Positions 1-64,000 of a DNA stretch of 64,000 nt are shown piece by piece. The notes beneath the pieces are model-generated. The model had not been told where the DNA came from. It did no database searches and saw nothing but the letters and a program-made list of their open reading frames with translations. The position numbers and the translations under genes were made by a program. This DNA comes from Sulfolobales archaeon HS-7 (lineage in GTDB: Archaea; Thermoproteota; Thermoprotei_A; Sulfolobales; Sulfolobaceae): assembly GCA_019704295.1 (NCBI GenBank), contig AP024596.1, forward strand, positions 2,048,001 to 2,112,000. Reading direction: 5' to 3'. How positions within the stretch are numbered: position 1 is the stretch's first letter; the number at the start of each line of letters is the position of its first letter.

Positions 1-1565
1 CAGTTGATGAGATATACGTTATGAGAAAAATGGTAATCGATGGCTCTAATACATCTGGTTTTCAACGAACAGCTATTATAGGAATTGGTGGAAAAATTGA
101 TGATATCGAGGGACCAGTGGGAATTCAAACTATCGCAATAGAGGAAGACGCTGCAAGGAAAATTGAAACAAGGGAAAACGTAGTGGAATATAACCTAGAT
201 AGACTCGGATTTCCCCTAATTGAGATATCAACGTCACCAGATATAAGGACTCCAAAACAGGCAGAAAGAGTTGCCCTAAAAATTGGTACTATGTTACGAC
301 TAACAAAAATGGCTAAACGCGGAATAGGTACCATTAGACAAGATCTCAATGTTTCAATAATGGGAGGCGTTAAGATTGAAATTAAGGGCGTTCAGAAGCT
401 AGAGGCTATCCCTGATATAATAGAGAGCGAATGCCTAAGACAGAGTGAACTCCTCAACATAAGGCGTGAGTTGGAGAGAAGACTAAGTAAGAATGAGTTG
501 GAGAGAAGAATAGAAATAATGAATTTAACAAACATCTTCCAAAATACCGCAAGTTCCAAGATAAGAACCTCTATACAAAAAGGGGGCTTAGTTCTAGGAA
601 TTAAACTATCCAAACTGAGGGGAATCTTAGGATGGAAACTTGGAAAGAACAGAAGGTTTGGCACTGAGATTGCGGATTATGTAAGAGCGCTTGCAGGTCT
701 GGGGGGAATATTCCATTCTGACGAACTTCCCGCTTATGGAATTAACTTAGATGAAGTAAATAGAGTGAGGCAGGAGTTAAAGTGTGAAGAGGACGATGCG
801 TTTATATTAATTGTTGGCGAAGAATCTAACGTAAATAAAGCTATAGAAGTCATTAAGCAAAGAATCACGCAAGCCTTTTACGGTATTCCTAAGGAAACCC
901 GAATGGCTACGGAGGATAATGATACCAAATTTTTGAGACCGCAACCGGGTTCTGCAAGAATGTATCCTGAAACAGATATCCCTCCTATAAGGGTTACGGA
1001 AGATATAATTCATCAATCAGAGAAATTCATCCCACCAACTCCCGAGGTTAAAATTAACGAGTTACTTAAGCTCGGAGTGAACAAGGAACTAGCAGAGTCG
1101 CTCCTCTATAGCACACACCTCGAACTTTTTGAGGAGTTATCAAAGGAGCTGAGAAACATTAGTCCAAACGTTGTAGCAATAACTCTTGTTAACACTTTAA
1201 AATACGTTAAAAGTAAAGTCGAATCTATCGATAAAATTGACGATATTGTAATAACAAAAGTTCTTAACGCGGTAGATAAGGGGATAGTAAATAAGGACTC
1301 AATACCACAAATATTTATAGACTATTGTACTAGAGATGAAGAAATAGAGCATATAATTAGCAACTACTCGACTCTTAGTGATCAAGAACTTAATAAGATA
1401 ATTAGGGAAGTTGTAAACGAAAGTGTTGATGAAATAAAATCTAAAGGAGATAAGGCATTTAATATCATAATGGGCAAAGTGATGCAAAAAGTAAGGGGAA
1501 AAGCAGAAGGAAGGAAAGTGGCAGAACTCATAAAGGAAAACATTAATGAAATACATAGGCAATGA
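1..1565 (+). CDS. gatE: Glu-tRNA(Gln) amidotransferase subunit E (5' truncated by window edge)
   Basis: Motifs RKMVIDGSNTSGFQRT, IEEDAARK, RGIGTIRQDLNVSI, RMYPETDIPP; C-terminal GatB/Yqey-like tail. Confidence 0.95.
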   Translation, partial: VDEIYVMRKMVIDGSNTSGFQRTAIIGIGGKIDDIEGPVGIQTIAIEEDAARKIETRENVVEYNLDRLGFPLIEISTSPDIRTPKQAERVALKIGTMLRLTKMAKRGIGTIRQDLNVSIMGGVKIEIKGVQKLEAIPDIIESECLRQSELLNIRRELERRLSKNELERRIEIMNLTNIFQNTASSKIRTSIQKGGLVLGIKLSKLRGILGWKLGKNRRFGTEIADYVRALAGLGGIFHSDELPAYGINLDEVNRVRQELKCEEDDAFILIVGEESNVNKAIEVIKQRITQAFYGIPKETRMATEDNDTKFLRPQPGSARMYPETDIPPIRVTEDIIHQSEKFIPPTPEVKINELLKLGVNKELAESLLYSTHLELFEELSKELRNISPNVVAITLVNTLKYVKSKVESIDKIDDIVITKVLNAVDKGIVNKDSIPQIFIDYCTRDEEIEHIISNYSTLSDQELNKIIREVVNESVDEIKSKGDKAFNIIMGKVMQKVRGKAEGRKVAELIKENINEIHRQ

Positions 1566-1614
1566 GGAGTTACCCCCGAAACGGATAAGGTGAAATAAAG
1601 GCATTTGCCTGAGC
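1560..1614 (+). ncRNA. C/D box sRNA overlapping the gatE stop codon; both guides complementary to 23S rRNA helix 69-71 region
   Basis: C ATGAGGA (1562), D' CGGA (1582), C' GTGAAA (1590), D CTGA (1609); GAGTTACCCCCG and AAGGCATTTG complement the conserved archaeal 23S stretches CGGGGGUAACUC and CAAAUGCCUU (recalled). Confidence 0.8.
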
Positions 1615-1622
1615 CTAGGTGA

Positions 1623-2660
1623 ATGATGTCATTGATCGCTATTGAGGATATGATAGAGGCAGTAGCCACTGACACCCCAATAACTAATTTAGAGGAAATT
1701 AAGTTAGAAGATTTTGACTTAAATGTAGATCAGTTACCGCTTATATTACTTGAAAATGGCATTAATGAGATATTTTGGGAGAGAAATGCCATTATAATTG
1801 GGCCAGACGGTTCGCGAATAAGAAGTTTAGGGCAAGGAGACTTGATAAAAGTACGGACACCAGTCTCTCCAAGTAGTATTCCGTGGAAAATACCTAAACT
1901 AGACAAAACTGCACTGACGGAACTAGTCGAGTATCTACTTCCAGTTAGAGAGGGACAGTCGTATTTAAATCCAGCTCCATGGGACACTGACTTTGCGAGG
2001 TTAGACCGATCCCTCTATGCATTTAGAGCTGGTGAGATTTCGACGAATTTAAGGGAATCTGAAGAAAAACTGGAGGCAGACGAAATATCCATTACTACTC
2101 CGTTTTACAATCCAGAAATTAGATTCCAAAACCCATTGTTTATACAAACTAATCGAATATATAACGGAAGAACGTCTTGGTTGGAGATAAAATTAGATAA
2201 CGAGGGGATTTTTGCTGCAAGTGAAAGTCTCATGGAATATGAGTTCGTAAGGGGGACGCTCCATTTATCGGGTAAGGACTTAGTGGTCAAGAAATATGAC
2301 AAATATCCCCAAGATAGTCCATTAAGAACTGCATGGTCTCTCAGTAATGAAATTATTGAACTTGATTTTGAACCAAAGGCAAGCTATCAACTATTTTCCC
2401 TAATTCCTTCCTCGGTTATACCAATTCACCTTAGTTTTGTCGGGGGCAATGTTAAACTAAAACTACTTAACTTAAGCGGAAGTCCCGTTATAGCTGAACT
2501 AAGAATTGCAGCGCGGATTCTGAAAGCCTCAGTTAATAATGAAGAAATTATACCCGAATTCGATACAATAAAAGTTCCTATTAGGCGTTGGGGGATAGCT
2601 AAAGTTGAGATGAAAGTTGTACGTATAGTTGAATCTCTTTTAAAAAAATTCAGGCTCTAG
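1623..2660 (+). CDS. conserved hypothetical protein
   Basis: 345-aa ORF with GGTGA RBS, co-oriented after gatE. Confidence 0.75.
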   Translation: MMSLIAIEDMIEAVATDTPITNLEEIKLEDFDLNVDQLPLILLENGINEIFWERNAIIIGPDGSRIRSLGQGDLIKVRTPVSPSSIPWKIPKLDKTALTELVEYLLPVREGQSYLNPAPWDTDFARLDRSLYAFRAGEISTNLRESEEKLEADEISITTPFYNPEIRFQNPLFIQTNRIYNGRTSWLEIKLDNEGIFAASESLMEYEFVRGTLHLSGKDLVVKKYDKYPQDSPLRTAWSLSNEIIELDFEPKASYQLFSLIPSSVIPIHLSFVGGNVKLKLLNLSGSPVIAELRIAARILKASVNNEEIIPEFDTIKVPIRRWGIAKVEMKVVRIVESLLKKFRL

Positions 2661-3036
2661 ACGTTCTTTCATATATACAGTAGCTGGATTTATACCCATA
2701 CTCATTTAATGCCCTTCTCCCCTCATAACACAATATGCAATAATATTCTCCTATTGACGAACCTTTACTATTTAGTTTATCAAGAACTTCATTTATAACT
2801 CCAGACATCCTCGGATCGCTCTCTAAGAGTGTTCTTATTTTGTTACCTCTCTTATTCTTAACGTAGTTGGAAATAGCGGCTGGGGTTAATCCTAATAGTT
2901 TTGATGCGGTGTATAGAGGAAGATGCCTGTCATTAACAAGTCTCTCAGCCATAATCGCTCTTATAGCTGGAAGCAAGCTCTTTGCAGCTAACTCACAAGA
3001 CAGATAATATCGCTCCTTCCTTGCCTCTTTTCCCAT
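2650..3036 (-). CDS. HTH transcriptional regulator with Cys motifs
   Basis: SCE..AKSLLPAIRA...ASKLLGLTPAAISNY HTH, CxxC; downstream of nrdJ. Confidence 0.75.
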   Translation of the reverse strand: MGKEARKERYYLSCELAAKSLLPAIRAIMAERLVNDRHLPLYTASKLLGLTPAAISNYVKNKRGNKIRTLLESDPRMSGVINEVLDKLNSKGSSIGEYYCILCYEGRRALNEYGYKSSYCIYERTSRA

Positions 3037-3137
3037 AGATAGTTATTATCTTGTGGAATTAATAAATAAGAGTATAAAAACGATTACGCTCATATCTTAG
3101 AAGTAGAGTTCTTCAGAAACAAGTGAAGATAAATGGT

Positions 3138-5546
3138 CTATAATTCGCACGTAGCGCAGCCACCGGCGAAGTTTTCATCCACTTCAACTTTAGCTATTCT
3201 AAGAGACTTAGCGGCTTTTTTCTCTTCTTCTATTTTTTCCTTTTCTTGCTTTAACCCGAAATATATGACTTGCTTAGATTTGGATCTGTCCCTATATACC
3301 GTAATTCCCTTTATTCCTAATTTCCACGCCTCAGTGTAAACTCTCCAAACGGTCTCTACACTTTCCTCTTCTCTTAGGTTGATCGTCTTGGAGACTCCAG
3401 AGTCGTTCCACTGTTGCCACGCCGCTTGATGAAGGAGATGATACTCGGGCGAAATTTCATGGGCCGTTCTAAATAGTTTCTTTACGCTCTTTGGCATTGG
3501 CATATCTTTTATCATCCCGGTCTCGGCTACTTTCTCTATGACCTCAGGATAGTCCATCTCATATTTTCTTAGATAATCTAAGAATAATGGGTCGATCTCA
3601 ATAAACTTACCAACCGCAACATTCCTTATAAATGCTAAGGCAAACAACGGCTCTATACCTGATGAGGTTCCTGCTATTATCGAGATAGTCCCTGTCGGTG
3701 CAATAGAGGTTACTGTTGAATTTCTGAGTCCATATAACACCCTCAATCTTTTTAGTTCAGCGAAATCTAACGAGTCGACTAACTTAACCACGTCTCTTAC
3801 TCTTTCCGAAATAGGTCCATTTATTCCTGTTGTTTCCAATAAGTATTCAAACGACCTAGCAGTATCAAAAATATCTCTATATAATGATGGATTGTAATCC
3901 GGGAATGCACCTTTCTCTTTTGCTAACTCTATTGACGTGAGAAAAGCGTAATAATAGATGAACTTCGATAGTTGGTATGAGAAGTATATAGCGTCTACTG
4001 AATCGTAGGGAATTCCAAGCTTTATTAACATCCTTGCAAGTCCCATAACTCCCAATCCAACTTTTCTAGTTCTTTTAGTTGCATTTTCAATTTGTTTAAG
4101 AGGGTATCTGTTTTTATCGATGACTCTATCCAGAAGTCTTATTCCATACTTTATAGTCGAAATGAGACCCTCCCAATCGATCTTCCCATCGTTTACGAAC
4201 TTCTCTAGATTTATTGACCCCAGGTTGCATGATTCCCACTGGAGAAGAGGTTCTTCTGCACACGGATTGGTGGCTTGGATTTTTCCTAAATACCACACTG
4301 GATGCCTTCTATTTATTTCATCGATAAATATTAGACCTGGATCTCCAGATTCCCACGCACCCTTAACTATTTGAGCGAATATTTCCCTAGGATTCACTAC
4401 CTTAGAGACTGCTTGTTCTTTCTCCGCGATGATAGTTGCCTCTTCTAAAGTCACTATAACGCTTTCATCAAGATAAACGGATCCCTTTTCCTCAAGTTCT
4501 TGTAATATGGCCTCCTGTACCCACTCCTCAGTTATTGAATTCCTTGCCTTGTTTATAAGATACCCAGTCTTTCGAGGATTAATTAGGCGCCAAGGAATAT
4601 CAGAGTTCATGCTCTCCATAAAGGCATCATGAATTGCAACAGAGATATTGAAATTCTGAAGATGTACATCCCTAGATTCCCCTGTTTTTGATTTAATAAA
4701 TTCCTCAACGTCGGGATGCCAGGACGCCAAAATTCCCATATTAGCGCCCCTCCTTTTTCCTCCCTGTTTAACGACATCAGTTGATACGTCAAAGATTTTC
4801 ATAAATGATACAGGTCCTGACGCTACACCTGCTGTTGACGCCACCACGTCGCCTTTGGGTCTAAGCTCAGAGAAATCAAACCCAGTTCCTCCCCCTTGCT
4901 GATGCACTATTGCCATGGCCCTTAATGTGTCATATATTCCGTCTCCTTCAGGAGTTATCATAGAGTCCTTAACGGGAAGGACGAAACACGCTGAGAGTAT
5001 ACCTAATCGTGTACCGCTATTCATTAAAGTCGGGGTGTTTGGTAAAAACTTTAAAGAGGACATTATCTCATAAAACTTCTCTTCTTCTTCTTTTGTCTCC
5101 GCCAAGAAATGAGCAACTCGGCGGAACATCGCTTGGGGAGTTTCTATATACCGTAAAGTAGCTGGATTCTTTAGTAGATATCTTGCTTCTAGGACTTTTA
5201 ATGCGTTATATGAGAGGAGAAGATCTTTCTCGTCAAACTTATCCCACTTTTTATTATATACATGATTATATATCCTCGCAAGGACATATCTCTTTGCAAT
5301 TACTTCATAAGAAGCATTATTTACAACGTGCTGTATAATATGTTTTTCAACTATATCCGCTATGGTCTTAGTTTCAATAGCGTTATCCTTTGCGGAGCTA
5401 GAGATATCCGATAAAATTTCCTCGATCAATTCAGATGGGACATGTTTGCGTAGTTTATCAATGCTGAAGTCCTCAATTCTTCCGTCTCTCTTTAGGACCT
5501 TCAGATGAACTTGGCTGTTAGTAACTAACGATGCATTGGATTGCAT
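3138..5546 (-). CDS. nrdJ: Adenosylcobalamin-dependent (class II) ribonucleotide reductase with N-terminal ATP-cone
   Basis: VLKRDGR ATP cone, [38 protein letters not shown]-terminal CxxC. Confidence 0.95.
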
Positions 5547-5732
5547 TACTCCAATTCTACGTAATTCCCATTTATTTCTCTTTCCTCATTTGGAAGCAGT
5601 ATGACCCCCAGAAATTCCACTTATTGCTATTATCCTTGGAGTTTTTGCCTTATTTTTAAACTAGATAATCCTTGAGGGTATTTAATGTATAATAAATATT
5701 AATTAGTTTAACAACTAAATCTTTATATTCAT

Positions 5733-6016
5733 TGGGGGTTCAGAGGGGGCGGAGGATCCGCGAGGACGAATAGGCTCCTTTGTATGAGTTTGAGTATCGG
5801 TTCGCAGCCAAATACACTAATGATGGTGATCAACGGAGTAAGCGTTACAGAGACACCTAAGCGAGAGTGAATGCGGTAAGGCTCTACTCCAATTTGAAAT
5901 CCTACGTGGGACAGTAACGTCAACTTTATGGTGCGACCCTTAGCGCCTGCGGAGCCCTCTGGGCAGGGTGGAGCTGAGAGCAGGAAGCCCCTTCTGCTGA
6001 GAAAGGCGAGTTCGCA
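5733..6016 (+). mobile_element. Non-autonomous IS200/IS605-type mini element (left end plus omegaRNA-like right end)
   Basis: GC-rich island starting GGGGGTTCAGAGGGGGCGGAG and ending GCCTGCGGAG...GCAGGAAGCCCC...GGCGAGTTC, resembling Sulfolobales IS605/tnpB termini; no credible ORF. Confidence 0.55.
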
Positions 6017-6019
6017 GAG

Positions 6020-6254
6020 ATAATACGTTAATTTAATTAGGGGTATAAACGTGGAATTACGAGAGATTGAACGCTTTTGCAACCCACTATAAAAGCTCTT
6101 TCTTACTCTTGATTATCGAAAATTACGAGATTTCTTCCGACTATGTTTAGTAAACTAATTTTATATTACCTATATCCTCATAATTAAGCGAATTTAATTC
6201 TAGAGATGTGTTCTATAACTTTCTAGTTATTCACATTACGCATTGGACACTGTG
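6020..6254 (-). mobile_element. Degenerate/partial MITE (GACAGTGTCCAATG-IR family)
   Basis: TAATTAAGCGAATTTAATTCTA...CATTGGACACTGT matches the ends of the elements at 8508, 13022 and 16048. Confidence 0.7.
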
Positions 6255-6307
6255 ACCTAGGGAAACTTTTATTACTTATAGCGACCGCATTAACCGTAGG
6301 AGTTACA

Positions 6308-6589
6308 ATGGACAATATTGACATTCTCAATAAGTACGTAGGGGATATCATAGAGAATATTTTAACAAACGATTACCGGAATTTGGACGTAGATACCTAC
6401 TATATAGATTTACTTATGTATATATACAACAAATTAGTTAAGAATTGGTTTAACGGTAATGAACCGGATACCGAAGAATTTGCAATGCGACTACGTAAGT
6501 TAAGGAGTAGAAATAAAACAATGTTAACGATATTAACTAAATACTTGATAAGCAAATACTTGAAAAAATATTACGCTTATAGCAGATGA
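6308..6589 (+). CDS. hypothetical protein
   Basis: 93-aa ORF with AGGAG RBS, operonic with next gene. Confidence 0.7.
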   Translation: MDNIDILNKYVGDIIENILTNDYRNLDVDTYYIDLLMYIYNKLVKNWFNGNEPDTEEFAMRLRKLRSRNKTMLTILTKYLISKYLKKYYAYSR

Positions 6590-6592
6590 CAC

Positions 6593-7336
6593 GTGCCTCG
6601 TAAACGAAATTCCTCAAAACAGGAGGCAAAACGTACCAGGAAGAAGAAAGAAATAGATATAGACGATTTATTAAATGAATATCTTGAAGAGATAATAAAG
6701 GAGTTATCCCTGGAGAATCTAAATCTCTCCCATGATGAATACATAGAGATTCTTAAGGAACCCTTTGCTTCGGCAGTAGGTGATGTTTCGACTAAACCTA
6801 AGGTTAAGACAATTATTAACAGATTTACCAATAGGCTTGACGATTTGTTAGACTTAGTTTCCATCAGAATACTCGAACTAAGAGAAAAACTTGACGAAAA
6901 GCAACTGGAGTTCGTAATTTTTCACCTCAAGAATGGAATTAAAATGTACGCACCTTTCCTATATTCAGAAGCAATAAAGGTAGGACGTAACGATTTAATT
7001 GATTACCTAAGGAACTCTTGGTCAAAATATGGTATCAGAACTCCCGTAAAATGTCCTAAATGCGGATTCGAGGCAATAATGCCTGATCTCATATGCAAGA
7101 TATGCGGATACACTGTATCGGAAAAGTACGTGAAAGAACAACTTAAAGTAATTGATAACCTATACGAGCTAAAGCGAACTGATCCAGAAAAATTTTCTGA
7201 GATAATAAAAAGTAGACATATATATATTGTAAACAATTTAATAATCACAGAAGCTGAAATTAGGCAGAGTAGAGAACAAATATTTTACGAAATAGATCTC
7301 ACTGAAAGCGATATAAAGAGCGTCTTAAAAGGGTAG
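6593..7336 (+). CDS. hypothetical protein with Zn-ribbon
   Basis: CPKC...CKIC motif, basic N-terminus. Confidence 0.75.
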   Translation: MPRKRNSSKQEAKRTRKKKEIDIDDLLNEYLEEIIKELSLENLNLSHDEYIEILKEPFASAVGDVSTKPKVKTIINRFTNRLDDLLDLVSIRILELREKLDEKQLEFVIFHLKNGIKMYAPFLYSEAIKVGRNDLIDYLRNSWSKYGIRTPVKCPKCGFEAIMPDLICKICGYTVSEKYVKEQLKVIDNLYELKRTDPEKFSEIIKSRHIYIVNNLIITEAEIRQSREQIFYEIDLTESDIKSVLKG

Positions 7337-7707
7337 GTACCTTATTACTAACAAAATCGCTGCTTCGACGACTTGTTTGTTAAACAGTAAGAATAGAGTA
7401 TTACCCAAGCTGAATAAGGCCACGGGTAAATTTGATTAATTATCTCTCCACAATGTTCCAGCTTTGCCTCAAATGCAATGGAGTTTTCCTCATGAAAAGG
7501 AATATAGATCAAAACTTTCCTGACCTTTATCTAACTAATAGTATCGTAAAAAAGTAATACGGGAATTAGGGGTTTTAATAATCCTGTTTAGGGAACCCGC
7601 GGAAATCCATGAAATTCAGGAAAGCGCTATAGATATAAAATCAAATATCACGCCGCTATTATAACAACTTTATTAATCATAATAATATTTAATATTGTCT
7701 AATGTTC

Positions 7708-8463
7708 TTACTGTCGATTGACGTCCCTACAACGTTTACATATATCGGATTCAGAGAAGGCACCACATCTTGTGCATTTTCTCTGAGTAGCGAAAAGTTC
7801 AATGGATTTGTGGAAAGAATGTAAAATCTCCTGATTTCCCTCTAAAGACTCCTTTACCCAAATTAGAAAGTGAGTAAACGATGCAACGGGAAATTTAGAT
7901 TCTACTCCATAAACTATCTCCATGTTTAGTAATGAGATATTATGTAGTGGAAAACAAAAATTACATGAACCGATTTTCGTGTAGTGGGTATATAATGAAA
8001 GGTAACCCGCATCTCTCGACACGGCAGACGATATTAATAAGTACATGAAGATCTCCGCAGGAAAAGGCATGACCACGCCGTTAGGTTTTTCTTTGCTACA
8101 AATTTCCAAAGAACGAATTATCGCGTCATGAATATAGCTATCCACTGATTGAGAACTTAATTCCAGCGAAAACGTCTGGTAATAGATAGTAGTTTTTTTC
8201 GCTATTTTCGTTAAGGTCTCCTCTATTATTTTTGATAATCCTTCAAGCCCATTTAATTCTAGAATAATGAACCTGCTTTCGTAATCAACTAGGCCAGATT
8301 TGAGAAAATTCTTTCTAATAGCGTTGTTAATTTCATTTCTTGCACAGATTGGACAGAGTTTTCTCCCGTTTAGGTTTACTATACTTTCCCTTACTTCACA
8401 CCTATAACATTTGATACTTTGTTCCCCAGACATATGGAATATAAGATTCCTGTTCGTTGCCAT
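7708..8463 (-). CDS. TtcA/Ncs6-like protein with degenerate PP-loop and terminal Zn fingers
   Basis: N-terminal CxxC..CxxC and C-terminal CxxC..CxxC flank the central domain; SGGKDS absent. Confidence 0.55.
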   Translation of the reverse strand: MATNRNLIFHMSGEQSIKCYRCEVRESIVNLNGRKLCPICARNEINNAIRKNFLKSGLVDYESRFIILELNGLEGLSKIIEETLTKIAKKTTIYYQTFSLELSSQSVDSYIHDAIIRSLEICSKEKPNGVVMPFPAEIFMYLLISSAVSRDAGYLSLYTHYTKIGSCNFCFPLHNISLLNMEIVYGVESKFPVASFTHFLIWVKESLEGNQEILHSFHKSIELFATQRKCTRCGAFSESDICKRCRDVNRQ

Positions 8464-8507
8464 TAAATTAGATTTGCGGTCACTCTTGTTCCGCCAAAAA
8501 ATTTCGA

Positions 8508-8868
8508 GACAGTGTCCAATGTGTAATTAATGTGAATAATTAGATAAACTAAAAAGTTATAAATACCTCTTTGGAATTAAATCCGCTTAATTATGAGGAG
8601 AGAGTTAATATAAAATTAGTTTATTAGGTCTAGTCGCAAACAATCACATATTTTTAATCCGGAAGGTCAAAAACTAGGTTTCCGGCATTATGTGTTAAAC
8701 GTTTACTAAGGATATAGCTGGATATTTTAAGCTTAGGAGGTTAGCAGAGGAGTTTAATCACTTGGAATCTCTCTGTATTACCGTCCTAATTGAATAGTAT
8801 GCCTTATCCCCGTATTCTAAAATCTGGTTTTTAAAGTAAATAGCATTCATTACACATTGGACACTATC
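8508..8868 (+). mobile_element. Complete 361-bp MITE with terminal IRs and 4-bp TSD
   Basis: GACAGTGTCCAATGTGTAAT ... ATTACACATTGGACACTATC, flanked by TCGA on both sides. Confidence 0.85.
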
Positions 8869-8918
8869 TCGAGGAGTGTACTCATAATTTTTTATCTCCC
8901 TCTCTAGTTTATTATTCA

Positions 8919-9380
8919 GTGTTAAATATTATGGCCAGAGCAGACAGAGTTTATCAACTGATTAAGCTTCTCCTTTACGTTGCCAAAGAGGAGGGAGTTG
9001 AGGTTACTGCAACGAAGCTACAGAAGATATTCTTCTTACTTGAGAAGGAGGGGGGAGTTGATTTAGGCCTTGAATTTACGCCTTGGTTCTTCGGCCCCTA
9101 CTCAAGTCTGCTTCAAGACTATATTGATAAGCTAATCGAAAAGGGAGACGTGAGCGTCGAGGAGGAAGAGGTAATAGACGTCTTGAGCGGTCAGGTAGTC
9201 GGTTATAAGAGGGTTTACGTCCTCAGTTCAGACGCTAGTCAGGACGATAAAAGCATCGAGAAGTTCTTTAGAAAGTGGGTTAAGATGAGTAGAAGTGAGA
9301 TTTTAAATTACGTTTACAGAAAGTATCCGGAATACGCTAAGTATTCCCTGATTAGGGATAAGATTTTTGGGAGTCCTTAA
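8919..9380 (+). CDS. Panacea/SocA (DUF4065)-like antitoxin
   Basis: TKLQKIFF...FTPWFFGPYS motif; stop/start overlap with downstream gene. Confidence 0.7.
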   Translation: MLNIMARADRVYQLIKLLLYVAKEEGVEVTATKLQKIFFLLEKEGGVDLGLEFTPWFFGPYSSLLQDYIDKLIEKGDVSVEEEEVIDVLSGQVVGYKRVYVLSSDASQDDKSIEKFFRKWVKMSRSEILNYVYRKYPEYAKYSLIRDKIFGSP

Positions 9381-10336
9381 TGAGTAAAAAGAGGAAATCG
9401 TTTTTCGCGAAATTTATAAGTGACTCTTTAACATTTTTTGATGCTGCGCTCAGCATATACGAAAAACTACAAAGCGGCAAGAAGCCGTTCTTTTCTGACA
9501 TAAGGTCCTTAGAGTATCAAAAGATTTTCAACCTTGCAAGATCTTTCGAGACTTTGAGCAAAGCCTGTCTCTCCGCGTACGGTGGATTAATTGCATATCC
9601 AGCACTCTTAGTAGCCAAAGCCAGAAAAGGAAGCCAGATAGCTCTCAGGCACGAGCAGAAGGTTATAAATTACCTAAGAGAATTAGTAAAATAATCTTTA
9701 GACCTGAAAAATATTAAGAAAAAACTAAGTCACGACCCCGTAGGTAAGTCCCAAATTCCAGTCCTTTTGATAGCTACAGCAAAGTTCTTAAGACAATTAG
9801 GGGAAAAGGAAATTGCGGAATTATATGAGCAAGTTGCAGATTATTTGAAACAGAGCAACAAGACTTACATGGAGTTGCTGGAGATAAGAAAGAGAGTGGT
9901 GTCTTCAATTCAGCTAAAGGAAGTTCATAAGCAGCTTCTCGATATCATCGAAAAGTGTTTACAATCAGGGTCTGAGGATGAGATTTGCAAAAACTTGCCC
10001 AACGACGCCGAGAAAATATTCGGCGTCTACAAGGAGAAGCCTTACCTAGTTGATCAGATACTAACGATACTGGACTTAGGAATTCAAGAGATGCTTGGCG
10101 CCATGGTTTATACGGCCTATCTAGCTAAGGCCGCTGCAATTGCGGACTATAGCGCAGGTAGGGATGAAAACGATGAAAAATACTTAGGGGAGGTGAGAGA
10201 TCATCAGAAGGAAATTATTGAATTTATGATGAAATACGCACAAATAAACAAGGAGTTTGTGAAGAGCGACGAGGTGGACGAATTTATGAGGGAAGTTGAG
10301 GATAATGCCAGACAACACTTGTCCGGGGAGAGCTGA
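9380..10336 (+). pseudogene. HEPN-like putative toxin split by one in-frame stop (TAA 9692-9694)
   Basis: ORFs 9380-9694 and 9767-10336 share a frame, with open codons (SLDLKNIKKKLSHDP) between; RSFETLSKA and SHD resemble HEPN motifs. Confidence 0.6.
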
Positions 10337-10593
10337 ACTACATTACTTATTCGTTCAGGATTAGCAGATGTCCTAATGCAATCCCGAAATAGTTCCCTGG
10401 ATTAAAAAGTGTAGCACCATCTTATGATCACACATTCCTTCAATTTCATCTAGGTAAACTGCGGGTGTTAATATAATTTCTCTCGCGCATTAAGATAACG
10501 ACTAGCGCTTATCCAGTTTTCCTTAACAGTTTTTCAAAGTTCGATGAGAATAATCAGTATACCCTTTTTAATGTCCTTAACAAGTATATTATT

Positions 10594-10743
10594 ATGAAGA
10601 TTGTTGACGATAAGGATGGTGAAAGGTTCTTAGAGTTAGAGAACGAACAAGATATAGACGAATTTTTTGATGCCATAACAAGGAGGGCTAAAGAAAAAGC
10701 TAATGACCGTAAACCTTCTTATGAGACCCAACCTCCTAAATAA
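10594..10743 (+). CDS. 49-aa acidic protein, putative antitoxin (copy 1)
   Basis: MKIVDDKDGERFLELENEQDIDEFFD...KPSYETQPPK; paralog of 20693-20845. Confidence 0.7.
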   Translation: MKIVDDKDGERFLELENEQDIDEFFDAITRRAKEKANDRKPSYETQPPK

Positions 10744-11008
10744 ATACGATACAGTTTATTGAGTCGACACTGTAAAGCATTCTTATATCACCCGTAACTT
10801 CTATGGAAAACATAGAATTCCCATACTTATCCTTTCCCAGTTTCTCCCTGGCGTATTTAAAAGGGTCACTTTTGAGTAATTTAATATTCTCTTTAATCAT
10901 ATTTAATATCTTGACGTTAAGGAACTCATAAAAAACATACTCCGCTAGCTCATCCAAACTCCTAACCTTCTTCCTGCTAACTCTTATCTTCTACTCCTTA
11001 CGAACCAT
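10700..11008 (-). pseudogene. RelE/ParE-like toxin pseudogene (two TGG>TAG stops)
   Basis: Colinear with intact 20802-21107; amber stops at both Trp positions. Confidence 0.75.
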
Positions 11009-11082
11009 AATAAAAGAAATATAATGCTTATTTAAAAATATTTTTCTATTAGTTTAATATCTCATTATGAATAATAGTTCTG

Positions 11083-11385
11083 CTACCATTTATTTCTTCT
11101 AGATCTTTTTGTCTTAGTTTTAACTGGGTGTGCTGAATTCTTTAACGCTTCATAGTCCTTTATCCTTAATAAAGCCTCTTCAGGTTCAGTTACTCCTTTC
11201 AGCATCTCTGCAAGACCGTTTTCACCTATGTAATTCAGCCAAGAGAGGATATGACCTTCTTTCAAGTGGTATCGAGGTGCTGCAGGACCCTCTTTGGACA
11301 GTCTTTCCACTTCCTTTTCCAACTCTTTCACGTTATACGCAACTCCTGTTACCTTATTATATGAAATAGAACGGCCCCAGATCAC
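11083..11385 (-). CDS. DUF5752-like small protein
   Basis: AYNVKEL..YHLKEGHILSWLNYIGENGLAE motif. Confidence 0.55.
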   Translation of the reverse strand: MIWGRSISYNKVTGVAYNVKELEKEVERLSKEGPAAPRYHLKEGHILSWLNYIGENGLAEMLKGVTEPEEALLRIKDYEALKNSAHPVKTKTKRSRRNKW

Positions 11386-11742
11386 TCACTTCCGTTATTC
11401 TGCTTTTTAAAAACCCTTAGACTGTGGAAAAGAAATGGGGGATAATGTATTCGGAATCGATATAAGACGATTCAGCTTTCTCTTCATAGCGAATAATAAT
11501 AATCTTAGCGTTTGTAGCAAGTTTCGCAAATATAAAAATACCTGAGCAGAACACTTCCGTTCAAGTTGGGACATTGACGCAAAATGAAAATTACACACAA
11601 CCTCAGCTGTTCAAGTATGCATATAACAAAACGATAACATTAGCTCCAGTTCTTTTAGATCTACAGGTGAGGGCAGGATAGTTCGCATATCTTTTTAACT
11701 AAACATCTCAATAGGGAGAGAACGTCATTTTTCCCTAACCTA

Positions 11743-11846
11743 GTGATGAAGGGGGCAAAAAAGCCACGGGCTAAGTTTTTTCCCATTTCCCCCTGACACG
11801 TGATGAAAGACCTCTACGCTGAGGGGAAACGAACATGCCCCCTGAT
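11743..11846 (+). ncRNA. Putative kink-turn / C/D-box-like RNA
   Basis: GTGATGA (11743), CTGA (11793), GTGATGA (11800), CTGA (11819, 11842); stems GGGGGCA/TGCCCCC and TTCCCC/GGGGAA; T-rich tail. Confidence 0.5.
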
Positions 11847-11863
11847 GTTTATTTTCTTCTTAG

Positions 11864-12043
11864 TCATTTATACTTTTCTAAGTCTATGTTGTTCTTCTTA
11901 GCGTATTCCTTCAAACCCAGGTCAAGGATCTCGTCCGCTACATCTGCATACCTCTTCCCCACATCTACAGCTATCCTCTTTATGATCTTAGCGTATTGAG
12001 GGCTTACCCAGAGCTGTTCCTTGTTTGTAGGGTGAGATACCAT
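11864..12043 (-). CDS. 59-aa ribbon-helix-helix-like DNA-binding protein (not in ORF track)
   Basis: MVSHPTNKEQLWVSPQYAKIIKRIAVDVGKRYADVADEILDLGLKEYAKK; TATA-like sequence upstream. Confidence 0.65.
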   Translation of the reverse strand: MVSHPTNKEQLWVSPQYAKIIKRIAVDVGKRYADVADEILDLGLKEYAKKNNIDLEKYK

Positions 12044-12207
12044 TTATATCGTTATTCAAAAATACCTATTTAGATGTTTAAAAGCTTTACTGTTTAGATA
12101 AAGTGTAGAGGTTACTATAAGAACTTTCCATATACTATTTGTAGAGTGATATTAACCAAACTGAAAGAAAATCAGAAATACTTAATATCCCTAAATAGAG
12201 AACTATA

Positions 12208-12283
12208 ATGGGGACGGGTCAAAAGATGAATGGAACGACGGTTGACACATGATAAGCCAGTTACGAGCTAACCCGTCCCTCAT
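12208..12283 (+). ncRNA. Putative C/D-box-like sRNA closed by a GC stem
   Basis: Stem GGGACGGG/CCCGTCCC; AAGATGA-12nt-TTGA-CAC-ATGATA-13nt-CTAA; TATA-like CTTAATA ~25 nt upstream; T-tract downstream. Confidence 0.5.
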
Positions 12284-12333
12284 TTTTATCTTTCTTCTCG
12301 GAGGTAAAAAGCGTTACGTAAACTGGGGAGTTT

Positions 12334-13021
12334 GGGTCGTTCACCCGTTAATTGCAAATTCACTTTATTTTATTAGTTTGAAATTAACTATTTCATTGTG
12401 GATTGGTAATACTAAATAAGGGAAGAGCCGGAAATAATACCATGGAACAACCTGAATTGTCAAATTTCAGCGAATACGGTATTATCTTCCAGCTCGTCCC
12501 GCCTTCTACAGAACGCGTTATTAAACAAATTGGTCGAGGAGATCGAGGGGAAAGCCCCTGAGGAAGCGGAGGATATAATTCCAAAGTACGCTAGGGAAAA
12601 GAAGGTAAAGAGGAAATGGTACTCTAGTTTCCGCTTCCTCAAGGGTTTCGTGCTCTTGATGAAGGGTAGGAGAAAGATCTTCAACATTTTACGTCAGCGC
12701 GAAATTACCTGTCTTTTGCAGGAGGGAAGAGGGTCAAGGCGCGTGAGGAGGAGGAACTGGAGCATGAGAGTGAGGCAGTCCTCACGTTCCTCCTCATACT
12801 CATGCATCGGTGGGAAATTAAACGCTAAGCTTCTAATGCTAACCCTAGACGTTAAGGGTGACTTCAAGTACGTGCATCGTTGACGGGAAATACGTTAAGT
12901 TAACTCATGGGGAGAAGGGAGTGTTCCTCGTCGCGGTAGGGGTAACATCCGAGAGGAGGATAATACTTGACGTAGTGCTAGCTAGGGAAGAGGACAAGAA
13001 GAGGTACTGGGACTTCCTCGT
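12334..13021 (+). mobile_element. IS256-family transposase remnant, frameshifted and truncated by the next IS
   Basis: VDGKYVKL..KGVFLVAVGVT..RIILDVVLAREED..YWDFL fragment. Confidence 0.7.
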
Positions 13022-14290
13022 GACAGTGTCCAATATATAATTAAAGTGAATAACTAGATAAAGTAAAAAGTTATAAAACACGTAAGTCTAGAATTAAATT
13101 CGCTTAATTACTAGTAAAAAAACAATATAAAATCAGTTTGTCAAGTGCACTCACGACTAATCTCGATTTTTCGAGAATCAAGGCTAGGGACGAGCTTCTC
13201 TAGCCGGGTTTTAAGTGGAGATTTTAACGTTTGTTAATGGATCTGAACAGGTGAATATTGTAGGCTAGGCCCAAGAGGTTGGCAAAGACGTTCAATCCCT
13301 TATGCTACTCGCGTAAGGCCTCATGTTCTGAGGAAAGTGTCAAAGAACTCTACACCACCTCTCAGTACACCAAAGCCCCTCTTGACTCTGATCACCTTGC
13401 CCCTCTCCGTAAACCCTCTGTCTACAAGCGTGATCACGTTGCAGACGGGAGACTTAAAGTTGAAACTTTGGCCGGAACTATCTTAACCTTGCAAACCATG
13501 AGGGTCTTAAGGAGAACCCGGCGAAGCACTTCCCTCCGAACCAGGTTCTGCCTCACTTCTTTCCCCAGCTTCCCTTATGTCCCCAAGGGTGTAATTTCTC
13601 GGAAATGAGAGAAAAGAGTTGATCCCTTTTCCTCTCATCGAGCGTCGCAAGTACTTCATGAGGTTTCCTCCTTGGATCAATTTCCCTGAGATCCAGTACA
13701 AGTTTCTGTGCGTTTCCACGCTCTTTTCCCCGTGAGGAGGCTCCACGGGAAAGCTATCAACCTTTGCCTTCCGAACTTCTCCTTCGCTGGGAAGTGGTGG
13801 AAGTTGCTCCTCGTTAACTCGCGACTCTAATCGCCTGAAGACCTTGAGGAGCAGATCCCTTATTCTATCTTCGTATTCGTACGCAAACCAGTTCAAGAGG
13901 ACCTCGAGGGAACCTCTTTAACGCCGAGGAAAACCTTGACCACTTCATTGGTAACCGCTAGCACAATTACTCCCCTATACGACTCTTTGAAAAGCACTCT
14001 CACGATCATCATCTTCAAGTAGACCACGTTAGTACTTGGAGAACTCGTGATCCTTGAACTCCCTTTCAATTACGTCCTCTAACTCACTCAGGATTTCCTC
14101 GCACTCCAAAAGATATTTACTCTTCCAACCCAACTCTTGGGGGATTACGTCGGAATAAATCTGAACCACGGTATAACCTAGGCGTAATCCCCTTAACTAT
14201 TATCCTCCTAGATGAGTTCTTGAGGTTTTATTTTTCCCCAAAAATTTACTTAATAAACTAGATTACATTTATTAGACATTGGACACTATC
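13022..14290 (-). mobile_element. ~1.27-kb DDE IS (IS5-like) with decayed transposase; parent family of the MITEs
   Basis: IRs GACAGTGTCCAAT / ATTGGACACTATC; broken minus-strand transposase fragments (KAKVDSFPVE). Confidence 0.7.
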
Positions 14291-14353
14291 ACGTAAAGAA
14301 GGCCAAACGTTAGCTTCCCCACCGAACGAAAGACCACCGATATATATCTAAAA

Positions 14354-14959
14354 CTAGAACTTTAAATTAAATCTATTTTTTACGTAATTCAGTTTATTTA
14401 TCGGATCATCAACATTTGGTATTGTTATATCTCTGCCGTCTACCGTAAGTATATGCCAGTCCCCAATTTCCTTGTAGACCGGCGAAATTATATTTGCCGT
14501 TATACTAGGTCTATTTGCGACGTTTTCCTGTCTAACATTCATTACAGTTATAGTTTTTACCTGATCCCATGTAACCACTTGTTCTCCTTCTAAATTATTA
14601 GCGATTTTACCAAACTTTTTCCCTACTCCTACTAGCTTAACTATACCGAATGCACTACCTGCAACCAAGCCAATACCGATTGAAGTAGGTATCCAGTCTA
14701 CGGGATAACTAAAACTAGTAGGTAAAGCTAAAGAGACGAGAAATATTCCAAACACAGCAATAAAAGCTAAAACTATTATTCCTATTGCTATTCCCAATGT
14801 AGCAGCAAAACCTCCTACTCTCTTTAATCTGTTCATTCTGTAAATTCCGTCATATGCCGCAGCATAGAGTGGAACGAAAACCCTAGATGACATCATTTGA
14901 TACCTAGTCTGCATCGGGTTGAGGGTGACTATTTCATTGTAATTGAACTTCCTCATCAT
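14354..14959 (-). CDS. hypothetical membrane protein
   Basis: Two hydrophobic helices followed by a soluble domain. Confidence 0.7.
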   Translation of the reverse strand: MMRKFNYNEIVTLNPMQTRYQMMSSRVFVPLYAAAYDGIYRMNRLKRVGGFAATLGIAIGIIVLAFIAVFGIFLVSLALPTSFSYPVDWIPTSIGIGLVAGSAFGIVKLVGVGKKFGKIANNLEGEQVVTWDQVKTITVMNVRQENVANRPSITANIISPVYKEIGDWHILTVDGRDITIPNVDDPINKLNYVKNRFNLKF

Positions 14960-15456
14960 TATCTCTTTATAGTTGAAAACATATAAATGTTGCAGTCGTA
15001 GAAATTAACTAATGCTTCTGTTCTGTATAACGTCATGCAAAGCGGGTGGATACGTAAAAATTAATGAATGCAAAAATACTAGTTTGTATTCACGAGATCT
15101 ATAATAATAATATATATAATACAAGCTGAGAATAGAGAGTCAGAAGTTCTAATGAAAGCTGCAAGGAAAAAAATAACCATTTAAGATTAGCTAAGGCTAT
15201 ATTCGTTACTGACAATGGAAAATTAGTTGCTGTATCAGTCTTGTTTTACCAAAAAATCTCACGGTTGTAAGATATTATTAGGATAACTTGTGTATAAAAA
15301 TATAGGATTAAGTCAACTTAGAAAGCATTACAATATGATACGTTTAGTCAAAATCTACTATATTTTACAAGTTAATGATAATAAATACAAGAAGTTCTGA
15401 ATTTATCTCACGAGGTTAAAGCAAGGTCCATAGTCGACTCCCTAGTCTGAAAATGC

Positions 15457-15680
15457 CTAGAGGAGATTGATGAACTGGTAAAACGCTAGGGGCTTCTCTC
15501 CTGATGCCTTGAAGTTAAACAAGAGGAAGAGGTAAAAGTTCCAGGAAGGGTCAAGTAGCGCGTAGATCAAGTAGAGGTAGAACTTGTCGCAATACTTCCC
15601 CATGAGTTCTATCCTAGCTTTCCTCGTCTTGAACTCTTCCTCTATTTGCCACCTCAACCTGTAGGTCTCGGCCAACTCGT
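15457..15680 (-). pseudogene. IS4/ISH3-family transposase C-terminal fragment
   Basis: YRLRWQIEEEFK (YREK) motif; cut by the MITE at 15681. Confidence 0.7.
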
Positions 15681-16048
15681 GATAGTGCCCAATGTGCAAC
15701 AAATGTTATTTACTATATTAACTAATTATAAGATATAAAAATAATTAAATCTACGTTGTATAATCAGGATGATAGTACGGGGGAATTACGGGAAATTAAA
15801 CCCCATTGCCGACTTCCTAGGCTTAAAAATATTCGGCTATACCCTCTGCTAACTTTTAACTCGTAGAACTGAAAACCTCTTTTTAGCTTTTATTGCTAAG
15901 AAATATATGGTTACTTTTGCTTACTATTAATAAACTTATTTTATATTACTGTCATACTTGTAATTAAGCGAATTTAATTCTAAAGAGACGTGTTTATAAC
16001 TTTTTACTTTATTTAGTTATTCCCTTTAATTACACATTGGACACTGTC
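15681..16048 (-). mobile_element. 368-bp MITE, inverted relative to the 8508 copy
   Basis: GATAGTGCCCAATGTG ... CACATTGGACACTGTC; internal homology to 8508-8868; flanks differ (no TSD). Confidence 0.8.
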
Positions 16049-16532
16049 AAGTGAGAGTGAGAAGCCGAAATCCCTCATTGCATATTTTATGTGTCTGAGC
16101 CTTTCTTCTCTAGTCGCTTTGCTCTTTTGTTCCAGAATTTTATCAAACAGCTTTAGATCCTCCTCAGTAACCACGTAACTATTCGTATTCTGTCTTACAT
16201 AATCTCTTAAGAATCTGTTCAGCATCATAAAAAGCAAAGAACGAAACTGAGGATCCTCAACTGCAGTATTCACTACTTTTAACAAATCGTTTATGTCAGC
16301 CTTCTCTATCTTCTTACCGTATACTATTCTCGCAATTTCGTCAGGGGCTAGAAACTGCAGCACTTTCTCTAGGAACTCTTTCGGGGTCTCCCTCAACCCT
16401 TTCTTATATCGCCACCCTGTAGCTTTTGAAATCCCCCATTTGCTCATAAGTTATCCCTTTCTCTTCAGTAACATATGTAAATAGCTGAATTTTTTGCTCA
16501 TTTGTGAGCTTATCTATATCTATTATTGCCAT
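16049..16532 (-). pseudogene. Truncated pNOB8-type integrase of an older element (frameshift plus MITE truncation)
   Basis: MAIIDIDKLTNEQK...GISKATGWRY...YVVTEEDLKLF aligns with the N-terminus of 44750-46000; extra G in a G-run near 16435; abuts att. Confidence 0.85.
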
Positions 16533-16619
16533 AATATTAATTTCTACCTCTGGTTTAAGATGGTTTCCATTTTTCCTAGATGGTTTCCGACCTAACCCAC
16601 CTCTTTTTCAATTTAATTA

Positions 16620-16670
16620 AAAATTAGTGCCGCGGCCGGGATTTGAACCCGGGCCACAGGCTTGAGAGGC
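16620..16670 (-). repeat. att repeat (3' portion of tRNA-Glu), left boundary
   Basis: 51 bp identical to 46105-46155. Confidence 0.95.
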
Positions 16671-16822
16671 TATAAGCTGTTTTAATTAAACCATGAACAG
16701 AAACGTTTTGTGTTGCACGTTGAAGCAGAAGTAGAATCACGCTATGAGAGAAAAGTAGAATAAAATGATAGCAGGAAATCGGTCACCGTTTCAAAGTGTT
16801 AACCCCCCAGGTAACATGAATA

Positions 16823-17155
16823 TTATATAAATACAATTGCTTGGCCTAGTGTGTATATGCTAATGTAAGCTACAAATAGCAATATTTTAAGCTTAGAATT
16901 AACATCTCTATAAATTTCAGTCAGGGCGTAGGCAGAGATGAATATGGGGATTGCTATATCAAATACCCCATATGCAAACTGTAACGTAGAAGAGAAATTA
17001 TAAAAAATATTATTTATTATTGATAGAGAATTATATATTGTATAATTTATAAAAATATGGCCAATTATTGACATCAAATAGCCAATTATAAAATCAATAA
17101 TCATAAGAAAGATCCCTGATAATATATTGTCTTCATCGTTCATTTTTATCCCCAA
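16823..17155 (-). CDS. small multi-pass membrane protein
   Basis: 110 aa, ~3 hydrophobic helices, very AT-rich. Confidence 0.55.
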   Translation of the reverse strand: MGIKMNDEDNILSGIFLMIIDFIIGYLMSIIGHIFINYTIYNSLSIINNIFYNFSSTLQFAYGVFDIAIPIFISAYALTEIYRDVNSKLKILLFVAYISIYTLGQAIVFI

Positions 17156-17698
17156 CTCATTAAGTATCGTCAGGTAAGAAAAATAATTCGGTTATGAGTA
17201 GGTATGATTAAAAACTTTACTACTATGATTTCTCTGTTAACCCCCAAGTTAACGTCAGTTTCTTTATTATTACTTAGCTAAAGTATAATAATAAAATGTA
17301 TAAATAGTTTATACATTCTAGTGTTCAGACAGTACAGTAGCTAGAATACGTTTCACTACATCATCTAATTTTAAATCCGAAGTATTCAATACTATTTCCT
17401 CTAATCCGCAGTTTTTATGGAAATCTATAAAACATTTTTTATTCTCGTACCAATCATAAATTTCTGGAGTTTTTGCACGGTTATTCATTGTGAAAATATT
17501 CCTTAATAAACCTTGAGTAGGGTTAACAAAGTGTAATACTTAGGTTCTTATCGCAAGAGCTTACGGATGGTAGCAAAGAGGTAAGCCTTGATAATACTAT
17601 GGAAACCTTATACTATTATAGTATACTATAATAGTGACCATCTGATTACTTCGTCTGCTATACATAAGACGTTAAACCCATTCACTCCCCAGTTTACG

Positions 17699-17941
17699 CT
17701 AACTTACTAACTCTTCTCCTGCCCTAAGCCTATAAATTCTGAATTTTTTGCCTCCATATTTCATCCACGACCTTGTAATAATCCCTTCCTGTGCCATCTT
17801 CGTAAGTGTTACAAGAATCAAGTTCTTATTATATCTCGTCTTTTCTTCTAAGTAATCTAAAGTAGCCGAACCCTTTGCCGCAAGTATTGCTATTATAGCT
17901 TCCCTCACGCTTAATTTTCCCCTCATTCTCTTCTTTCTCAT
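17699..17941 (-). CDS. plrA: PlrA plasmid regulatory DNA-binding protein
   Basis: 80-aa basic wHTH, SATLDYLEEKT..KNLILVTLTKM..GII.RSW..GGKKFR. Confidence 0.85.
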   Translation of the reverse strand: MRKKRMRGKLSVREAIIAILAAKGSATLDYLEEKTRYNKNLILVTLTKMAQEGIITRSWMKYGGKKFRIYRLRAGEELVS

Positions 17942-17960
17942 ACGATAAAATTCGCTAAAT

Positions 17961-18044
17961 AGGATTAAAAATAATTAATATCCGTAGGACGTTTCAAAAG
18001 TTAAGTTTCGGTTACTCCTCTTTCAGGATTAATTATAATTAATC
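17961..18044. promoter_or_regulatory. Two GGATTAA-N6-TTAAT sites 64 bp apart upstream of plrA (putative PlrA operators)
   Basis: TTAA-N6-TTAA at 17965 and 18029; pRN1 PlrA (ORF80) binds paired TTAA-spacer-TTAA sites upstream of its own gene. Confidence 0.6.
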
Positions 18045-18180
18045 TTCTTTTCATTATCGCGAGATATAGCCCAAACAAGCAAAATTTTGGGGATCCGGGC
18101 AGGATTAACTATAGAATTGACACAAGCTACCAATATTGAAGGTTTAAATATGTATACAAATGACATACATTCGATAAAAA

Positions 18181-18465
18181 ATGGAGACAAGAAAAAATAC
18201 TAATCAGGATGAACTTTCCTTCGAAGAGAAGGGAGCTATTGATTTGGTTCTTAATGGATATGGCATTAATAGATATCGTATTAAGTCAACGTTAGAAGCC
18301 TATTATAAATTCGCCGAGGACATAAAGAAAATTATCAACAGGGATAGGAATAATCCTAACCTAGATAGAGAGATAAGCGAAATAGCGGAAGAGTACGCGA
18401 TAAAAGATGGATTGAATAAAGACGCTCTGATCAAGATTGCGATGAAGTTTAAAAACAAACATTAG
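18181..18465 (+). CDS. hypothetical protein
   Basis: 94-aa ORF with TATA (TTTAAATA) upstream. Confidence 0.65.
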   Translation: METRKNTNQDELSFEEKGAIDLVLNGYGINRYRIKSTLEAYYKFAEDIKKIINRDRNNPNLDREISEIAEEYAIKDGLNKDALIKIAMKFKNKH

Positions 18466-18538
18466 TTATATAGTTTTTCTCAGTAAATCGGAAGGTATTT
18501 CAAAAATTACTCTACTGATATTAGGGCACTGCACATAG

Positions 18539-19849
18539 TCAGATAATTCGAGTCTGTAGTCTAATCTTATCGTTATCCTCATAATTAATTTCACTATTCT
18601 TTAGAACATCTAGAATTATTTCGATTAAGTCATTTATGTCTTTTTGTAGACTTTGCGACTTGCCATCAGGATCTAATACTCTCTTTATAGAGGGCTCTAA
18701 TGTGTAATATAACTTGTTTTTGAGTTCATCTCTACCTATTTCACCGTTATTCTGGCCTATTATTTCTCTCACTAGATCCACAAAGCCACCTTTTCTACTT
18801 CCTATTACACCTCTCGCTGAAGGTAATATGGGAAGCCCGTAATTTTGCCTTAAAATTCTCAATAACTCTCGAACTATTTCCACTTTATTAGTCCTTTTTA
18901 CTACAAGCTTTCCGTTTTTAACTTCTAAGATATCTGATAATCTGTTCCCTTCTCTGAGTGTATTAACCAGAATATCGGGAGTTTTACTATATCTCAACCA
19001 TACTATCGTGTCCAGATCGAAAATATGAACCCTTATGTAAGAATTTTCTGCCATCTGTTCAACTTCATTTTTATCTATTACTATCGGGTTACCGTTATCA
19101 TCTGTAAGTCTACTGAATACTCCATTACTCCATTCTCGTGAGCTTATTTTATTTTCTATTATATCTCTAGCTCTTTTTATTTGATTAGGCGCTAAATTCA
19201 GATCCTCCTCGAATTTTTGCTCAAGGCTACTTTTCAATTCGCTTTCTATTTTTTTAACATAGAACTTTTTCACTTCTTCTCCGCATTTCTCATAAAGTAT
19301 GAGAAAGTCTCCTATCTCTGGGATTATAATTGCCTTCTCCAGTCGTGTTATATCTTCTATTCTATCAAAGTTACCCGTTATTTTTGCTATGGACGATTTC
19401 GCTAGTATACGTGTAGATTTCAAGTTGACTCCTATAAACAAGTGACATGAACATTCTATATCGTTAATACTGCATCCCCACTGCGTATATAAAAGTAAAG
19501 TTAACTTGTGTTTTAATTCTCTCTTTAGATCAGATATATTTTTATTATATATAATATCGTCTGTATAAATATTATCGTCTATGCGTTTAACGTTTAGCTC
19601 ACCGGCTGGATACTCCTCGGAATTTTCGTCATCATGTTGTTGATTAATGTCACAAAAGCAGTTGATATTTGTTCTAAATAATTGGAGCAACACCGTGTTT
19701 ACATCTTTAGCAGGAAGTCCTACTCTATATACTGTATACCTATAACTGTTCTTTTTGTTGCCCTTTTGTACTATATATACATTCGCCGAATCTCCACGAA
19801 AATTATTTAATACTTGACATAGATAGTTACTACTAAGCTCTTCATCCAT
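18539..19849 (-). CDS. KwaB (DUF4868)-like protein with C-terminal extension
   Basis: Layout resembles KwaB (IIIPEIGDFLI; KFEEDL; VRELLRILRQNY); paired with a KwaA-like gene; GGGGTG RBS. Confidence 0.5.
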   Translation of the reverse strand: MDEELSSNYLCQVLNNFRGDSANVYIVQKGNKKNSYRYTVYRVGLPAKDVNTVLLQLFRTNINCFCDINQQHDDENSEEYPAGELNVKRIDDNIYTDDIIYNKNISDLKRELKHKLTLLLYTQWGCSINDIECSCHLFIGVNLKSTRILAKSSIAKITGNFDRIEDITRLEKAIIIPEIGDFLILYEKCGEEVKKFYVKKIESELKSSLEQKFEEDLNLAPNQIKRARDIIENKISSREWSNGVFSRLTDDNGNPIVIDKNEVEQMAENSYIRVHIFDLDTIVWLRYSKTPDILVNTLREGNRLSDILEVKNGKLVVKRTNKVEIVRELLRILRQNYGLPILPSARGVIGSRKGGFVDLVREIIGQNNGEIGRDELKNKLYYTLEPSIKRVLDPDGKSQSLQKDINDLIEIILDVLKNSEINYEDNDKIRLQTRII

Positions 19850-19902
19850 AATTTTTCACACCCCTTCAATACTTTTTTATTTTAAGAAAATCTAATATTT
19901 AT

Positions 19903-20502
19903 ATGTTAGATAAGTTAGGAAAATTATTGCTTATACTGAATGAGTATGGAATCGCCTTGTTCTATCTGACGTACGTTACATTTAATCATTTGTTGTCCTT
20001 CTATTTGTCATTAATAGTAGCAATTCTGGTATTTCTCGGTCTTTTTATATTCGTCGTAATTTTCGTGTCCAGTATTCTCCCTGCAAGGACTGCTAGCCGA
20101 CTGATATCGGGAAAGATAATAGAAGCTAGAAGGATTCACTATCAGATCATCTCATTTCAAACTAGTAACGTAATCCCTTTTGTATTAGCCTCCTACGATA
20201 ACGTTATAACCTTAATCATTAGCTGGATCATGTTATTTCTCTTTATAGTACTATCATACAACGATGTTTCGATATTAGCATTGAACCCGTATCTTTTGTT
20301 AAGGGAGTATAGCCTTTACCTCATAAAGGTAGAGATACCCCACTCAAATTACAAAGATTATTACGTATTTTCAAGAGATGATCTTGAAACTAGATCGGGT
20401 CTCGAACTGAATACTGCCCATCTTTATGAGATTGATAACAATTTGTATATTGTGATAAATGTAGAAGGTGAAGAAAACAAAAACACTAGTATGAATCCCT
20501 AA
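19903..20502 (+). CDS. KwaA-like 4-TM protein (Kiwa defence)
   Basis: ISFQTSNVIPF...ALNPYLLLREYSLYLIKV...EIDNNLYIV matches the KwaA pattern; 199 aa. Confidence 0.65.
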   Translation: MLDKLGKLLLILNEYGIALFYLTYVTFNHLLSFYLSLIVAILVFLGLFIFVVIFVSSILPARTASRLISGKIIEARRIHYQIISFQTSNVIPFVLASYDNVITLIISWIMLFLFIVLSYNDVSILALNPYLLLREYSLYLIKVEIPHSNYKDYYVFSRDDLETRSGLELNTAHLYEIDNNLYIVINVEGEENKNTSMNP

Positions 20503-20692
20503 AAGGGATTATAGTATTACTTGAGACTACAATTTTGCTCAGTAAACTGGGGAGTTAACACAATTTTTTCTCACGCATATTTTCTTCATTAGATCCCACA
20601 TATGCGCTTTTACTGTTTAGTTAACAGTTTTTCAAAATTCAATGAGAATAATCAGCATACCCTTTTTAATGCTGCTTAATAAACATATGCTT

Positions 20693-20845
20693 ATGAGAAT
20701 TGAAGATAAGGACGAGAAAGGCGAGGGTTACTTAGTTATTGAAAGTAAGGAAGATTTTAAGAAGTTTAAGGAGGACCTACTCAGACTGGCAAGGGAAAAA
20801 GCTAAGGCCCGTAAGCCATCTTATGAGACCCAACCTCCCAAATAA
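20693..20845 (+). CDS. 50-aa putative antitoxin (copy 2)
   Basis: MRIEDKDEKGEGYLVIESKEDFKKFKEDL...KPSYETQPPK. Confidence 0.7.
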   Translation: MRIEDKDEKGEGYLVIESKEDFKKFKEDLLRLAREKAKARKPSYETQPPK

Positions 20846-21107
20846 ACACGATACAGTTTTTTGGATCAGCACTATAAAGTATCCTTATATCACCCGTAAC
20901 CTCTATGGAAAACATGGGATTTCCATACTTATCCTTTCCCAGTTTCTCTCTGGAGTATTTGAAAGGGTTTTCCTGTAATAGTTCTAGTTTCTCTGAAATA
21001 AGCATTATCAGCTTATCATTATACGTATCCGTAGCATACTCTAAAAACTCTCTGTAACTCTTTACCTTCCTCATCATGAACTTCAATTCCCAATCCTTAC
21101 AAACCAC
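20802..21107 (-). CDS. RelE/ParE-superfamily toxin
   Basis: LELLQENPF..REKL..FSIEVTGDIRILYS..IVFIWEVGSH. Confidence 0.75.
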   Translation of the reverse strand: MVCKDWELKFMMRKVKSYREFLEYATDTYNDKLIMLISEKLELLQENPFKYSREKLGKDKYGNPMFSIEVTGDIRILYSADPKNCIVFIWEVGSHKMAYGP

Positions 21108-21244
21108 AATAAATGAAATAGAAAAATGATTTAAAAACTTTTCTCTTTTCGTTTAATATCTCATCAGGAATAATAGTTGTGAAAAGTGAAGTGGCGTTCG
21201 TGATTCTGTCCTTCCTGATATTTTACTCCCCGATAAAATCCAGG

Positions 21245-21510
21245 GCTCCTTTTCACTTCTTCCTCCCGCCCCTCCTTCTCTTCTGTGCAGTGCCCATGCT
21301 CTTTAGCATTCTGTACTCCTCTATTCTGGTGATCGTTTCTCTCACATCAGTGACTCCTTTCAACTTCTCCACTAACCCTTTCTCGCCCACGTAACTCAAC
21401 CACGTCACTATATAGGCTTACCTCAGGTGGTACTCGACGCAAGCGAGGTCCTCCTTAATATAGCCTCGTCATCTCGTCCTTGAGCTCTTCCACGTTGTGG
21501 GCTACGCCGC
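21245..21510 (-). pseudogene. Decayed DUF5752-like paralog of 11083-11385
   Basis: GVAHNVEELKDE...KLKGVTDVRETITRIEEY fragments with frameshifts. Confidence 0.6.
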
Positions 21511-21574
21511 TGTCAACAGTTTCAGATAAACCGTGAAGTTTGTGTAATTTATACATAAAACATATTTTATAAAT

Positions 21575-21781
21575 CTTGTCACCAGATGTGGATGAGTTTT
21601 CCCGAAAGGTGACAGGGCACAAGATGGCGGGTTTCCCCGCATCGATGAGCAGGTGTGGGTTGGGGTTATCCCGTTAATGAGACGAAGAAGGATGAATGAG
21701 GCAATGCCCCGTAACTTCGGTGAAGTCCAAGGGCTAAGGATTGAGATGAAATGTCATGAAATCTTATGAAGCCCAAACCCC
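21575..21781 (+). mobile_element. Mini IS605/IS1341-type element (left hairpin plus omegaRNA-like right end, no ORF)
   Basis: TGTCACC..GGTGACA hairpin; ends TATGAAGCCCAAACCCC like Sulfolobales tnpB element ends. Confidence 0.55.
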
Positions 21782-21823
21782 TACTACCCTCTCATAAGAC
21801 TTGAAGTAGAAAGGCTCCATTTT

Positions 21824-22354
21824 TCAACCTCGTCTTAATTGGCTTTTTAAAGGGGAAGAGAACGATAGCAGTTGATAATGATAATAATATCCGTGAAATG
21901 AAAGGACCAGCATAACGAACCCCAGGAAGATAGCCGCGCCATTGATAAAAGAGTTATCATACCTATAGTGGGCTAATGCGAACCTCGTCCACTTCCCCTC
22001 TTTCTTTACGTATATCCCTGCCTCAGTGAAAGCGTCAAGAATCATGTGAGAGGGGCCTATCACTATGGATAGGAGCAGAAACCAGGGAATGTCGCCATAA
22101 AGAAAACCCAGAACAAAGAAGGGTATTGACGGGAGCATACCCCACACTGCAGATCTTGGGACCGTGTGGGTCAGCGGAGTCCGGGTAGGTATTGTACCGT
22201 GTCTTGTGTGTATCTCTTTATGTCCCAACCTGTCTATGATGAGGTTTCCAGCCACTGATAGGATCCCTGCTAGGACTAGGTAGTATGAGGTGAAACTACT
22301 GAGAAGCAAGGCGAGGATACCAGCTGTAAACACGTAATGGGTAACGAGTCTCAT
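21824..22354 (-). CDS. DUF1286 / metal-dependent hydrolase-like membrane protein
   Basis: MRLVTH, DRLGH, RTPLTHT, SHMILDAFTEAG. Confidence 0.75.
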   Translation of the reverse strand: MRLVTHYVFTAGILALLLSSFTSYYLVLAGILSVAGNLIIDRLGHKEIHTRHGTIPTRTPLTHTVPRSAVWGMLPSIPFFVLGFLYGDIPWFLLLSIVIGPSHMILDAFTEAGIYVKKEGKWTRFALAHYRYDNSFINGAAIFLGFVMLVLSFHGYYYHYQLLSFSSPLKSQLRRG

Positions 22355-22392
22355 TTCTCATCGATAATTTGCTTTTTTAAAAACCGTTAGTA

Positions 22393-24294
22393 GTGATGAG
22401 TTCAAAAGTAGCTAAGAAAAAGAGGGAACTAAGCCCAGCTGTCTGGTATGAAGTGATAGGAACTCCTTTCTTTCTTGAAGAAGAGAAGCAGAGAGACCAG
22501 CTTCTTAACGACTTCGCTACCGAAATTAAATCGCATAAATACACGGTAGCGTGGGCAATCGGCAAAAAAACACAGATAGAGATAGAGGAGGGATACTTAA
22601 GAAACTCAACCGAAAGTAAATTCTATTTAGGATTTCTAGAGCAAGATGAAAAGCCGATATTATTCAAATATATTAATAGGCATAATACACTCCCAGAGCC
22701 ACGTAAAGAAATAGATTATGTTACAGATACATATATAAAATTTAAGGACGGAACTTATGGACAAGTAGTATGGCTTGCTGGATTTGAAAAACTAGTACTC
22801 GAGGGAATCCTCAGCGTCATCTATCCGCTCGATATTTCGCCATCACAGACAGAAGTGTTTTTAGAAGTAACTACGGATGATGGGAGCGGAAAATTCGAGC
22901 AACGCTTCAGGAGCTATTTAGGTAGTATACTCAGCAGATCAGCTAGGTACATAGCGCATACGAATATCAGCAGTAACTTGCTAGAGCTTAAGAACAACGC
23001 GGATGACTTACAGTCTAGGATAAACGAAGGGAAACAACCAATAGCGATAAGGGGATTTGTTACTGTTATTGATAATGACATTAGCAGTTTAGAAGCTGCA
23101 ACTGAAAAAGTGCAGTTTCAGTTGAATCGATTCGGTGTGAAAACTAAACTACTGAAGAAAATACATTTCATCTTCTATCAGCTAAAGCACGATAGGTTTC
23201 ATGCTTACTGGAAGTATACTACTAACAACTATGCGGCATTACTGTATCCTTTCGGCGTCTTCAGGATTGAAGAACAAGATAGTATCTTTTTGGGATATGA
23301 CAGGATTTCTGGAAACCCGATCTATATCAACCCATGGCTTACTGGAATTTGGAAAACTAACCCTCACGGTCTTATCACTGGTTTATCAGGCAGCGGAAAG
23401 ACTACCACCGCTGGAGTTTTGATTTATCGCGCAGTTAAGAAATATGATCCTTATATATATGTAATCGACCCGATGAATAACTTTTCTAAGTTTTTCCAAA
23501 AATTTGAAATTCCAGCAAAGATAATCACTCTTGAAAAAGAGAAGCCTATGGGACTGGATCCTGTCAAAATCGCAATGAACTCTGGAGGTGTGTTATCAAT
23601 TAACGATTTTGTAGGGATTTTACTAAGCAGTTATAATATTCCACCTCAAGGTAGAGGATTTGTTAAGAAGGAATTAGAAAGTAGTGAAAACACGGAAGAA
23701 GCCGTAGATAGAATCTGTCAGAAAGACGCTGAGATATGTAAGTATGCACAGGATATGGTTACCGGATATGACAGAAATATTTGGGCAGGGGAAGGAATAG
23801 ATTTCGTTTCAAAGAGAATAGTGATCAACCTCGGTGATATGCCAGATTATATGAGGAAAATAGTAATGACACTTCTAACGGCTTCTACTAGAGCAACGCT
23901 TAACAGAATTGATAGAAAAAGTTACAAACCCGTTTTGATGGATGAGGCACACAGGATCTTTGATGATGAATCTTCAGCTTACTTTGTAGAGAAACTGTAC
24001 AGGGAAGGTAGAGCTTTACACGCCTCGACGTGGACCATTACACAGTCAATCCGTGACTATTACTATAATCAAAGAACTGAGACGATACTAACACAAGCAG
24101 AAACCCAAATCTTGATGAACCATGACGGGAGTGAGAAAGATGCCCTGCAGAAGGCTGGCTTAAATGATGAAGAGATAGAATTTCTGACGAACAATCCAGG
24201 GCGGGGCCAGGGAATATTACGGTTAGGAAGTATCAAGACTTTCGTAAATGTGACATTGACGGAAAAAGAACTCGAGGTGTTGAGAACTGAGTAG
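22393..24294 (+). CDS. VirB4/TrbE-like conjugative ATPase
   Basis: NPHGLITGLSGSGKTT Walker A, IDP, MDEAH Walker B, REGR, TQS, GQGIL. Confidence 0.9.
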   Translation: MMSSKVAKKKRELSPAVWYEVIGTPFFLEEEKQRDQLLNDFATEIKSHKYTVAWAIGKKTQIEIEEGYLRNSTESKFYLGFLEQDEKPILFKYINRHNTLPEPRKEIDYVTDTYIKFKDGTYGQVVWLAGFEKLVLEGILSVIYPLDISPSQTEVFLEVTTDDGSGKFEQRFRSYLGSILSRSARYIAHTNISSNLLELKNNADDLQSRINEGKQPIAIRGFVTVIDNDISSLEAATEKVQFQLNRFGVKTKLLKKIHFIFYQLKHDRFHAYWKYTTNNYAALLYPFGVFRIEEQDSIFLGYDRISGNPIYINPWLTGIWKTNPHGLITGLSGSGKTTTAGVLIYRAVKKYDPYIYVIDPMNNFSKFFQKFEIPAKIITLEKEKPMGLDPVKIAMNSGGVLSINDFVGILLSSYNIPPQGRGFVKKELESSENTEEAVDRICQKDAEICKYAQDMVTGYDRNIWAGEGIDFVSKRIVINLGDMPDYMRKIVMTLLTASTRATLNRIDRKSYKPVLMDEAHRIFDDESSAYFVEKLYREGRALHASTWTITQSIRDYYYNQRTETILTQAETQILMNHDGSEKDALQKAGLNDEEIEFLTNNPGRGQGILRLGSIKTFVNVTLTEKELEVLRTE

Positions 24295-24295
24295 A

Positions 24296-24544
24296 ATGCT
24301 AACTATCAAGCAGGTTCTAGATAGGATCATTAGAGTAGCAGAGATGAGGGGATATAACGTGGAGGCCTACGATAATCATCTGATCATTTATGGTGACGAG
24401 TTTAAGACAGACGTTACGGTTATAGATGATAACGTGATAATGATACAATCTCGAGGGTACCCTAAGGATAGGATAGACATCGTAAAAGCCTTTGAGATTG
24501 TAAATAAGAATGATAAAGAGCTAATCGACCTACTAAATTTGTAA
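24296..24544 (+). CDS. hypothetical plasmid protein
   Basis: 82 aa, directly after VirB4. Confidence 0.7.
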   Translation: MLTIKQVLDRIIRVAEMRGYNVEAYDNHLIIYGDEFKTDVTVIDDNVIMIQSRGYPKDRIDIVKAFEIVNKNDKELIDLLNL

Positions 24545-24632
24545 TTTTCTCAAGGAAACTCCCCAGTTTACTGGTAATACCTTTTTTGCATAGAGAAGCC
24601 TGATATAGTGCTATTTTAAATATCACTTATTC

Positions 24633-25469
24633 TTGATGAGCAATTATATAGTGAATAACGAAGGTTTCCTAGTCGATCCAAATACGGGTGAAATTGTAGA
24701 CGAGTTTAGTTATCGTATTGACTATACTAATTTTTATAATACAACTCTATATGAAACTTTAGCTATAAAGAGAATTGAAAGAACTGTTACACAAATACCA
24801 AAAATTAATGTTAAGAGGTACTTAGTATCCTTACTCCCATCGAGACTTAAGGAAGAATTTTTGAGTGGAGCGAGCAAAATCAGTGATAAAGCAGAAGTCT
24901 TTGCACATTTTATTGGCCTTTGTAGAGAATATGGAATAATATTCGACTTCGATAAACTCAGAGAGAGTCTTGATATTAGCAAAATAAGTCTAAGGCGGGC
25001 GAGGAAGGAAATTATGATGAAGAACAAACAGAGGCCGTGGGAAAGGGTTGATAAAATCTTCTTTGAGATAAGTGATGAAATTGAAAGAAAGTATTGGCTT
25101 GCTTCGGTACTTGTTGTAATCGAATATCAGAGACGCGGGATAGAAATAAATATTGATGAAATTAAGAGGCATTTGGAAGTTGAAGTAAAAACAAAAAGTA
25201 GTTATTTGACTTATTTACTTAGAAATGGGAAAAATTCAATACTGGAACCATATCCTTGTTTTAAGTATATGTTATGCCCTCACGCAGCTCTTTCGAAAAT
25301 AAAGTTTAGTAAGAAAAAATTCGTTGTAATGCACTTAGGTAAGGAAGAAAATTGTTGTTTTGTTGTATCCGCGAAGAAAGTCGAGAGAATACTTTCTAAA
25401 ATGGAAGTACATTATGAGGCGATGAAAAATAAGGAAAATACAGTTCAGTTACCTCAAGTCAATCAGTAG
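24633..25469 (+). CDS. TFIIB-ribbon-like plasmid protein
   Basis: EGFLVDPNTGEIVDE resembles a TFB Zn-ribbon without Cys, followed by a helical region. Confidence 0.55.
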   Translation: MMSNYIVNNEGFLVDPNTGEIVDEFSYRIDYTNFYNTTLYETLAIKRIERTVTQIPKINVKRYLVSLLPSRLKEEFLSGASKISDKAEVFAHFIGLCREYGIIFDFDKLRESLDISKISLRRARKEIMMKNKQRPWERVDKIFFEISDEIERKYWLASVLVVIEYQRRGIEINIDEIKRHLEVEVKTKSSYLTYLLRNGKNSILEPYPCFKYMLCPHAALSKIKFSKKKFVVMHLGKEENCCFVVSAKKVERILSKMEVHYEAMKNKENTVQLPQVNQ

Positions 25470-25539
25470 CTCAGATGAAGCACTGTTCTCTGGTCTCAGT
25501 AAGGAAATCAAGACAAAACAGATTCTAGTCTTTGCAGGA

Positions 25540-25944
25540 TTGGCAATAATCGCGTTAATAGTCGTCCATAGAAGCGTTATCCTAGCAATCCCGTTCTTTC
25601 TTGCCGGCATAGTCTATGTGAATTATTCAGATGATATAATGCCCCTCTCAAATTACTTAGCTACGCTCCAGGAATATAGAAAACTTAAACAACCAAAAAT
25701 TCAAAAACAAAAAGTAGAACGGGAGAAAGAAAGGAATATTAAACTACCAAAAATTCCTACCGAAGTTCAACTTGTTATGGTATCAGTAGTTTCAATAGCA
25801 TCGGGATTTTACGGCATATATCAGTCGTTTTCTATAAACATAATAGGTATAATAGTGGGAAGTGTTCTAGTAGGATTAGGGCTTGTGATTCTATTGGCCA
25901 TCGTTTCACCCCTTTTAAATGGGATATTAAATGAAGGAAGATGA
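25540..25944 (+). CDS. membrane protein, possibly PrgI/VirB3-like
   Basis: Four hydrophobic segments; frame open upstream (SKEIKTKQIL), so true start uncertain. Confidence 0.6.
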   Translation: MAIIALIVVHRSVILAIPFFLAGIVYVNYSDDIMPLSNYLATLQEYRKLKQPKIQKQKVEREKERNIKLPKIPTEVQLVMVSVVSIASGFYGIYQSFSINIIGIIVGSVLVGLGLVILLAIVSPLLNGILNEGR

Positions 25945-26189
25945 AGTGGTTTAGGAGATATCATAGCGAGGGATTCGGTCTTAAGACAATGATATCAGGG
26001 GCCGCAGCAGGTTTGATGTTCGCTTTCGCAGCAAGCCCAACGACAATAGCAACTTTGTTCGGCGGTACATGGCCTAACTACGTCCCACAAGCTCCGTTCC
26101 AGATCTTCAGTGCGATAGCAGGGATCGGATTAGGGTATGAAACCTTCCATCTCTATAGAGAATATCAAAAATTAATTAGAAAAAAGTGA
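25941..26189 (+). CDS. small 2-TM protein (pilin candidate)
   Basis: 82 aa, Gly/Ala-rich hydrophobic helices, ATGA coupling. Confidence 0.6.
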   Translation: MKWFRRYHSEGFGLKTMISGAAAGLMFAFAASPTTIATLFGGTWPNYVPQAPFQIFSAIAGIGLGYETFHLYREYQKLIRKK

Positions 26190-26756
26190 CTTAAGAAACA
26201 GTCTGAATAAAGATACACCTTTTTTATAATATTCTTCATTTATTCTTACTTTTTCTGGCGGATGACTCCAAAATATCCAGTGTAATAGTAGTCCAAGTTT
26301 ATTCTTCTCTAGTTTAATCGGAGTATACTTTCGTCCTGTGATTTCATAAGCGAAAATATCAGCTCTTCTCTCTTCATTTTTCTTACGCCACTTTACTATG
26401 ATGAACATAACAAAAGCCGTCAGCCAGTTCCATGGTAAGCTTAGCAAAAATAGGGGAAAGATTACTACTGATGTCAGTAAAGGATCAAGTAAGAAATTAT
26501 CATGGATTAAATGTCCCAGTTCATGATAATATGCCGCCTTATCTTCTTCAATTCCTCTATAGAGAATTTTCTTTCCATTTAACATCTTATAGGAAAAATA
26601 ACCGCGTGCGGGACACTCATAAAACTCGATATTAAAGAGGGATCGCTTAACGCAGATAGACTGTTTAGCGTCTCTATATGCCCTAATCTCACTTTGTAGC
26701 ATTAGAAATAGAAATGCTCCCGTATAAGTTATTACTACAAGTATGGTTTCCATCAT
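26172..26756 (-). CDS. M48-like membrane Zn metalloprotease
   Basis: HELGH, EERRADIFA, SHPP..R. Confidence 0.8.
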   Translation of the reverse strand: MMETILVVITYTGAFLFLMLQSEIRAYRDAKQSICVKRSLFNIEFYECPARGYFSYKMLNGKKILYRGIEEDKAAYYHELGHLIHDNFLLDPLLTSVVIFPLFLLSLPWNWLTAFVMFIIVKWRKKNEERRADIFAYEITGRKYTPIKLEKNKLGLLLHWIFWSHPPEKVRINEEYYKKGVSLFRLFLKSLFSN

Positions 26757-26785
26757 TTTTAACAGTTTTAAAAAATAGAGGAAGA

Positions 26786-28699
26786 ATGAGCTATCCTAAC
26801 CACCATACTATACAGAGAATGAGTGTGTTAATCGTAGGAATAATATTAGTGCTAGGAATAGTAGCAATGCTTGCAAATTATAAGCCCTCTCAGACTGGAC
26901 CTATCGCTATCCAAAATCCTTCACCGACGATAACAACACCTCCCCTGAACGTCACTCCTCCTAAACTGAACATAACTAATTTCACTGCGACTTACAGTTT
27001 TACTAATGCAGTAGAATCGCTTAATGCTACAGACATCTATACTTTCAATTCTACTAAGTTGCTTGAGTTTGAATACGCATATAACCCGCTTGCGTCGACT
27101 GTAGCTGATATACTTTCACTTTCAGCTAGCCAGGTAACGCCGTGGACTTATTCTGAATTATATAACATTTTAGACTCTAAATACACTCATTGGACTTCTA
27201 CTAGAACAGTGTCAATGTACTATTATCCGATGAACATGAGCATGAACACGATATATCTGAATTTTGCATTTCAAACTAATCCTCAGTTTGTTAATGCTTA
27301 TGAACAATTAAATAGAAATTATCCGTTTCCACCTTCAGACAATATCACGGTAAACTCCCCAGTTTACCGCATAATTAACAAAACTTCTGTAACAACTAGC
27401 GTAAATGTTCAATTTAGCAATTATACATATTTAATATATAATTATACTTACAAGAGCGGCAATACGGTATATGAATATTTATATTATGACTCGTCCGTAG
27501 AGGGATACGCTTATCTTTATGCTAATAATCAACTGATAAATTCTCAATATTTCTATTATAACTTCTACTGGTGGGGTGGGAGTTACACTAACACGCTCTA
27601 CGGTGAAGTAACAGTTCCACCTGGCATGATGAAACAAGTTTACGCAGATTACACTATCTTAATGTCACCTGGTTATGGTTTTCAAGAAAAACAGCAGGGG
27701 AATGTAACTTACTACATTTACAAGTATTATCCAGCAGGGCCATACGTATCAATGTTAGGTTATATGTTTAATTGGTACGAATATAATGTATTGTTACAGA
27801 TAAAAATTCTAGTTTATAATGGTAGTAATCCAGTAACTTACGTTAATAACCAGACCTATAACTCTAGAACTATTAACGTAATAGTTTCATATAATGTATG
27901 GAGTTCAGACCCTAAAACTTATACAAATACTATAAAAACACTAGACCATATAATGTTTTTAAAGTATAATTTAACTAGAATATGGCACGCAGGGAGTATA
28001 ACAATTAACCCGACCTGTTATATACAACAAATCGGAAATGCCGTTAATTATTATCTTAATTTTAACATACAAAATGATATTATCGAACCGCCTTCATACA
28101 TTTTCCATCCAGTTCATCAACTGAACGAAACGACAGTGCTGCAGTGGAGCTACTTCCTCAATAACTATATTGTTGTCAAGGGGCTGTATAACGCAGTGCA
28201 CGAAAACATAGACGAATTCAATTATATCCTTCCACAGTTTGTAACATCTGTCTATAAAGAGAATCTAACATTGCGTACGATAACTATAGCTAGCTTTATT
28301 GAGCCATGGAATGTTTCCCAGGTGACCCTAAACGTATCTGGCGTCTTAGCAAAAAGTAATATGATCTTTATTCCAGTCAATATAACACCTAATACTTCAT
28401 ATAGTATAATCTATTCCGCGCTGGGATCTATTTATACAATACCCAACGTGACTTTACTAAGCTATGAATGGAATAATATGACGGGATCTGGGTACTTTCC
28501 ACCTTTAGTCGAGAACGAACTGTACAACGGAACTATTCCACCTCCAATCTATGCTCCATTCATGAAAAATATAGTGTTGAACTACGGATACTATTGGCCA
28601 TATCGACTACCTTATGTAGAATTTTCGATTCAACAATTACAGAAAAATTACGAATATTGGTACAACCCCGCATGGCCTGGCTGGTTCCCAATAAGCTAA
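26786..28699 (+). CDS. Membrane-anchored Tyr/Asn/Thr-rich surface protein of the transfer region
   Basis: N-terminal TM, many N-x-S/T sequons; start placed at MSYPN. Confidence 0.75.
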   Translation: MSYPNHHTIQRMSVLIVGIILVLGIVAMLANYKPSQTGPIAIQNPSPTITTPPLNVTPPKLNITNFTATYSFTNAVESLNATDIYTFNSTKLLEFEYAYNPLASTVADILSLSASQVTPWTYSELYNILDSKYTHWTSTRTVSMYYYPMNMSMNTIYLNFAFQTNPQFVNAYEQLNRNYPFPPSDNITVNSPVYRIINKTSVTTSVNVQFSNYTYLIYNYTYKSGNTVYEYLYYDSSVEGYAYLYANNQLINSQYFYYNFYWWGGSYTNTLYGEVTVPPGMMKQVYADYTILMSPGYGFQEKQQGNVTYYIYKYYPAGPYVSMLGYMFNWYEYNVLLQIKILVYNGSNPVTYVNNQTYNSRTINVIVSYNVWSSDPKTYTNTIKTLDHIMFLKYNLTRIWHAGSITINPTCYIQQIGNAVNYYLNFNIQNDIIEPPSYIFHPVHQLNETTVLQWSYFLNNYIVVKGLYNAVHENIDEFNYILPQFVTSVYKENLTLRTITIASFIEPWNVSQVTLNVSGVLAKSNMIFIPVNITPNTSYSIIYSALGSIYTIPNVTLLSYEWNNMTGSGYFPPLVENELYNGTIPPPIYAPFMKNIVLNYGYYWPYRLPYVEFSIQQLQKNYEYWYNPAWPGWFPIS

Positions 28700-28858
28700 G
28701 TCAATTTAATTTTTTATCAGTAAACTGGGGAGTTATTTCAAATTTTCTTACGTTCTTCTTCTAACGTTAGGATCCTTCCTCATATACTTAACAATTTTTT
28801 AACATTCAATGAGAATAATCAATATATCATTTTTAAATACTATTATCTCTGAGGCAAA

Positions 28859-30823
28859 GTGAAGCTAGATAAGAAAAAGAAACTAATCAAACAAATCTGG
28901 TTAGCTTTCTTCATTATTCTAATAATGAATAATGTAATATCTGATACATTGCTAGTATTTGGCCAAGCACCCCCAGGGCCTAACCCCTTCTATGGATATC
29001 TTCCAGAACTAGTTCCGCTTGGATATCTGCTTGCAGGTGTATTATTCATATTAGGACTAATAGCATACAGAAAAGACTTCAGCTACGCAATCGTACTGAT
29101 TAGTGCGGCGGCCCTAGTAGCAGGATTATTGAATTATGCAGTAGCGTCAACGGGAGGAGTGAATGGCAATATTTTACACGTAGTTCCGGTTCAAGTCCAA
29201 ATAACAGTCAAATACAACGGTCAAATAGTGGCAATTTATCCGGAATCCAATATAGGGAGTTTTGAAGCACCGTTAAACCAAAAATACACCGTCACAGTGA
29301 CTACTAATCCTCCCACTCCTATCTCTGAATTTCTATTTTATGAAGGACAAACCATATTTTTCAACGATTCCGGGCAAACTTCGTATAGTTATACATATGT
29401 AACTTCACCGGCTTTCGCAGGAACTAATACGTTAATTGTTGAAGTTAGTCATGTTAAAGGTAATACTCTCTACTACGGTTACGGATACGTCGATTTCCGG
29501 TATTTGCCAAAAGCGGGAGGTATATATGAAGACGTATTAGCGGCCTTGATGGTGGTATCCGGAATAAGCGCATTTACTGGGGGTTCCGGTACACAATTAC
29601 TAAGCGGGGCAATAGGTGGTGCAATAAATAACTTTGTGGTCACGCCAACAATAGGTGGAAACGGAGCGAGTGGCCAAGCAGGGAACTTCTTCTTCTATTT
29701 CCAAGAGTTAGCGGAAGCAATAGGGTTTGTATTCATAGCCCTGGGAATAGGAATTAATGCCATCAGAGGTGGATACAGCGATATGGTAGATTTAGGCATG
29801 GATTTCTTCTATAGAACAGGAATTTTTCTGTTATTTACCTACGGAGGGATACAGATATTTAACGCAATAGCAAATTCGCTAAATCAGATATCAGAGTATA
29901 TAGTTTCGTCACAGATAGGACCAATCTCAAATGTACTAGCACTATGGACAGAACTGGGAATAGGTCTTCTCACAGGCGCTAATTTCATCGGATTTGGTCT
30001 GGGAAGAACGCTCGCTAGTTTAGCTATGTTCATCTTCGAAGTTGATATCGCTATCTTCTCGATAAGCTATCTGAGAGTAGTGTTGATCTACGCTTTGGCT
30101 AGCATGATCCCTCTAATAGCAGCTCTCTGGACGTTTGAATGGACTAGAGGGATTTCATTGGCTCTAACGGAAATTCTCGCAGGATTAGTGTTTGGAGGTC
30201 TATTAGACGCGTTGATCCTTTATTTCCTAGTACAGGTTGGAGGATTAGCCTTCTTTGCCTTTGCCCCAGCCGCTCTAATCGCATTCTTCATGACGGGGTG
30301 GGGAGCCCATCAAATGGTAAAATCTGTCGGGCTTTCATCGTCGTCCAGAATAAACCCTGGTTATACTCCATCTGGAGGGTCAGGATCTGGAGGATCAGGG
30401 AGTCAGCAAGGGAGGCAACAAACCCAAAACGTTCCGGTCACGCAGATAGTTACGCCACAACAAGTTCCTCAACAACAAGTTACGCCACAACAAGTTCCTC
30501 AACAACAAACAGTTTCCACGCAAGATGCTATACAGCAGTTAGGAGAAGCCACTACACTGAGGCTAGACAATGGAAGTAGATACGCGACTATAACAGCAGT
30601 AAGAGGAGGTTATCAAATCACCAAGGGTATGAGGACAAGTTCCGGGGAAGTTGAGAAGACTTATGTCATCCCCGCTAAAGCTAGCATTACAGAGGTAGCC
30701 CAGGGTGTACAAAAGAACTTTGTAAATAAGACGCCCCCAGAAATAAATCCAGAACTTATGGGGCAATTACTTAGATCGGTCGAAAGTAACAATATAAATA
30801 ATGAAAGCGTTAAATTAGGATAG
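28859..30823 (+). CDS. VirB6/TrbL-like polytopic conjugation membrane protein
   Basis: ~10 TM segments, extracellular beta domain, G/S/Q-rich linker, next to the coupling ATPase cluster. Confidence 0.7.
   Translation: MKLDKKKKLIKQIWLAFFIILIMNNVISDTLLVFGQAPPGPNPFYGYLPELVPLGYLLAGVLFILGLIAYRKDFSYAIVLISAAALVAGLLNYAVASTGGVNGNILHVVPVQVQITVKYNGQIVAIYPESNIGSFEAPLNQKYTVTVTTNPPTPISEFLFYEGQTIFFNDSGQTSYSYTYVTSPAFAGTNTLIVEVSHVKGNTLYYGYGYVDFRYLPKAGGIYEDVLAALMVVSGISAFTGGSGTQLLSGAIGGAINNFVVTPTIGGNGASGQAGNFFFYFQELAEAIGFVFIALGIGINAIRGGYSDMVDLGMDFFYRTGIFLLFTYGGIQIFNAIANSLNQISEYIVSSQIGPISNVLALWTELGIGLLTGANFIGFGLGRTLASLAMFIFEVDIAIFSISYLRVVLIYALASMIPLIAALWTFEWTRGISLALTEILAGLVFGGLLDALILYFLVQVGGLAFFAFAPAALIAFFMTGWGAHQMVKSVGLSSSSRINPGYTPSGGSGSGGSGSQQGRQQTQNVPVTQIVTPQQVPQQQVTPQQVPQQQTVSTQDAIQQLGEATTLRLDNGSRYATITAVRGGYQITKGMRTSSGEVEKTYVIPAKASITEVAQGVQKNFVNKTPPEINPELMGQLLRSVESNNINNESVKLG
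30448..30507 (+). repeat. 30-bp perfect tandem duplication (VTPQQVPQQQ x2)
   Basis: AGTTACGCCACAACAAGTTCCTCAACAACA twice. Confidence 0.9.
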
Positions 30824-30833
30824 GTGATGAATA

Positions 30834-31316
30834 ATGGACAAGAAGATAATAATCGGAATAGTTGTTGTAGTAGTTATAGTAATAGGAGTACTAGCATTAA
30901 TGGTAGGACATAAAAATATGACCAGTACTACGCAGCATCCTACAAGCACTCCTACGACAAATACGACATCAACTTATACTTCAACTACTACAATTTCTTC
31001 AACAACTAACATATCAACGACAAGTACTGTTACAGGATTAAAGCCTTTCACAGTATACTTTCTAAATGACACAAACGGCACATATTATTACGTTGCAACA
31101 TTTAACACAACTCTTCCAGCGCAGATTATCATGCTAGCATGGAATAACCACGATGTCCAGGCGTACCAACATGTATTTGACGGTTATATTATCGCAGTTT
31201 TCGGTTTACCTGAATATATAAATAGTTCGATACCGTTGGTATTCGTCCTTAATAACGGCGGAGACATAGGCTATAATTTTGCGTACGGCGGACAATGGAC
31301 CTTCGGTTCTATTTAA
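30834..31316 (+). CDS. membrane-anchored Thr-rich protein
   Basis: Signal anchor, Thr/Ser linker, beta domain; AGGTGA RBS. Confidence 0.8.
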   Translation: MDKKIIIGIVVVVVIVIGVLALMVGHKNMTSTTQHPTSTPTTNTTSTYTSTTTISSTTNISTTSTVTGLKPFTVYFLNDTNGTYYYVATFNTTLPAQIIMLAWNNHDVQAYQHVFDGYIIAVFGLPEYINSSIPLVFVLNNGGDIGYNFAYGGQWTFGSI

Positions 31317-31396
31317 CTCTTATAAGGGGCTGAGCCCTTTTTCATATTGATAGAAATCTTTTTATATTCATTTATATTGGATTAATTGATAATTAT

Positions 31397-31592
31397 GATC
31401 CCTCACGCCAATGTGGACTATGCCAAAAAGGGTGAGGGCGAAAATAACAGAGATGTGAGTTCTGTGCCGTTGAGCTCGAAGGAGTCCAGTGACCCACATA
31501 CCGTAAAACTAGGTAGGTGGTTGAGGGCTAAGTCCTATACCGGATCATGATTGAAAATAAAATGAGCGAAATGAAGGTGTAGGGACAAACGG
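31397..31592 (+). mobile_element. Mini IS605/IS1341-type element (omegaRNA-like)
   Basis: CCCTCAC..GTGAGGG hairpin with ATGTGGA like the 21575 copy; ends GGTGTAGGGACAAACGG. Confidence 0.55.
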
Positions 31593-31626
31593 AGAAACAT
31601 TGCCGATTTTTTAAATATCTAATTTA

Positions 31627-32208
31627 GTGATGAGTATTCCCAATCAACCCAAAAATTCTCCAATAAAGAGAAAGAGAATAGATACTAGAGTTTTGTTCAT
31701 ACTGGTTTCAGTAATAGCGGCGATAGGCTACATTATTTACATCCATCATAGCGACACCAAACCTACAAGCACACCAAATACTATTAACACTGAAACTAAC
31801 GCAAATACAACTAAGATCAGTACAAATTATCAGCTACAGTTCATAGCGTATAATTTCAGTCTGTCTAATTCCATGCAGAAGGGTATCACAACCGAAGAAA
31901 ACGGAACGGTGTATTTGCAGATAAGCGGATACTTTAACCAATTCCCTGGTAACTACCCTCAATACCTTACGGGAAAAATCTACATAATCTATATGCAAAT
32001 TACCGTCTATAACAGCACTCAGACCAAGAGTGTTTTACTTCCGGTGTTTACTACAATCAGTTACAGTAATCAAAAGTACTTTGTTTATGAAGCACAGGGC
32101 AGTACTGCAGAACTGAAACAGCTACTTAGCTTACTTAAACCTAATGAGTTTGTAGGGATTGTTTTCTACACTAACAGCACACAAATCCAGGGCTACACGG
32201 TGTGGTGA
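31627..32208 (+). CDS. membrane-anchored transfer-region protein
   Basis: Single TM plus Thr/Asn-rich extracellular domain. Confidence 0.75.
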   Translation: MMSIPNQPKNSPIKRKRIDTRVLFILVSVIAAIGYIIYIHHSDTKPTSTPNTINTETNANTTKISTNYQLQFIAYNFSLSNSMQKGITTEENGTVYLQISGYFNQFPGNYPQYLTGKIYIIYMQITVYNSTQTKSVLLPVFTTISYSNQKYFVYEAQGSTAELKQLLSLLKPNEFVGIVFYTNSTQIQGYTVW

Positions 32209-32441
32209 AAATGAACATTTTATGGAATTTTCTTAACTCAATTATATCGTTTATTTCATCCATATTACAAAATAATTTAGGGATTAGCAGTGTGCAGGCT
32301 AACGAATTAAGCATAGAAATTCTAATAGCTCTATCACTCACGATAACACTACTACTACTCACTTACGCACCGATCTCAAGGAAACTACTCTATTTCCTCG
32401 TAGGGATAATGTGGGCATTAATATTCCTAGCTCTGGTGTGA
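32202..32441 (+). CDS. small membrane protein
   Basis: 79 aa hydrophobic, immediately upstream of the VirD4-like gene. Confidence 0.7.
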   Translation: MVKMNILWNFLNSIISFISSILQNNLGISSVQANELSIEILIALSLTITLLLLTYAPISRKLLYFLVGIMWALIFLALV

Positions 32442-32445
32442 GGAA

Positions 32446-35400
32446 ATGTATGAACTACTTCTAAGAACGGATATTGACTATAAGAAGCTTAAAATAACTG
32501 ACATTTTTACTCATTCTTTCAAAATATATTATTATAACGACGGCGAATACACTCATATCTATCTGGACTCTAACGCGGATCAAAGAATTCTGCAGCAGTA
32601 CTTTGCAGTAAAGCCCTCCGATTTTAATCCATACAATTTTAAGTACTGGACGGAAATTATACCTGATATAGAGAACGATTTCTATTATAAGTTACATTAT
32701 AACAGTTTAGATAATTTCATAAGCAGCTCTCTGCAAAAGGAACAAATATTATGCATTCTGGCGAGCATTGATAATAAAATAAATAGGGAATTTCTTAGGA
32801 GGTCTCATAAACTTAAAGACAGACAAACTAGGGATGCACAAGTACAAAGACAACAACTAGAAAGCTTTGCTAAGGACACACTATACTCTATTAGATTAGT
32901 CCTACTAAGTAATGAACTTGGTAGTCTGTTAGACACTGCATATAAATTAGCCTCTTACGTAGTAACTAATTCTAACAATATTGGAGTAAAGACATTATTC
33001 GGCAAGCCATTAAGGACAGTATATCCTAACTCATGGAAGGCCTTCTTAAGTCTTGAAGATTATGAATATGACAACGACTTTGCACAAATAAGAAGATTAG
33101 ATTATAAGAAGAGGTTATGGGCTACACAAGACGACTTACAATACTTAGTTACGTTCCCGACCACAGTAAAGATTCCCTTAGGGCTATCAGTAACTCTTCC
33201 TTACTATAAGTTAGAAAGAAAGCCCGAAATATGCATAGGTAAAGACTTGGTTTACGGTGAGGAGGTCTGCTTAGAGCCCATAGACTTCATAGGCCATGCT
33301 TTCTTTTTCGGGGCATCAAGGTCTGGGAAAAGCAATACCTTAGAGGTAATAGCTAAACAGCTGAAAAACTACGGAGTAGTAATATTTATTGACCCTAATT
33401 CACAATCTGCACGTAAATTATCGCAGATTGCGGACATGTACTTTTCAATTACTAAAGAGAAACCAAACTTCGGGCTCAACATATTACAATTACCTCACAT
33501 TTTTGAAGACCGTAAGAAGAACATAGACTACCAAATAGCGAATGTCTTGGAACTCTTCGATAAGCTGCTACAATTACCGGAGAACGCTCCAAACGTCAGA
33601 TACATACTCCAGGTACTCCTTTATCAGATGTACAAACTTACGGATAACGTAACATTCCAAGATGTATATAACGCGGTTATTGACCTCTATAACGGGAATT
33701 TAGACCTTGACGTTAATGATGAGCAGTTTCAAAAGGAAGTGGAAATGTTGCAAAAGATGCAGCCGCAATCCTTCTTCTCTATACTGACTAGGATAAAGAT
33801 GTTAGTAGAGAATGACACTTTCAAATACATAACTTCCGAAACAACACTGGACTGGGAAAAGTTAATCCCTAAGTTAAAGAAAGGGCTGATAGCATTTGAT
33901 GTAGGGAAATCGTCTGGGGAAATAGTCAGTCAGACCGTTCAAATGATGATCGCGTTATCTCTCTTTTACTACGTATTCAGAAGGGATCAGAGAGGGGAAG
34001 ATAAAATACCCATATACTTCGTCGTTGACGAAGCCCAGAACATTGCGCACTTCAGTTTTCTAGGGGATATTCTGGCTGAAGCTGCAAAGTACGCTTTGCA
34101 CTTGATCCTGGCAACACAGAGTTACGTCAGGTTAATGGACATGGCAGGGGAAGGAAATGCAAGAGGCCTGATGGCCAATACTAACGTTAAGCTAGTAATG
34201 AGGATAGTAGAAGGTAACGACGCTAATGAGATCGCAAAATCTGCAGGGTTAAAGGAATTCGTAGACGTGTTCCCGAAGTTGAGTAGGGGTATGGGTTTCC
34301 TAACAATTGGCGGAAAGCCGGGTGAACTGAGTGCAATAAAGTTTATTCAAGTAAATTACAGCGGACTGGAGGATAAGGAAGGAAAGCTTACGGAAGGGTT
34401 TGAGCCCAAGATAATTGGGTCTCAGGACATCGCAAAGATGCTTAATCCAATTCTACAATTAATAGAGAAAAAACCGGAACCATTAGAGTTGGTCATTCTT
34501 TATAGGACATTCAGGAACGGAAAGAAGATCTACATGCCTGATTTATTGAGGGAGCTAGGAGTGGATAGAGATAGGGTGGAGGACGCAATTAACAAACTTG
34601 CAGCCGCTGGGATGATAGATGTAACTAAGGAAGGTAACAAAAAGGCCATAATTTACGTTAAGGGTTTATTCCCATTAAAGCACGTAGTTGAGAATGAAGA
34701 GGGCAAGAAGGTAGCACTCAGGGTAATTAAGAAATATTACGATAAAGGGTATATCGTAATTCCGGGCAGACAGCAGGGAGATATTAGAGCCGATTTTCTC
34801 GCCCTCAAATACGATAGTAGCTATAAACTAAAATACGATGACGTGATAGCAGCGGAAATAGAGAGTCCCAACGAGCTATCTGTACATGCGGAACAGGTAG
34901 TAAGGAACATGAAGAAGTATAATGAGTTACCTAACGCTGCAAAGGACAGGATTGCCGAGATCCACATATGGACGTCTGAGGAGGCTTATCCTAAATTAGA
35001 GAAAGCCTACAAGAAGTTCTTAGAAGATAATACAATAGATGAGAGTTACAAAAACAAAGTGAAGATATTCTCTATAAAGATAAAAGAGAAGGCTGAACCG
35101 AAAGTACAGCAGCCACAGCAGAAAATAAGGAAGCCTAACACGTCAACTGGGGAGTTTACCCAAGCTAAACAGGTCGAGAGACAGGAAGTCCGAAGCGAAA
35201 GTAAAGTTGTAACTAACGCTCCTAGCGCTGCTACTGGTAATAACAATAATGAAGAAGGGGAAGTGTCAGAGGGACCAGAGCAAGAATGGGAGATACTAGA
35301 GCCTAAGTCAGCGTTAACTCCTCAGTTAATAACGCTAGCACAGTTAGAGCTTCAGGTAATAGATATGTCCAACGGTAAGGCGATTATTAAGGTCAGCGAT

Positions 35401-35544
35401 AAGGAATATAGGATAAATATTAAGGACTTAGAGGACCTGCAGGGCCTGAGAGACATGATAACTGAAGCAAAAATAGACAACAACTGCCTTAAGGTAAAAA
35501 CAAGCCTAGGCCTCACTCAAAAGATCGTTTTGGAGCCCTTATGA
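32446..35544 (+). CDS. VirD4/TraG-like coupling ATPase with C-terminal wHTH and nuclease-like domain
   Basis: FGASRSGKSN Walker A, IDP, VVDEAQN, LATQS; 1032 aa. Confidence 0.9.
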   Translation: MYELLLRTDIDYKKLKITDIFTHSFKIYYYNDGEYTHIYLDSNADQRILQQYFAVKPSDFNPYNFKYWTEIIPDIENDFYYKLHYNSLDNFISSSLQKEQILCILASIDNKINREFLRRSHKLKDRQTRDAQVQRQQLESFAKDTLYSIRLVLLSNELGSLLDTAYKLASYVVTNSNNIGVKTLFGKPLRTVYPNSWKAFLSLEDYEYDNDFAQIRRLDYKKRLWATQDDLQYLVTFPTTVKIPLGLSVTLPYYKLERKPEICIGKDLVYGEEVCLEPIDFIGHAFFFGASRSGKSNTLEVIAKQLKNYGVVIFIDPNSQSARKLSQIADMYFSITKEKPNFGLNILQLPHIFEDRKKNIDYQIANVLELFDKLLQLPENAPNVRYILQVLLYQMYKLTDNVTFQDVYNAVIDLYNGNLDLDVNDEQFQKEVEMLQKMQPQSFFSILTRIKMLVENDTFKYITSETTLDWEKLIPKLKKGLIAFDVGKSSGEIVSQTVQMMIALSLFYYVFRRDQRGEDKIPIYFVVDEAQNIAHFSFLGDILAEAAKYALHLILATQSYVRLMDMAGEGNARGLMANTNVKLVMRIVEGNDANEIAKSAGLKEFVDVFPKLSRGMGFLTIGGKPGELSAIKFIQVNYSGLEDKEGKLTEGFEPKIIGSQDIAKMLNPILQLIEKKPEPLELVILYRTFRNGKKIYMPDLLRELGVDRDRVEDAINKLAAAGMIDVTKEGNKKAIIYVKGLFPLKHVVENEEGKKVALRVIKKYYDKGYIVIPGRQQGDIRADFLALKYDSSYKLKYDDVIAAEIESPNELSVHAEQVVRNMKKYNELPNAAKDRIAEIHIWTSEEAYPKLEKAYKKFLEDNTIDESYKNKVKIFSIKIKEKAEPKVQQPQQKIRKPNTSTGEFTQAKQVERQEVRSESKVVTNAPSAATGNNNNEEGEVSEGPEQEWEILEPKSALTPQLITLAQLELQVIDMSNGKAIIKVSDKEYRINIKDLEDLQGLRDMITEAKIDNNCLKVKTSLGLTQKIVLEPL

Positions 35545-35974
35545 TTTTTTCCTTCAAGCTATCTATTTGCTCGGGTAGGAAGAAATAGACGTGCTTATCA
35601 TCCCCTAGGATCTTGGCTTTCAATATCACCTTTTTCTTTACCAAACTCCAAACAATGTATCTGATATACGATATATCTTGTGTCTTTGCAAAGTACTCTT
35701 TAATTTCATTATCTCTTGCAATAAGCTTGAGTATTATCTCCTTTTCACTTAAAAAAGGCTCTTCTCTCAGAATTTCAACTATCCTATTAGCAATTTTAGC
35801 ATTTAACGATCTTACTTTCTCCGGCATTACTAAAACATAAGAATCTTCACTTTCCTTACTCTTTTTAGAGATTGTTTTCCTTTTCTCAGATTTCCTTTCC
35901 TCTACTTTACTTTCTTTTCCTTTCTCTTCTTCTAAATTATTATTTAATTGATTAGGAGTATTTTGTTCACTCAA
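35513..35974 (-). CDS. wHTH DNA-binding plasmid protein next to the origin region
   Basis: IVEILREEPFLSEKEI..YIVWSLVKKKVILKAKI. Confidence 0.7.
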   Translation of the reverse strand: MSEQNTPNQLNNNLEEEKGKESKVEERKSEKRKTISKKSKESEDSYVLVMPEKVRSLNAKIANRIVEILREEPFLSEKEIILKLIARDNEIKEYFAKTQDISYIRYIVWSLVKKKVILKAKILGDDKHVYFFLPEQIDSLKEKIIRAPKRSFE

Positions 35975-36040
35975 GTTTACTCACTCTAATAATAGCAAAT
36001 ATTTAAAAACCTCAATCGTGTTTGGAACAGTTTAATTAAA

Positions 36041-37560
36041 TATATCAATGCTAGCTAGAAGATTACTAAAGATAGGGTATAGTATATCAATGCTATGTTA
36101 TTGTATATATTTGCCAGGGCATTGTAGGGTTTTCATCTCTATACCCCCAAATCCCCCTTTTTCTCTAACTCTCTTTCTAAAATTCTAACTAATCCAACAT
36201 ACTCTCTAAACCAACTCACTAACTCAGCTCCTAATCCAAAACCACAACTCTAACTCAAAACTCCCAAGTTCAACAATTAACTCAAAACTTAACACCCTCT
36301 ATTCTTACTTTTCTCTTTACTACTCTTCTAATCTAAGTAACTCTTTCTCTTACTCTGTCTAAACAGCTCTTAACTCTGTCTGTTTCTCTTTGCTCTGATT
36401 GTCTCCGTCTAACTCCGACTTCTTCTGTCTAAACAGCTCTTTCTCTCTAATCTATTCTTTAACTCTATTCAACTCTATCTTTTCAGTCCCCGTTTACTTC
36501 TGTCTATACATGTGTTTCCGTCCTTTGCTTACTCTCTAACTCTTCTAATCTTACAAACTCCCTTTTCTCTGTTACTCTATTATGGGCTCCAACCCTTCCT
36601 CTCTTCTTTCCCTTCTTCCTTCTTTCCCCCTTTACTTCCATTACTTCCTCTATTTCTTTCAAACCCTCTAAGGTTTTCTCCCTCTTCTCTCCTTTCCTCG
36701 AATTCGCCTCAAAGAGACTCCTATATCCTCAGTAGTACCGTCTCTTGTACCCTTTGTTCTAGTCTTAAACTGGGCTCTTATCCCTTTCACTTATCCTAAA
36801 AAGCCTTAGACCCAACTTCCTCGTAAGGATCTACCAATCCCAAAAACTTTCTGGACGTATTTTCCTCCTTAACGCGTCACACAGGGTCTATACGCATTCC
36901 ACAGGATCCTGGACCTACACACCTACTGACTTTTTACAGTATAAGGACCATTGCCCTGGATTTCCTCTATAGCTTTCGCTATCTTCATCACGAACCCGTA
37001 AAGATTCTAAGATTACCGTCACCTTACAAAAAGAACGTGCTATCACATACACATCCTTAACCCCGCTAATCGGTAGTTCTCCTCTTTAGACAATCTCCTT
37101 CTATAAGGGACTCACGCCCCTTAACCCCTTTTCTTTCCTTAACTCCTCTATAGCTTCCGCCTCGGTTTTTCCTCCCTCTGTTAATTGGTATAGGTACTCC
37201 CCTCTTTACAGCATCGTATCTTACTGCGAATCCGTAAAAGTAAAGGTCCTCTAAGATTGCCTCAGCTCTCTCCTAACAAAAACCCATAGTTCTCAAATGT
37301 GCTATCGTATGCACGTCCTTGACCCCACCCATCCTCATCAGGAAGAGCAGTATGTCTTCTTCTCCTCTTTGCATAGATAACCTCCTTCAATATTTCATTA
37401 AAAAGTATAAGGGGCTCACGCCCCTTAACCCCTTCTCTTTCTTCATGTTTCAAATCATCTAAGGATTCCTTCTATCTATCATTGGGTCCTTTCTACATAT
37501 CCTTCTTTCAACCCAACACAGTATAAGGGGTTTCACCCCTTAACCCCGCCAAAACCTCTA
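36041..37560. other. Putative replication/transfer origin region
   Basis: 1.5-kb non-coding stretch with TATATCAATGCTA x2, TCTATACCCCC (36138), a G-poor tract, and degenerate repeated units with hairpins. Confidence 0.6.
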
Positions 37561-37661
37561 TCACAACTGACCTACTACCGCTGGGTGGGGAGTGAAGGAA
37601 TAGGAAAATGTAATGAGTACTTTTACTTACCAGTAACACTATTATATTGCCAGTAGCGAAT

Positions 37662-37892
37662 ATGGAGAAGATAGAAGTAGAATTTAATCCCGCTCAAGGA
37701 GATAAATTAATATTTTTGAATAATAATATAGTAAGTAAGCTTACAGTTTATTACCAAGACAGGGATAAATTGAAAGACAATAGATTAATTATTGTAGCAG
37801 AAGTAAGTGATGAAAAGGAAAAGGAGGCAGTAGACTTTTTCATAAAAGAGAGCGGATTACAGGGGACGGTAATAGTCATAAAGAGGGTTTAG
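37662..37892 (+). CDS. hypothetical plasmid protein
   Basis: ORF track 37647-37892; ATG MEKIEV chosen as start. Confidence 0.6.
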   Translation: MEKIEVEFNPAQGDKLIFLNNNIVSKLTVYYQDRDKLKDNRLIIVAEVSDEKEKEAVDFFIKESGLQGTVIVIKRV

Positions 37893-38275
37893 TACTGTTT
37901 TACCTTCGTAAATGCGTGTAACCTTACCCACGTCACTTTCCTTTTCGCTTTCGTTATCGCCTCAACTACGTCATCTGTATTAGAGGGGTCTATTGTCAAA
38001 TTATCCTCCATAGTTACAACGTATTCTCTCTTGTCCTTTGGATCGAAAGAATAGAAGTATATATAATCTATTTTTTCTATTCCTTCAATTTCACTATAAT
38101 CGATACTAATCTCATTAGCCGTAGATATAACGTAGTTGTAAACCGTCATTGCTAAATCTCCTTCTATCTCTGCATTAAAACTCTCCTTATTCTTTATCAT
38201 CAAAACGATCTCAAAGTAGTAAACGTCCTTTTCAGGAATTTTTTGACCCCTGTATTCCATCTTTCTGTTTCCCAT
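37889..38275 (-). CDS. hypothetical plasmid protein
   Basis: 128-aa acidic ORF. Confidence 0.7.
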   Translation of the reverse strand: MGNRKMEYRGQKIPEKDVYYFEIVLMIKNKESFNAEIEGDLAMTVYNYVISTANEISIDYSEIEGIEKIDYIYFYSFDPKDKREYVVTMEDNLTIDPSNTDDVVEAITKAKRKVTWVRLHAFTKVKQY

Positions 38276-38399
38276 TTTAATCTACTCATTCTAAGTATTT
38301 AAATGTTTCTGTTTATGCTTTAACGTTAAAAGATACGTTATATTTAAGGTGAAAATCATCAACAAAAATATTTATAAGAAGAAGGTACAAGTATAGGAT

Positions 38400-39017
38400 A
38401 TGAAGGTTAAAACAGTCTCGGAGAGGGAGTTCAGGGAGTACGTGAAGGGGAAGGGGTACGTGATAAGGGGGGCCTACGGGGAAAAGGCGGATATAAGTGA
38501 AGCGTTTAAAGTACTGATAAGGTCTTTGAGTGAGGACCAGATAAAAGTGATCAGGGGGTTAAAGGTCGAGGGAAGGGTTAAGGAAGTTGAGGTAAGTAGA
38601 GAGGTTATAGAAGAGATGAAGAAGAAGGGGGTAAGCGAGGAGGATATCCCTAAAATAATTATTGCTGCATTAAACAGTGACCTATTGCCCGAAAAACCCC
38701 CGGAAATTGTGAATTTGGTTAGAGGGAAGAAAATAAGTAGGGAAGAGGTAATAAAATTCTACGAAAAATTCGGATATAGTGAAAAAGCAGTGAATAAGAT
38801 GATAGATAGGGCTGTAGAGAGGGATGAAATAGTTGAGGTTATTGAGTTTGTTAAGGATAAGGAAATTGCGGGTAGGGCAGGGGAGATTTTGGAGGTTATT
38901 AAAGAGTACGGGAGGATAAGCAGAGATGAGCTAAAAGGAATAGTAGGTGAAGAGGGGTTAAGCGGGCTGTTGAACTATCTTAAGAAGGAGGGGACAATTA
39001 GGGTTTATTTGGAGTGA
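38400..39017 (+). CDS. multi-HTH plasmid protein
   Basis: C-terminal wHTH-like ISRDELKGIV..LLNYLKKEGTI. Confidence 0.7.
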   Translation: MKVKTVSEREFREYVKGKGYVIRGAYGEKADISEAFKVLIRSLSEDQIKVIRGLKVEGRVKEVEVSREVIEEMKKKGVSEEDIPKIIIAALNSDLLPEKPPEIVNLVRGKKISREEVIKFYEKFGYSEKAVNKMIDRAVERDEIVEVIEFVKDKEIAGRAGEILEVIKEYGRISRDELKGIVGEEGLSGLLNYLKKEGTIRVYLE

Positions 39018-39128
39018 AGGATAATTAGGGGGTGAACTGGGGAGTTTACTTTATGATCTGAAACTCATAATAAGTAAGATGCTGCAAAATAATACCAGTT
39101 TTTATATGCAGTAAACTTTCTTATTGAT

Positions 39129-39899
39129 ATGGGTTCAGTTATAACAGAGACAATCAGTATTATTTCAGGGCTTGGATCACTCATATCTGCTGTAGCGCTA
39201 GTGATTACTATCCACTATTACAGGAAACAGACATCCGGTTTAGAGAAGCAGTTGGAGGAGATGAGGAAACAGAATAGTATACTTGAACAACAGTTAGAAG
39301 AAATGAGGAAGAAAGCAGAGCTAAAAGCAGAATTCGACTATACTTTTCTGGATAATGCCGTCCCGATAACCGATGCGGATAAAGCCATTATATCAGGAAT
39401 TATGATAAAGAGCGGTACAGATACTAGAGCAAAGATTGTTAGGATCAATGTTTTCAATGAGAGTTCGGTTACTGCAAGGCAGTGCGTGGCAAAGGTCAGG
39501 ATATTTAGGAAAGATCATTGGGAGGGTTTCGGAGGAATTATGTTACACTGGATCAGATATCGGGTGGGCATACATGGTAATCGAATGGAGGACTTATATA
39601 GGCCTATAGACATTGCTGCAAAAGATAGCGAAATAGCGGATCTGGTATTTATAATTAAAGATCACAAGGAAAAATATGCTGCAATAAGGACGGATCTGGG
39701 TCTTGATATACTGTTTGCTAATCCCAGAACCAGGCTACATGAAGACGATATTCTTAAGGTTTCGGTGTATTGCGATAACGCTACGTTAGATCTTCCTTGT
39801 ATACATGTGAAGAAAGTACCGGATTACGATACCATAAACAGTAGTAACGAAAAGGACTTCTTAGAGATATTGGAATGCCATAAAGTTTTACCATCATAA
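39129..39899 (+). CDS. TM/coiled-coil cargo protein of unknown function
   Basis: N-terminal TM, repeated LE.QLEEMRK heptads, beta-rich C-terminus. Confidence 0.75.
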   Translation: MGSVITETISIISGLGSLISAVALVITIHYYRKQTSGLEKQLEEMRKQNSILEQQLEEMRKKAELKAEFDYTFLDNAVPITDADKAIISGIMIKSGTDTRAKIVRINVFNESSVTARQCVAKVRIFRKDHWEGFGGIMLHWIRYRVGIHGNRMEDLYRPIDIAAKDSEIADLVFIIKDHKEKYAAIRTDLGLDILFANPRTRLHEDDILKVSVYCDNATLDLPCIHVKKVPDYDTINSSNEKDFLEILECHKVLPS

Positions 39900-40448
39900 A
39901 ATTAAAACCACAATTATTTTCAACGACCAAAGGTATTAAGGTAACTCCTAAACTATATATTGATTTCTCATTTCGGTTTTAGAATTAAAATCTCCAATTA
40001 CTGCGAAAAATTCAACGACTATGCATACTACTACTAAGAATTTTGGAAGTGAAAGTAGTGAGTGAAAAACTTAAGCCCAGGGTAGTTTCTAATCATGTAA
40101 GGCCTTTCTTAATTCCTAAAAATTTTCTAAAGATAAAAGTGAAAATTCAATTAGCTGTAATTTAGCTAAAAATTAGCCTAAATAAAAAAGTGTAAAATTG
40201 AAAGTGATTGAAGAAGTCAGAAAGTGATTCAAGAAGTTAGAAAAAGTTTGAGTAGTAGTTATATATATTAAGTCTCCTCATAAAGAAACAAGTATTTTTC
40301 TGAGTAAACTGGGGAGTTTTTACAAGGAATTAGTTGCACTTTTAGAAAAAGATTTACAAATTAAACTGGGGAGTTAACGGTACTTAGAATATTTATTCCA
40401 GTAATGAGAAAATAGGGCAATAGTATGAGGTGTATGCATATATATCCC

Positions 40449-40976
40449 TCACCAAAGCAAGGCCTTACTTAACCTTACCTTCTTCGCTGCAAGTGAAGAA
40501 GGCCATAAGTACAGGATACCTACGTTTGCCAAAGATAAAATCGCCCTTGTTGTCTCCTCCAGTCCCTCATTTATTGCCCTGGAAATCAATTCGGCAATAT
40601 TGCCCTCCGAACCGCCTTCTAAATACGACCTACCTGTCCTTCTCATATAAAATATTAAGAATTCTATTACCTTCTTCTCTACTTCGTCCAGCTCTCTCCC
40701 TATTACTTTCCTCATAAGTTCTTCTGCCTTCCTCAGTACATCCCTACCTCTCTTCAGCGCTTCTTTGACTATTAAGAGTACCCTGGGGTTTATCGAGTAC
40801 TTGTTGATTCTACCCTCCTTTTTTACCGAAACTATTGTGTTGAAGTAACGTTTCAGCCTTGGGTAGATCTCCCTGCTTTCTACTTGTATGATTTCTGCTA
40901 AGTCTGCTGCAGTTCTCTCTCCTGCCAATAGTTCCTCAAAAAGCCTCTTTACCCTATCAGACCTGAAGGAAATCAC
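40449..40976 (-). CDS. conserved plasmid wHTH protein
   Basis: TAADLAEIIQVESREIYPRLKRY HTH. Confidence 0.75.
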   Translation of the reverse strand: MISFRSDRVKRLFEELLAGERTAADLAEIIQVESREIYPRLKRYFNTIVSVKKEGRINKYSINPRVLLIVKEALKRGRDVLRKAEELMRKVIGRELDEVEKKVIEFLIFYMRRTGRSYLEGGSEGNIAELISRAINEGLEETTRAILSLANVGILYLWPSSLAAKKVRLSKALLW

Positions 40977-40978
40977 CG

Positions 40979-41086
40979 TTAACTCCCCAGTTTACGTTGC
41001 TCGACGAGAAATTCCGATTGAAGGAGAACGAAGAATAGGATCACTATCAGCGTAAGGCTTATTACGATATTTGTAAATAGTTTCAA
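40979..41086 (-). CDS. 35-aa hydrophobic peptide (not in ORF track)
   Basis: GGGGGTG RBS, TTG start, MKLFTNIVISLTLIVILFFVLLQSEFLVEQRKLGS. Confidence 0.4.
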   Translation of the reverse strand: MKLFTNIVISLTLIVILFFVLLQSEFLVEQRKLGS

Positions 41087-41113
41087 TTAGCACCCCCTTT
41101 CCTTTTTCTTTTT

Positions 41114-41392
41114 TTAAATTAGAGAGACTGTAGTATTCTCTTTCAATTTCTCTATATATCCCAAAAATGGTAAGAACGTCTTAATCAATTGTTGCCTAGC
41201 TTTTTCAGTAAGGATATATCCCTCTCCCTTTTTCTCAGTGTATCCGTTTGCGATTAACCATGTTATGTTTTCATGATAGGTAGTTAAGCTCATTCCGAGG
41301 ATGTCTCTTATTTCCCTATCCGTCTTTGGTCCGTCTAATAAAACTAGTAAAATCTTAGCTGTTGGGTACATCAACTGATCTCTTATTTTCAT
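41114..41392 (-). CDS. wHTH transcriptional regulator
   Basis: ILLVLLDGPKTDREI..WLIANGY..YILTEK. Confidence 0.8.
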   Translation of the reverse strand: MKIRDQLMYPTAKILLVLLDGPKTDREIRDILGMSLTTYHENITWLIANGYTEKKGEGYILTEKARQQLIKTFLPFLGYIEKLKENTTVSLI

Positions 41393-41393
41393 A

Positions 41394-41412
41394 TGATACG
41401 TATAGCGTATCT
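41394..41412. promoter_or_regulatory. Palindromic operator TGATACG-N5-CGTATCT
   Basis: Between TATA and ATG of 41114-41392; second copy at 42675. Confidence 0.65.
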
Positions 41413-41486
41413 AATATATAAAAGTGTTTGTACGTGACACGTAGCAGTCTACATATGTTCTTTATAATAGAGTATAACTTTCCTAC

Positions 41487-41789
41487 GTGAAACGTACAGA
41501 ATTAACTGAAATGCAGCAGAGAGTACTTATTTTCTTAATCGAAAATGATGGTATTTCATTTAGGGATATATCTGACAAAACAGAGAGTAATCCCAATGCG
41601 ATAAAAAAGGCTATAGACGAGTTGATGGAGTTAGGCTTAGTTTATGATAGAAGGGAAGATACATTTCCGCGGAGACGTCTAATTTTTCTTACAAATTATG
41701 GAAAGGAGGTTGCTAAGAGGCTAAAAGAAATAGTAGAGATTGTTAATGAGAGTTCTAAGCATCCACAAAAACCTTCAGTTGAAGTTTAA
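41487..41789 (+). CDS. MarR-like wHTH regulator
   Basis: RRRLIFLTNYGKEVA; divergent from 41114-41392. Confidence 0.8.
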   Translation: MKRTELTEMQQRVLIFLIENDGISFRDISDKTESNPNAIKKAIDELMELGLVYDRREDTFPRRRLIFLTNYGKEVAKRLKEIVEIVNESSKHPQKPSVEV

Positions 41790-41956
41790 TCTAAATTTAA
41801 CATTTTTCTTATGGTCTCGTATTTATTCTCCTTCAGCTCAGTATATATTATCTCTACCCGTACCTTTACATCTTCTAAACTTTTCGCTTTTCTAAGTTCG
41901 ATTAGTATTAAATCTAGACTGTCTTCAAATCCTTTCAGATAACTATCTTTATCCAT
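41786..41956 (-). CDS. 56-aa hypothetical protein (not in ORF track)
   Basis: MDKDSYLKGFEDSLDLILIELRKAKSLEDVK...; TATA-like sequence upstream. Confidence 0.55.
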   Translation of the reverse strand: MDKDSYLKGFEDSLDLILIELRKAKSLEDVKVRVEIIYTELKENKYETIRKMLNLD

Positions 41957-42009
41957 TTATGATCAGTTAATACAAAATAATATATAGTAGACGGAGAACA
42001 CTGAAAATA

Positions 42010-42450
42010 TTAATCAATATATATTGTTATCCATTCGGATTTATACATACATACTATAATATTACGTAAGAAATCTTCTCTACCTAAAATTAGAGCTGGA
42101 ACTATTTCTTCTGGGTAAGGGTTATATTCAATTATAGCTGCATTATAGTTTCTACTTATATCATCTAGCTGAGGAAAGGTAAACCTAAACGAATACCTGA
42201 AGTACTCCCTATCATTAATTATCACTCTATCGACATATCTATTTTTCATCTCGTCTTCCGTAAAACACTCATTAATAACATACTTATTAACTACCGAATA
42301 TCTGCTACCTGTGTCTATAAGCCCTAATACCAATTTGTCCTTTCCTAGCTTAGGACATTCAAGCCTTATTTTTAATAAGGGGATAAGGTTTCCGTAGAAA
42401 TCCGAAAATTTAATGACCTTGAGAGTCTTTTTTGATATGCTTAGGGACAT
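42010..42450 (-). CDS. retropepsin-like aspartyl protease
   Basis: LIDTGSRYS and LILGREDFL motifs. Confidence 0.8.
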   Translation of the reverse strand: MSLSISKKTLKVIKFSDFYGNLIPLLKIRLECPKLGKDKLVLGLIDTGSRYSVVNKYVINECFTEDEMKNRYVDRVIINDREYFRYSFRFTFPQLDDISRNYNAAIIEYNPYPEEIVPALILGREDFLRNIIVCMYKSEWITIYID

Positions 42451-42607
42451 ATATTATATCGTAATCTGTGATACTATAACCCTTTCTTGCCAATTCCTTC
42501 TCCAACTCTTCCCTGGAATCAGTATAGCCTATAATGTTAAAGCTCTCATCCACTGCAATGAACTTACCGAGGTATTTTGTGTCTTTCACAACTAAACTTT
42601 CTGGCAT
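42410..42607 (-). CDS. DUF5678-like small protein
   Basis: YLGKFIAVD..IIG..SREEL; overlaps the protease gene start. Confidence 0.6.
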   Translation of the reverse strand: MPESLVVKDTKYLGKFIAVDESFNIIGYTDSREELEKELARKGYSITDYDIIYVPKHIKKDSQGH

Positions 42608-42674
42608 ATGATTAATTTGGATTATACTAATATCAACTTGCTCTACGCCTTACGTATCAAAAGATTTATATATT

Positions 42675-42693
42675 TGATACGTTATACGTATCA
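42675..42693. promoter_or_regulatory. Palindromic operator TGATACG-N5-CGTATCA
   Basis: Perfect 7-bp arms between TATA (TTTATATA) and the first gene of the 42.7-44.7 kb operon. Confidence 0.7.
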
Positions 42694-42695
42694 TA

Positions 42696-43031
42696 ATGAT
42701 AACAAAAATGTCCACACTTCAGATTCAGGAAAACACCCCAGTTGATGGGGATCAAGATCTATCTTTTTTGGTGTCCCTGCTCGACAAGCAGGATAAGATA
42801 GAGTTCGTGGAAGTATTCAGTGACGATTTTCAAAGTCTGGTACAGGAAGGTAGGTTGTCCAAGACCGGATTGAGGAAGTTGCTTTCAGGCTACGCCCCCG
42901 CAGATGAGAGACTTTTGCAGATAGCGGAGATGGATCATAAGGCGAAGGAGTGGATAGCAAGGAGGGTCCAAGAGAAGGCGAAGAGGGCCCTGGAAATAAT
43001 CGAGAGGATGAAGGAGAGGGGAGAGGAATGA
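42696..43031 (+). CDS. conserved pNOB8-family protein (first gene of putative replication/copy-control operon)
   Basis: LDKQDKIEF..SKTGLRKLLSGYAPADER. Confidence 0.75.
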   Translation: MITKMSTLQIQENTPVDGDQDLSFLVSLLDKQDKIEFVEVFSDDFQSLVQEGRLSKTGLRKLLSGYAPADERLLQIAEMDHKAKEWIARRVQEKAKRALEIIERMKERGEE

Positions 43032-43276
43032 GCGATTGTTCGAGTATAGGACCTACTTATTCCGAACTAGGGGAGTTGGTACTGGAGAAGCTGAGGAAGA
43101 TTGACGAAAGGATAGGGAAGAGATGCCTGGAGTACAGCGAAGACTTCCTTCTAGGGGTACAAACCACGGAGGAAGTGGTCAAGGAGCTCGCCTTCAATCT
43201 GGAAAGGCTCAGGGAGCAACTCGAAGAGGAGCAGAAGGAACTTATTCAGAAGATGGAGGCTGAGGACAATGACTGA
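43028..43276 (+). CDS. coiled-coil plasmid protein
   Basis: ATGA-coupled start MSDCSS. Confidence 0.7.
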   Translation: MSDCSSIGPTYSELGELVLEKLRKIDERIGKRCLEYSEDFLLGVQTTEEVVKELAFNLERLREQLEEEQKELIQKMEAEDND

Positions 43277-43478
43277 GGCTATTGAATCCGAACTGTTTAA
43301 CGAAGTCGACGAAAAACTAAGGGTTTTGTTAACGATTATCCAAAATTTGAAAATAGACCTGGCATTACGAAACAAAAAAATGGCACGAGGACACTGGAGT
43401 CGTGCTAGAGAATTATCGTTGGACGTTTGCGAGATGATCGACGAGCTTCGTAAGGTAGTGGAGGAGGCCAAAAAATGA
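43269..43478 (+). CDS. hypothetical plasmid protein
   Basis: Overlapping operon gene with RBS. Confidence 0.7.
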   Translation: MTEAIESELFNEVDEKLRVLLTIIQNLKIDLALRNKKMARGHWSRARELSLDVCEMIDELRKVVEEAKK

Positions 43479-43819
43479 AGAAAGCACTTCGTATAGTTCA
43501 TTTCGACTCGCAGAAGAAGGCCAAGTACTTAGAGCTGAGCTTTGACGATGCGGATATAAATTCTAAGGGATATGCGGATGACGGATCGTTACTAATTTCT
43601 ATTTCTCAGGGAGAACAAAGAAACGCGTTCCAACTAAGCGTATCAGAAGCTGCTTTACTTAAAGAGAGATTAGACTTCATTCTAGCACTCTTAGCTAGAC
43701 AATATATAGAAATTGATGAAAAAGCATCAAAGGAAAGACAAAGACAAGTCAAAAAGGATCAAGGAAAGAAGGAGCAGGAAAATTACCTGGATGACGAGAT
43801 CCTGGATGACGAGATATGA
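43475..43819 (+). CDS. plasmid protein with acidic C-tail (possible ssDNA-binding protein)
   Basis: Beta-rich core, [11 protein letters not shown] tail. Confidence 0.65.
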
Positions 43820-44025
43820 GAGTAATCACATTCAAAGCGGAAGAGGAGCTATTGCAGAAACTGGATCTCTACTGTATTAATAACAACAGAGAAAGAAGCG
43901 AAGTAATCCGGGAAGCTATCATGTTCTACTTAAGCTGCAAAAAGGGAAGGGTATACAGGCAAAATTCACGTTCTTCCGTTGAAGAGAATTACACAAATTC
44001 TATTACGAGGGTGCAGGAACTATGA
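43816..44025 (+). CDS. copG: CopG/RHH regulator
   Basis: [26 protein letters not shown]. Confidence 0.85.
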
Positions 44026-44258
44026 CAGATGTCCCAGACTGGGTCGAGGCATTTGAAGAAGCAGAGTGTGAATATTGCCACAAGAAAATTTACTGGGTAA
44101 AACACGTGAAGGGTTATAAGATTCCAGTGGACCCCAATTGGAAACCTCATCGACTTTCATGCCCTTATGCTGATAGATGGGCCAAGAAGACGAGTATTAA
44201 GAAGAAAGAGGTGAAACAAACTACCCTGGAGGATTGGGCTAGACATGACGATCAATGA
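44022..44258 (+). CDS. Zn-finger plasmid protein
   Basis: CEYC..IPVD..H..SCP. Confidence 0.75.
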
Positions 44259-44472
44259 AATTATAGAGGAAAACAGAGAGCTGCAGCAAAGATATGCTAA
44301 AGCGATATCGACGATAGCAGCCCTGAAAAGGGAAAATAAAAAGCTTCAGAAACAAAATAATATACTGTACAGGGCAATGGAGATAGCGCTACAAATAAGC
44401 AGTAAAGAGAAGCAGGATGTGCAGTTGAAGACGATTTTAGAGAAGTTCAGAGAGAAGCTCGGGGCGAAATGA
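44245..44472 (+). CDS. leucine-zipper plasmid protein
   Basis: Heptad coiled coil. Confidence 0.75.
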   Translation: MTINEIIEENRELQQRYAKAISTIAALKRENKKLQKQNNILYRAMEIALQISSKEKQDVQLKTILEKFREKLGAK

Positions 44473-44753
44473 TGGAATTGCAGCAAGTAGTAATTCCTAA
44501 GATTACTGTTTCAAAGATGAGGAAGAAAAGCGGGGAGCTTTACTATACGTATTTACCCCAGAGCTTCACAGCGTATCTAGAGGGTAAAAAGTGGAACGTA
44601 ATAGCCACAGTAAACGATAAAGAGGTCCCTTTGGGACCTAGATCTCCGTTCCGCCACGGCCGTAATTTGATTATAACTCTCCCATTAGCCTACAAGGACT
44701 TATGGGAATCACTTTTAGGTAAGGAAATAGACTTAATCTTTTTGAAGATCTAA
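44469..44753 (+). CDS. AbrB-like swapped-hairpin protein
   Basis: YYTYLP..IITLP duplicated AbrB pattern. Confidence 0.65.
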   Translation: MMELQQVVIPKITVSKMRKKSGELYYTYLPQSFTAYLEGKKWNVIATVNDKEVPLGPRSPFRHGRNLIITLPLAYKDLWESLLGKEIDLIFLKI

Positions 44754-46000
44754 AGCAGCCTAGGTGAATATTTGTCGTAAATCTGTTGTAATTCTATATC
44801 CGATATTACGAAGTAATGGTCCTGCAAGATTTTGAACTGCTGCGGGGGAGCTCTACCCTGGAGGATATTGACCAGCATCGGGCTCACTCCCTGCTTCAGC
44901 ATATACGATGCCCAAAAACTCCTTATATCATAAAGTCTGAACTCTTTGCCTAGCACTTTCTTCATTGCTTGTTTAATCGAATATCTTATATCTTGGAGTT
45001 GGAAGGGGAACAGCTTACTCTTCCACTTCTCTACATCTTGCCCTATCCCCCTAACCGCAGGCTCATATCTTTTTATAAATTCTTCTCTATAGGGTAAATA
45101 GACGTCTTTCAGATATTCTACAGTTTTCGAATGAATAAAGCAAATATATGCTCTTTTCGTCTCATTCTCTTTAAGCAGCTTGATTACTCTGTGCTCTAAG
45201 TCCGTTTGTTCCATAGTTATATTGTAAACCTCCCCTGTCCTCAACCCCGTTTCACATAATAATAAGAAATAGGCCTTAGCTCCCCGGTGTTCTGTCGCGT
45301 CAAATATTTTCTTCAAAGTTTCTATGTTGAGGTTTTCCGGTCTGTGCTTGTACTTTCCCTTAGGTACTGTAAACGAGGAGTAAAGTAAATGTGCTAATCC
45401 AGGGTTTTTCTCCCTGAAAACCGTCTTTATAAACAGTTTTAACGAGTTCGCCATATGTCTTGCGACATTAGGGCTATCTGCTTCTATTAATATCTCCCTA
45501 ATTCCGTCAGGCGACAGTTCATAGCTCAGTTCAGATAGGGCTCTCTTCAGATATCTCATACGCATATCCCTAGTACTTTTGGACTTATTGTTTAGTAATG
45601 TCTCGAATTTCTTCACATCTTCCTCGCTTACGATATACGTGCTTGTAGTTGTCCTTAAGTAGTCCCCCATATACTGGTACAGTAACGTTATGAAGAAGTT
45701 TCTAAAGCCCTCATCTCTTAGCGCCTTCACTATAACACTTAATGCGACCGTCGGGTCTACATCTATCGTTTTCAGTCCGTATAGTGAGTCGCTTAGCTCT
45801 TCAACACTGAGCATCTCTGCAGCGTTAGTTATTATTTCGTCCTGGATCCTCCTTACTTTACCCGCAACATACCTGTATAAAGTACTTCTATCAATTCCCA
45901 ACTTTTGTGCAACGTAACTTAACCCGTATTTTTCTACAGTTTTCTTTAATATTCGTATTTTTTGCTCACTGTCAAGTTTATTTACGTCAATCTTTACCAT
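44750..46000 (-). CDS. int: pNOB8-type tyrosine integrase (intact)
   Basis: N-terminal HTH; ETGLR, YDIR, LQGR, DHY catalytic residues; start placed at MVKID. Confidence 0.92.
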   Translation of the reverse strand: MVKIDVNKLDSEQKIRILKKTVEKYGLSYVAQKLGIDRSTLYRYVAGKVRRIQDEIITNAAEMLSVEELSDSLYGLKTIDVDPTVALSVIVKALRDEGFRNFFITLLYQYMGDYLRTTTSTYIVSEEDVKKFETLLNNKSKSTRDMRMRYLKRALSELSYELSPDGIREILIEADSPNVARHMANSLKLFIKTVFREKNPGLAHLLYSSFTVPKGKYKHRPENLNIETLKKIFDATEHRGAKAYFLLLCETGLRTGEVYNITMEQTDLEHRVIKLLKENETKRAYICFIHSKTVEYLKDVYLPYREEFIKRYEPAVRGIGQDVEKWKSKLFPFQLQDIRYSIKQAMKKVLGKEFRLYDIRSFWASYMLKQGVSPMLVNILQGRAPPQQFKILQDHYFVISDIELQQIYDKYSPRLL

Positions 46001-46104
46001 AGTCTCATATTCTATTATTAGACTTACACACTGTTGCAAAAATATCCTTCGCTGTTGCAAATGCCTTATCTTTGTAGAGAATGTATCTCCCTTAAAATTA
46101 ACGT

Positions 46105-46155
46105 AAAATTAGTGCCGCGGCCGGGATTTGAACCCGGGCCACAGGCTTGAGAGGC
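46105..46155 (-). repeat. att repeat, right boundary (within tRNA-Glu)
   Basis: Identical to 16620-16670. Confidence 0.95.
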
Positions 46156-46201
46156 CTGCATACTTTCGGTGCAAGACTTGACCGGGCTATACTACCGCGG
46201 C
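46113..46201 (-). tRNA. tRNA-Glu(CTC) with 14-nt non-canonical D-arm intron
   Basis: GCCGCGG acceptor stem, CT-CTC-AA loop, TTCAAAT T-loop; extra CTTGCACCGAAAGT in the D-arm. Confidence 0.92.
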
Positions 46202-46238
46202 ATTCAAAATTAACTTACAAGTTCATAAAAAAGTTTTG

Positions 46239-46565
<327 letters not shown>

Positions 46566-46615
46566 CTATTTCCCACTAACCTTAAATAAAGTAATCCCTA
46601 ATCTGTTCGGGGGCA

Positions 46616-47173
46616 TTGATAAGAGTCCAATTAACTGTAAGGAGGGGATTTGACTGGCTTCCAGAAGGTGCTGACGTGAGTCTTATAGATATCAGAAATG
46701 GTAGGGACTGCGTTAGATGTATAATTGAAGTAAAGGGCGTAAGAGAAGGGAGCGAGGAGGAGAAAGTATCAACTAATACCATAATCAAGGTAGTTCAAAC
46801 TAAGGAAATCTTATTTCAGATAATGTCCTCCCTTACTGTACAATACGCTATAATAGGTAAAACTAAATCAATATGGGAACTCCTCTTGACTGACTATGAG
46901 GAAATGAGGAACGTGATTTCGGAACTTTTTAAGAATAAGGTTGACGTTAGGGTAGATAAAATACATAAACTACGTTCAACCCAGCAGTTGACCCCTAAAC
47001 AGGAAAGAATTTTAAGAATAGCGGTAGAGCACGGATATTACGACTTTCCAAGGAAGATAGAGCTTTCTGAATTAGCTAAAAAACTCGAGATTTCACCGTC
47101 TACTCTCTCCGAGATTTTAAGGAGGGCAGAGAAAAATGTTATTTTGGATTACCTAAGGAACAAATCACCATAG
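46616..47173 (+). CDS. Bat-type (HTH_10) transcriptional regulator
   Basis: LTPKQ..A...GYYDFPRKI...LA..L.IS.STLSEILRRAE. Confidence 0.85.
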   Translation: MIRVQLTVRRGFDWLPEGADVSLIDIRNGRDCVRCIIEVKGVREGSEEEKVSTNTIIKVVQTKEILFQIMSSLTVQYAIIGKTKSIWELLLTDYEEMRNVISELFKNKVDVRVDKIHKLRSTQQLTPKQERILRIAVEHGYYDFPRKIELSELAKKLEISPSTLSEILRRAEKNVILDYLRNKSP

Positions 47174-47185
47174 AGTGGTGGCGTT

Positions 47186-47701
47186 ATGACGTATATTAAT
47201 ACATACGATAAGTTATGTTTTCCCGCTGAAATTTATAAAATAAGAGAAGGCGACAGGCTTCTCTTGCATCCTGCAACAGTCAAGATAGGGCATTCAATCG
47301 TAACCTTTCCACCGTTTTCTTTCTTAAGTAATTCATGCGATAATGAGGTATCATCTCCAGCTTGGATTGATGATGTGGAAGTAAGGAATCATAGTAACTT
47401 TAAGTTCCTAGGTGGAAATGAGAAAGTTAGAGGCAGGCTAGCTCCAACCACGAGCGCTATCCCCACCTTATTTACACTGTATCATTTATGGGACGAATTG
47501 GAGCTAAATATAAATACCCATTACGAAGGCATACCTATCTTAACATTAGGAGAAATACCTATACTAACCGTACTCAAGGGAGTAGTCCATATATGTACAT
47601 TAGAAATGAGGAATGTATTTACGGCTGTGGCGAGTGTAGTTAACTATTACTTACCTGATTGGGATAAAGTAGGGGTAAAAAATAATTATAATATTCCTTA
47701 A
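47186..47701 (+). CDS. hypothetical protein
   Basis: 171-aa ORF with RBS. Confidence 0.7.
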   Translation: MTYINTYDKLCFPAEIYKIREGDRLLLHPATVKIGHSIVTFPPFSFLSNSCDNEVSSPAWIDDVEVRNHSNFKFLGGNEKVRGRLAPTTSAIPTLFTLYHLWDELELNINTHYEGIPILTLGEIPILTVLKGVVHICTLEMRNVFTAVASVVNYYLPDWDKVGVKNNYNIP

Positions 47702-47707
47702 AAATGA

Positions 47708-48140
47708 GAGGACTGTCCCTTCTTGCGCTCGTAACATCCCGGCTCATGATTTCCTAGCTTCAGAGGGACCTCGATACCTAGCAAAGGTTCCATCAAAACA
47801 TTTTGTAACGAGTTACGGAAGAGAGTCTATGAAGGATCTTCACAGACTTAAGTTTCCTGTTTTGTGGCTACGACCTAATAAACGAGGTCTACACCCTTTT
47901 TTTGTAAAAACCTTATCTACAAAGAGCTATCCATTCCCTACAGACTTTCCCTCCACTAAACCTGTCGATTTAAACTCCTCTCACGACCGCTTCAGTAACC
48001 TTTCACTGACTTTTTGTTAAGCTTTACCCCCTAGGATATAGTTAGAAATAGTCATCTTGCGTTTCGTCATAGAGATGAAAAAAGCTCCTTTTTCCATAAT
48101 TAGGTATATAGCGTTCTCATAGTTGTCTATTATGCCTTAG
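47708..48140 (-). pseudogene. Heavily decayed tnpB / IS605 remnant
   Basis: Residual K..G...FVDK.FT pattern and a 3' end ..GAAGGGACAGTCC resembling tnpB element ends. Confidence 0.4.
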
Positions 48141-48382
48141 AGGCGGACTAATAGGACATTTCTCCAAATTTTTACGAATCAATGCATTTCAGAACGATCT
48201 TGAAGGATCTAAAAGTTTTCAATCACATTGGATTAAAATACTTAGAGAATCTCCTAACTTAGAAAAATGCTAAAATGTAGTTGTTACTAGCTCTATTGTT
48301 TATAAATTTACTAATAAAATTGTTCTATGTATGGTCTTCGTCACACGCTAAAGTTTATAAATGATACAACAATTTCTATTAT

Positions 48383-48457
48383 GGACTCGTAGCTCAGCCA
48401 GGATAGAGCGCTGGCCTCCTAAGCCAGTGGTCGGGGGTTCAAATCCCCCCGAGTCCG
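48383..48457 (+). tRNA. tRNA-Arg(CCT)
   Basis: Cloverleaf, CTGGC-CT CCT AA-GCCAG; TATA upstream. Confidence 0.95.
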
Positions 48458-48705
48458 CTATAGTAAGTGGAACGGAGTTTGGTTAAATTCTCATTATATA
48501 TATTGGGGCGACTAGGGAGCTCCTTAAAGTATTAAGTGTAAATTCACGTATAACGCTTGGCGTAAATCGGGTAACTAGATCGTTCCTTGTTTAAAAGTCC
48601 GTAAGGGATACTCCTTATAACTTAGTGATGAAACGCCCTTCTACACTTTTCAACATTACTAAACAATAACTAAATTAGTAGTTAAGACATAACTTCCTAA
48701 CGAGC

Positions 48706-48763
48706 GATTCAGTGCTGCATGGGCTCATCATCTTAAATCTAGCCGCCCATCGTTCATCATTTC
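48706..48763 (-). ncRNA. C/D box sRNA
   Basis: ATGATGA-ACGATGGGCGGC-TAGA..ATGATGA-GCCCATGCAGCA-CTGA; TATA-like upstream; first guide could pair with 16S CCGCCCGUCG. Confidence 0.75.
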
Positions 48764-49269
48764 TGCCTCAGGTTACATAAAGTATCAGGAGTTTAAAACT
48801 CTATAATAATTTCTCAAATGAATTCAAAACATTAAGTTCATTCCATACTACCAGTGCGAGAAAAGTTAATACACGCTTTACCTATGATAAGATATAGTAA
48901 ATATTTTGTCTGCAAGGAACCACATTAAGCTGTCTGGGTAAGTATATGACGGTGTGCTTTTTAATATCGAAAAGAAAGTCCCCTTCCGTCAGGGACGGTC
49001 TTTAGGATAATGTTTTCCATGCGTAAAGTAAGGCAATAATTAGAACCACCATGTAGTATCCTTGTGAGTTCTAATCTCTATGGAGAGTCTCAGTAACTTC
49101 TCTTTCATATGGAACATTGTAGGGTGTTTCGATTAGCCTCCGCAACTCGTTCACTTAGGAACGGGAAATCACGAAGTGGTATACCCATTAGAGGAAATGA
49201 AGTATCCACTAATACTAGAGGAATATTCTGTTCGCAGTAATGATGAAAATACATATGAGCGTGTTCTTG

Positions 49270-49470
49270 TTATATCGTGTTTATTTTATCTCTGACTTCA
49301 ACTGGTAGATCTTCTAGTTTCATTACTGAGAAATTCCTTTTTATTCCTTTTATCCTTTTCAAAGGAATATACCTATTGGGATCTTTTTCATCCCTGGACT
49401 TAAATACCCTCAATTTAACATACGATTTTCCCATTTCTACGTAAACGTACTTTTTATGCTTTGTAGTCAT
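49270..49470 (-). CDS. DUF5622-like small protein
   Basis: KH.KYVYVE...YVKLRV pattern. Confidence 0.7.
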   Translation of the reverse strand: MTTKHKKYVYVEMGKSYVKLRVFKSRDEKDPNRYIPLKRIKGIKRNFSVMKLEDLPVEVRDKINTI

Positions 49471-49555
49471 GAGTGAGGATAGGAAGTTTAAATTATAAAA
49501 GTTTTGAGAATGCGATATTTGCTATCAGTGTTTAAGGTTCGACTTATTGATCAAT

Positions 49556-49810
49556 CTAGTTCCTAGGTCTTTTTATGAAACCTAGAATAAACGAGATGAC
49601 ATAAAGTGCTAAAATTATAGATGAGATTGCGACCAAGGCATAAACTATAATGTAATTACCTTTAGCTAGGTTTCCGAAGGCGTAAAAGAAAGGCCCTATT
49701 ACTATGATCCCTCCACTGTTTGTCGTTGATGGCACCGTTAATATTGAACCAACTATTATCAGCGCAAGCGCAATGAATATAATTATCATGCCTATGAGGA
49801 TTAACCTCAT
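49556..49810 (-). CDS. DUF131-like membrane protein
   Basis: GGIIVIGPF..AFG motif. Confidence 0.75.
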   Translation of the reverse strand: MRLILIGMIIIFIALALIIVGSILTVPSTTNSGGIIVIGPFFYAFGNLAKGNYIIVYALVAISSIILALYVISFILGFIKRPRN

Positions 49811-49930
49811 ACAATTTATGTAGACTTGGTAGTTTTTAACTTTATCTTAACGTGGGGGACTAACGACTCTATCCATAGGCGTGATGTAGTTTGCTTTAAA
49901 AATTTCCCGCGCTGCCATGATTAAAGTGAG

Positions 49931-50005
49931 GGCCCAGACCGGGAATTGAACCCGGGATCACCCGGTCCACAGCCGGGCGCTCTACCGAGCTGAGCTACCT
50001 GGGCC
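49931..50005 (-). tRNA. tRNA-His(GTG) with encoded G-1
   Basis: CCCGG-CT GTG GA-CCGGG; G-1:C73. Confidence 0.95.
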
Positions 50006-50142
50006 ACTTAGAGATATAACTTTCAATAATAGTAATAACGTTTATCCCTTTGGTATCGAACTCCATTATTCATAATAATAACGCTGTGTTCTGAAATTCA
50101 CGCGAACTATTCTTCTAAAAATTTCGGTTAGCTCCCTGACTT

Positions 50143-51375
50143 TCATGTCACTTTAGATAGTTCGTCTTTAACTATATCGAGTATATTGAACGCAATAACG
50201 TTTTTCATTGACTTCTGTATACGGGTTACCTCTCCACCTTTTCTCACCGCTATAACCTCGTTATACTCAGACGCAAAGCCTATGTCTTTTCGCTTGACAT
50301 TATTTGCAAATATTATATTAAAGTTATGAAGTTCTAATTTCTTTTTTGCCTTCTCTACTAATTCCTCATCGTTATCAACTGTCTCAGCGGCAAATCCTAC
50401 AATAAGTTTGCATTTTCCTTTGAGACCCTCCGATATTTTTCTAGTAACCTCTATGGAAATATTAGGTAAACTCGCCCTTGAGTCTAATTTAGTATCGTAA
50501 GAAACGTTGAATCTAAAGTCAGCTGGAGCCCCTGCCAGTATTGCCACATCAATTTTGTTATTCTCCACTATTTTGTTTACGGCGTTAAACATATCTTCGG
50601 TTGTAGTAACTTGAATTCTCTTCTCCCCGAAATACTTTACGTTACTTTCGACTGGTCCAGACACTAGGTATACGTTAGCCCCTCTGTAGTGGGCGTTATT
50701 CGCTATGGAAATTCCCATTCTCCCCGTACTAGAATTAGTCAGGAATCTCACAGGATCTAAATGTTCTCTTGTCGGACCGGCAGTAACGAGAACGTTTATT
50801 CCCTTAAGATCCTCGCCTCGAATAGCCATAGATACTGTCTTTTCTATTATGAGTTGCTCTGGAGGAAAGTGCGCTACATCTCTAATTTTATTTGGAGGAA
50901 TTATAGTTACGTTGTGTTCTTTAAGTCTCTCAATAGCTTCGCTTACCTGAAACGATTCGTACATGGCAAAGTGCATCGTTGGAACGATAATAACTGGTTT
51001 ACCATATGCCAGAACAGTTAACGCTACTAAAGGGATCGTATCGTCTCCTATTCCATAGGCTAGTTTTGATAAACTGTTAGCAGTGATCGGGCTAATCAGC
51101 ATAAGCGAGGATTCTTTAGCAAGTTGAATGTGTTCTAACTCTCCTGTGATCTCTACGACGGGATGATTACTGGTAGCCCATCTAAACATTTCAGGGGAGA
51201 TTAGTTTCGTCGCTTTCTTTGACATGACTACTGTAACCTCTGCGCCATAACGCATTAAATTGCGTGCGAGATCTATCGATTTATAGAGGGAGACGCTAGA
51301 AGTAATTCCCAGTAATATTTTCTTACCGTCAAGTAAATCCGAGAACTCCCCCTTTATGTTCTTAGAAGGATGCAT
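50143..51375 (-). CDS. coaBC: Phosphopantothenoylcysteine decarboxylase/ligase
   Basis: PTMH..M, TAGPTRE.LDPVRF.TN.STG.MG, VGFAAET. Confidence 0.95.
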   Translation of the reverse strand: MHPSKNIKGEFSDLLDGKKILLGITSSVSLYKSIDLARNLMRYGAEVTVVMSKKATKLISPEMFRWATSNHPVVEITGELEHIQLAKESSLMLISPITANSLSKLAYGIGDDTIPLVALTVLAYGKPVIIVPTMHFAMYESFQVSEAIERLKEHNVTIIPPNKIRDVAHFPPEQLIIEKTVSMAIRGEDLKGINVLVTAGPTREHLDPVRFLTNSSTGRMGISIANNAHYRGANVYLVSGPVESNVKYFGEKRIQVTTTEDMFNAVNKIVENNKIDVAILAGAPADFRFNVSYDTKLDSRASLPNISIEVTRKISEGLKGKCKLIVGFAAETVDNDEELVEKAKKKLELHNFNIIFANNVKRKDIGFASEYNEVIAVRKGGEVTRIQKSMKNVIAFNILDIVKDELSKVT

Positions 51376-51430
51376 TATGCGACGGTATGGGAAATACCTT
51401 AAAAAACATTATATATATAAACTAGTATTA

Positions 51431-51733
51431 ATGGAACTCGTTCTCACAGATCCGGAGGAGATACAGAAAGTCGCAGAAGCGTTATCCTCAATCACTAGGG
51501 TAAATATTCTTACTTTGGTTAACGAGAAGCCTTTGGGCATAACCGAAATCAGCGAAACTGTTGCTATGACTAAGGGAAACATCAGTGCTCAAGTTGCGAT
51601 GTTGGAGTCTGCTGGTCTTGTCGAAGTGATTTATTACAACGGAAAAAAGGGGATTAAGAAATTAGTAAGAACAAAATATAATAGGATTGTAATTGAATTA
51701 GGAAATAACAGCTCGCAAGAAATTAATGAATAA
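51431..51733 (+). CDS. ArsR-family regulator
   Basis: [24 protein letters not shown]. Confidence 0.85.
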
Positions 51734-53287
51734 TGGAGCCGGTTTCATAGGTCTGCTATTAAACTCTGGGTGGGGTTGTGTACCCACGAAAAATTTATGT
51801 CCCTTTAGTTCCATCATCTCTACTAATCCGTCTTCGCTAACTCCAGAGACGATAAAACCGTTTTTCTCCATTTCGTCAACAAAACGAGGGTTAACCTCAT
51901 ACCTATGTCTATGTCTTTCGTTTATTACTTTTCTTCCATACGCTTCCCAAACTTTTGTCCCTTCTCGTAGAATTATTTTCTGAGCTCCCAATCTCATCGT
52001 TCCTCCCAGTAGCGTAACTTTCTTCTGTTCGTCAAGCATACTTATCACGGGATAAGGGGTATTTTGATCTACCTCAGTAGTGTTCGCATTAGTATAGTTT
52101 AACACGTTCCTAGCGAACTCTACTACTGCAAGCTGAAGTCCAAAACATATTCCAAGGAACGGAATATTTTTAGTTCTTGCATATTTTATTGCGTTTATTT
52201 TACCCTCGACGCCCCTACTTCCGAATCCAGGCAAGACCACTATACCCATAGCGTCATTTAGTATAGAAAATTCCCCTTTTTCAAGTTCATTAGATTCTAA
52301 CCATACCATGTCTAGTTTTACATTCAGATACGCAGCGGCGTGAAGCATAGCTTCTTTTATACTGATGTAACTATCTTTATGTTTGGTATATTTCCCTATA
52401 AGGAAAATTTTCGCGGTTTTCCCTGAGGGATTTCTTATTTTTTCGACGAAATTTATCCATTGTGTTATATCCGGCTTCCTTTCAGGTAACCCCATTAACT
52501 TTATTATTGTTTCAATTATATTCTGCTCGTTTAGAATCATAGGAACCTCATATGGAGTATCCACGTCGTAATTTGTGAATATCTTGTCCTTCCTAACATT
52601 TGTAAAAAGGGAAATTTTATCTCTGCTCTCCTCATCAATAGGAAAAGGTGAGCGCGTTATAATAATATCAGGTTGAATTCCTATTCTCCTTAACTCTTGG
52701 ACGCTGTGTTGAAGGGGTTTAGTTTTAAGCTCTCCAGTGACCTTCAGGTACTCTACTAGCGCCGTGTGAATAAATAACACGTCAGATTCCTCGCTTTCTA
52801 GCTTCATTTGTCTAGTTGCCTCCAGGAAAGGGAGGCTTTCTATGTCTCCTACCGTCCCGCCTATTTCTACTATTGTTATTTCTGCGTCAAATAGTTTGGT
52901 TACTTGCCTTATCATAGACTTTATTTCATCCGTAATATGTGGTATTATTTGTACTGTCTGACCAAGGAATTTTCCCTCCCTTTCCTTTCTTATCGTCTCA
53001 AAGTAAACCTTTCCCGTAGTTATGTTGTTAATTTTTGTCATTTCTATGTCTATGAAACGTTCGTAATGACCAAGGTCTAAATCTGTTTCAGCCCCGTCAT
53101 TAGTTACAAACACCTCGCCGTGCATATATGGGTTCATCGTTCCTGCATCCACGTTAACGTACGGATCGATTTTTACGGCAGTTACCTTAAATCCTGCAGA
53201 CTTTAGAAGAAAACCTAGTGAAGAAGTTATTGTTCCCTTTCCTATGCTCGATAGAACTCCTCCAGTTATAAAGATGTATTTACCCAA
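51698..53287 (-). CDS. pyrG: CTP synthase
   Basis: [36 protein letters not shown]. Confidence 0.97.
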
Positions 53288-53465
53288 AGTATCGTATCAC
53301 AGTGAGGAATTCTCGAATTATTGGTTTATAAAGCTTACACTTTTATCCTTCTTCGGCGGACATACCTACAAGGGCAAGCTTTTTTCGTTAGTCGCGGGTT
53401 CGTGGTCATCGTCTTGCATTATTGATGAGATTATTCAACCTGACCACATTTAATTTCAATGAACT

Positions 53466-53555
<90 letters not shown>

Positions 53556-54452
53556 ATCTAAAAGCAAATATAATGCCTTAGGTAAAAAAACTAATGTAAC
53601 GGTATGCCTTAAAATCCACACGCAGGTGATCTTTACTTCGTTTTAGTTCTTATCATTTTTATAAAAAATAAATATATTATTTAGTTTTTTTTATTAATTA
53701 AATTACTTATTAAGAGAAACTATATAACTATTGATCGTTTAACTGTAGAAAGATACTTAAGACGTTTGCGTAAAGCATTCATTAATTCCAAGAAATTCTG
53801 CAGTATCATAGTATAAACCAATTGACGACTTTCAATTCTTGAGAGATTATAATAATATCTGAAGCAAGATTCGTAAAATTCATGAAAGTATAGTTTGCCG
53901 TTAGTTACAGCAGTCTGAGAAGCCATTAGGTACATTTAATATAATATATATAAAAAAATATTAATACTATAATAATAAACTTTTATTTTATACTTTCAAA
54001 ATTGCTGCGTGAAAAACTATCTTCACTCAAAATAAACATCAAAAAGTAAGAATAACGCAGAATATTCGATTAGATTTTTTGAGTAAGACGTGCATAACAG
54101 CTATATTAATTATTTAAATATTGAATGAAGCTTCTTTATCTTAAATGGGTATTTTACATAGGTTCAAAGCGGGGAGACCTGCAGGGGATTGATACACCCT
54201 TTGTATAAGTTTAAATATCAATTCGCAGTCAATACTCTAATGGTACACACTGACGAAGTAAGGACGTTGGCAATGGCTAAACAAGGGAGTCCTTCTGTTG
54301 CTAACAGAAGTCTTCACGACATTATTATATTCACTTCCAGGTCAATGGGTTCTTCAGGACTTGTAGAGCCACTCAATTGGCATTCGGGAGCTGAAAGGCA
54401 GGAAATTCGTGCTATAAGGTGTGAAGTCCCATTACGCCGGGGGTGAGCCTAC

Positions 54453-54878
54453 ATGGATATAAATATAGACGATCTGAAAAAGTTTTTGGAAAATAAGGTA
54501 AATGAATTAAGGAAGGAAACTGAGTACTACGAGTATTTACTAAGTCTAGTAGAGAGCGGAGAACTAAGTAGAGTTAGAAGTAATAGAGCTTCTATCGACT
54601 CAATAAAATCAGTAACCAATGAGGTGATTGCAGAAGTGTATTTTTCTCCCCCCACCTTAAGAATCGTGGCAAAACGTCCAATCCACGTAACTCAAGCCCA
54701 GTTAGGTGTAATAAACAGGATATTACAGGAAGAAAAAAATCAAAGTGGTATAGAGTACGAGGTTTCCTCGGATAGGGAATACATCAAGGAGATCTTAATA
54801 AATAACATTAATGAGCAAATAGTATATACTAAGATTAAAGCAGAAATGCAAACGTTATTAGAGCGAATTTACAGTTAA
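54453..54878 (+). CDS. conserved hypothetical protein
   Basis: 141 aa, GGGGGTGA RBS, N-terminal coiled coil. Confidence 0.75.
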   Translation: MDINIDDLKKFLENKVNELRKETEYYEYLLSLVESGELSRVRSNRASIDSIKSVTNEVIAEVYFSPPTLRIVAKRPIHVTQAQLGVINRILQEEKNQSGIEYEVSSDREYIKEILINNINEQIVYTKIKAEMQTLLERIYS

Positions 54879-54885
54879 GGACACT

Positions 54886-56649
54886 TTATCTTTTCATGAC
54901 ATCTAACTTAACCCTAACCGGTCTAGGATCTCCTAAAAATCTTATGAGAGCCTCTCCCCTGTTCAGGAAAACCAGACTATCCTTAATGTCTTCCTCATTA
55001 ATTGTAACATACCTGTTCATTCCTTTCCAAAGTTCCTTGTCCCCATTGTTCATAATAATGGTTAGCCCCATATTATTTAAGTACACGTCTGATGATAAAC
55101 CTAAATCGCTGACGTTCTGAGTAGCTACCATGATTGAAATACCATAACCCCGCCCCTTTTTTACGTATTCTGCTATAATCGAGAAATCCCCCTCATATCT
55201 TAAAAGCGTCCATGCCTCGTCTATTATCACGCCCACTTTTATTTCATCCGGAGTATTCATAGAAAAAATATTCATTAAATTAGTTAGTATCGAGTATATG
55301 TAAAGTCGAATTATGTCATCGTTCCTAATCAGACTAAGATCTACGACGTTAATACCGTTTTTGATTTTAAAATCACTCTTACCAATATCATACATTAACA
55401 CCGTGTTTATTACCTTGTTTAAGATTAACCTATCTCTATTCTCAATCTCAAGCCTGTTTAAAGAGTCAAGAACATCGTTCCATGAGAGCTTATTGAAAAG
55501 TAAACTTTCTCCTTTAAGTTCTACTGACATTTTAAGGGCAGCATTAAGTTCAGCACTTATCTCCTTAGATAATCCAAACGATAGAGACAAAATTCGTTCT
55601 ATTTGCGATATTCTATCACTTATGGTACAGTAATATGGTTCAATTAGGTTAAAATTTGTATATAATGGATTGATGATGTAAAACGGAATACCATAATTCC
55701 TCAGTCTTTTCTTAAAATCCCCCTTGATATCGAAGATAACTGTGGGAACACTATCAATAATGGAAAGCTTAACCGCAATTGAGAGCAGAGTTTCTGTTTT
55801 TCCGGTTCCGCTCGGACCTAAAATCAACACGTGTGGGTTTAATGAACTTTCAATGTTCCAAAAAACGGGGGTTTCAAGTTCAAGATCTCTTCCGAGATAC
55901 AATCCTTTCTCAATAAGACCTTTAGACGGATACCTAGGTATAGTAAGGGCCGTGGCCCAAGGAATTGCGGTCGATATTCCGTTTATACGGGGTAATTTTG
56001 CCTGAAAGAAGTCTGATATGTCTTTCTCCTCCGCAGGCCTAGCCCTTATTCCCAAAGATTCCAGACCCTTTTGAATAACCCTTAGTTGGGCCTTGACTTC
56101 GTCAACCGAACTTCCTTGTGTCATTATTAATACACCATACCTAAATGGCGGATCTCCACTATTTACTCTCTTTACTATATCTTCTAGTATCCTGATTTCA
56201 TTTTGGACTCTCTGGTTTGAAGGATCTGCTTCTAATTCTATGCGTAGATTCTGAATTTTCTGAAATACTTTACTTAGGAACTGTTCTCTATCCAAACTAA
56301 TTTTCTGAATAATAATATTAATAGTACTATTAATATTTAGTATTTTATAAAAATTAATTATTTTAGTTTTTAAAACTTCTCCATCGAAGTCCCTAAAGTC
56401 GTATTCCACGTCATCTACAGCAAGGGAACCTACGAACCCTACAGAACTCTTAAACACACCTTTTTCTACAAACTGATAGAAATTATCTGTCTTTATTATC
56501 ATCTTTTTAATCTTGTTATTAAAAAGATATATTACTATAATTAAATATAAAAGAAGGAAGTAAAGATTTCTTGTTACGATGGAAAGTGTTGATATAAATA
56601 ATAGTAGAAGAATTAACTCCTTGTTTATTTTAATTCGTCCCTTATTCAC
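54886..56649 (-). CDS. Membrane-anchored HerA/VirB4-like ATPase (CedB-related)
   Basis: N-terminal TM, NPHVLILGPSGTGKT, DIKGD, IIDEAW, GRGYG, ATQN. Confidence 0.75.
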   Translation of the reverse strand: MNKGRIKINKELILLLLFISTLSIVTRNLYFLLLYLIIVIYLFNNKIKKMIIKTDNFYQFVEKGVFKSSVGFVGSLAVDDVEYDFRDFDGEVLKTKIINFYKILNINSTINIIIQKISLDREQFLSKVFQKIQNLRIELEADPSNQRVQNEIRILEDIVKRVNSGDPPFRYGVLIMTQGSSVDEVKAQLRVIQKGLESLGIRARPAEEKDISDFFQAKLPRINGISTAIPWATALTIPRYPSKGLIEKGLYLGRDLELETPVFWNIESSLNPHVLILGPSGTGKTETLLSIAVKLSIIDSVPTVIFDIKGDFKKRLRNYGIPFYIINPLYTNFNLIEPYYCTISDRISQIERILSLSFGLSKEISAELNAALKMSVELKGESLLFNKLSWNDVLDSLNRLEIENRDRLILNKVINTVLMYDIGKSDFKIKNGINVVDLSLIRNDDIIRLYIYSILTNLMNIFSMNTPDEIKVGVIIDEAWTLLRYEGDFSIIAEYVKKGRGYGISIMVATQNVSDLGLSSDVYLNNMGLTIIMNNGDKELWKGMNRYVTINEEDIKDSLVFLNRGEALIRFLGDPRPVRVKLDVMKR

Positions 56650-56879
56650 ACATTAGCTTAACACCAAAAACCTACACGGAGTAAGTCGTTACTAAAATAC
56701 GTTCTCTTATGTTTTAGCTAAATATTCCTACAACGGAAAGGTGTCCTAAACGCGAAAATTACGATAATTTAGTAAAGTGTTAGAAACCCATAGTATACGT
56801 AATCTGCGAATAACCGGTGTAATGAAATATGAAAAACCAGGAAAGATTTTATAAAGCTAATTCATAGTTCAAATATCTC

Positions 56880-57095
56880 ATGGAGTACAGCAAAGTTAAG
56901 ATAGGCGATAAAGAAATAGAGCTAAACGAGGAGGTGATATCGACGCTTAACGAGTATGTAAGGACTCAAATGACGCTAGACGAGTTAGCTAAGAAGTTAA
57001 ATCTCGCTGGGTGGGAGGAAGCTTATCAGTTAATAGTTAATACAGAGAGCTGGCTATTTTGGACTCCTCTCTCACTTCAGAGAAAGACCAAATAG
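56880..57095 (+). CDS. small HTH-like conserved protein
   Basis: MTLDELAKKLNLAGWEEAY. Confidence 0.7.
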   Translation: MEYSKVKIGDKEIELNEEVISTLNEYVRTQMTLDELAKKLNLAGWEEAYQLIVNTESWLFWTPLSLQRKTK

Positions 57096-57125
57096 TTTTT
57101 TAGCACATTAAATGCATGAATTTAT

Positions 57126-57792
<667 letters not shown>

Positions 57793-58281
57793 ATAAGGTA
57801 CAGTGAGAAAGAAAAATTAAAAATTACGTTTATCAATACAAAGCGATTAGGACGTGTTTTTCTGATTCATGGTCTTATCAGGAGTACGGAATTCTACAAA
57901 TACTTAAGGGAAGTTCCCACATGATCATTTTAGAATGTTGAGGGATGCGTTATAGTTCCTATCTATATCCCCCTAATTGATGTCTGTAATACATGTTATT
58001 TCTATAAAAATTCTGGTTTATAAACTAACTAGAGTCTGTCATACATTAGAAACTGTTAAAGATCCTCCACCTCCTTAACCTCTTCAAAATTAATTTTTTC
58101 TCAACTAGTTAACTCTTAACACCTTCTCCTACCGTGACATAAAACCACAAATCCTGACCAGAGGCGAAGAAGTTGAATCTCTCACAATAATGTTTAACGT
58201 TAATTTTACCATAGGGGACTATTCTCGGGTAGGTTAGAGAACTCAATAACATTTTTACTTTACTCGGAAAGTGACTATTAA

Positions 58282-59433
58282 ATGAGATTATACGTGTTCA
58301 ATGAAAAAGACATAGTTGAGGGCAGGGCAACTGATGTATATTTCAGAAGAACCTTAGATACATTAAATCACCTTAATATGAGAGACGTTAAGGTAAGAAT
58401 AGAAGTGCATTCATATGGAATGCCAGAAGGGTATGAATGGGCCGTTCTAGCTGGGATCGAAGAAGTTCTATACGTTCTTAAGGATAAGCCATTTACGATT
58501 TACTCAATGCCTGAGGGAACTCTATTCAAAAGGGTCGAACCTGTTATGGTTATAGAGGGCAATTACGCAGATTTCGCAGTATACGAAACAGTAGTATTGG
58601 GTATTCTAAGGCATAGTACGAGCATTGCAACCAAAGCTGCTAGAATAAAAAGGAGGGCCATGAACAAGACAGTTTTATTTTTCGGTCTTAGAGCTCTTCA
58701 TCCCTCGATAATGCCGATGGCGGACAGATCAGCGTATATTGGAGGTGCTGACGGCGTATCTGGAGAATTCTCAAAAGATTTCATAGGTATCACACCCTCT
58801 GGAACTATGCCACATGCATTAATGTTAGCCGTAGGGGATAACGAAAAAGCATGGAAAGGTTTTGACGAAGCGGTTTCGGAAGACGTACCCAGAATAGTAC
58901 TTGTTGACACCTTTGATGATGAGAGAAATGAAGTACTGAAGGCAATCCAAATCCTAGGGAAGAAACTTTACGGCGTCAGATTAGATACTCCCTCTAGTAG
59001 AAGGGGTAACATGAAAGCTATTATCGAGGAAATTAAATGGAACCTACATGTGTTGGGATACGATAATATAAAATTCGTAGTAAGTGGAGGATTAGATGAA
59101 AACGACATTGAACAATTAAAGGACGTAGTCGATATATTTGGAGTCGGAACTAGCATAGCATTTCCACCTAGCGTAGATTTAAGTATGGATATTATAGAGA
59201 AAGAAATTAACGGGAGGTGGGTTCCAATAACTAAGAGGGGGAAATGGCCCGGAATGAAACAGGTATTCAGAAGAGAACCTCTTGATGATGAAATAAAGTT
59301 ATGGAATGAAAAAGGCGAAGGAAAACCCCTCCTTCAAAAGGTAATGGATAATGGGAGGATAATTACTGAAATTCCATCAGTAAATAAGATACGGGAATAC
59401 GTATTAGGACAGCTTGACAGACTTATTCAATGA
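58282..59433 (+). CDS. pncB: Nicotinate phosphoribosyltransferase
   Basis: TDVYF, FGLR..H, GTMPHA, LVDTF, GVRLDT, SGGL, FGVGT. Confidence 0.92.
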
Positions 59434-60481
59434 TTATTTCTTTCATGTTCTCTATAGCCCTGTTAAAAGATATTTCTACTATGGGCTCCATTCTCCTTAT
59501 ACTATTGTAGAGTCTCAAGGTAATTACCCTTAATGTCATAGATACTGCAGGGTTATTCAAGTTATTTACTTCTTTCTCGAGATCTTCTAACTCCGTTATT
59601 AGAACTCTCCTTATCGTCCGTAATTCCTCCGATACATCATTACACATTTTCATGTCTTCTTTAGATAAAACCTTAATAGCGTGGTCTATTACGACCATGG
59701 TCTGTTCTATTATTGTATTTAGTTTTGGCCAAAAATTCTTAAGCGATTGAATATCTGTTGGAGACAAAAGGAGTATATCTGTAGCTGCTTCACTTATTTC
59801 GTCAGCAGCTTCTTCCAACGATTTTACAAGTATCCTGTTTCCCACAATTTGTATTCTCTTCACGCCTATTACCGTGCTTAACGTTCTATTTGACTGTGCC
59901 ATTATTAGCTGTCTCAGGCTTAAGAAGTAGAGTCTGTCGATTTCCTTCTCTATTTCTAAGACTTCTTGAAGGAAAGCTCTGCTGGATTCCTTTATACCTA
60001 GGTTAAGGTAATGAAGCATTTGTTTTAGAGAGTTACTCATCCTAGTAATTAACCCAGACATGGTGTATTTAGACGGATCTAGGAAAGATTGTATCGTTAT
60101 AGAATCTGGCAACTGAGATACTATTTCTAAACCAATTAACCCTCTAGCAGTTTCCTTAATTTTCTTTATGGTATCGTCATCAAGGAATCCTTTACCCATT
60201 TCTACAGTTATCTTATCATAGCCCAGTATGTAGGAGGAGTAAATTATTTTACTAATGAGTTCGGGTGAGGGTTGTGACGAAATTCTTACTGTTAGCTCCT
60301 TACTTGAAGATTCCACTTTCATAGTAGGAGGGAGTATTTTAATAGAACCGTCCTCATCGGGTTCTATATAGACGCTGTCTCCTGGTGATAACGAAGTCTC
60401 CTTTACCCAATCCGCGGGAAGCGATACCATAAGCGTTGACTTTCCGAATCGCTGTACTTTTCTTATCTCCATAAACACCAC
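59423..60481 (-). CDS. AbrB-PhoU phosphate uptake regulator
   Basis: [19 protein letters not shown] plus PhoU repeats. Confidence 0.88.
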
Positions 60482-60528
60482 TATGAAATGTATAAATCGG
60501 TTAAAGTTTATAAAAGTAATCTTTACAG

Positions 60529-61527
60529 TTATAATATCTTGGTAACAATTGGTATATCTCCAAATCCATTTATATGGATAACTTCGTGTTTATTTATATC
60601 GCTTACGGGTATTACTCTTGCGCCGATAGGTCTTTTTTTAACCTTATGTAATGCTATTAGATCTAACAGGAGAGATCTCATCAGATTCATATCACTCTTA
60701 ATAGGTATCATATCTACTCCTGCTACGCAAACTTGAGAAAACATTACGAAATGGTAAAGACCTAATCTCCCCTCCTTTACCCTTTTCATAAGTAATGAGT
60801 CTTCTCCTAAGGGAAGCATAACTTCCTTGAAACCTATTGATTTTATTAATTTCGAATACCTTTCTATTATTGAATTAAGGTTCCTTACAGTATATAAATT
60901 TGAGGGACTAAATAGTCTACTTATTCTTCGCTCGATTAGTCTTCCTACGCTATCATCCATCCAAGGGGAAAGTGAAGGGTCAAGACCAAGATATTCTGAT
61001 CCGATTTCGCTAGATATCTTTTTAACTTCCTTTTCTGCCGTAAGTAAATCTTGCTTAACCGTACCCCTCATGAATGATTCGACGTAGAGTAGACTAGCTC
61101 CTATGCCATCCACATTGTTCGCACTTCCTGCTGGAAAGTAGGGCGTAGTCAAGAAATCGTTATTTATCAATACTGATACCCTAGAGGCTTCATCAGGTTC
61201 AAGGTTTATGATCTCCTTAACGACTATATTTATATCAGTTTCATGATTGAGAAGTATTGAACCATAAACGTTATCGAATTCCTTAATTACGTTATGAAAA
61301 GTTTTTCCATCTAGCTTATTAGGGGTTAAGTGTAACAGGGAAAACTTTACTTCATTATCATCAACGAGGTCTAGCAAAGCCAATGGATCCGTTTTAGTTG
61401 GGGGAAACGCTATTCTTCTCGTCCATATTTCTATTGGCGATGAGACGGATTTCAGCTGAGAAATTGCCTCCTTAACTTTACCTTTGTCTGGTTGCGATAT
61501 AAATCTCGTAAGAGCCCTTATTCGCAT
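60529..61527 (-). CDS. DUF711 family protein
   Basis: [29 protein letters not shown]. Confidence 0.8.
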
Positions 61528-61529
61528 GC

Positions 61530-62126
61530 TTATTTTCTTCTTTTTCTAATATTTATAATGCTTAGGAGATCGTACTTTTCGGCATAACGCTGTTCTTTCC
61601 AAGGATCCCCTAGCATATGATATCCTCTTCGCTCCCAGAATCCTGGGATATTATCTCGCATAACTTCTATTCCGACAATCCATTTAGCACTTTTCCATCC
61701 GTAAAGATATGGGATCAAAGCCCTAACGGGACCTCCATGCTCAGGTCTTAGTGGATTTCCGTTAAATTTTAATGCAAGAATGGATCTCTCCATCATTGCA
61801 TATTCTATGGGTATATTTGTACTATAACCGTCTGCTGAGTGAAGCATAACGAAATGCCCTTTAGGTTTGACCTTATCCAAGACTAGTGAAAGTCTAATCC
61901 CCTCCCACGTATCGTTAATTCTTGACCAACCGGTAACGCAGTGAAAATCTGTGGTAATTGAAATCATAGGATAGCTCGTTAAGTCTTTCCATGAAATGCT
62001 TATTTCATTATCCACTTCTCCAAACACCCTTAGACTAAAATTTTCCTTGTCAACATGAGGTGTATCTCCTATACTCATCACTGGAAACTTGTCGGTAACT
62101 ACTTGGTTTGGTGGTATTTCCTGCAT
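61530..62126 (-). CDS. Sulfite oxidase-like molybdopterin oxidoreductase
   Basis: DFHCVTGWS, HGGPVR, YGWKSAKW, GFWERRGYH. Confidence 0.9.
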   Translation of the reverse strand: MQEIPPNQVVTDKFPVMSIGDTPHVDKENFSLRVFGEVDNEISISWKDLTSYPMISITTDFHCVTGWSRINDTWEGIRLSLVLDKVKPKGHFVMLHSADGYSTNIPIEYAMMERSILALKFNGNPLRPEHGGPVRALIPYLYGWKSAKWIVGIEVMRDNIPGFWERRGYHMLGDPWKEQRYAEKYDLLSIINIRKRRK

Positions 62127-62658
62127 AACAATCTCTCAGAACTATAACGTTAAAAGTTTCTGCTTAATTTCTTTTTGAAATATCATCAATGGTGATTTTG
62201 CGTCGGGGCCGCTCACGCGTTCATTGTGAATTGTAATTTGGGATAAAGTGTAATAAAATACAGTAAATCGTCTTAGTGGAAATATCCACCAGTCATTGCG
62301 GTAGTATTGAATAAAATTTGTCGTAGTTATTGAAATAAACTGAATGTGCAATAGAGACGTGATCGCCCTCGGGTTGTTCTATGACCCTTTTATAACTTTG
62401 AAAGTCAAAGTTATTTAATAAGAATATGCTTCCTGGGCAATTCAGGTGTCAATTGCAAACTGTAATTATTGTTGAGACTGGTCAGATAAGGGAAGCTGTA
62501 AACCGCGGATCCCTACCCAGTCAATGCCGATCGTTTAATTAAATTTATTCTTTTTCTAAACAAATTGGATTCGGAAAAAACCCATTAACGGTCCATTACG
62601 AATTCGGAACTCTGATAAAGGTTAAAGTTAGTGATAGATTAATCTATTCGTAAAGAGG

Positions 62659-63219
62659 TTGCATCTGATGAGAGTATTCGTGGGAATTCCAATAAATCAG
62701 GACAGTAAAATTTCCAGCTTACTCGGTGAGATAAGCCAGGTGGGAGAAGTAAAACTAGTAGAATTGGATAACATTCACTTGACTTTGTTGTTTATAGGTG
62801 AAAAGCCTGACCACTTAGCAAAAGAACTAATAAAGGCGTGCCGAACTGTAGCGTTTAAAAGCTTTGAAGTCTCGTTGAAGGGAATTGGAGTCTTCCCTAA
62901 TTTAAGTAGACCGCGTGTTATATGGATAGGAGTAGAGAAGGGAAAAGGAGAGTTGATACTAATAAGGAATAAACTAATTGCAAACTTGGCCAAAATAGGT
63001 ATAAAACCAGACGATGAATCGGATTTCTCGCCTCATATAACATTGGCAAGAGTTAGAGGTGGGGTGAATATAGGAAAACTCACTGAGATTATAGAACGCT
63101 ATTCAGACTACACGTTCCTTACTTTCAACGTAAATAGCTTCTTTGTTTTTAAAAGTACACTAACAAAAAACGGTCCTATATATGAGGAATTATCTGAAGT
63201 GAAGGTAAGTGAATCTTGA
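62659..63219 (+). CDS. thpR: RNA 2',3'-cyclic phosphodiesterase / 2'-5' RNA ligase
   Basis: Two HxT motifs (HLTL, HITL), PRVIW. Confidence 0.92.
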   Translation: MHLMRVFVGIPINQDSKISSLLGEISQVGEVKLVELDNIHLTLLFIGEKPDHLAKELIKACRTVAFKSFEVSLKGIGVFPNLSRPRVIWIGVEKGKGELILIRNKLIANLAKIGIKPDDESDFSPHITLARVRGGVNIGKLTEIIERYSDYTFLTFNVNSFFVFKSTLTKNGPIYEELSEVKVSES

Positions 63220-64000
63220 TGACGTTTTAAGAAGGATTAAACCAGACAATCAGGAATATGAAAAGGCAAATAGCGCCATAAACACGTTAATGAAACTGTT
63301 AGATGGCCTGTCTGCCGAAGTTCACGGTTCCTTTAGGAAAGATACTTGGCTTAAAGGAGATACTGACATCGACGTGTTCGTCTTTTTTGATAGAAGCTTG
63401 GGTGTCGATTGGTTAAAAAGGGATGCGATACGTATACTGATGGAAAGGCTTTCGAGTCTTAATCCGAAAATGTCGTATGCCGAACATCCGTATCTTAGAG
63501 TAGAAGTTAATGGGATTAATTTCGATGTCGTACCTGCGTTTAAGATAAGATGGGGAGAAAAACCACTAACTGCTGTAGATAGAACTTCCCTACATACAGA
63601 TTTCGTGAATTCGCATCTCTCGGACTATCAAAAGGATCAAGTACGATTGCTGAAAAAATTCATGAAGGGAATAGGGGTATATGGTGCAGAAATAAAGACA
63701 AGGGGGTTTTCAGGTTATGTTGCGGAACTTCTCATAGCGTACTATGGAAATTTCGAGTCCGTAGTAAGCGAATCCAGTAAATGGAAACATCCGGTACGTA
63801 TAGAGTTAGCGAAATGCTTCCGTGAATTTAAGGAACCATTAATTATAGTTGATCCCGTAGATCCTGATAGAAACGCTGCATCGGCTGTATCCCTTAGAAG
63901 CCTTGCTACATTTGTGCTTGCGTGTAATGAGTTCATGAAAAACCCATCAGATAATTTCTTCTTTCCAGAACAAGAAACGTATTCCGTCGTAAAGGGAGAT
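63209..64000 (+). CDS. cca: CCA-adding enzyme (3' truncated by window edge; not in ORF track)
   Basis: GTG start; HGSFRKDTWLKGDTDIDVFV, YAEHPY, GVYGAEIK..GFSGY, DPVDP.RN. Confidence 0.93.
   Translation, partial: MNLDDVLRRIKPDNQEYEKANSAINTLMKLLDGLSAEVHGSFRKDTWLKGDTDIDVFVFFDRSLGVDWLKRDAIRILMERLSSLNPKMSYAEHPYLRVEVNGINFDVVPAFKIRWGEKPLTAVDRTSLHTDFVNSHLSDYQKDQVRLLKKFMKGIGVYGAEIKTRGFSGYVAELLIAYYGNFESVVSESSKWKHPVRIELAKCFREFKEPLIIVDPVDPDRNAASAVSLRSLATFVLACNEFMKNPSDNFFFPEQETYSVVKGD

What the first reader, a model, noticed from the sequence alone, without database searches (positions are those of the whole stretch)
18475..20558. Kiwa-like anti-viral pair in divergent orientation, carried as a motif-bounded cassette on an archaeal conjugative element
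Seen: a 199-aa 4-TM gene (+) and a 436-aa soluble gene (-) start only 53 bp apart. The pair is bracketed by a degenerate (TTTTTCTCAGTAAATCGGAAG, ~18475) and a full (TTTTGCTCAGTAAACTGGGGAG, ~20534) copy of the plasmid recombination motif in direct orientation. Known: Kiwa consists of membrane sensor KwaA plus KwaB (DUF4868), normally a co-transcribed kwaAB operon. The TM protein shows the KwaA pattern (F.T..VIPF, NP.L...Y.LY, IDNNLY). Inference: the partner is a divergent KwaB with an extra ~75-aa wHTH-like tail, making this a rearranged thermoacidophile Kiwa variant that profile-plus-synteny tools could miss.
Basis: partly seen in the sequence, partly recalled or inferred. Interest (0 to 1): 0.82.

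Follow-up and report, generated by a model that had tools for sequence, protein, structure and literature searches.

The report
KwaA-like membrane gene, non-KwaB partner
A 2-kb mobile gene cassette on an integrated archaeal conjugative plasmid pairs a true but distant relative of the Kiwa antiviral membrane sensor KwaA with an unrelated orphan protein in place of the usual KwaB, so it may be a Kiwa-type defence with a swapped effector; no function has been tested.

Summary
A 436-aa soluble ORF (18539-19849, -) and a 199-aa four-segment membrane ORF (19903-20502, +) start 53 bp apart. They lie between a degenerate (18474-18494) and a full (20533-20554) copy of the plasmid motif TAAACTGGGGAG.

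The 199-aa protein is a remote KwaA homologue: six PADLOC KwaA models (best E 9e-8), NCBIfam KwaA (E 1e-6, below its cut-off), best solved-structure hit KwaA 9mrg, and hhalign 93-98%.

The 436-aa protein is not detectably KwaB. Pfam, PADLOC, NCBIfam and the structure bank give nothing. hhalign against KwaB gives 0.2-0.8%, no better than reversed sequences. The same test recovers three other divergent archaeal KwaB-like proteins at 63-95%. Only its C-terminal ~85 residues fold, as a winged helix.

The pair occurs in just three places, always divergent. The two genes have almost equal dN, and the shared DNA ends at the motif. The two conjugative backbones share at most about 40% protein identity.

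Best reading (0.45): a co-inherited KwaA-family module with a substitute DNA-binding partner, probably for defence or exclusion. The scan had already noted this stretch and a separate kwaA-kwaB operon in the same genome.

The parts
18474..18494 (+). Degenerate copy of the plasmid recombination motif (TTTTTCTCAGTAAATCGGAAG). It is the left boundary of the shared module.
   Evidence: blastn homology to Acidianus HS-5 starts exactly at 18474. The HS-5 counterpart keeps TAAACTGGAGAG.
18539..19849 (-). 436-aa soluble orphan protein, the partner. It is not detectably KwaB.
   Evidence: ORF. There are only 2 homologues in 5.8 billion clusters and 1.84 billion representatives. No family hit. hhalign to KwaB 0.2-0.8%. 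dN/dS 0.19-0.32.
18542..18805 (-). C-terminal winged-helix domain of the partner (residues about 349-436).
19850..19902 (.). 53-bp divergent intergenic region with a conserved A/T-rich TATA-like element (CTTTTTTATTTTAAGAA, 19872-19888) about 23 nt upstream of the kwaA-like ATG.
   Evidence: Sequence. The core TTTTTATTTTA is invariant in all three loci and the surrounding element nearly so. Promoter function is inferred, not measured.
19903..20502 (+). 199-aa KwaA-family membrane protein: four hydrophobic segments plus a beta-rich cytoplasmic C-terminus.
   Evidence: PADLOC KwaA, six models, E 9e-8 to 2e-4. NCBIfam NF041622, E 1.3e-6. Best solved-structure hit KwaA 9mrg, E 0.0066. hhalign 92.8% to KwaAs paired with PF16162 KwaB and 96.5-97.6% to all KwaAs. 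Hydropathy.
20533..20554 (+). Full copy of the recombination motif (TTTTGCTCAGTAAACTGGGGAG). It is the right boundary of the module.
   Evidence: Exact match. Homology to metagenome locus L003 ends at 20526 and breaks within the motif's first bases. HS-5 carries a 3-mismatch copy at the same place.

Best explanation
The region 18474-20554 is a discrete cargo module of about 2.08 kb on an integrated crenarchaeal conjugative plasmid. It is shuffled between plasmids by recombination at the TAAACTGGGGAG motif. It encodes two co-inherited, divergently transcribed genes: a KwaA-family four-segment membrane protein, and a 436-aa cytoplasmic protein that is not KwaB but ends in a winged-helix domain. 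The most likely working model is Kiwa-like. The KwaA-like protein sits in the membrane and reports envelope disturbance caused by virus entry or incoming conjugation. The orphan partner takes the place of KwaB as the DNA-directed component, so the module protects the host and the plasmid from viruses or rival plasmids.

Shown here: gene reality, KwaA homology, lack of KwaB homology, the winged-helix tail, strict co-occurrence, and the module boundaries. Inferred: that the two proteins act together, that the KwaA-like protein senses the membrane, that the partner binds DNA, and any defence or exclusion phenotype.
For: KwaA homology comes from four independent libraries plus profile-profile comparison with controls.

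All three known homologues of each gene sit next to the other gene in the same divergent layout.

dN is nearly equal for the two genes in every pairwise comparison: 0.215/0.120/0.222 for the partner against 0.218/0.126/0.212 for the KwaA-like gene.

The intergenic TATA-like element is conserved.

DNA homology to Acidianus HS-5 is confined to 18474-20483 at 75% identity. The only backbone genes that match share about 40% protein identity, and the module lies on the other side of the VirB4-like gene.

Motif copies flank the module in both elements, and the L003 breakpoint lies inside the motif.

The HS-5 genome has this KwaA-like gene as its only KwaA hit, with no PF16162 and no 357-aa KwaB-like family, so the only candidate partner there is the 438-aa protein.

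The partner has a winged-helix tail.

The KwaA-like protein keeps the C-terminal [IV]D[DN]N[LV]Y strand motif. This aligns next to the beta-barrel residues that dock KwaB in E. coli.

Kiwa is reported to act against both phages and conjugation, and half of its loci lie on mobile elements (bioRxiv 10.1101/2023.02.26.530102).
Against: There is no evidence of physical or functional coupling beyond conserved adjacency. With only three occurrences, all inside one mobile module, co-inheritance alone could explain the linkage.

The divergent orientation is typical of a regulator and its target, not of an operon of subunits.

Residues 1-345 of the partner have no recognisable domain or catalytic motif.

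The KwaA match is remote: 28 bits against an equivalog cut-off of 100.

No expression or phenotype data exist.
Confidence: 0.45

Rival explanations
1. The 436-aa protein is a winged-helix transcription factor, or another plasmid housekeeping protein, that merely regulates or neighbours the divergently transcribed membrane gene. The KwaA-like protein then acts alone, for example as a surface or entry-exclusion protein, or with host factors. There is no two-component Kiwa-type machine.
For: Divergent gene pairs that share a short promoter region are the classic regulator-target layout. The only recognisable part of the partner is a winged helix. A second helix-hairpin-helix unit at about 280-340 is suggested only by a low-confidence model.
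Against: 436 aa is large for a plain regulator. About 345 residues upstream of the winged helix are conserved under purifying selection. Every other KwaA found here has a cytoplasmic partner.
Confidence: 0.3
2. This is the first reader's reading: the partner is a KwaB (Rossmann-like domain plus DUF4868) that has diverged beyond sequence recognition and gained a winged-helix tail. The locus would then be a rearranged true Kiwa.
For: It sits beside a KwaA homologue. Its length of 436 aa could hold about 315 aa of KwaB plus a tail of about 90 aa. Archaeal KwaB-like proteins can escape Pfam and PADLOC, as the 357-aa family does, so missed detection is possible. The partner profile has only 3 close sequences (Neff 1.3).
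Against: hhalign probability is 0.2-0.8% against three different KwaB profiles and 0.8-1.0% against the Sulfolobaceae 357-aa KwaB-like family. These scores of 14.6-21.3 are close to those of reversed-sequence nulls at 15.4-17.0. Equally shallow positive controls score 63-95%: a 3-sequence family and one single sequence. There are no PF16162 or PADLOC KwaB hits at E up to 1.
Confidence: 0.08
3. The pair is an addiction or abortive module. The membrane protein would be a toxin, for example through membrane depolarisation, held in check by the cytoplasmic protein or its winged helix. The module would stabilise the plasmid rather than sense invaders.
For: It is a small membrane protein paired with a DNA-binding partner. 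It behaves as a mobile cassette.
Against: KwaA itself is not described as a toxin. The partner is much larger than typical antitoxins. No toxin-antitoxin family was hit.
Confidence: 0.1

Closest known systems
Kiwa defence system (KwaA + KwaB; E. coli O55:H7 RM12579; PDB 9mrg, 9mrr, 9mrx, 9o0i; Pfam PF16162, NCBIfam NF041622)
   Same: The membrane component is homologous to KwaA over nearly its full length. It has four hydrophobic segments and a beta-rich cytoplasmic C-terminus, and it keeps the conserved VIPF, NP and [IV]D[DN]N[LV]Y motifs. It is a two-gene unit carried on a mobile element, as are about half of Kiwa loci.
   Different: The second gene is not KwaB by any sequence test. It is 436 aa against about 315 aa and has a winged-helix tail. 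The genes are divergent, not a kwaA-kwaB operon. The host is a thermoacidophilic archaeon and the carrier is a conjugative plasmid.
Divergent archaeal kwaA-kwaB operon in the same genome (G000:C1:1484654-1486319) and its Sulfolobaceae relatives (L025, L026)
   Same: It has a KwaA-family membrane protein (PDLC00215, E 4e-9), lies in the same genome, and is missed by Pfam and PADLOC KwaB models.
   Different: There the genes are co-directional and 7 nt apart. The 357-aa partner is recognisable as KwaB by hhalign (85-95%). It shows no similarity to the 436-aa protein (0.8%).
Crenarchaeal conjugative plasmids (pNOB8, pING, pKEF9, pARN, pTC1, pAH1) and their TAAACTGGGGAG-type recombination motif
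   Same: The VirB4/TrbE-like ATPase aligns over its full length to those plasmids. A TraG-like ATPase and an integrase beside a tRNA are present. Multiple motif copies divide the element.
   Different: Backbone proteins share only 24-30% identity with the sequenced plasmids. Neither cassette gene is present in any plasmid of PLSDB. That the motif is a published recombination site rests on my memory of Stedman et al. 2000 and Greve et al. 2004, which I could not open.
KwaA-less KwaB lineages noted earlier in this scan (Saccharibacteria)
   Same: They show that the two Kiwa components can be uncoupled in evolution.
   Different: That is the reciprocal case, KwaB without KwaA. It was not checked here.

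Membership tests
Kiwa (KwaA component) | Sequence homology to the KwaA family | tested here: met
   Six PADLOC KwaA models, E 9.4e-8 to 1.8e-4, covering profile positions 22-183 of 196. NCBIfam NF041622, E 1.3e-6, but 28.4 bits against a cut-off of 100, so a remote relative and not an equivalog. Best solved-structure hit KwaA 9mrg, E 0.0066. hhalign 92.8% to KwaAs paired with PF16162 KwaB, with controls at 0.3-0.6%.
Kiwa (KwaA component) | Four transmembrane helices | tested here: met
   Hydropathy shows four segments at about 6-26, 31-58, 87-103 and 104-122, collinear with the KwaA alignment. No dedicated topology predictor was run.
Kiwa (KwaA component) | Cytoplasmic six-stranded beta-barrel formed by the intracellular loop and the C-terminus | not tested
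Only the sequence alignment of the C-terminal strand motifs supports it.
Kiwa (KwaB component) | Partner carries the DUF4868/KwaB domain (PF16162), judged by sequence | tested here: not met
   No hit in Pfam, PADLOC or NCBIfam at E up to 1. PF16162 is absent from the whole genome at E up to 0.001. hhalign 0.2-0.8%, equal to reversed nulls, while positive controls score 63-95%.
Kiwa (KwaB component) | Rossmann-like N-domain plus DUF4868 fold, judged by structure | tested here: inconclusive
   The full-length AF2 model has mean pLDDT 34. The ESM Atlas model has pLDDT 0.37. No usable model of residues 1-345 exists.
Kiwa (system) | Co-directional kwaA-kwaB operon | tested here: not met
   The genes are divergent with 53 bp between their starts. 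E. coli and six Thermoproteota loci are co-directional with kwaA first.
Kiwa (system) | Protection against viruses or conjugation | not testable with these tools
   This needs an experiment.
Winged-helix DNA-binding domain (partner C-terminus) | H1-S1-H2-H3-S2-S3 fold | tested here: met
Crenarchaeal conjugative plasmid (pNOB8 type), integrated | VirB4/TrbE-like and TraG/VirD4-like ATPases, an integrase at a tRNA, and repeated TAAACTGGGGAG motifs | tested here: met
PD-(D/E)xK nuclease (partner middle region) | E ... D ... ExK catalytic signature within an alpha-beta-beta-beta-alpha-beta core | not tested
   This is only a by-eye pattern: E111, D181 and E192-x-K194 are invariant in 3 sequences. 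No profile or fold supports it.

The most novel reading that the evidence does not exclude
KwaA is a modular membrane sensor that can be wired to effectors other than KwaB. This cassette would be the first example: an archaeal, plasmid-borne KwaA-plus-orphan system whose 436-aa winged-helix protein is a new effector class, used by conjugative plasmids of thermoacidophiles to exclude viruses or rival plasmids.
Probability: 0.35. Interest if true: 0.7.

Novelty: new variant of a known kind. Interest (0 to 1): 0.5.

Why it matters
Kiwa is among the commonest bacterial defence systems and has so far been defined as the fixed pair KwaA plus KwaB. A KwaA-family protein strictly linked to an unrelated partner would show that the sensor and the effector can be exchanged, as in other modular defence systems. 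It would also give a second effector with which to ask what KwaA actually signals.

Outside CRISPR and restriction-modification, archaeal defence is poorly mapped. Very few defence-type cargo genes are known on Sulfolobales conjugative plasmids.

The locus also shows cleanly that the plasmid recombination motif marks the ends of exchangeable cargo, because breakpoints in three loci fall on it.

Tools that require both KwaA and KwaB will not call this locus.

Tried and rejected
- AF2 of the full partner with its 3-sequence alignment gave pLDDT 34 and was unusable. The ESM Atlas model is also poor, and its feature search gave no hit for either the whole protein or residues 1-345.
- Complex prediction of the KwaA-like protein with the partner returned no verdict: ipSAE 0.00 and the partner's fold uncertain. 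It counts neither for nor against binding.
- Searches for more homologues of the partner found none. Exhaustive phmmer gave only P0002 plus a repetitive SLH/Big_3 surface protein, judged spurious. The search for related loci in genome, metagenome and viral contigs found none. tblastn of plasmids and phages found none. There is no paralogue in the genome itself.
- The search of 401 Thermoproteota genomes gave only weak hits. The three inspected fall in an Obg/YchF-like GTPase and a glycogen-phosphorylase-like gene and were rejected as chance.
- More KwaA-like relatives of this subfamily were not found in metagenome or viral contigs or in plasmids.
- Pfam scans of four sub-fragments at E up to 10 gave only inconsistent weak hits. 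DUF4007 (E 0.009) appeared in the HS-5 protein only, plus Imm3 and DUF903. All were rejected.
- phmmer of fragments against the structure bank gave nothing for residues 255-436. For residues 100-255 the best hit was MJ0223, E 0.056, which was not pursued.
- A by-eye alignment of partner motifs to KwaB motifs looked tempting but is not supported by any profile score, so I dropped it.
- The papers that first described the motif could not be opened.
- An HMM of the 357-aa family does not find KwaB in the structure bank. Profile-to-sequence search is therefore too weak a test, and only hhalign with archaeal KwaBs in the profile served as a working control.

Full report
**Observation**

The window carries a 436-aa ORF at 18539..19849 (-) and a 199-aa ORF at 19903..20502 (+). 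Their start codons are 53 bp apart. The larger protein has no hydrophobic segment: its maximum 19-residue hydropathy mean is 1.13. The smaller protein has four hydrophobic segments at about 6-26, 31-58, 87-103 and 104-122, followed by a polar, strand-like C-terminus.

The 22-nt motif TTTTGCTCAGTAAACTGGGGAG is exact at 20533-20554. Within 3 mismatches it occurs 3 times, against 0 in 100 shuffles. Its core TAAACTGGGGAG occurs 9 times exactly between 12319 and 40994. The left copy, which really begins at 18474, lies outside 3 mismatches. It is validated by homology, as described under "The cassette". Both ORFs are under purifying selection, with dN/dS 0.19-0.32 for the partner and 0.06-0.19 for the membrane gene.

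**Setting**

The window is G000:C1:2048001-2112000 of a single-contig 2.15-Mb genome. That genome is in the same family as Acidianus sp. HS-5.

- A VirB4/TrbE-like ATPase lies at 22393-24294, a TraG-like coupling ATPase at 32446-35544, and a tyrosine integrase at 44750-46060 next to a tRNA at 46112-46201.
- Housekeeping genes flank the element: ribonucleotide reductase at 3138-5546, and CoaBC and CTP synthase at 50-53 kb.
- The VirB4-like protein aligns over its full length, at 24-30% identity, to those of pNOB8, pTC1, pAH1 and other Sulfolobales conjugative plasmids.

The pair therefore lies on an integrated, distant member of the crenarchaeal conjugative plasmid family.

**The 199-aa protein is a KwaA relative**

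- Six PADLOC KwaA models match it nearly end to end, E 9.4e-8 to 1.8e-4.
- NCBIfam NF041622 (KwaA) matches at E 1.3e-6. The score is 28 bits against an equivalog cut-off of 100, so it is a remote relative.
- Its best hit among all solved structures is KwaA, 9mrg and 9o0i, E 0.0066.
- The Acidianus orthologue carries a precomputed faint PF28043 (KwaA) hit.
- I built a small alignment of KwaAs that sit beside PF16162 KwaBs: E. coli plus three Thermoproteota. hhalign to it gives 92.8% (E 4e-7), and 96.5-97.6% against all KwaAs. Cross-controls score 0.3-0.6%.
The last aligns to the E. coli strand next to the beta-barrel residues that dock KwaB.

**The 436-aa protein is not detectably KwaB**

- Pfam, PADLOC, NCBIfam, PHROGs and the structure bank give nothing meaningful. 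PF16162 is absent from the whole genome at E up to 0.001.
- An exhaustive HMMER pass over 1.84 billion representatives finds one true relative. The word-indexed search of 5.8 billion clusters finds two.
- I took E. coli KwaB from its genome, collected 56 KwaBs, and added three archaeal PF16162 KwaBs found beside archaeal KwaAs.
- hhalign of the partner family against these profiles gives 0.2-0.8%. The scores are 14.6-18.2 in local mode and 1.6-11.2 in global mode. Reversed sequences score 15.4-17.0 in local mode.
- The same procedure works on other hard cases:
  - A 3-sequence Sulfolobaceae family of 351-357 aa escapes Pfam and PADLOC but scores 85-95% (E 6e-6 to 8e-9).
  - A single 274-aa protein from another Thermoproteota genome scores 63-88%.
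- So every co-directional neighbour of an archaeal KwaA that I found is KwaB-like, and the divergent 436-aa protein is the exception.
- The caveats are that its profile is shallow (Neff 1.3) and that its fold is unknown. AF2 gave pLDDT 34 for the full length and the Atlas model is equally poor.

**What the partner does show**

The C-terminal half is the most conserved part of the family. Two further ideas are untested and come from reading the alignment by eye:
- a Cys/His cluster at C64, C66, C133 and H136;
- an E111 / D181 / E192-x-K194 pattern reminiscent of PD-(D/E)xK nucleases.

**The two genes travel together**

The partner has two known relatives, in Acidianus sp. HS-5 and on a metagenome contig. 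Each lies head to head with an orthologue of the KwaA-like gene, and the reverse also holds. Amino-acid identities are matched: 76% and 67% for the partner, 77% and 68% for the KwaA-like protein. The dN values are nearly equal: 0.215/0.120/0.222 against 0.218/0.126/0.212. The intergenic region keeps a TATA-like element, whose core TTTTTATTTTA is invariant, about 23 nt upstream of the kwaA-like ATG. This is consistent with a leaderless transcript, though that is inferred.

In 201 sampled genomes of the order, the KwaA-like subfamily occurs only in these two genomes. The HS-5 genome has no PF16162 match and no member of the 357-aa family, and its only KwaA hit is the cassette gene. So the KwaA-like protein cannot be relying on a KwaB encoded elsewhere.

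**The cassette**

blastn between the window and the HS-5 locus aligns only 18474-20483, at 75% identity.
- The flanks do not align.
- The only backbone genes that match at the protein level share about 40% identity.
- The module lies on the opposite side of the VirB4-like gene in the two elements.

In HS-5 the module is again bracketed by two direct motif copies, one carrying TTAACTGGGGAG and the other TAAACTGGAGAG. The left boundary copy decays progressively from HS-5 to the window to the metagenome contig. At the right boundary, the metagenome contig's homology breaks within the first bases of the motif. This is direct comparative evidence that the motif marks the crossover points of an exchangeable cargo unit. 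Neither gene occurs in any PLSDB plasmid or in any phage record.

**Interpretation**

The most economical reading (0.45) is a co-inherited two-gene accessory module. In it a KwaA-family membrane protein works with a substitute, winged-helix-bearing cytoplasmic partner. By analogy with Kiwa, which senses membrane disturbance and binds incoming DNA and which acts against both phages and conjugation (10.1101/2023.02.26.530102), the module would give the plasmid and its host exclusion of viruses or rival plasmids. Coupling, sensing, DNA binding and phenotype are all inferred.

The rivals are:
- a regulator-target pair in which the KwaA-like protein acts alone (0.30);
- an addiction or abortive module (0.10);

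It should not be filed as Kiwa, because two defining features were tested and not met: a KwaB/DUF4868 partner and the operon layout. It is a KwaA-family variant.

**Earlier notes**

The scan had already flagged this stretch, the motif partitioning, and a separate kwaA-kwaB operon 562 kb upstream. I found that operon independently and showed that its 357-aa gene is KwaB-like.

Noticed in passing
own genome G000:C1:1484654-1486319 (loci L020, L024), outside the window: There is a second, co-directional kwaA-kwaB-type operon: a 195-aa KwaA (PDLC00215, E 4e-9) followed 7 nt later by a 357-aa protein. That protein has no Pfam or PADLOC hit but is KwaB-like by hhalign (85-95%). Relatives occur in two or three other Sulfolobaceae genomes (L025, L026, and a fragment in L027).
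   Followed up: partly
L016, L017, L021 (other Thermoproteota genomes): Canonical Kiwa operons, KwaA plus a PF16162 KwaB, exist in archaea of the same phylum. In all, 7 of 401 sampled genomes have a KwaA-model hit at E up to 0.001; one of these (G397) is an interrupted reading frame.
   Followed up: partly
L018:1480-3105: A KwaA-like gene is followed by a shorter 274-aa protein that matches only the C-terminal two thirds of KwaB (hhalign 63-88%). It may be an N-terminally reduced KwaB.
   Followed up: no
L026:1598-2746: Upstream of the KwaB-like gene, the ORF in the KwaA position is 382 aa, not about 195 aa. It may be an extended or fused KwaA, or a mis-set start.
   Followed up: no
window 12319-40994: Nine exact TAAACTGGGGAG cores lie at 12319+, 17685-, 20543+, 24559-, 27355-, 28721+, 40305+, 40362+ and 40983-. 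Two one-mismatch copies lie at 35143 and 39033. None was found outside this span.
   Followed up: partly
window 26714-28699 versus L001:7438-9393: A 661-aa and a 651-aa backbone protein with no Pfam family are shared by the two elements at about 40% identity. In HS-5 this gene lies directly downstream of the cassette partner.
   Followed up: no
control genomes of the genome search: The PADLOC KwaA model hits the Lactococcus lactis control genome, while PF16162 (KwaB) hits none of the 14 controls. This may be a bacterial KwaA-like gene without KwaB.
   Followed up: no
window 18539-19849, protein residues 64-66 and 133-136: Invariant C64, C66, C133 and H136 in the partner family could form a metal site. 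The highly conserved loop ARGVIGSRKGG at residues 345-355 lies just before the winged helix.
   Followed up: no
window 19903-20502: The KwaA-like protein also matches PHROG family phrog_7312 (unknown function, E 1.8e-7). KwaA-like proteins therefore also occur in viruses of bacteria or archaea.
   Followed up: no

What the first reader, a model, noticed from the sequence alone, without database searches (positions are those of the whole stretch)
34470..35090. Coupling ATPase carries a fused wHTH + D..ExE nuclease-like domain: candidate for the missing relaxase
Seen: after the VirD4 ATPase core come a winged helix (MPDLLRELGVDRDRVEDAINKLAAAGMI) and GY.V......ADFLALK-x~15-IAAEIES..E. Known: MOBC / Replic_Relax relaxases combine a wHTH with a PD-(D/E)xK-fold domain bearing D..ExE, and to my knowledge no relaxase has been assigned for pNOB8-family plasmids. 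No HUH relaxase is evident in this att-bounded element. Inference: a single polypeptide may both nick oriT and couple DNA to the secretion channel.
Basis: partly seen in the sequence, partly recalled or inferred. Interest (0 to 1): 0.78.

Follow-up and report, generated by a model that had tools for sequence, protein, structure and literature searches.

The report
Archaeal conjugation ATPase with built-in nuclease
The DNA-pumping "coupling" ATPase of this integrated archaeal conjugative plasmid carries a conserved DNA-binding domain plus a restriction-enzyme-like nuclease domain, which makes it a concrete but unproven candidate for the DNA-cutting enzyme (relaxase) never found in archaeal conjugation.

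Summary
ORF 32446-35544 (1032 aa) is the pNOB8-type TraG/VirD4 ATPase of a 29.5-kb integrated element bounded by 51-bp att repeats.

Residues 679-737 fold as a winged helix. Residues 745-880 fold as a PD-(D/E)xK nuclease core (AlphaFold pLDDT 88). Nearly all of the top 50 structural matches are restriction-type nucleases, with Z up to 8.6.

The putative site is D783, E804-x-E806 and K824. It is almost invariant in 106 further 50%-identity cluster representatives, including the VirD4 of the proven Thermococcus conjugative plasmid pT33-3. The domain is fused to a VirD4-type ATPase in 8 of 9 long relatives checked, and lies next to one in a split form.

No known relaxase family occurs in the element, and PF13814 is absent from the genome.

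Kinship with MOBC relaxases is not shown. There is no PF13814 hit and hhalign gives 4-5% probability. MOBC TraX does share the architecture and the D...ExE motif, and the nearest two-domain Atlas fold is a Replic_Relax-tagged cluster (TM 0.46-0.49).

Nuclease activity and any nicking role are inferred only. Reviews up to December 2025 say no archaeal relaxase is known. This scan had already noted the same fusion in at least six other genomes.

The parts
32446..35544 (+). traG: 1032-aa TraG/VirD4-like coupling ATPase of a pNOB8-type element
   Evidence: ORF. Full-length homologues include pNOB8 (P0015), pING ORF1042 (P0021), A. hospitalis (P0008) and S. islandicus (P0009, P0012).
32446..33231 (+). 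N-terminal domain (res 1-262), no family match and no transmembrane segment
   Evidence: No Pfam hit. The highest 19-residue hydropathy is 1.5. It is conserved within the family.
33295..34290 (+). VirD4/TrwB/HerA-type P-loop ATPase core (res 284-615), Walker A K295, Walker B D528-E529
   Evidence: Pfam TraG-D_C, TrwB_AAD_bind, T4SS-DNA_transf and DUF87; motifs; invariant columns.
34480..34656 (+). Winged helix-turn-helix (res 679-737)
   Evidence: AF2 model m488265cde890, pLDDT about 97 over this part. Foldseek probability 1.0 to MarR/ArsR-type wHTH proteins. MarR_2 E 2e-4, below threshold.
34678..35085 (+). PD-(D/E)xK (restriction-endonuclease-like) domain (res 745-880)
   Evidence: AF2 model m85d30d90b684, pLDDT 88, topology alpha-beta-beta-beta-alpha-beta-alpha-beta. 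VIA-align Z 8.6 PaqCI, 8.4 AF1548, 8.3 XisH-like, 8.0 NucS, 7.2 BglII; almost all of the top 50 are REase-fold proteins. No Pfam or NCBIfam family.
34792..34794 (+). D783, the predicted catalytic Asp of the (P)D motif at the start of beta2
   Evidence: 93/94 in distant relatives; invariant in A6.
34855..34863 (+). E804-I-E806, an ExE in place of (D/E)xK at the end of beta3
   Evidence: E804 100/102 and E806 98/102.
34915..34917 (+). K824 in the helix after beta3, a candidate relocated catalytic Lys
   Evidence: 97/102 conserved. Its role is inferred.
35092..35544 (+). Low-complexity Q/E/P-rich linker, a small conserved C-terminal domain (to res 1032) and the stop codon
   Evidence: pLDDT below 50 from residue 882 in the model. 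Composition. DNA similarity to the Stygiolobus element stops at 35085.
16620..16670 (+). attL: 51-bp direct repeat
   Evidence: Exact copy of 46105-46155. These are the only two copies in the window.
46105..46155 (+). attR: 51-bp direct repeat overlapping the 3' half of a tRNA gene (46113-46201, minus strand)
44750..46060 (-). Tyrosine integrase of the element
   Evidence: Pfam Phage_integrase 1e-9 plus HTH_3.
22393..24294 (+). TrbE/VirB4-like ATPase of the transfer cluster
   Evidence: Pfam AAA_10 4e-11 and P-loop_TraG.
37102..37547 (+). Three copies of the conserved hairpin TATAAGGGGC-N3-4-GCCCCTTAACCCC (37102, 37406, 37522); candidate cis site (ori or oriT)
   Evidence: Four copies lie at the same relative place in the Stygiolobus element L007. 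This is the only non-coding DNA the two elements share.

Best explanation
The C-terminal module of this archaeal TraG is a metal-dependent endonuclease tethered to the DNA-translocating ATPase. The proposed mechanism has three steps:
1. The winged helix recognises a cis site on the element.
2. The PD-(D/E)xK domain (D783, E804, E806, probably K824) hydrolyses a phosphodiester bond. This is most likely a single-strand nick without a covalent protein-DNA link, as in MOBC relaxases.
3. Because nuclease and motor are one polypeptide, the new DNA end passes directly to the hexameric VirD4-type pump for transfer.

On this reading the protein is a functional analogue of relaxase plus coupling protein.

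Shown here: the fold, the motif, its conservation, the constant association with the ATPase, and the absence of any other relaxase family.
Inferred: catalytic activity, nick versus cut, site specificity, and the link to transfer initiation.
For: 1. Fold. High-confidence models (pLDDT 88) show canonical PD-(D/E)xK topology. Top structural matches are almost all restriction-type nucleases. The best Foldseek hit for the two-domain model is FokI, a wHTH plus cleavage-domain enzyme.
2. Purifying selection on catalytic-type residues in 106 further cluster representatives: D783 93/94, E804 100/102, E806 98/102, K824 97/102, N821 92/101.
3. Association with the ATPase. Of nine long distant relatives scanned, eight carry VirD4/TrwB/TraG-D_C domains and one (P0060) has no Pfam hit. 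One split form keeps the two genes adjacent and overlapping.
4. The domain (E 2e-30) is in the VirD4 of pT33-3 (OX281346.1). This Thermococcus plasmid is proven conjugative, and mutating its VirB4/VirD4 genes abolished transfer (PMC12857230).
5. traG is essential for transfer of the pNOB8-like pM164, and for unidirectional, Hfr-like chromosome mobilisation from the integrated plasmid. That implies a defined start point (PMC9899855).
6. No relaxase family occurs in any element ORF, and PF13814 is absent from the genome.
7. Precedent. MOBC TraX is a wHTH plus PD-(D/E)xK protein with D...ExE...K, forms no covalent intermediate and binds repeats away from nic (PMC12857230). In pTEF1 its gene lies just downstream of the T4CP gene, in the same order as the domains here.
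8. The nearest two-domain Atlas fold is a Replic_Relax-tagged cluster, TM 0.46/0.49 over both domains.
Against: - No biochemical or genetic data exist for this domain in any family member.
- Best Z scores of 8-8.6 are in the range that unrelated models can reach (note). The fold call therefore rests on consistency of the hits plus motif placement.
- The canonical Lys of (D/E)xK is Glu here. From my own knowledge that is BamHI-like. K824 as a substitute is a guess.
- No significant sequence or profile link to MOBC.
- PD-(D/E)xK domains also serve as dsDNA cutters, resolvases and inactive DNA binders.
- Some authors suggest archaeal conjugation moves dsDNA (PMC6563490).
- Nothing ties the nuclease to a specific site.
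Confidence: 0.5

Rival explanations
1. The nuclease makes a double-strand cut that linearises the element, and the FtsK/HerA-like motor then pumps dsDNA. It initiates transfer but is not a relaxase-type nickase.
For: The closest folds are type II/IIS restriction enzymes, which cut both strands. The ATPase also matches the HerA and FtsK families. dsDNA transfer has been suggested for archaeal conjugation (PMC6563490).
Against: Pilus structures led Beltran et al. to argue for ssDNA transfer in archaea (PMC9905601). A double-strand break in a circular plasmid would need end protection and recircularisation, and no such function is evident in the element. The MOBC precedent shows this fold can nick.
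Confidence: 0.15
2. The module works with the ATPase as a HerA-NurA-like resection machine. It degrades or displaces one strand processively to make ssDNA, rather than cutting at a specific origin.
For: The core matches HerA (DUF87). Beltran et al. proposed HerA-NurA as the source of ssDNA for archaeal DNA transfer (PMC9905601). A fused nuclease and hexameric motor fits a processive enzyme.
Against: A conserved wHTH between motor and nuclease suggests site recognition. Hfr-like unidirectional transfer implies a fixed start (PMC9899855). NurA has a different (RNase H-like) fold.
Confidence: 0.1
3. The domain is a catalytically silent DNA-binding, oligomerisation or regulatory module. It would, for example, anchor the motor to plasmid DNA or autoregulate transfer genes.
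For: Many PD-(D/E)xK domains have lost activity. The canonical Lys is absent from the ExK position. JGI annotates one homologue as a MarR regulator.
Against: The acidic triad and K824 are conserved at 95-99% across very divergent sequences, while surrounding residues vary. That pattern is typical of an active site.
Confidence: 0.1
4. It is an active nuclease with a role other than starting transfer. Examples are resolving replication or recombination intermediates, processing DNA on entry into the recipient, or attacking competing DNA.
For: The fold family includes resolvases and repair nucleases (NucS, XisH-like). The conserved hairpin repeats lie in what is called the putative replication-origin section of these plasmids (PMC4390865).
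Against: The strict fusion or adjacency to the coupling ATPase, kept from Sulfolobales to Thermococcus, argues for a function coupled to DNA translocation.
Confidence: 0.1

Closest known systems
TraG (VirD4-like) proteins of crenarchaeal conjugative plasmids: pNOB8 ORF1025, pING ORF1042, the pAH1, pTC1 and pM164 types
   Same: Homologous over the full length (31-69% identity), with the same N-domain, ATPase, wHTH, nuclease-like domain and tail. It sits in a TrbE-containing transfer cluster on an integrase/att-bounded element.
   Different: Nothing essential: this is a new member. In the papers I could search, these proteins are described only as TraG/VirD4 homologues, and the C-terminal nuclease-like domain is not mentioned.
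MOBC relaxases (Replic_Relax, PF13814): TraX of pAD1/pTEF1, MobC of CloDF13
   Same: wHTH followed by a PD-(D/E)xK domain, with an invariant D and ExE motif. The gene lies next to the T4CP gene, in the same order as the domains here. The nearest two-domain Atlas fold is a Replic_Relax-tagged cluster.
   Different: No HMM match and no significant profile-profile similarity. MOBC is a stand-alone bacterial protein of about 260 aa, whereas this module is fused to the ATPase and archaeal. The conserved Lys sits at +4 from ExE in TraX and at +18 here.
BamHI/BglII-type and type IIS (FokI, PaqCI) restriction endonucleases
   Same: Same core fold (Z 5.4-8.6). ExE in place of ExK as in BamHI (my own knowledge). 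FokI and PaqCI also combine a separate DNA-recognition domain with a cleavage domain.
   Different: No sequence similarity, no methyltransferase partner, and it is embedded in a conjugation ATPase.
VirD4 of Thermococcus plasmid pT33-3
   Same: Carries the same nuclease-like domain (E 2e-30) after a VirD4/HerA core, with D, ExE and K conserved.
   Different: It is 1370 aa, euryarchaeal, and its flanks are different and longer.

Membership tests
Archaeal pNOB8-type TraG/VirD4 coupling ATPase | VirD4/TrwB-type P-loop ATPase core with Walker A and B | tested here: met
   Pfam TraG-D_C 1e-10, TrwB_AAD_bind 3e-10 and T4SS-DNA_transf 5e-6, all above cut-off. GASRSGKS at 289 and YFVVDE at 524.
Archaeal pNOB8-type TraG/VirD4 coupling ATPase | Full-length homology to TraG of sequenced Sulfolobales conjugative plasmids | tested here: met
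   24-sequence alignment A1 with 31-69% identity, including pNOB8, pING and the A. hospitalis homologue.
Archaeal pNOB8-type TraG/VirD4 coupling ATPase | Encoded in a transfer cluster with TrbE/VirB4 on a plasmid or integrated element | tested here: met
   TrbE-like 22393-24294, integrase 44750-46060, and 51-bp att repeats at 16620 and 46105.
PD-(D/E)xK nuclease superfamily | alpha-beta-beta-beta-alpha-beta core fold | tested here: met
   Model topology. VIA-align Z 8.6-5.1, with almost all of the top 50 being REase-fold proteins. Foldseek list.
PD-(D/E)xK nuclease superfamily | Acidic residue at the start of beta2 and (D/E)xK on beta3 | tested here: inconclusive
   D783 and E804 are in the canonical places and nearly invariant. 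The K position is E806 (ExE), and the conserved K824 lies on the next helix. No model coordinates were available, so I could not check the geometry.
PD-(D/E)xK nuclease superfamily | Metal-dependent phosphodiester hydrolysis | not testable with these tools
   Needs biochemistry.
MOBC / Replic_Relax relaxases (PF13814) | Match to the family profile | tested here: not met
   No PF13814 hit at E<=1 to 10 for this protein or 88 relatives. No MobC NCBIfam hit. hhalign against a TraX-type alignment gives 0.6-5% probability.
MOBC / Replic_Relax relaxases (PF13814) | N-terminal wHTH plus C-terminal PD-(D/E)xK domain with D...ExE | tested here: met
   for TraG. and PMC12857230 for TraX. A permissive hhalign path puts D, ExE and a later F-x-x-x-H strand in register, but it is not significant.
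MOBC / Replic_Relax relaxases (PF13814) | Fold closer to MOBC than to other PD-(D/E)xK families | tested here: inconclusive
   The top Atlas row is a cluster in which 16% of members carry PF13814, TM 0.46/0.49 over both domains. The language-model lead scores 0.86.
MOBC / Replic_Relax relaxases (PF13814) | Site- and strand-specific nicking at oriT, required for transfer | not testable with these tools
   Needs nicking assays and mutants.
HUH and other known relaxase families | Match to a relaxase profile anywhere in the element | tested here: not met
   Pfam scans of TraG and about 50 further ORFs, element ORFs plus some flanking genes, list no relaxase family. One search showed only 25 of its 27 matched families.

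The most novel reading that the evidence does not exclude
Archaeal TraG is a single-polypeptide relaxase-plus-coupling protein. Its wHTH binds the conserved hairpin repeats downstream of traG, its PD-(D/E)xK domain nicks there without a covalent intermediate, and the fused motor feeds the strand into the channel. This would resolve the missing archaeal relaxase for both Sulfolobales plasmids and pT33-3. It would also show a second, independent use (or a very distant relative) of the MOBC solution.
Probability: 0.35. Interest if true: 0.85.

Novelty: new variant of a known kind. Interest (0 to 1): 0.7.

Why it matters
Reviews from 2019 to December 2025 (PMC6563490, PMC9905601, PMC12282955, PMC12857230) all state that no relaxase is known for archaeal conjugative plasmids. 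It is therefore unclear how DNA is cut and delivered to the channel.

A conserved, apparently catalytic nuclease domain built into the one protein already shown to be essential for transfer turns that question into a few point-mutant and nicking experiments. Genetic systems for these already exist (S. islandicus pM164, Thermococcus pT33-3).

It would also answer a puzzle raised for MOBC and MOBH relaxases: how a nuclease that forms no covalent DNA adduct hands the DNA to the coupling protein. Here the two are physically fused.

Tried and rejected
- Sequence searches of the nuclease domain against Pfam, NCBIfam and PDB sequences, with a single sequence and with profiles A3 and A6: nothing meaningful.
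- CloDF13 (NC_002119) as a source of MobC: the PLSDB annotation lacks mobC, and none of five ORFs matched any Pfam family. I used pTEF1 TraX instead.
- hhalign of TraG profiles against TraX-type MOBC: not significant.
- Homodimer prediction of the wHTH-nuclease module: no answer (score 0.00). It says nothing either way.
- PF13814 search of the whole genome: no hit.
- Catchpole 2023, Francia 2013 and Stedman 2000 are not held in the library. I therefore could not check whether those papers mention the domain. Statements about them come from reviews.
- The search for related loci with the single protein returned only one locus, from Stygiolobus. The hairpin conservation therefore rests on two elements.
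- I considered that the integrase region 39-46 kb is a separate element. I rejected this because only two att copies exist, at 16620 and 46105.
Full report
**Anatomy**

The finding lies in a 3099-nt ORF (32446-35544, + strand) encoding a 1032-aa protein. Its parts are:
- Residues 1-262: a family-specific N-terminal domain with no Pfam match and no transmembrane segment. The highest 19-residue hydropathy is 1.5.
- Residues 284-615: a VirD4/TrwB/HerA-type ATPase. Pfam gives TraG-D_C 1e-10, TrwB_AAD_bind 3e-10, T4SS-DNA_transf 5e-6 and DUF87 5e-5. Walker A is at 289 and Walker B at 524.
- Residues 679-737: a winged helix.
- Residues 745-880: a nuclease-like domain.
- Residues 883 to about 950: a Q/E/P-rich linker, followed by a small C-terminal domain.

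**The element**

A 51-bp exact direct repeat lies at 16620-16670 and at 46105-46155. These are the only two copies in the window. The right copy overlaps the 3' half of a tRNA gene.

The repeats delimit a 29.5-kb integrated element. It carries:
- a tyrosine integrase at 44750-46060;
- a TrbE/VirB4-like ATPase at 22393-24294;
- a PlrA-type regulator, several wHTH proteins and a ParE toxin.

None of about 50 ORFs scanned (element ORFs plus some flanking genes) matches a relaxase family. PF13814 finds nothing in the whole 2.15-Mb genome.

**Fold**

With a 24-sequence alignment, AlphaFold2 gives pLDDT 88 for residues 660-900 and also for residues 738-882.

The first part is a canonical wHTH. Foldseek gives probability 1.0 to AF1382, BpsR, HsmR, SSV1 F-93 and Sso10a-2.

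The second part has the order alpha(751-766), beta(770-773), beta(784-789), beta(795-805), alpha(808-827), beta(836-844), alpha, beta. This is the PD-(D/E)xK core.

An exhaustive alignment to 48,161 PDB representatives puts restriction-type nucleases in almost all of the top 50 places:

| Match | Z |
|---|---|
| PaqCI | 8.6 |
| AF1548 | 8.4 |
| XisH-like 2okf | 8.3 |
| NucS | 8.0 |
| BstEII | 7.5 |
| BglII | 7.2 |

SfsA, Can2, Cdn1, YaeQ, HamA, FokI, BamHI and Bax1 follow lower in the list.

Each Z alone is in the range that unrelated models can reach, as the tool itself notes. The assignment therefore rests on the uniformity of the list and on where the conserved residues fall.

**Active-site pattern**

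D783 lies at the start of beta2. E804 and E806 lie at the end of beta3. The family consensus is:

[RK]-P-D-L-V-A ... A-[IV]-E-[IV]-E-S-x-x-E-x-x-x-H-x-E-[QH]-V-x-x-N-x-x-K ... F-x-E-x-H-x-W

A profile of the domain searched against 1.84 billion cluster representatives found only 108 proteins. Conservation in the 106 that lie outside the starting set was:

| Residue | Conserved |
|---|---|
| D783 | 93/94 |
| E804 | 100/102 |
| E806 | 98/102 |
| K824 | 97/102 |
| N821 | 92/101 |
| E810 | 87/100 |
| H814 | 80/99 |

Mean column identity in an 88-sequence alignment drawn from these hits (A6) is only 28%. Selection is thus focused on exactly the residues a PD-(D/E)xK active site needs.

The ExE in place of ExK recalls BamHI (D94, E111, E113). 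That comparison is from my own knowledge and was not tested here. K824 as a relocated lysine is an inference.

**Association with the motor**

I scanned nine long distant relatives (E 1e-5 to 1e-30, 626-1370 aa) and one short one. Eight of the nine long ones carry TrwB_AAD_bind/TraG-D_C domains upstream of the nuclease domain. P0060 had no Pfam hit.

A 215-aa stand-alone wHTH-nuclease gene (P0117) overlaps the end of a 794-aa TrwB-like gene. Even the split form therefore keeps the pair together.

Contexts of two metagenomic members look like plasmids or integrated elements, with ParB, actin-like partition proteins and methyltransferases.

Most importantly, P0043 (1370 aa, E 2e-30) is encoded on OX281346.1, a 103,230-bp plasmid of Thermococcus nautili. 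PMC13492992 cites this accession as pT33-3. According to PMC12857230, pT33-3 is the only proven euryarchaeal conjugative plasmid, and mutating its VirB4/VirD4 genes abolished transfer.

**MOBC test**

I took the TraX homologue of pTEF1 (annotated "replication-relaxation family protein", L002:18114-18899, typed MOBC). I collected 116 relatives and aligned 27 of them.

Their invariant residues include D152, E170-x-E172 and K176. PMC12857230 states that TraX:
- has an N-terminal wHTH;
- has an active site like restriction enzymes;
- binds five direct repeats 70-120 bp from nic;
- shows no covalent intermediate.

In pTEF1 the T4CP gene lies just upstream of traX, the same order as the domains here.

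Homology, however, is not demonstrated:
- No PF13814 hit for this protein or 88 relatives.
- hhalign probability is 0.6% (A2 vs A5) and 3.9% (A6 vs A5).
- A permissive run aligns D783/D152, E804-E806/E170-E172 and the later F-x-E-I-H / F-x-R-L-H strand in register, but only at 5% probability.

Two weak, non-independent leads point the same way:
- The best two-domain match in the ESM Atlas is a cluster in which 16% of members carry PF13814, TM 0.46/0.49 over 155 residues spanning both domains.
- A language-model neighbour at 0.86 has 11% PF13814.

TraX itself matches the NCBIfam MobC model only at 3e-5. This family is so divergent that a negative sequence test is weak evidence against distant kinship.

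My verdict is that the module works like MOBC in architecture, but membership is not shown.

**Literature**

Four reviews or papers state that no relaxase is known for archaeal conjugative elements: PMC6563490 (2019), PMC9905601 (2023), PMC12282955 (2025) and PMC12857230 (December 2025). PMC4390865 says the same for pTC1.

PMC9899855 shows that traG of the pNOB8-like pM164 is required for plasmid transfer. It is also required for unidirectional, distance-dependent (Hfr-like) chromosome mobilisation, which implies a defined start and direction.

None of the papers I could search mentions a nuclease domain in TraG. Catchpole 2023, Francia 2013 and Stedman 2000 were not available.

This scan had already flagged the same fusion in at least six other genomes. 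My tests were run independently of those notes.

**A possible cis site**

Between this element and a Stygiolobus element whose TraG is 65% identical (L007), DNA similarity covers traG codons up to 35085, exactly the end of the nuclease domain.

Beyond that, the only shared non-coding DNA is a hairpin: TATAAGGGGC-N3-4-GCCCCTTAACCCC.
- Three copies lie here, at 37102, 37406 and 37522.
- Four copies lie in L007, at 10108, 10224, 10355 and 10478.
- All are in the same orientation, 1.2-2 kb downstream of traG.
- Loops vary, and one copy has a compensatory C:G to T:A change in the stem.

This region is the "section B" putative replication origin of these plasmids (PMC4390865). Whether it is an ori, an oriT or both cannot be decided here.

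**Conclusion**

The functional part (relaxase) is a well-founded but untested hypothesis, and MOBC membership is not supported.

I put 0.5 on an active nuclease that makes the initiating cut for transfer, most likely a non-covalent nick. The remainder is spread over double-strand cutting, processive resection, a silent DNA-binding role, and a nuclease role unrelated to initiation.

Noticed in passing
window 37102-37547; L007 10108-10504: The hairpin TATAAGGGGC-N3-4-GCCCCTTAACCCC is repeated 3 times here and 4 times in a Stygiolobus element. It is the only non-coding DNA the two elements share, has variable loops and shows one compensatory stem change. It is a candidate ori/oriT or wHTH-binding array.
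   Followed up: partly
window 36345-36518: Three direct copies of a 29-nt unit (core TCTGTCTAAACAGCTCTT) lie 70-75 nt apart in the strongly C-over-G-skewed (GC skew -0.35), largely non-coding stretch after traG.
   Followed up: no
window 16620-46155: The integrase/tRNA region at 39-46 kb and the transfer cluster at 22-36 kb belong to one 29.5-kb element bounded by a single pair of 51-bp att repeats. They are not two elements.
   Followed up: yes
window 35513-35974 (-): A 153-aa ORF is convergent with traG and overlaps its 3' end by 32 nt. It has no Pfam family. It probably corresponds to the conserved 'ORF142' found next to TraG in pTC1, pAH1, pING and pKEF9 (PMC4390865).
   Followed up: no
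window 32446-33231 (TraG residues 1-262): Unlike bacterial VirD4 proteins, this TraG has no predicted transmembrane anchor. The conserved N-terminal domain has no known family.
   Followed up: partly
L003 2660-5648: In this metagenomic split form, a 794-aa TrwB-like ATPase gene overlaps a separate 215-aa wHTH-nuclease gene by 44 nt, next to an actin-like partition gene.
   Followed up: partly
window 26714-30823: Two large ORFs (661 and 654 aa) in the transfer cluster have no Pfam match. They are presumably the membrane components of the archaeal mating apparatus.
   Followed up: no
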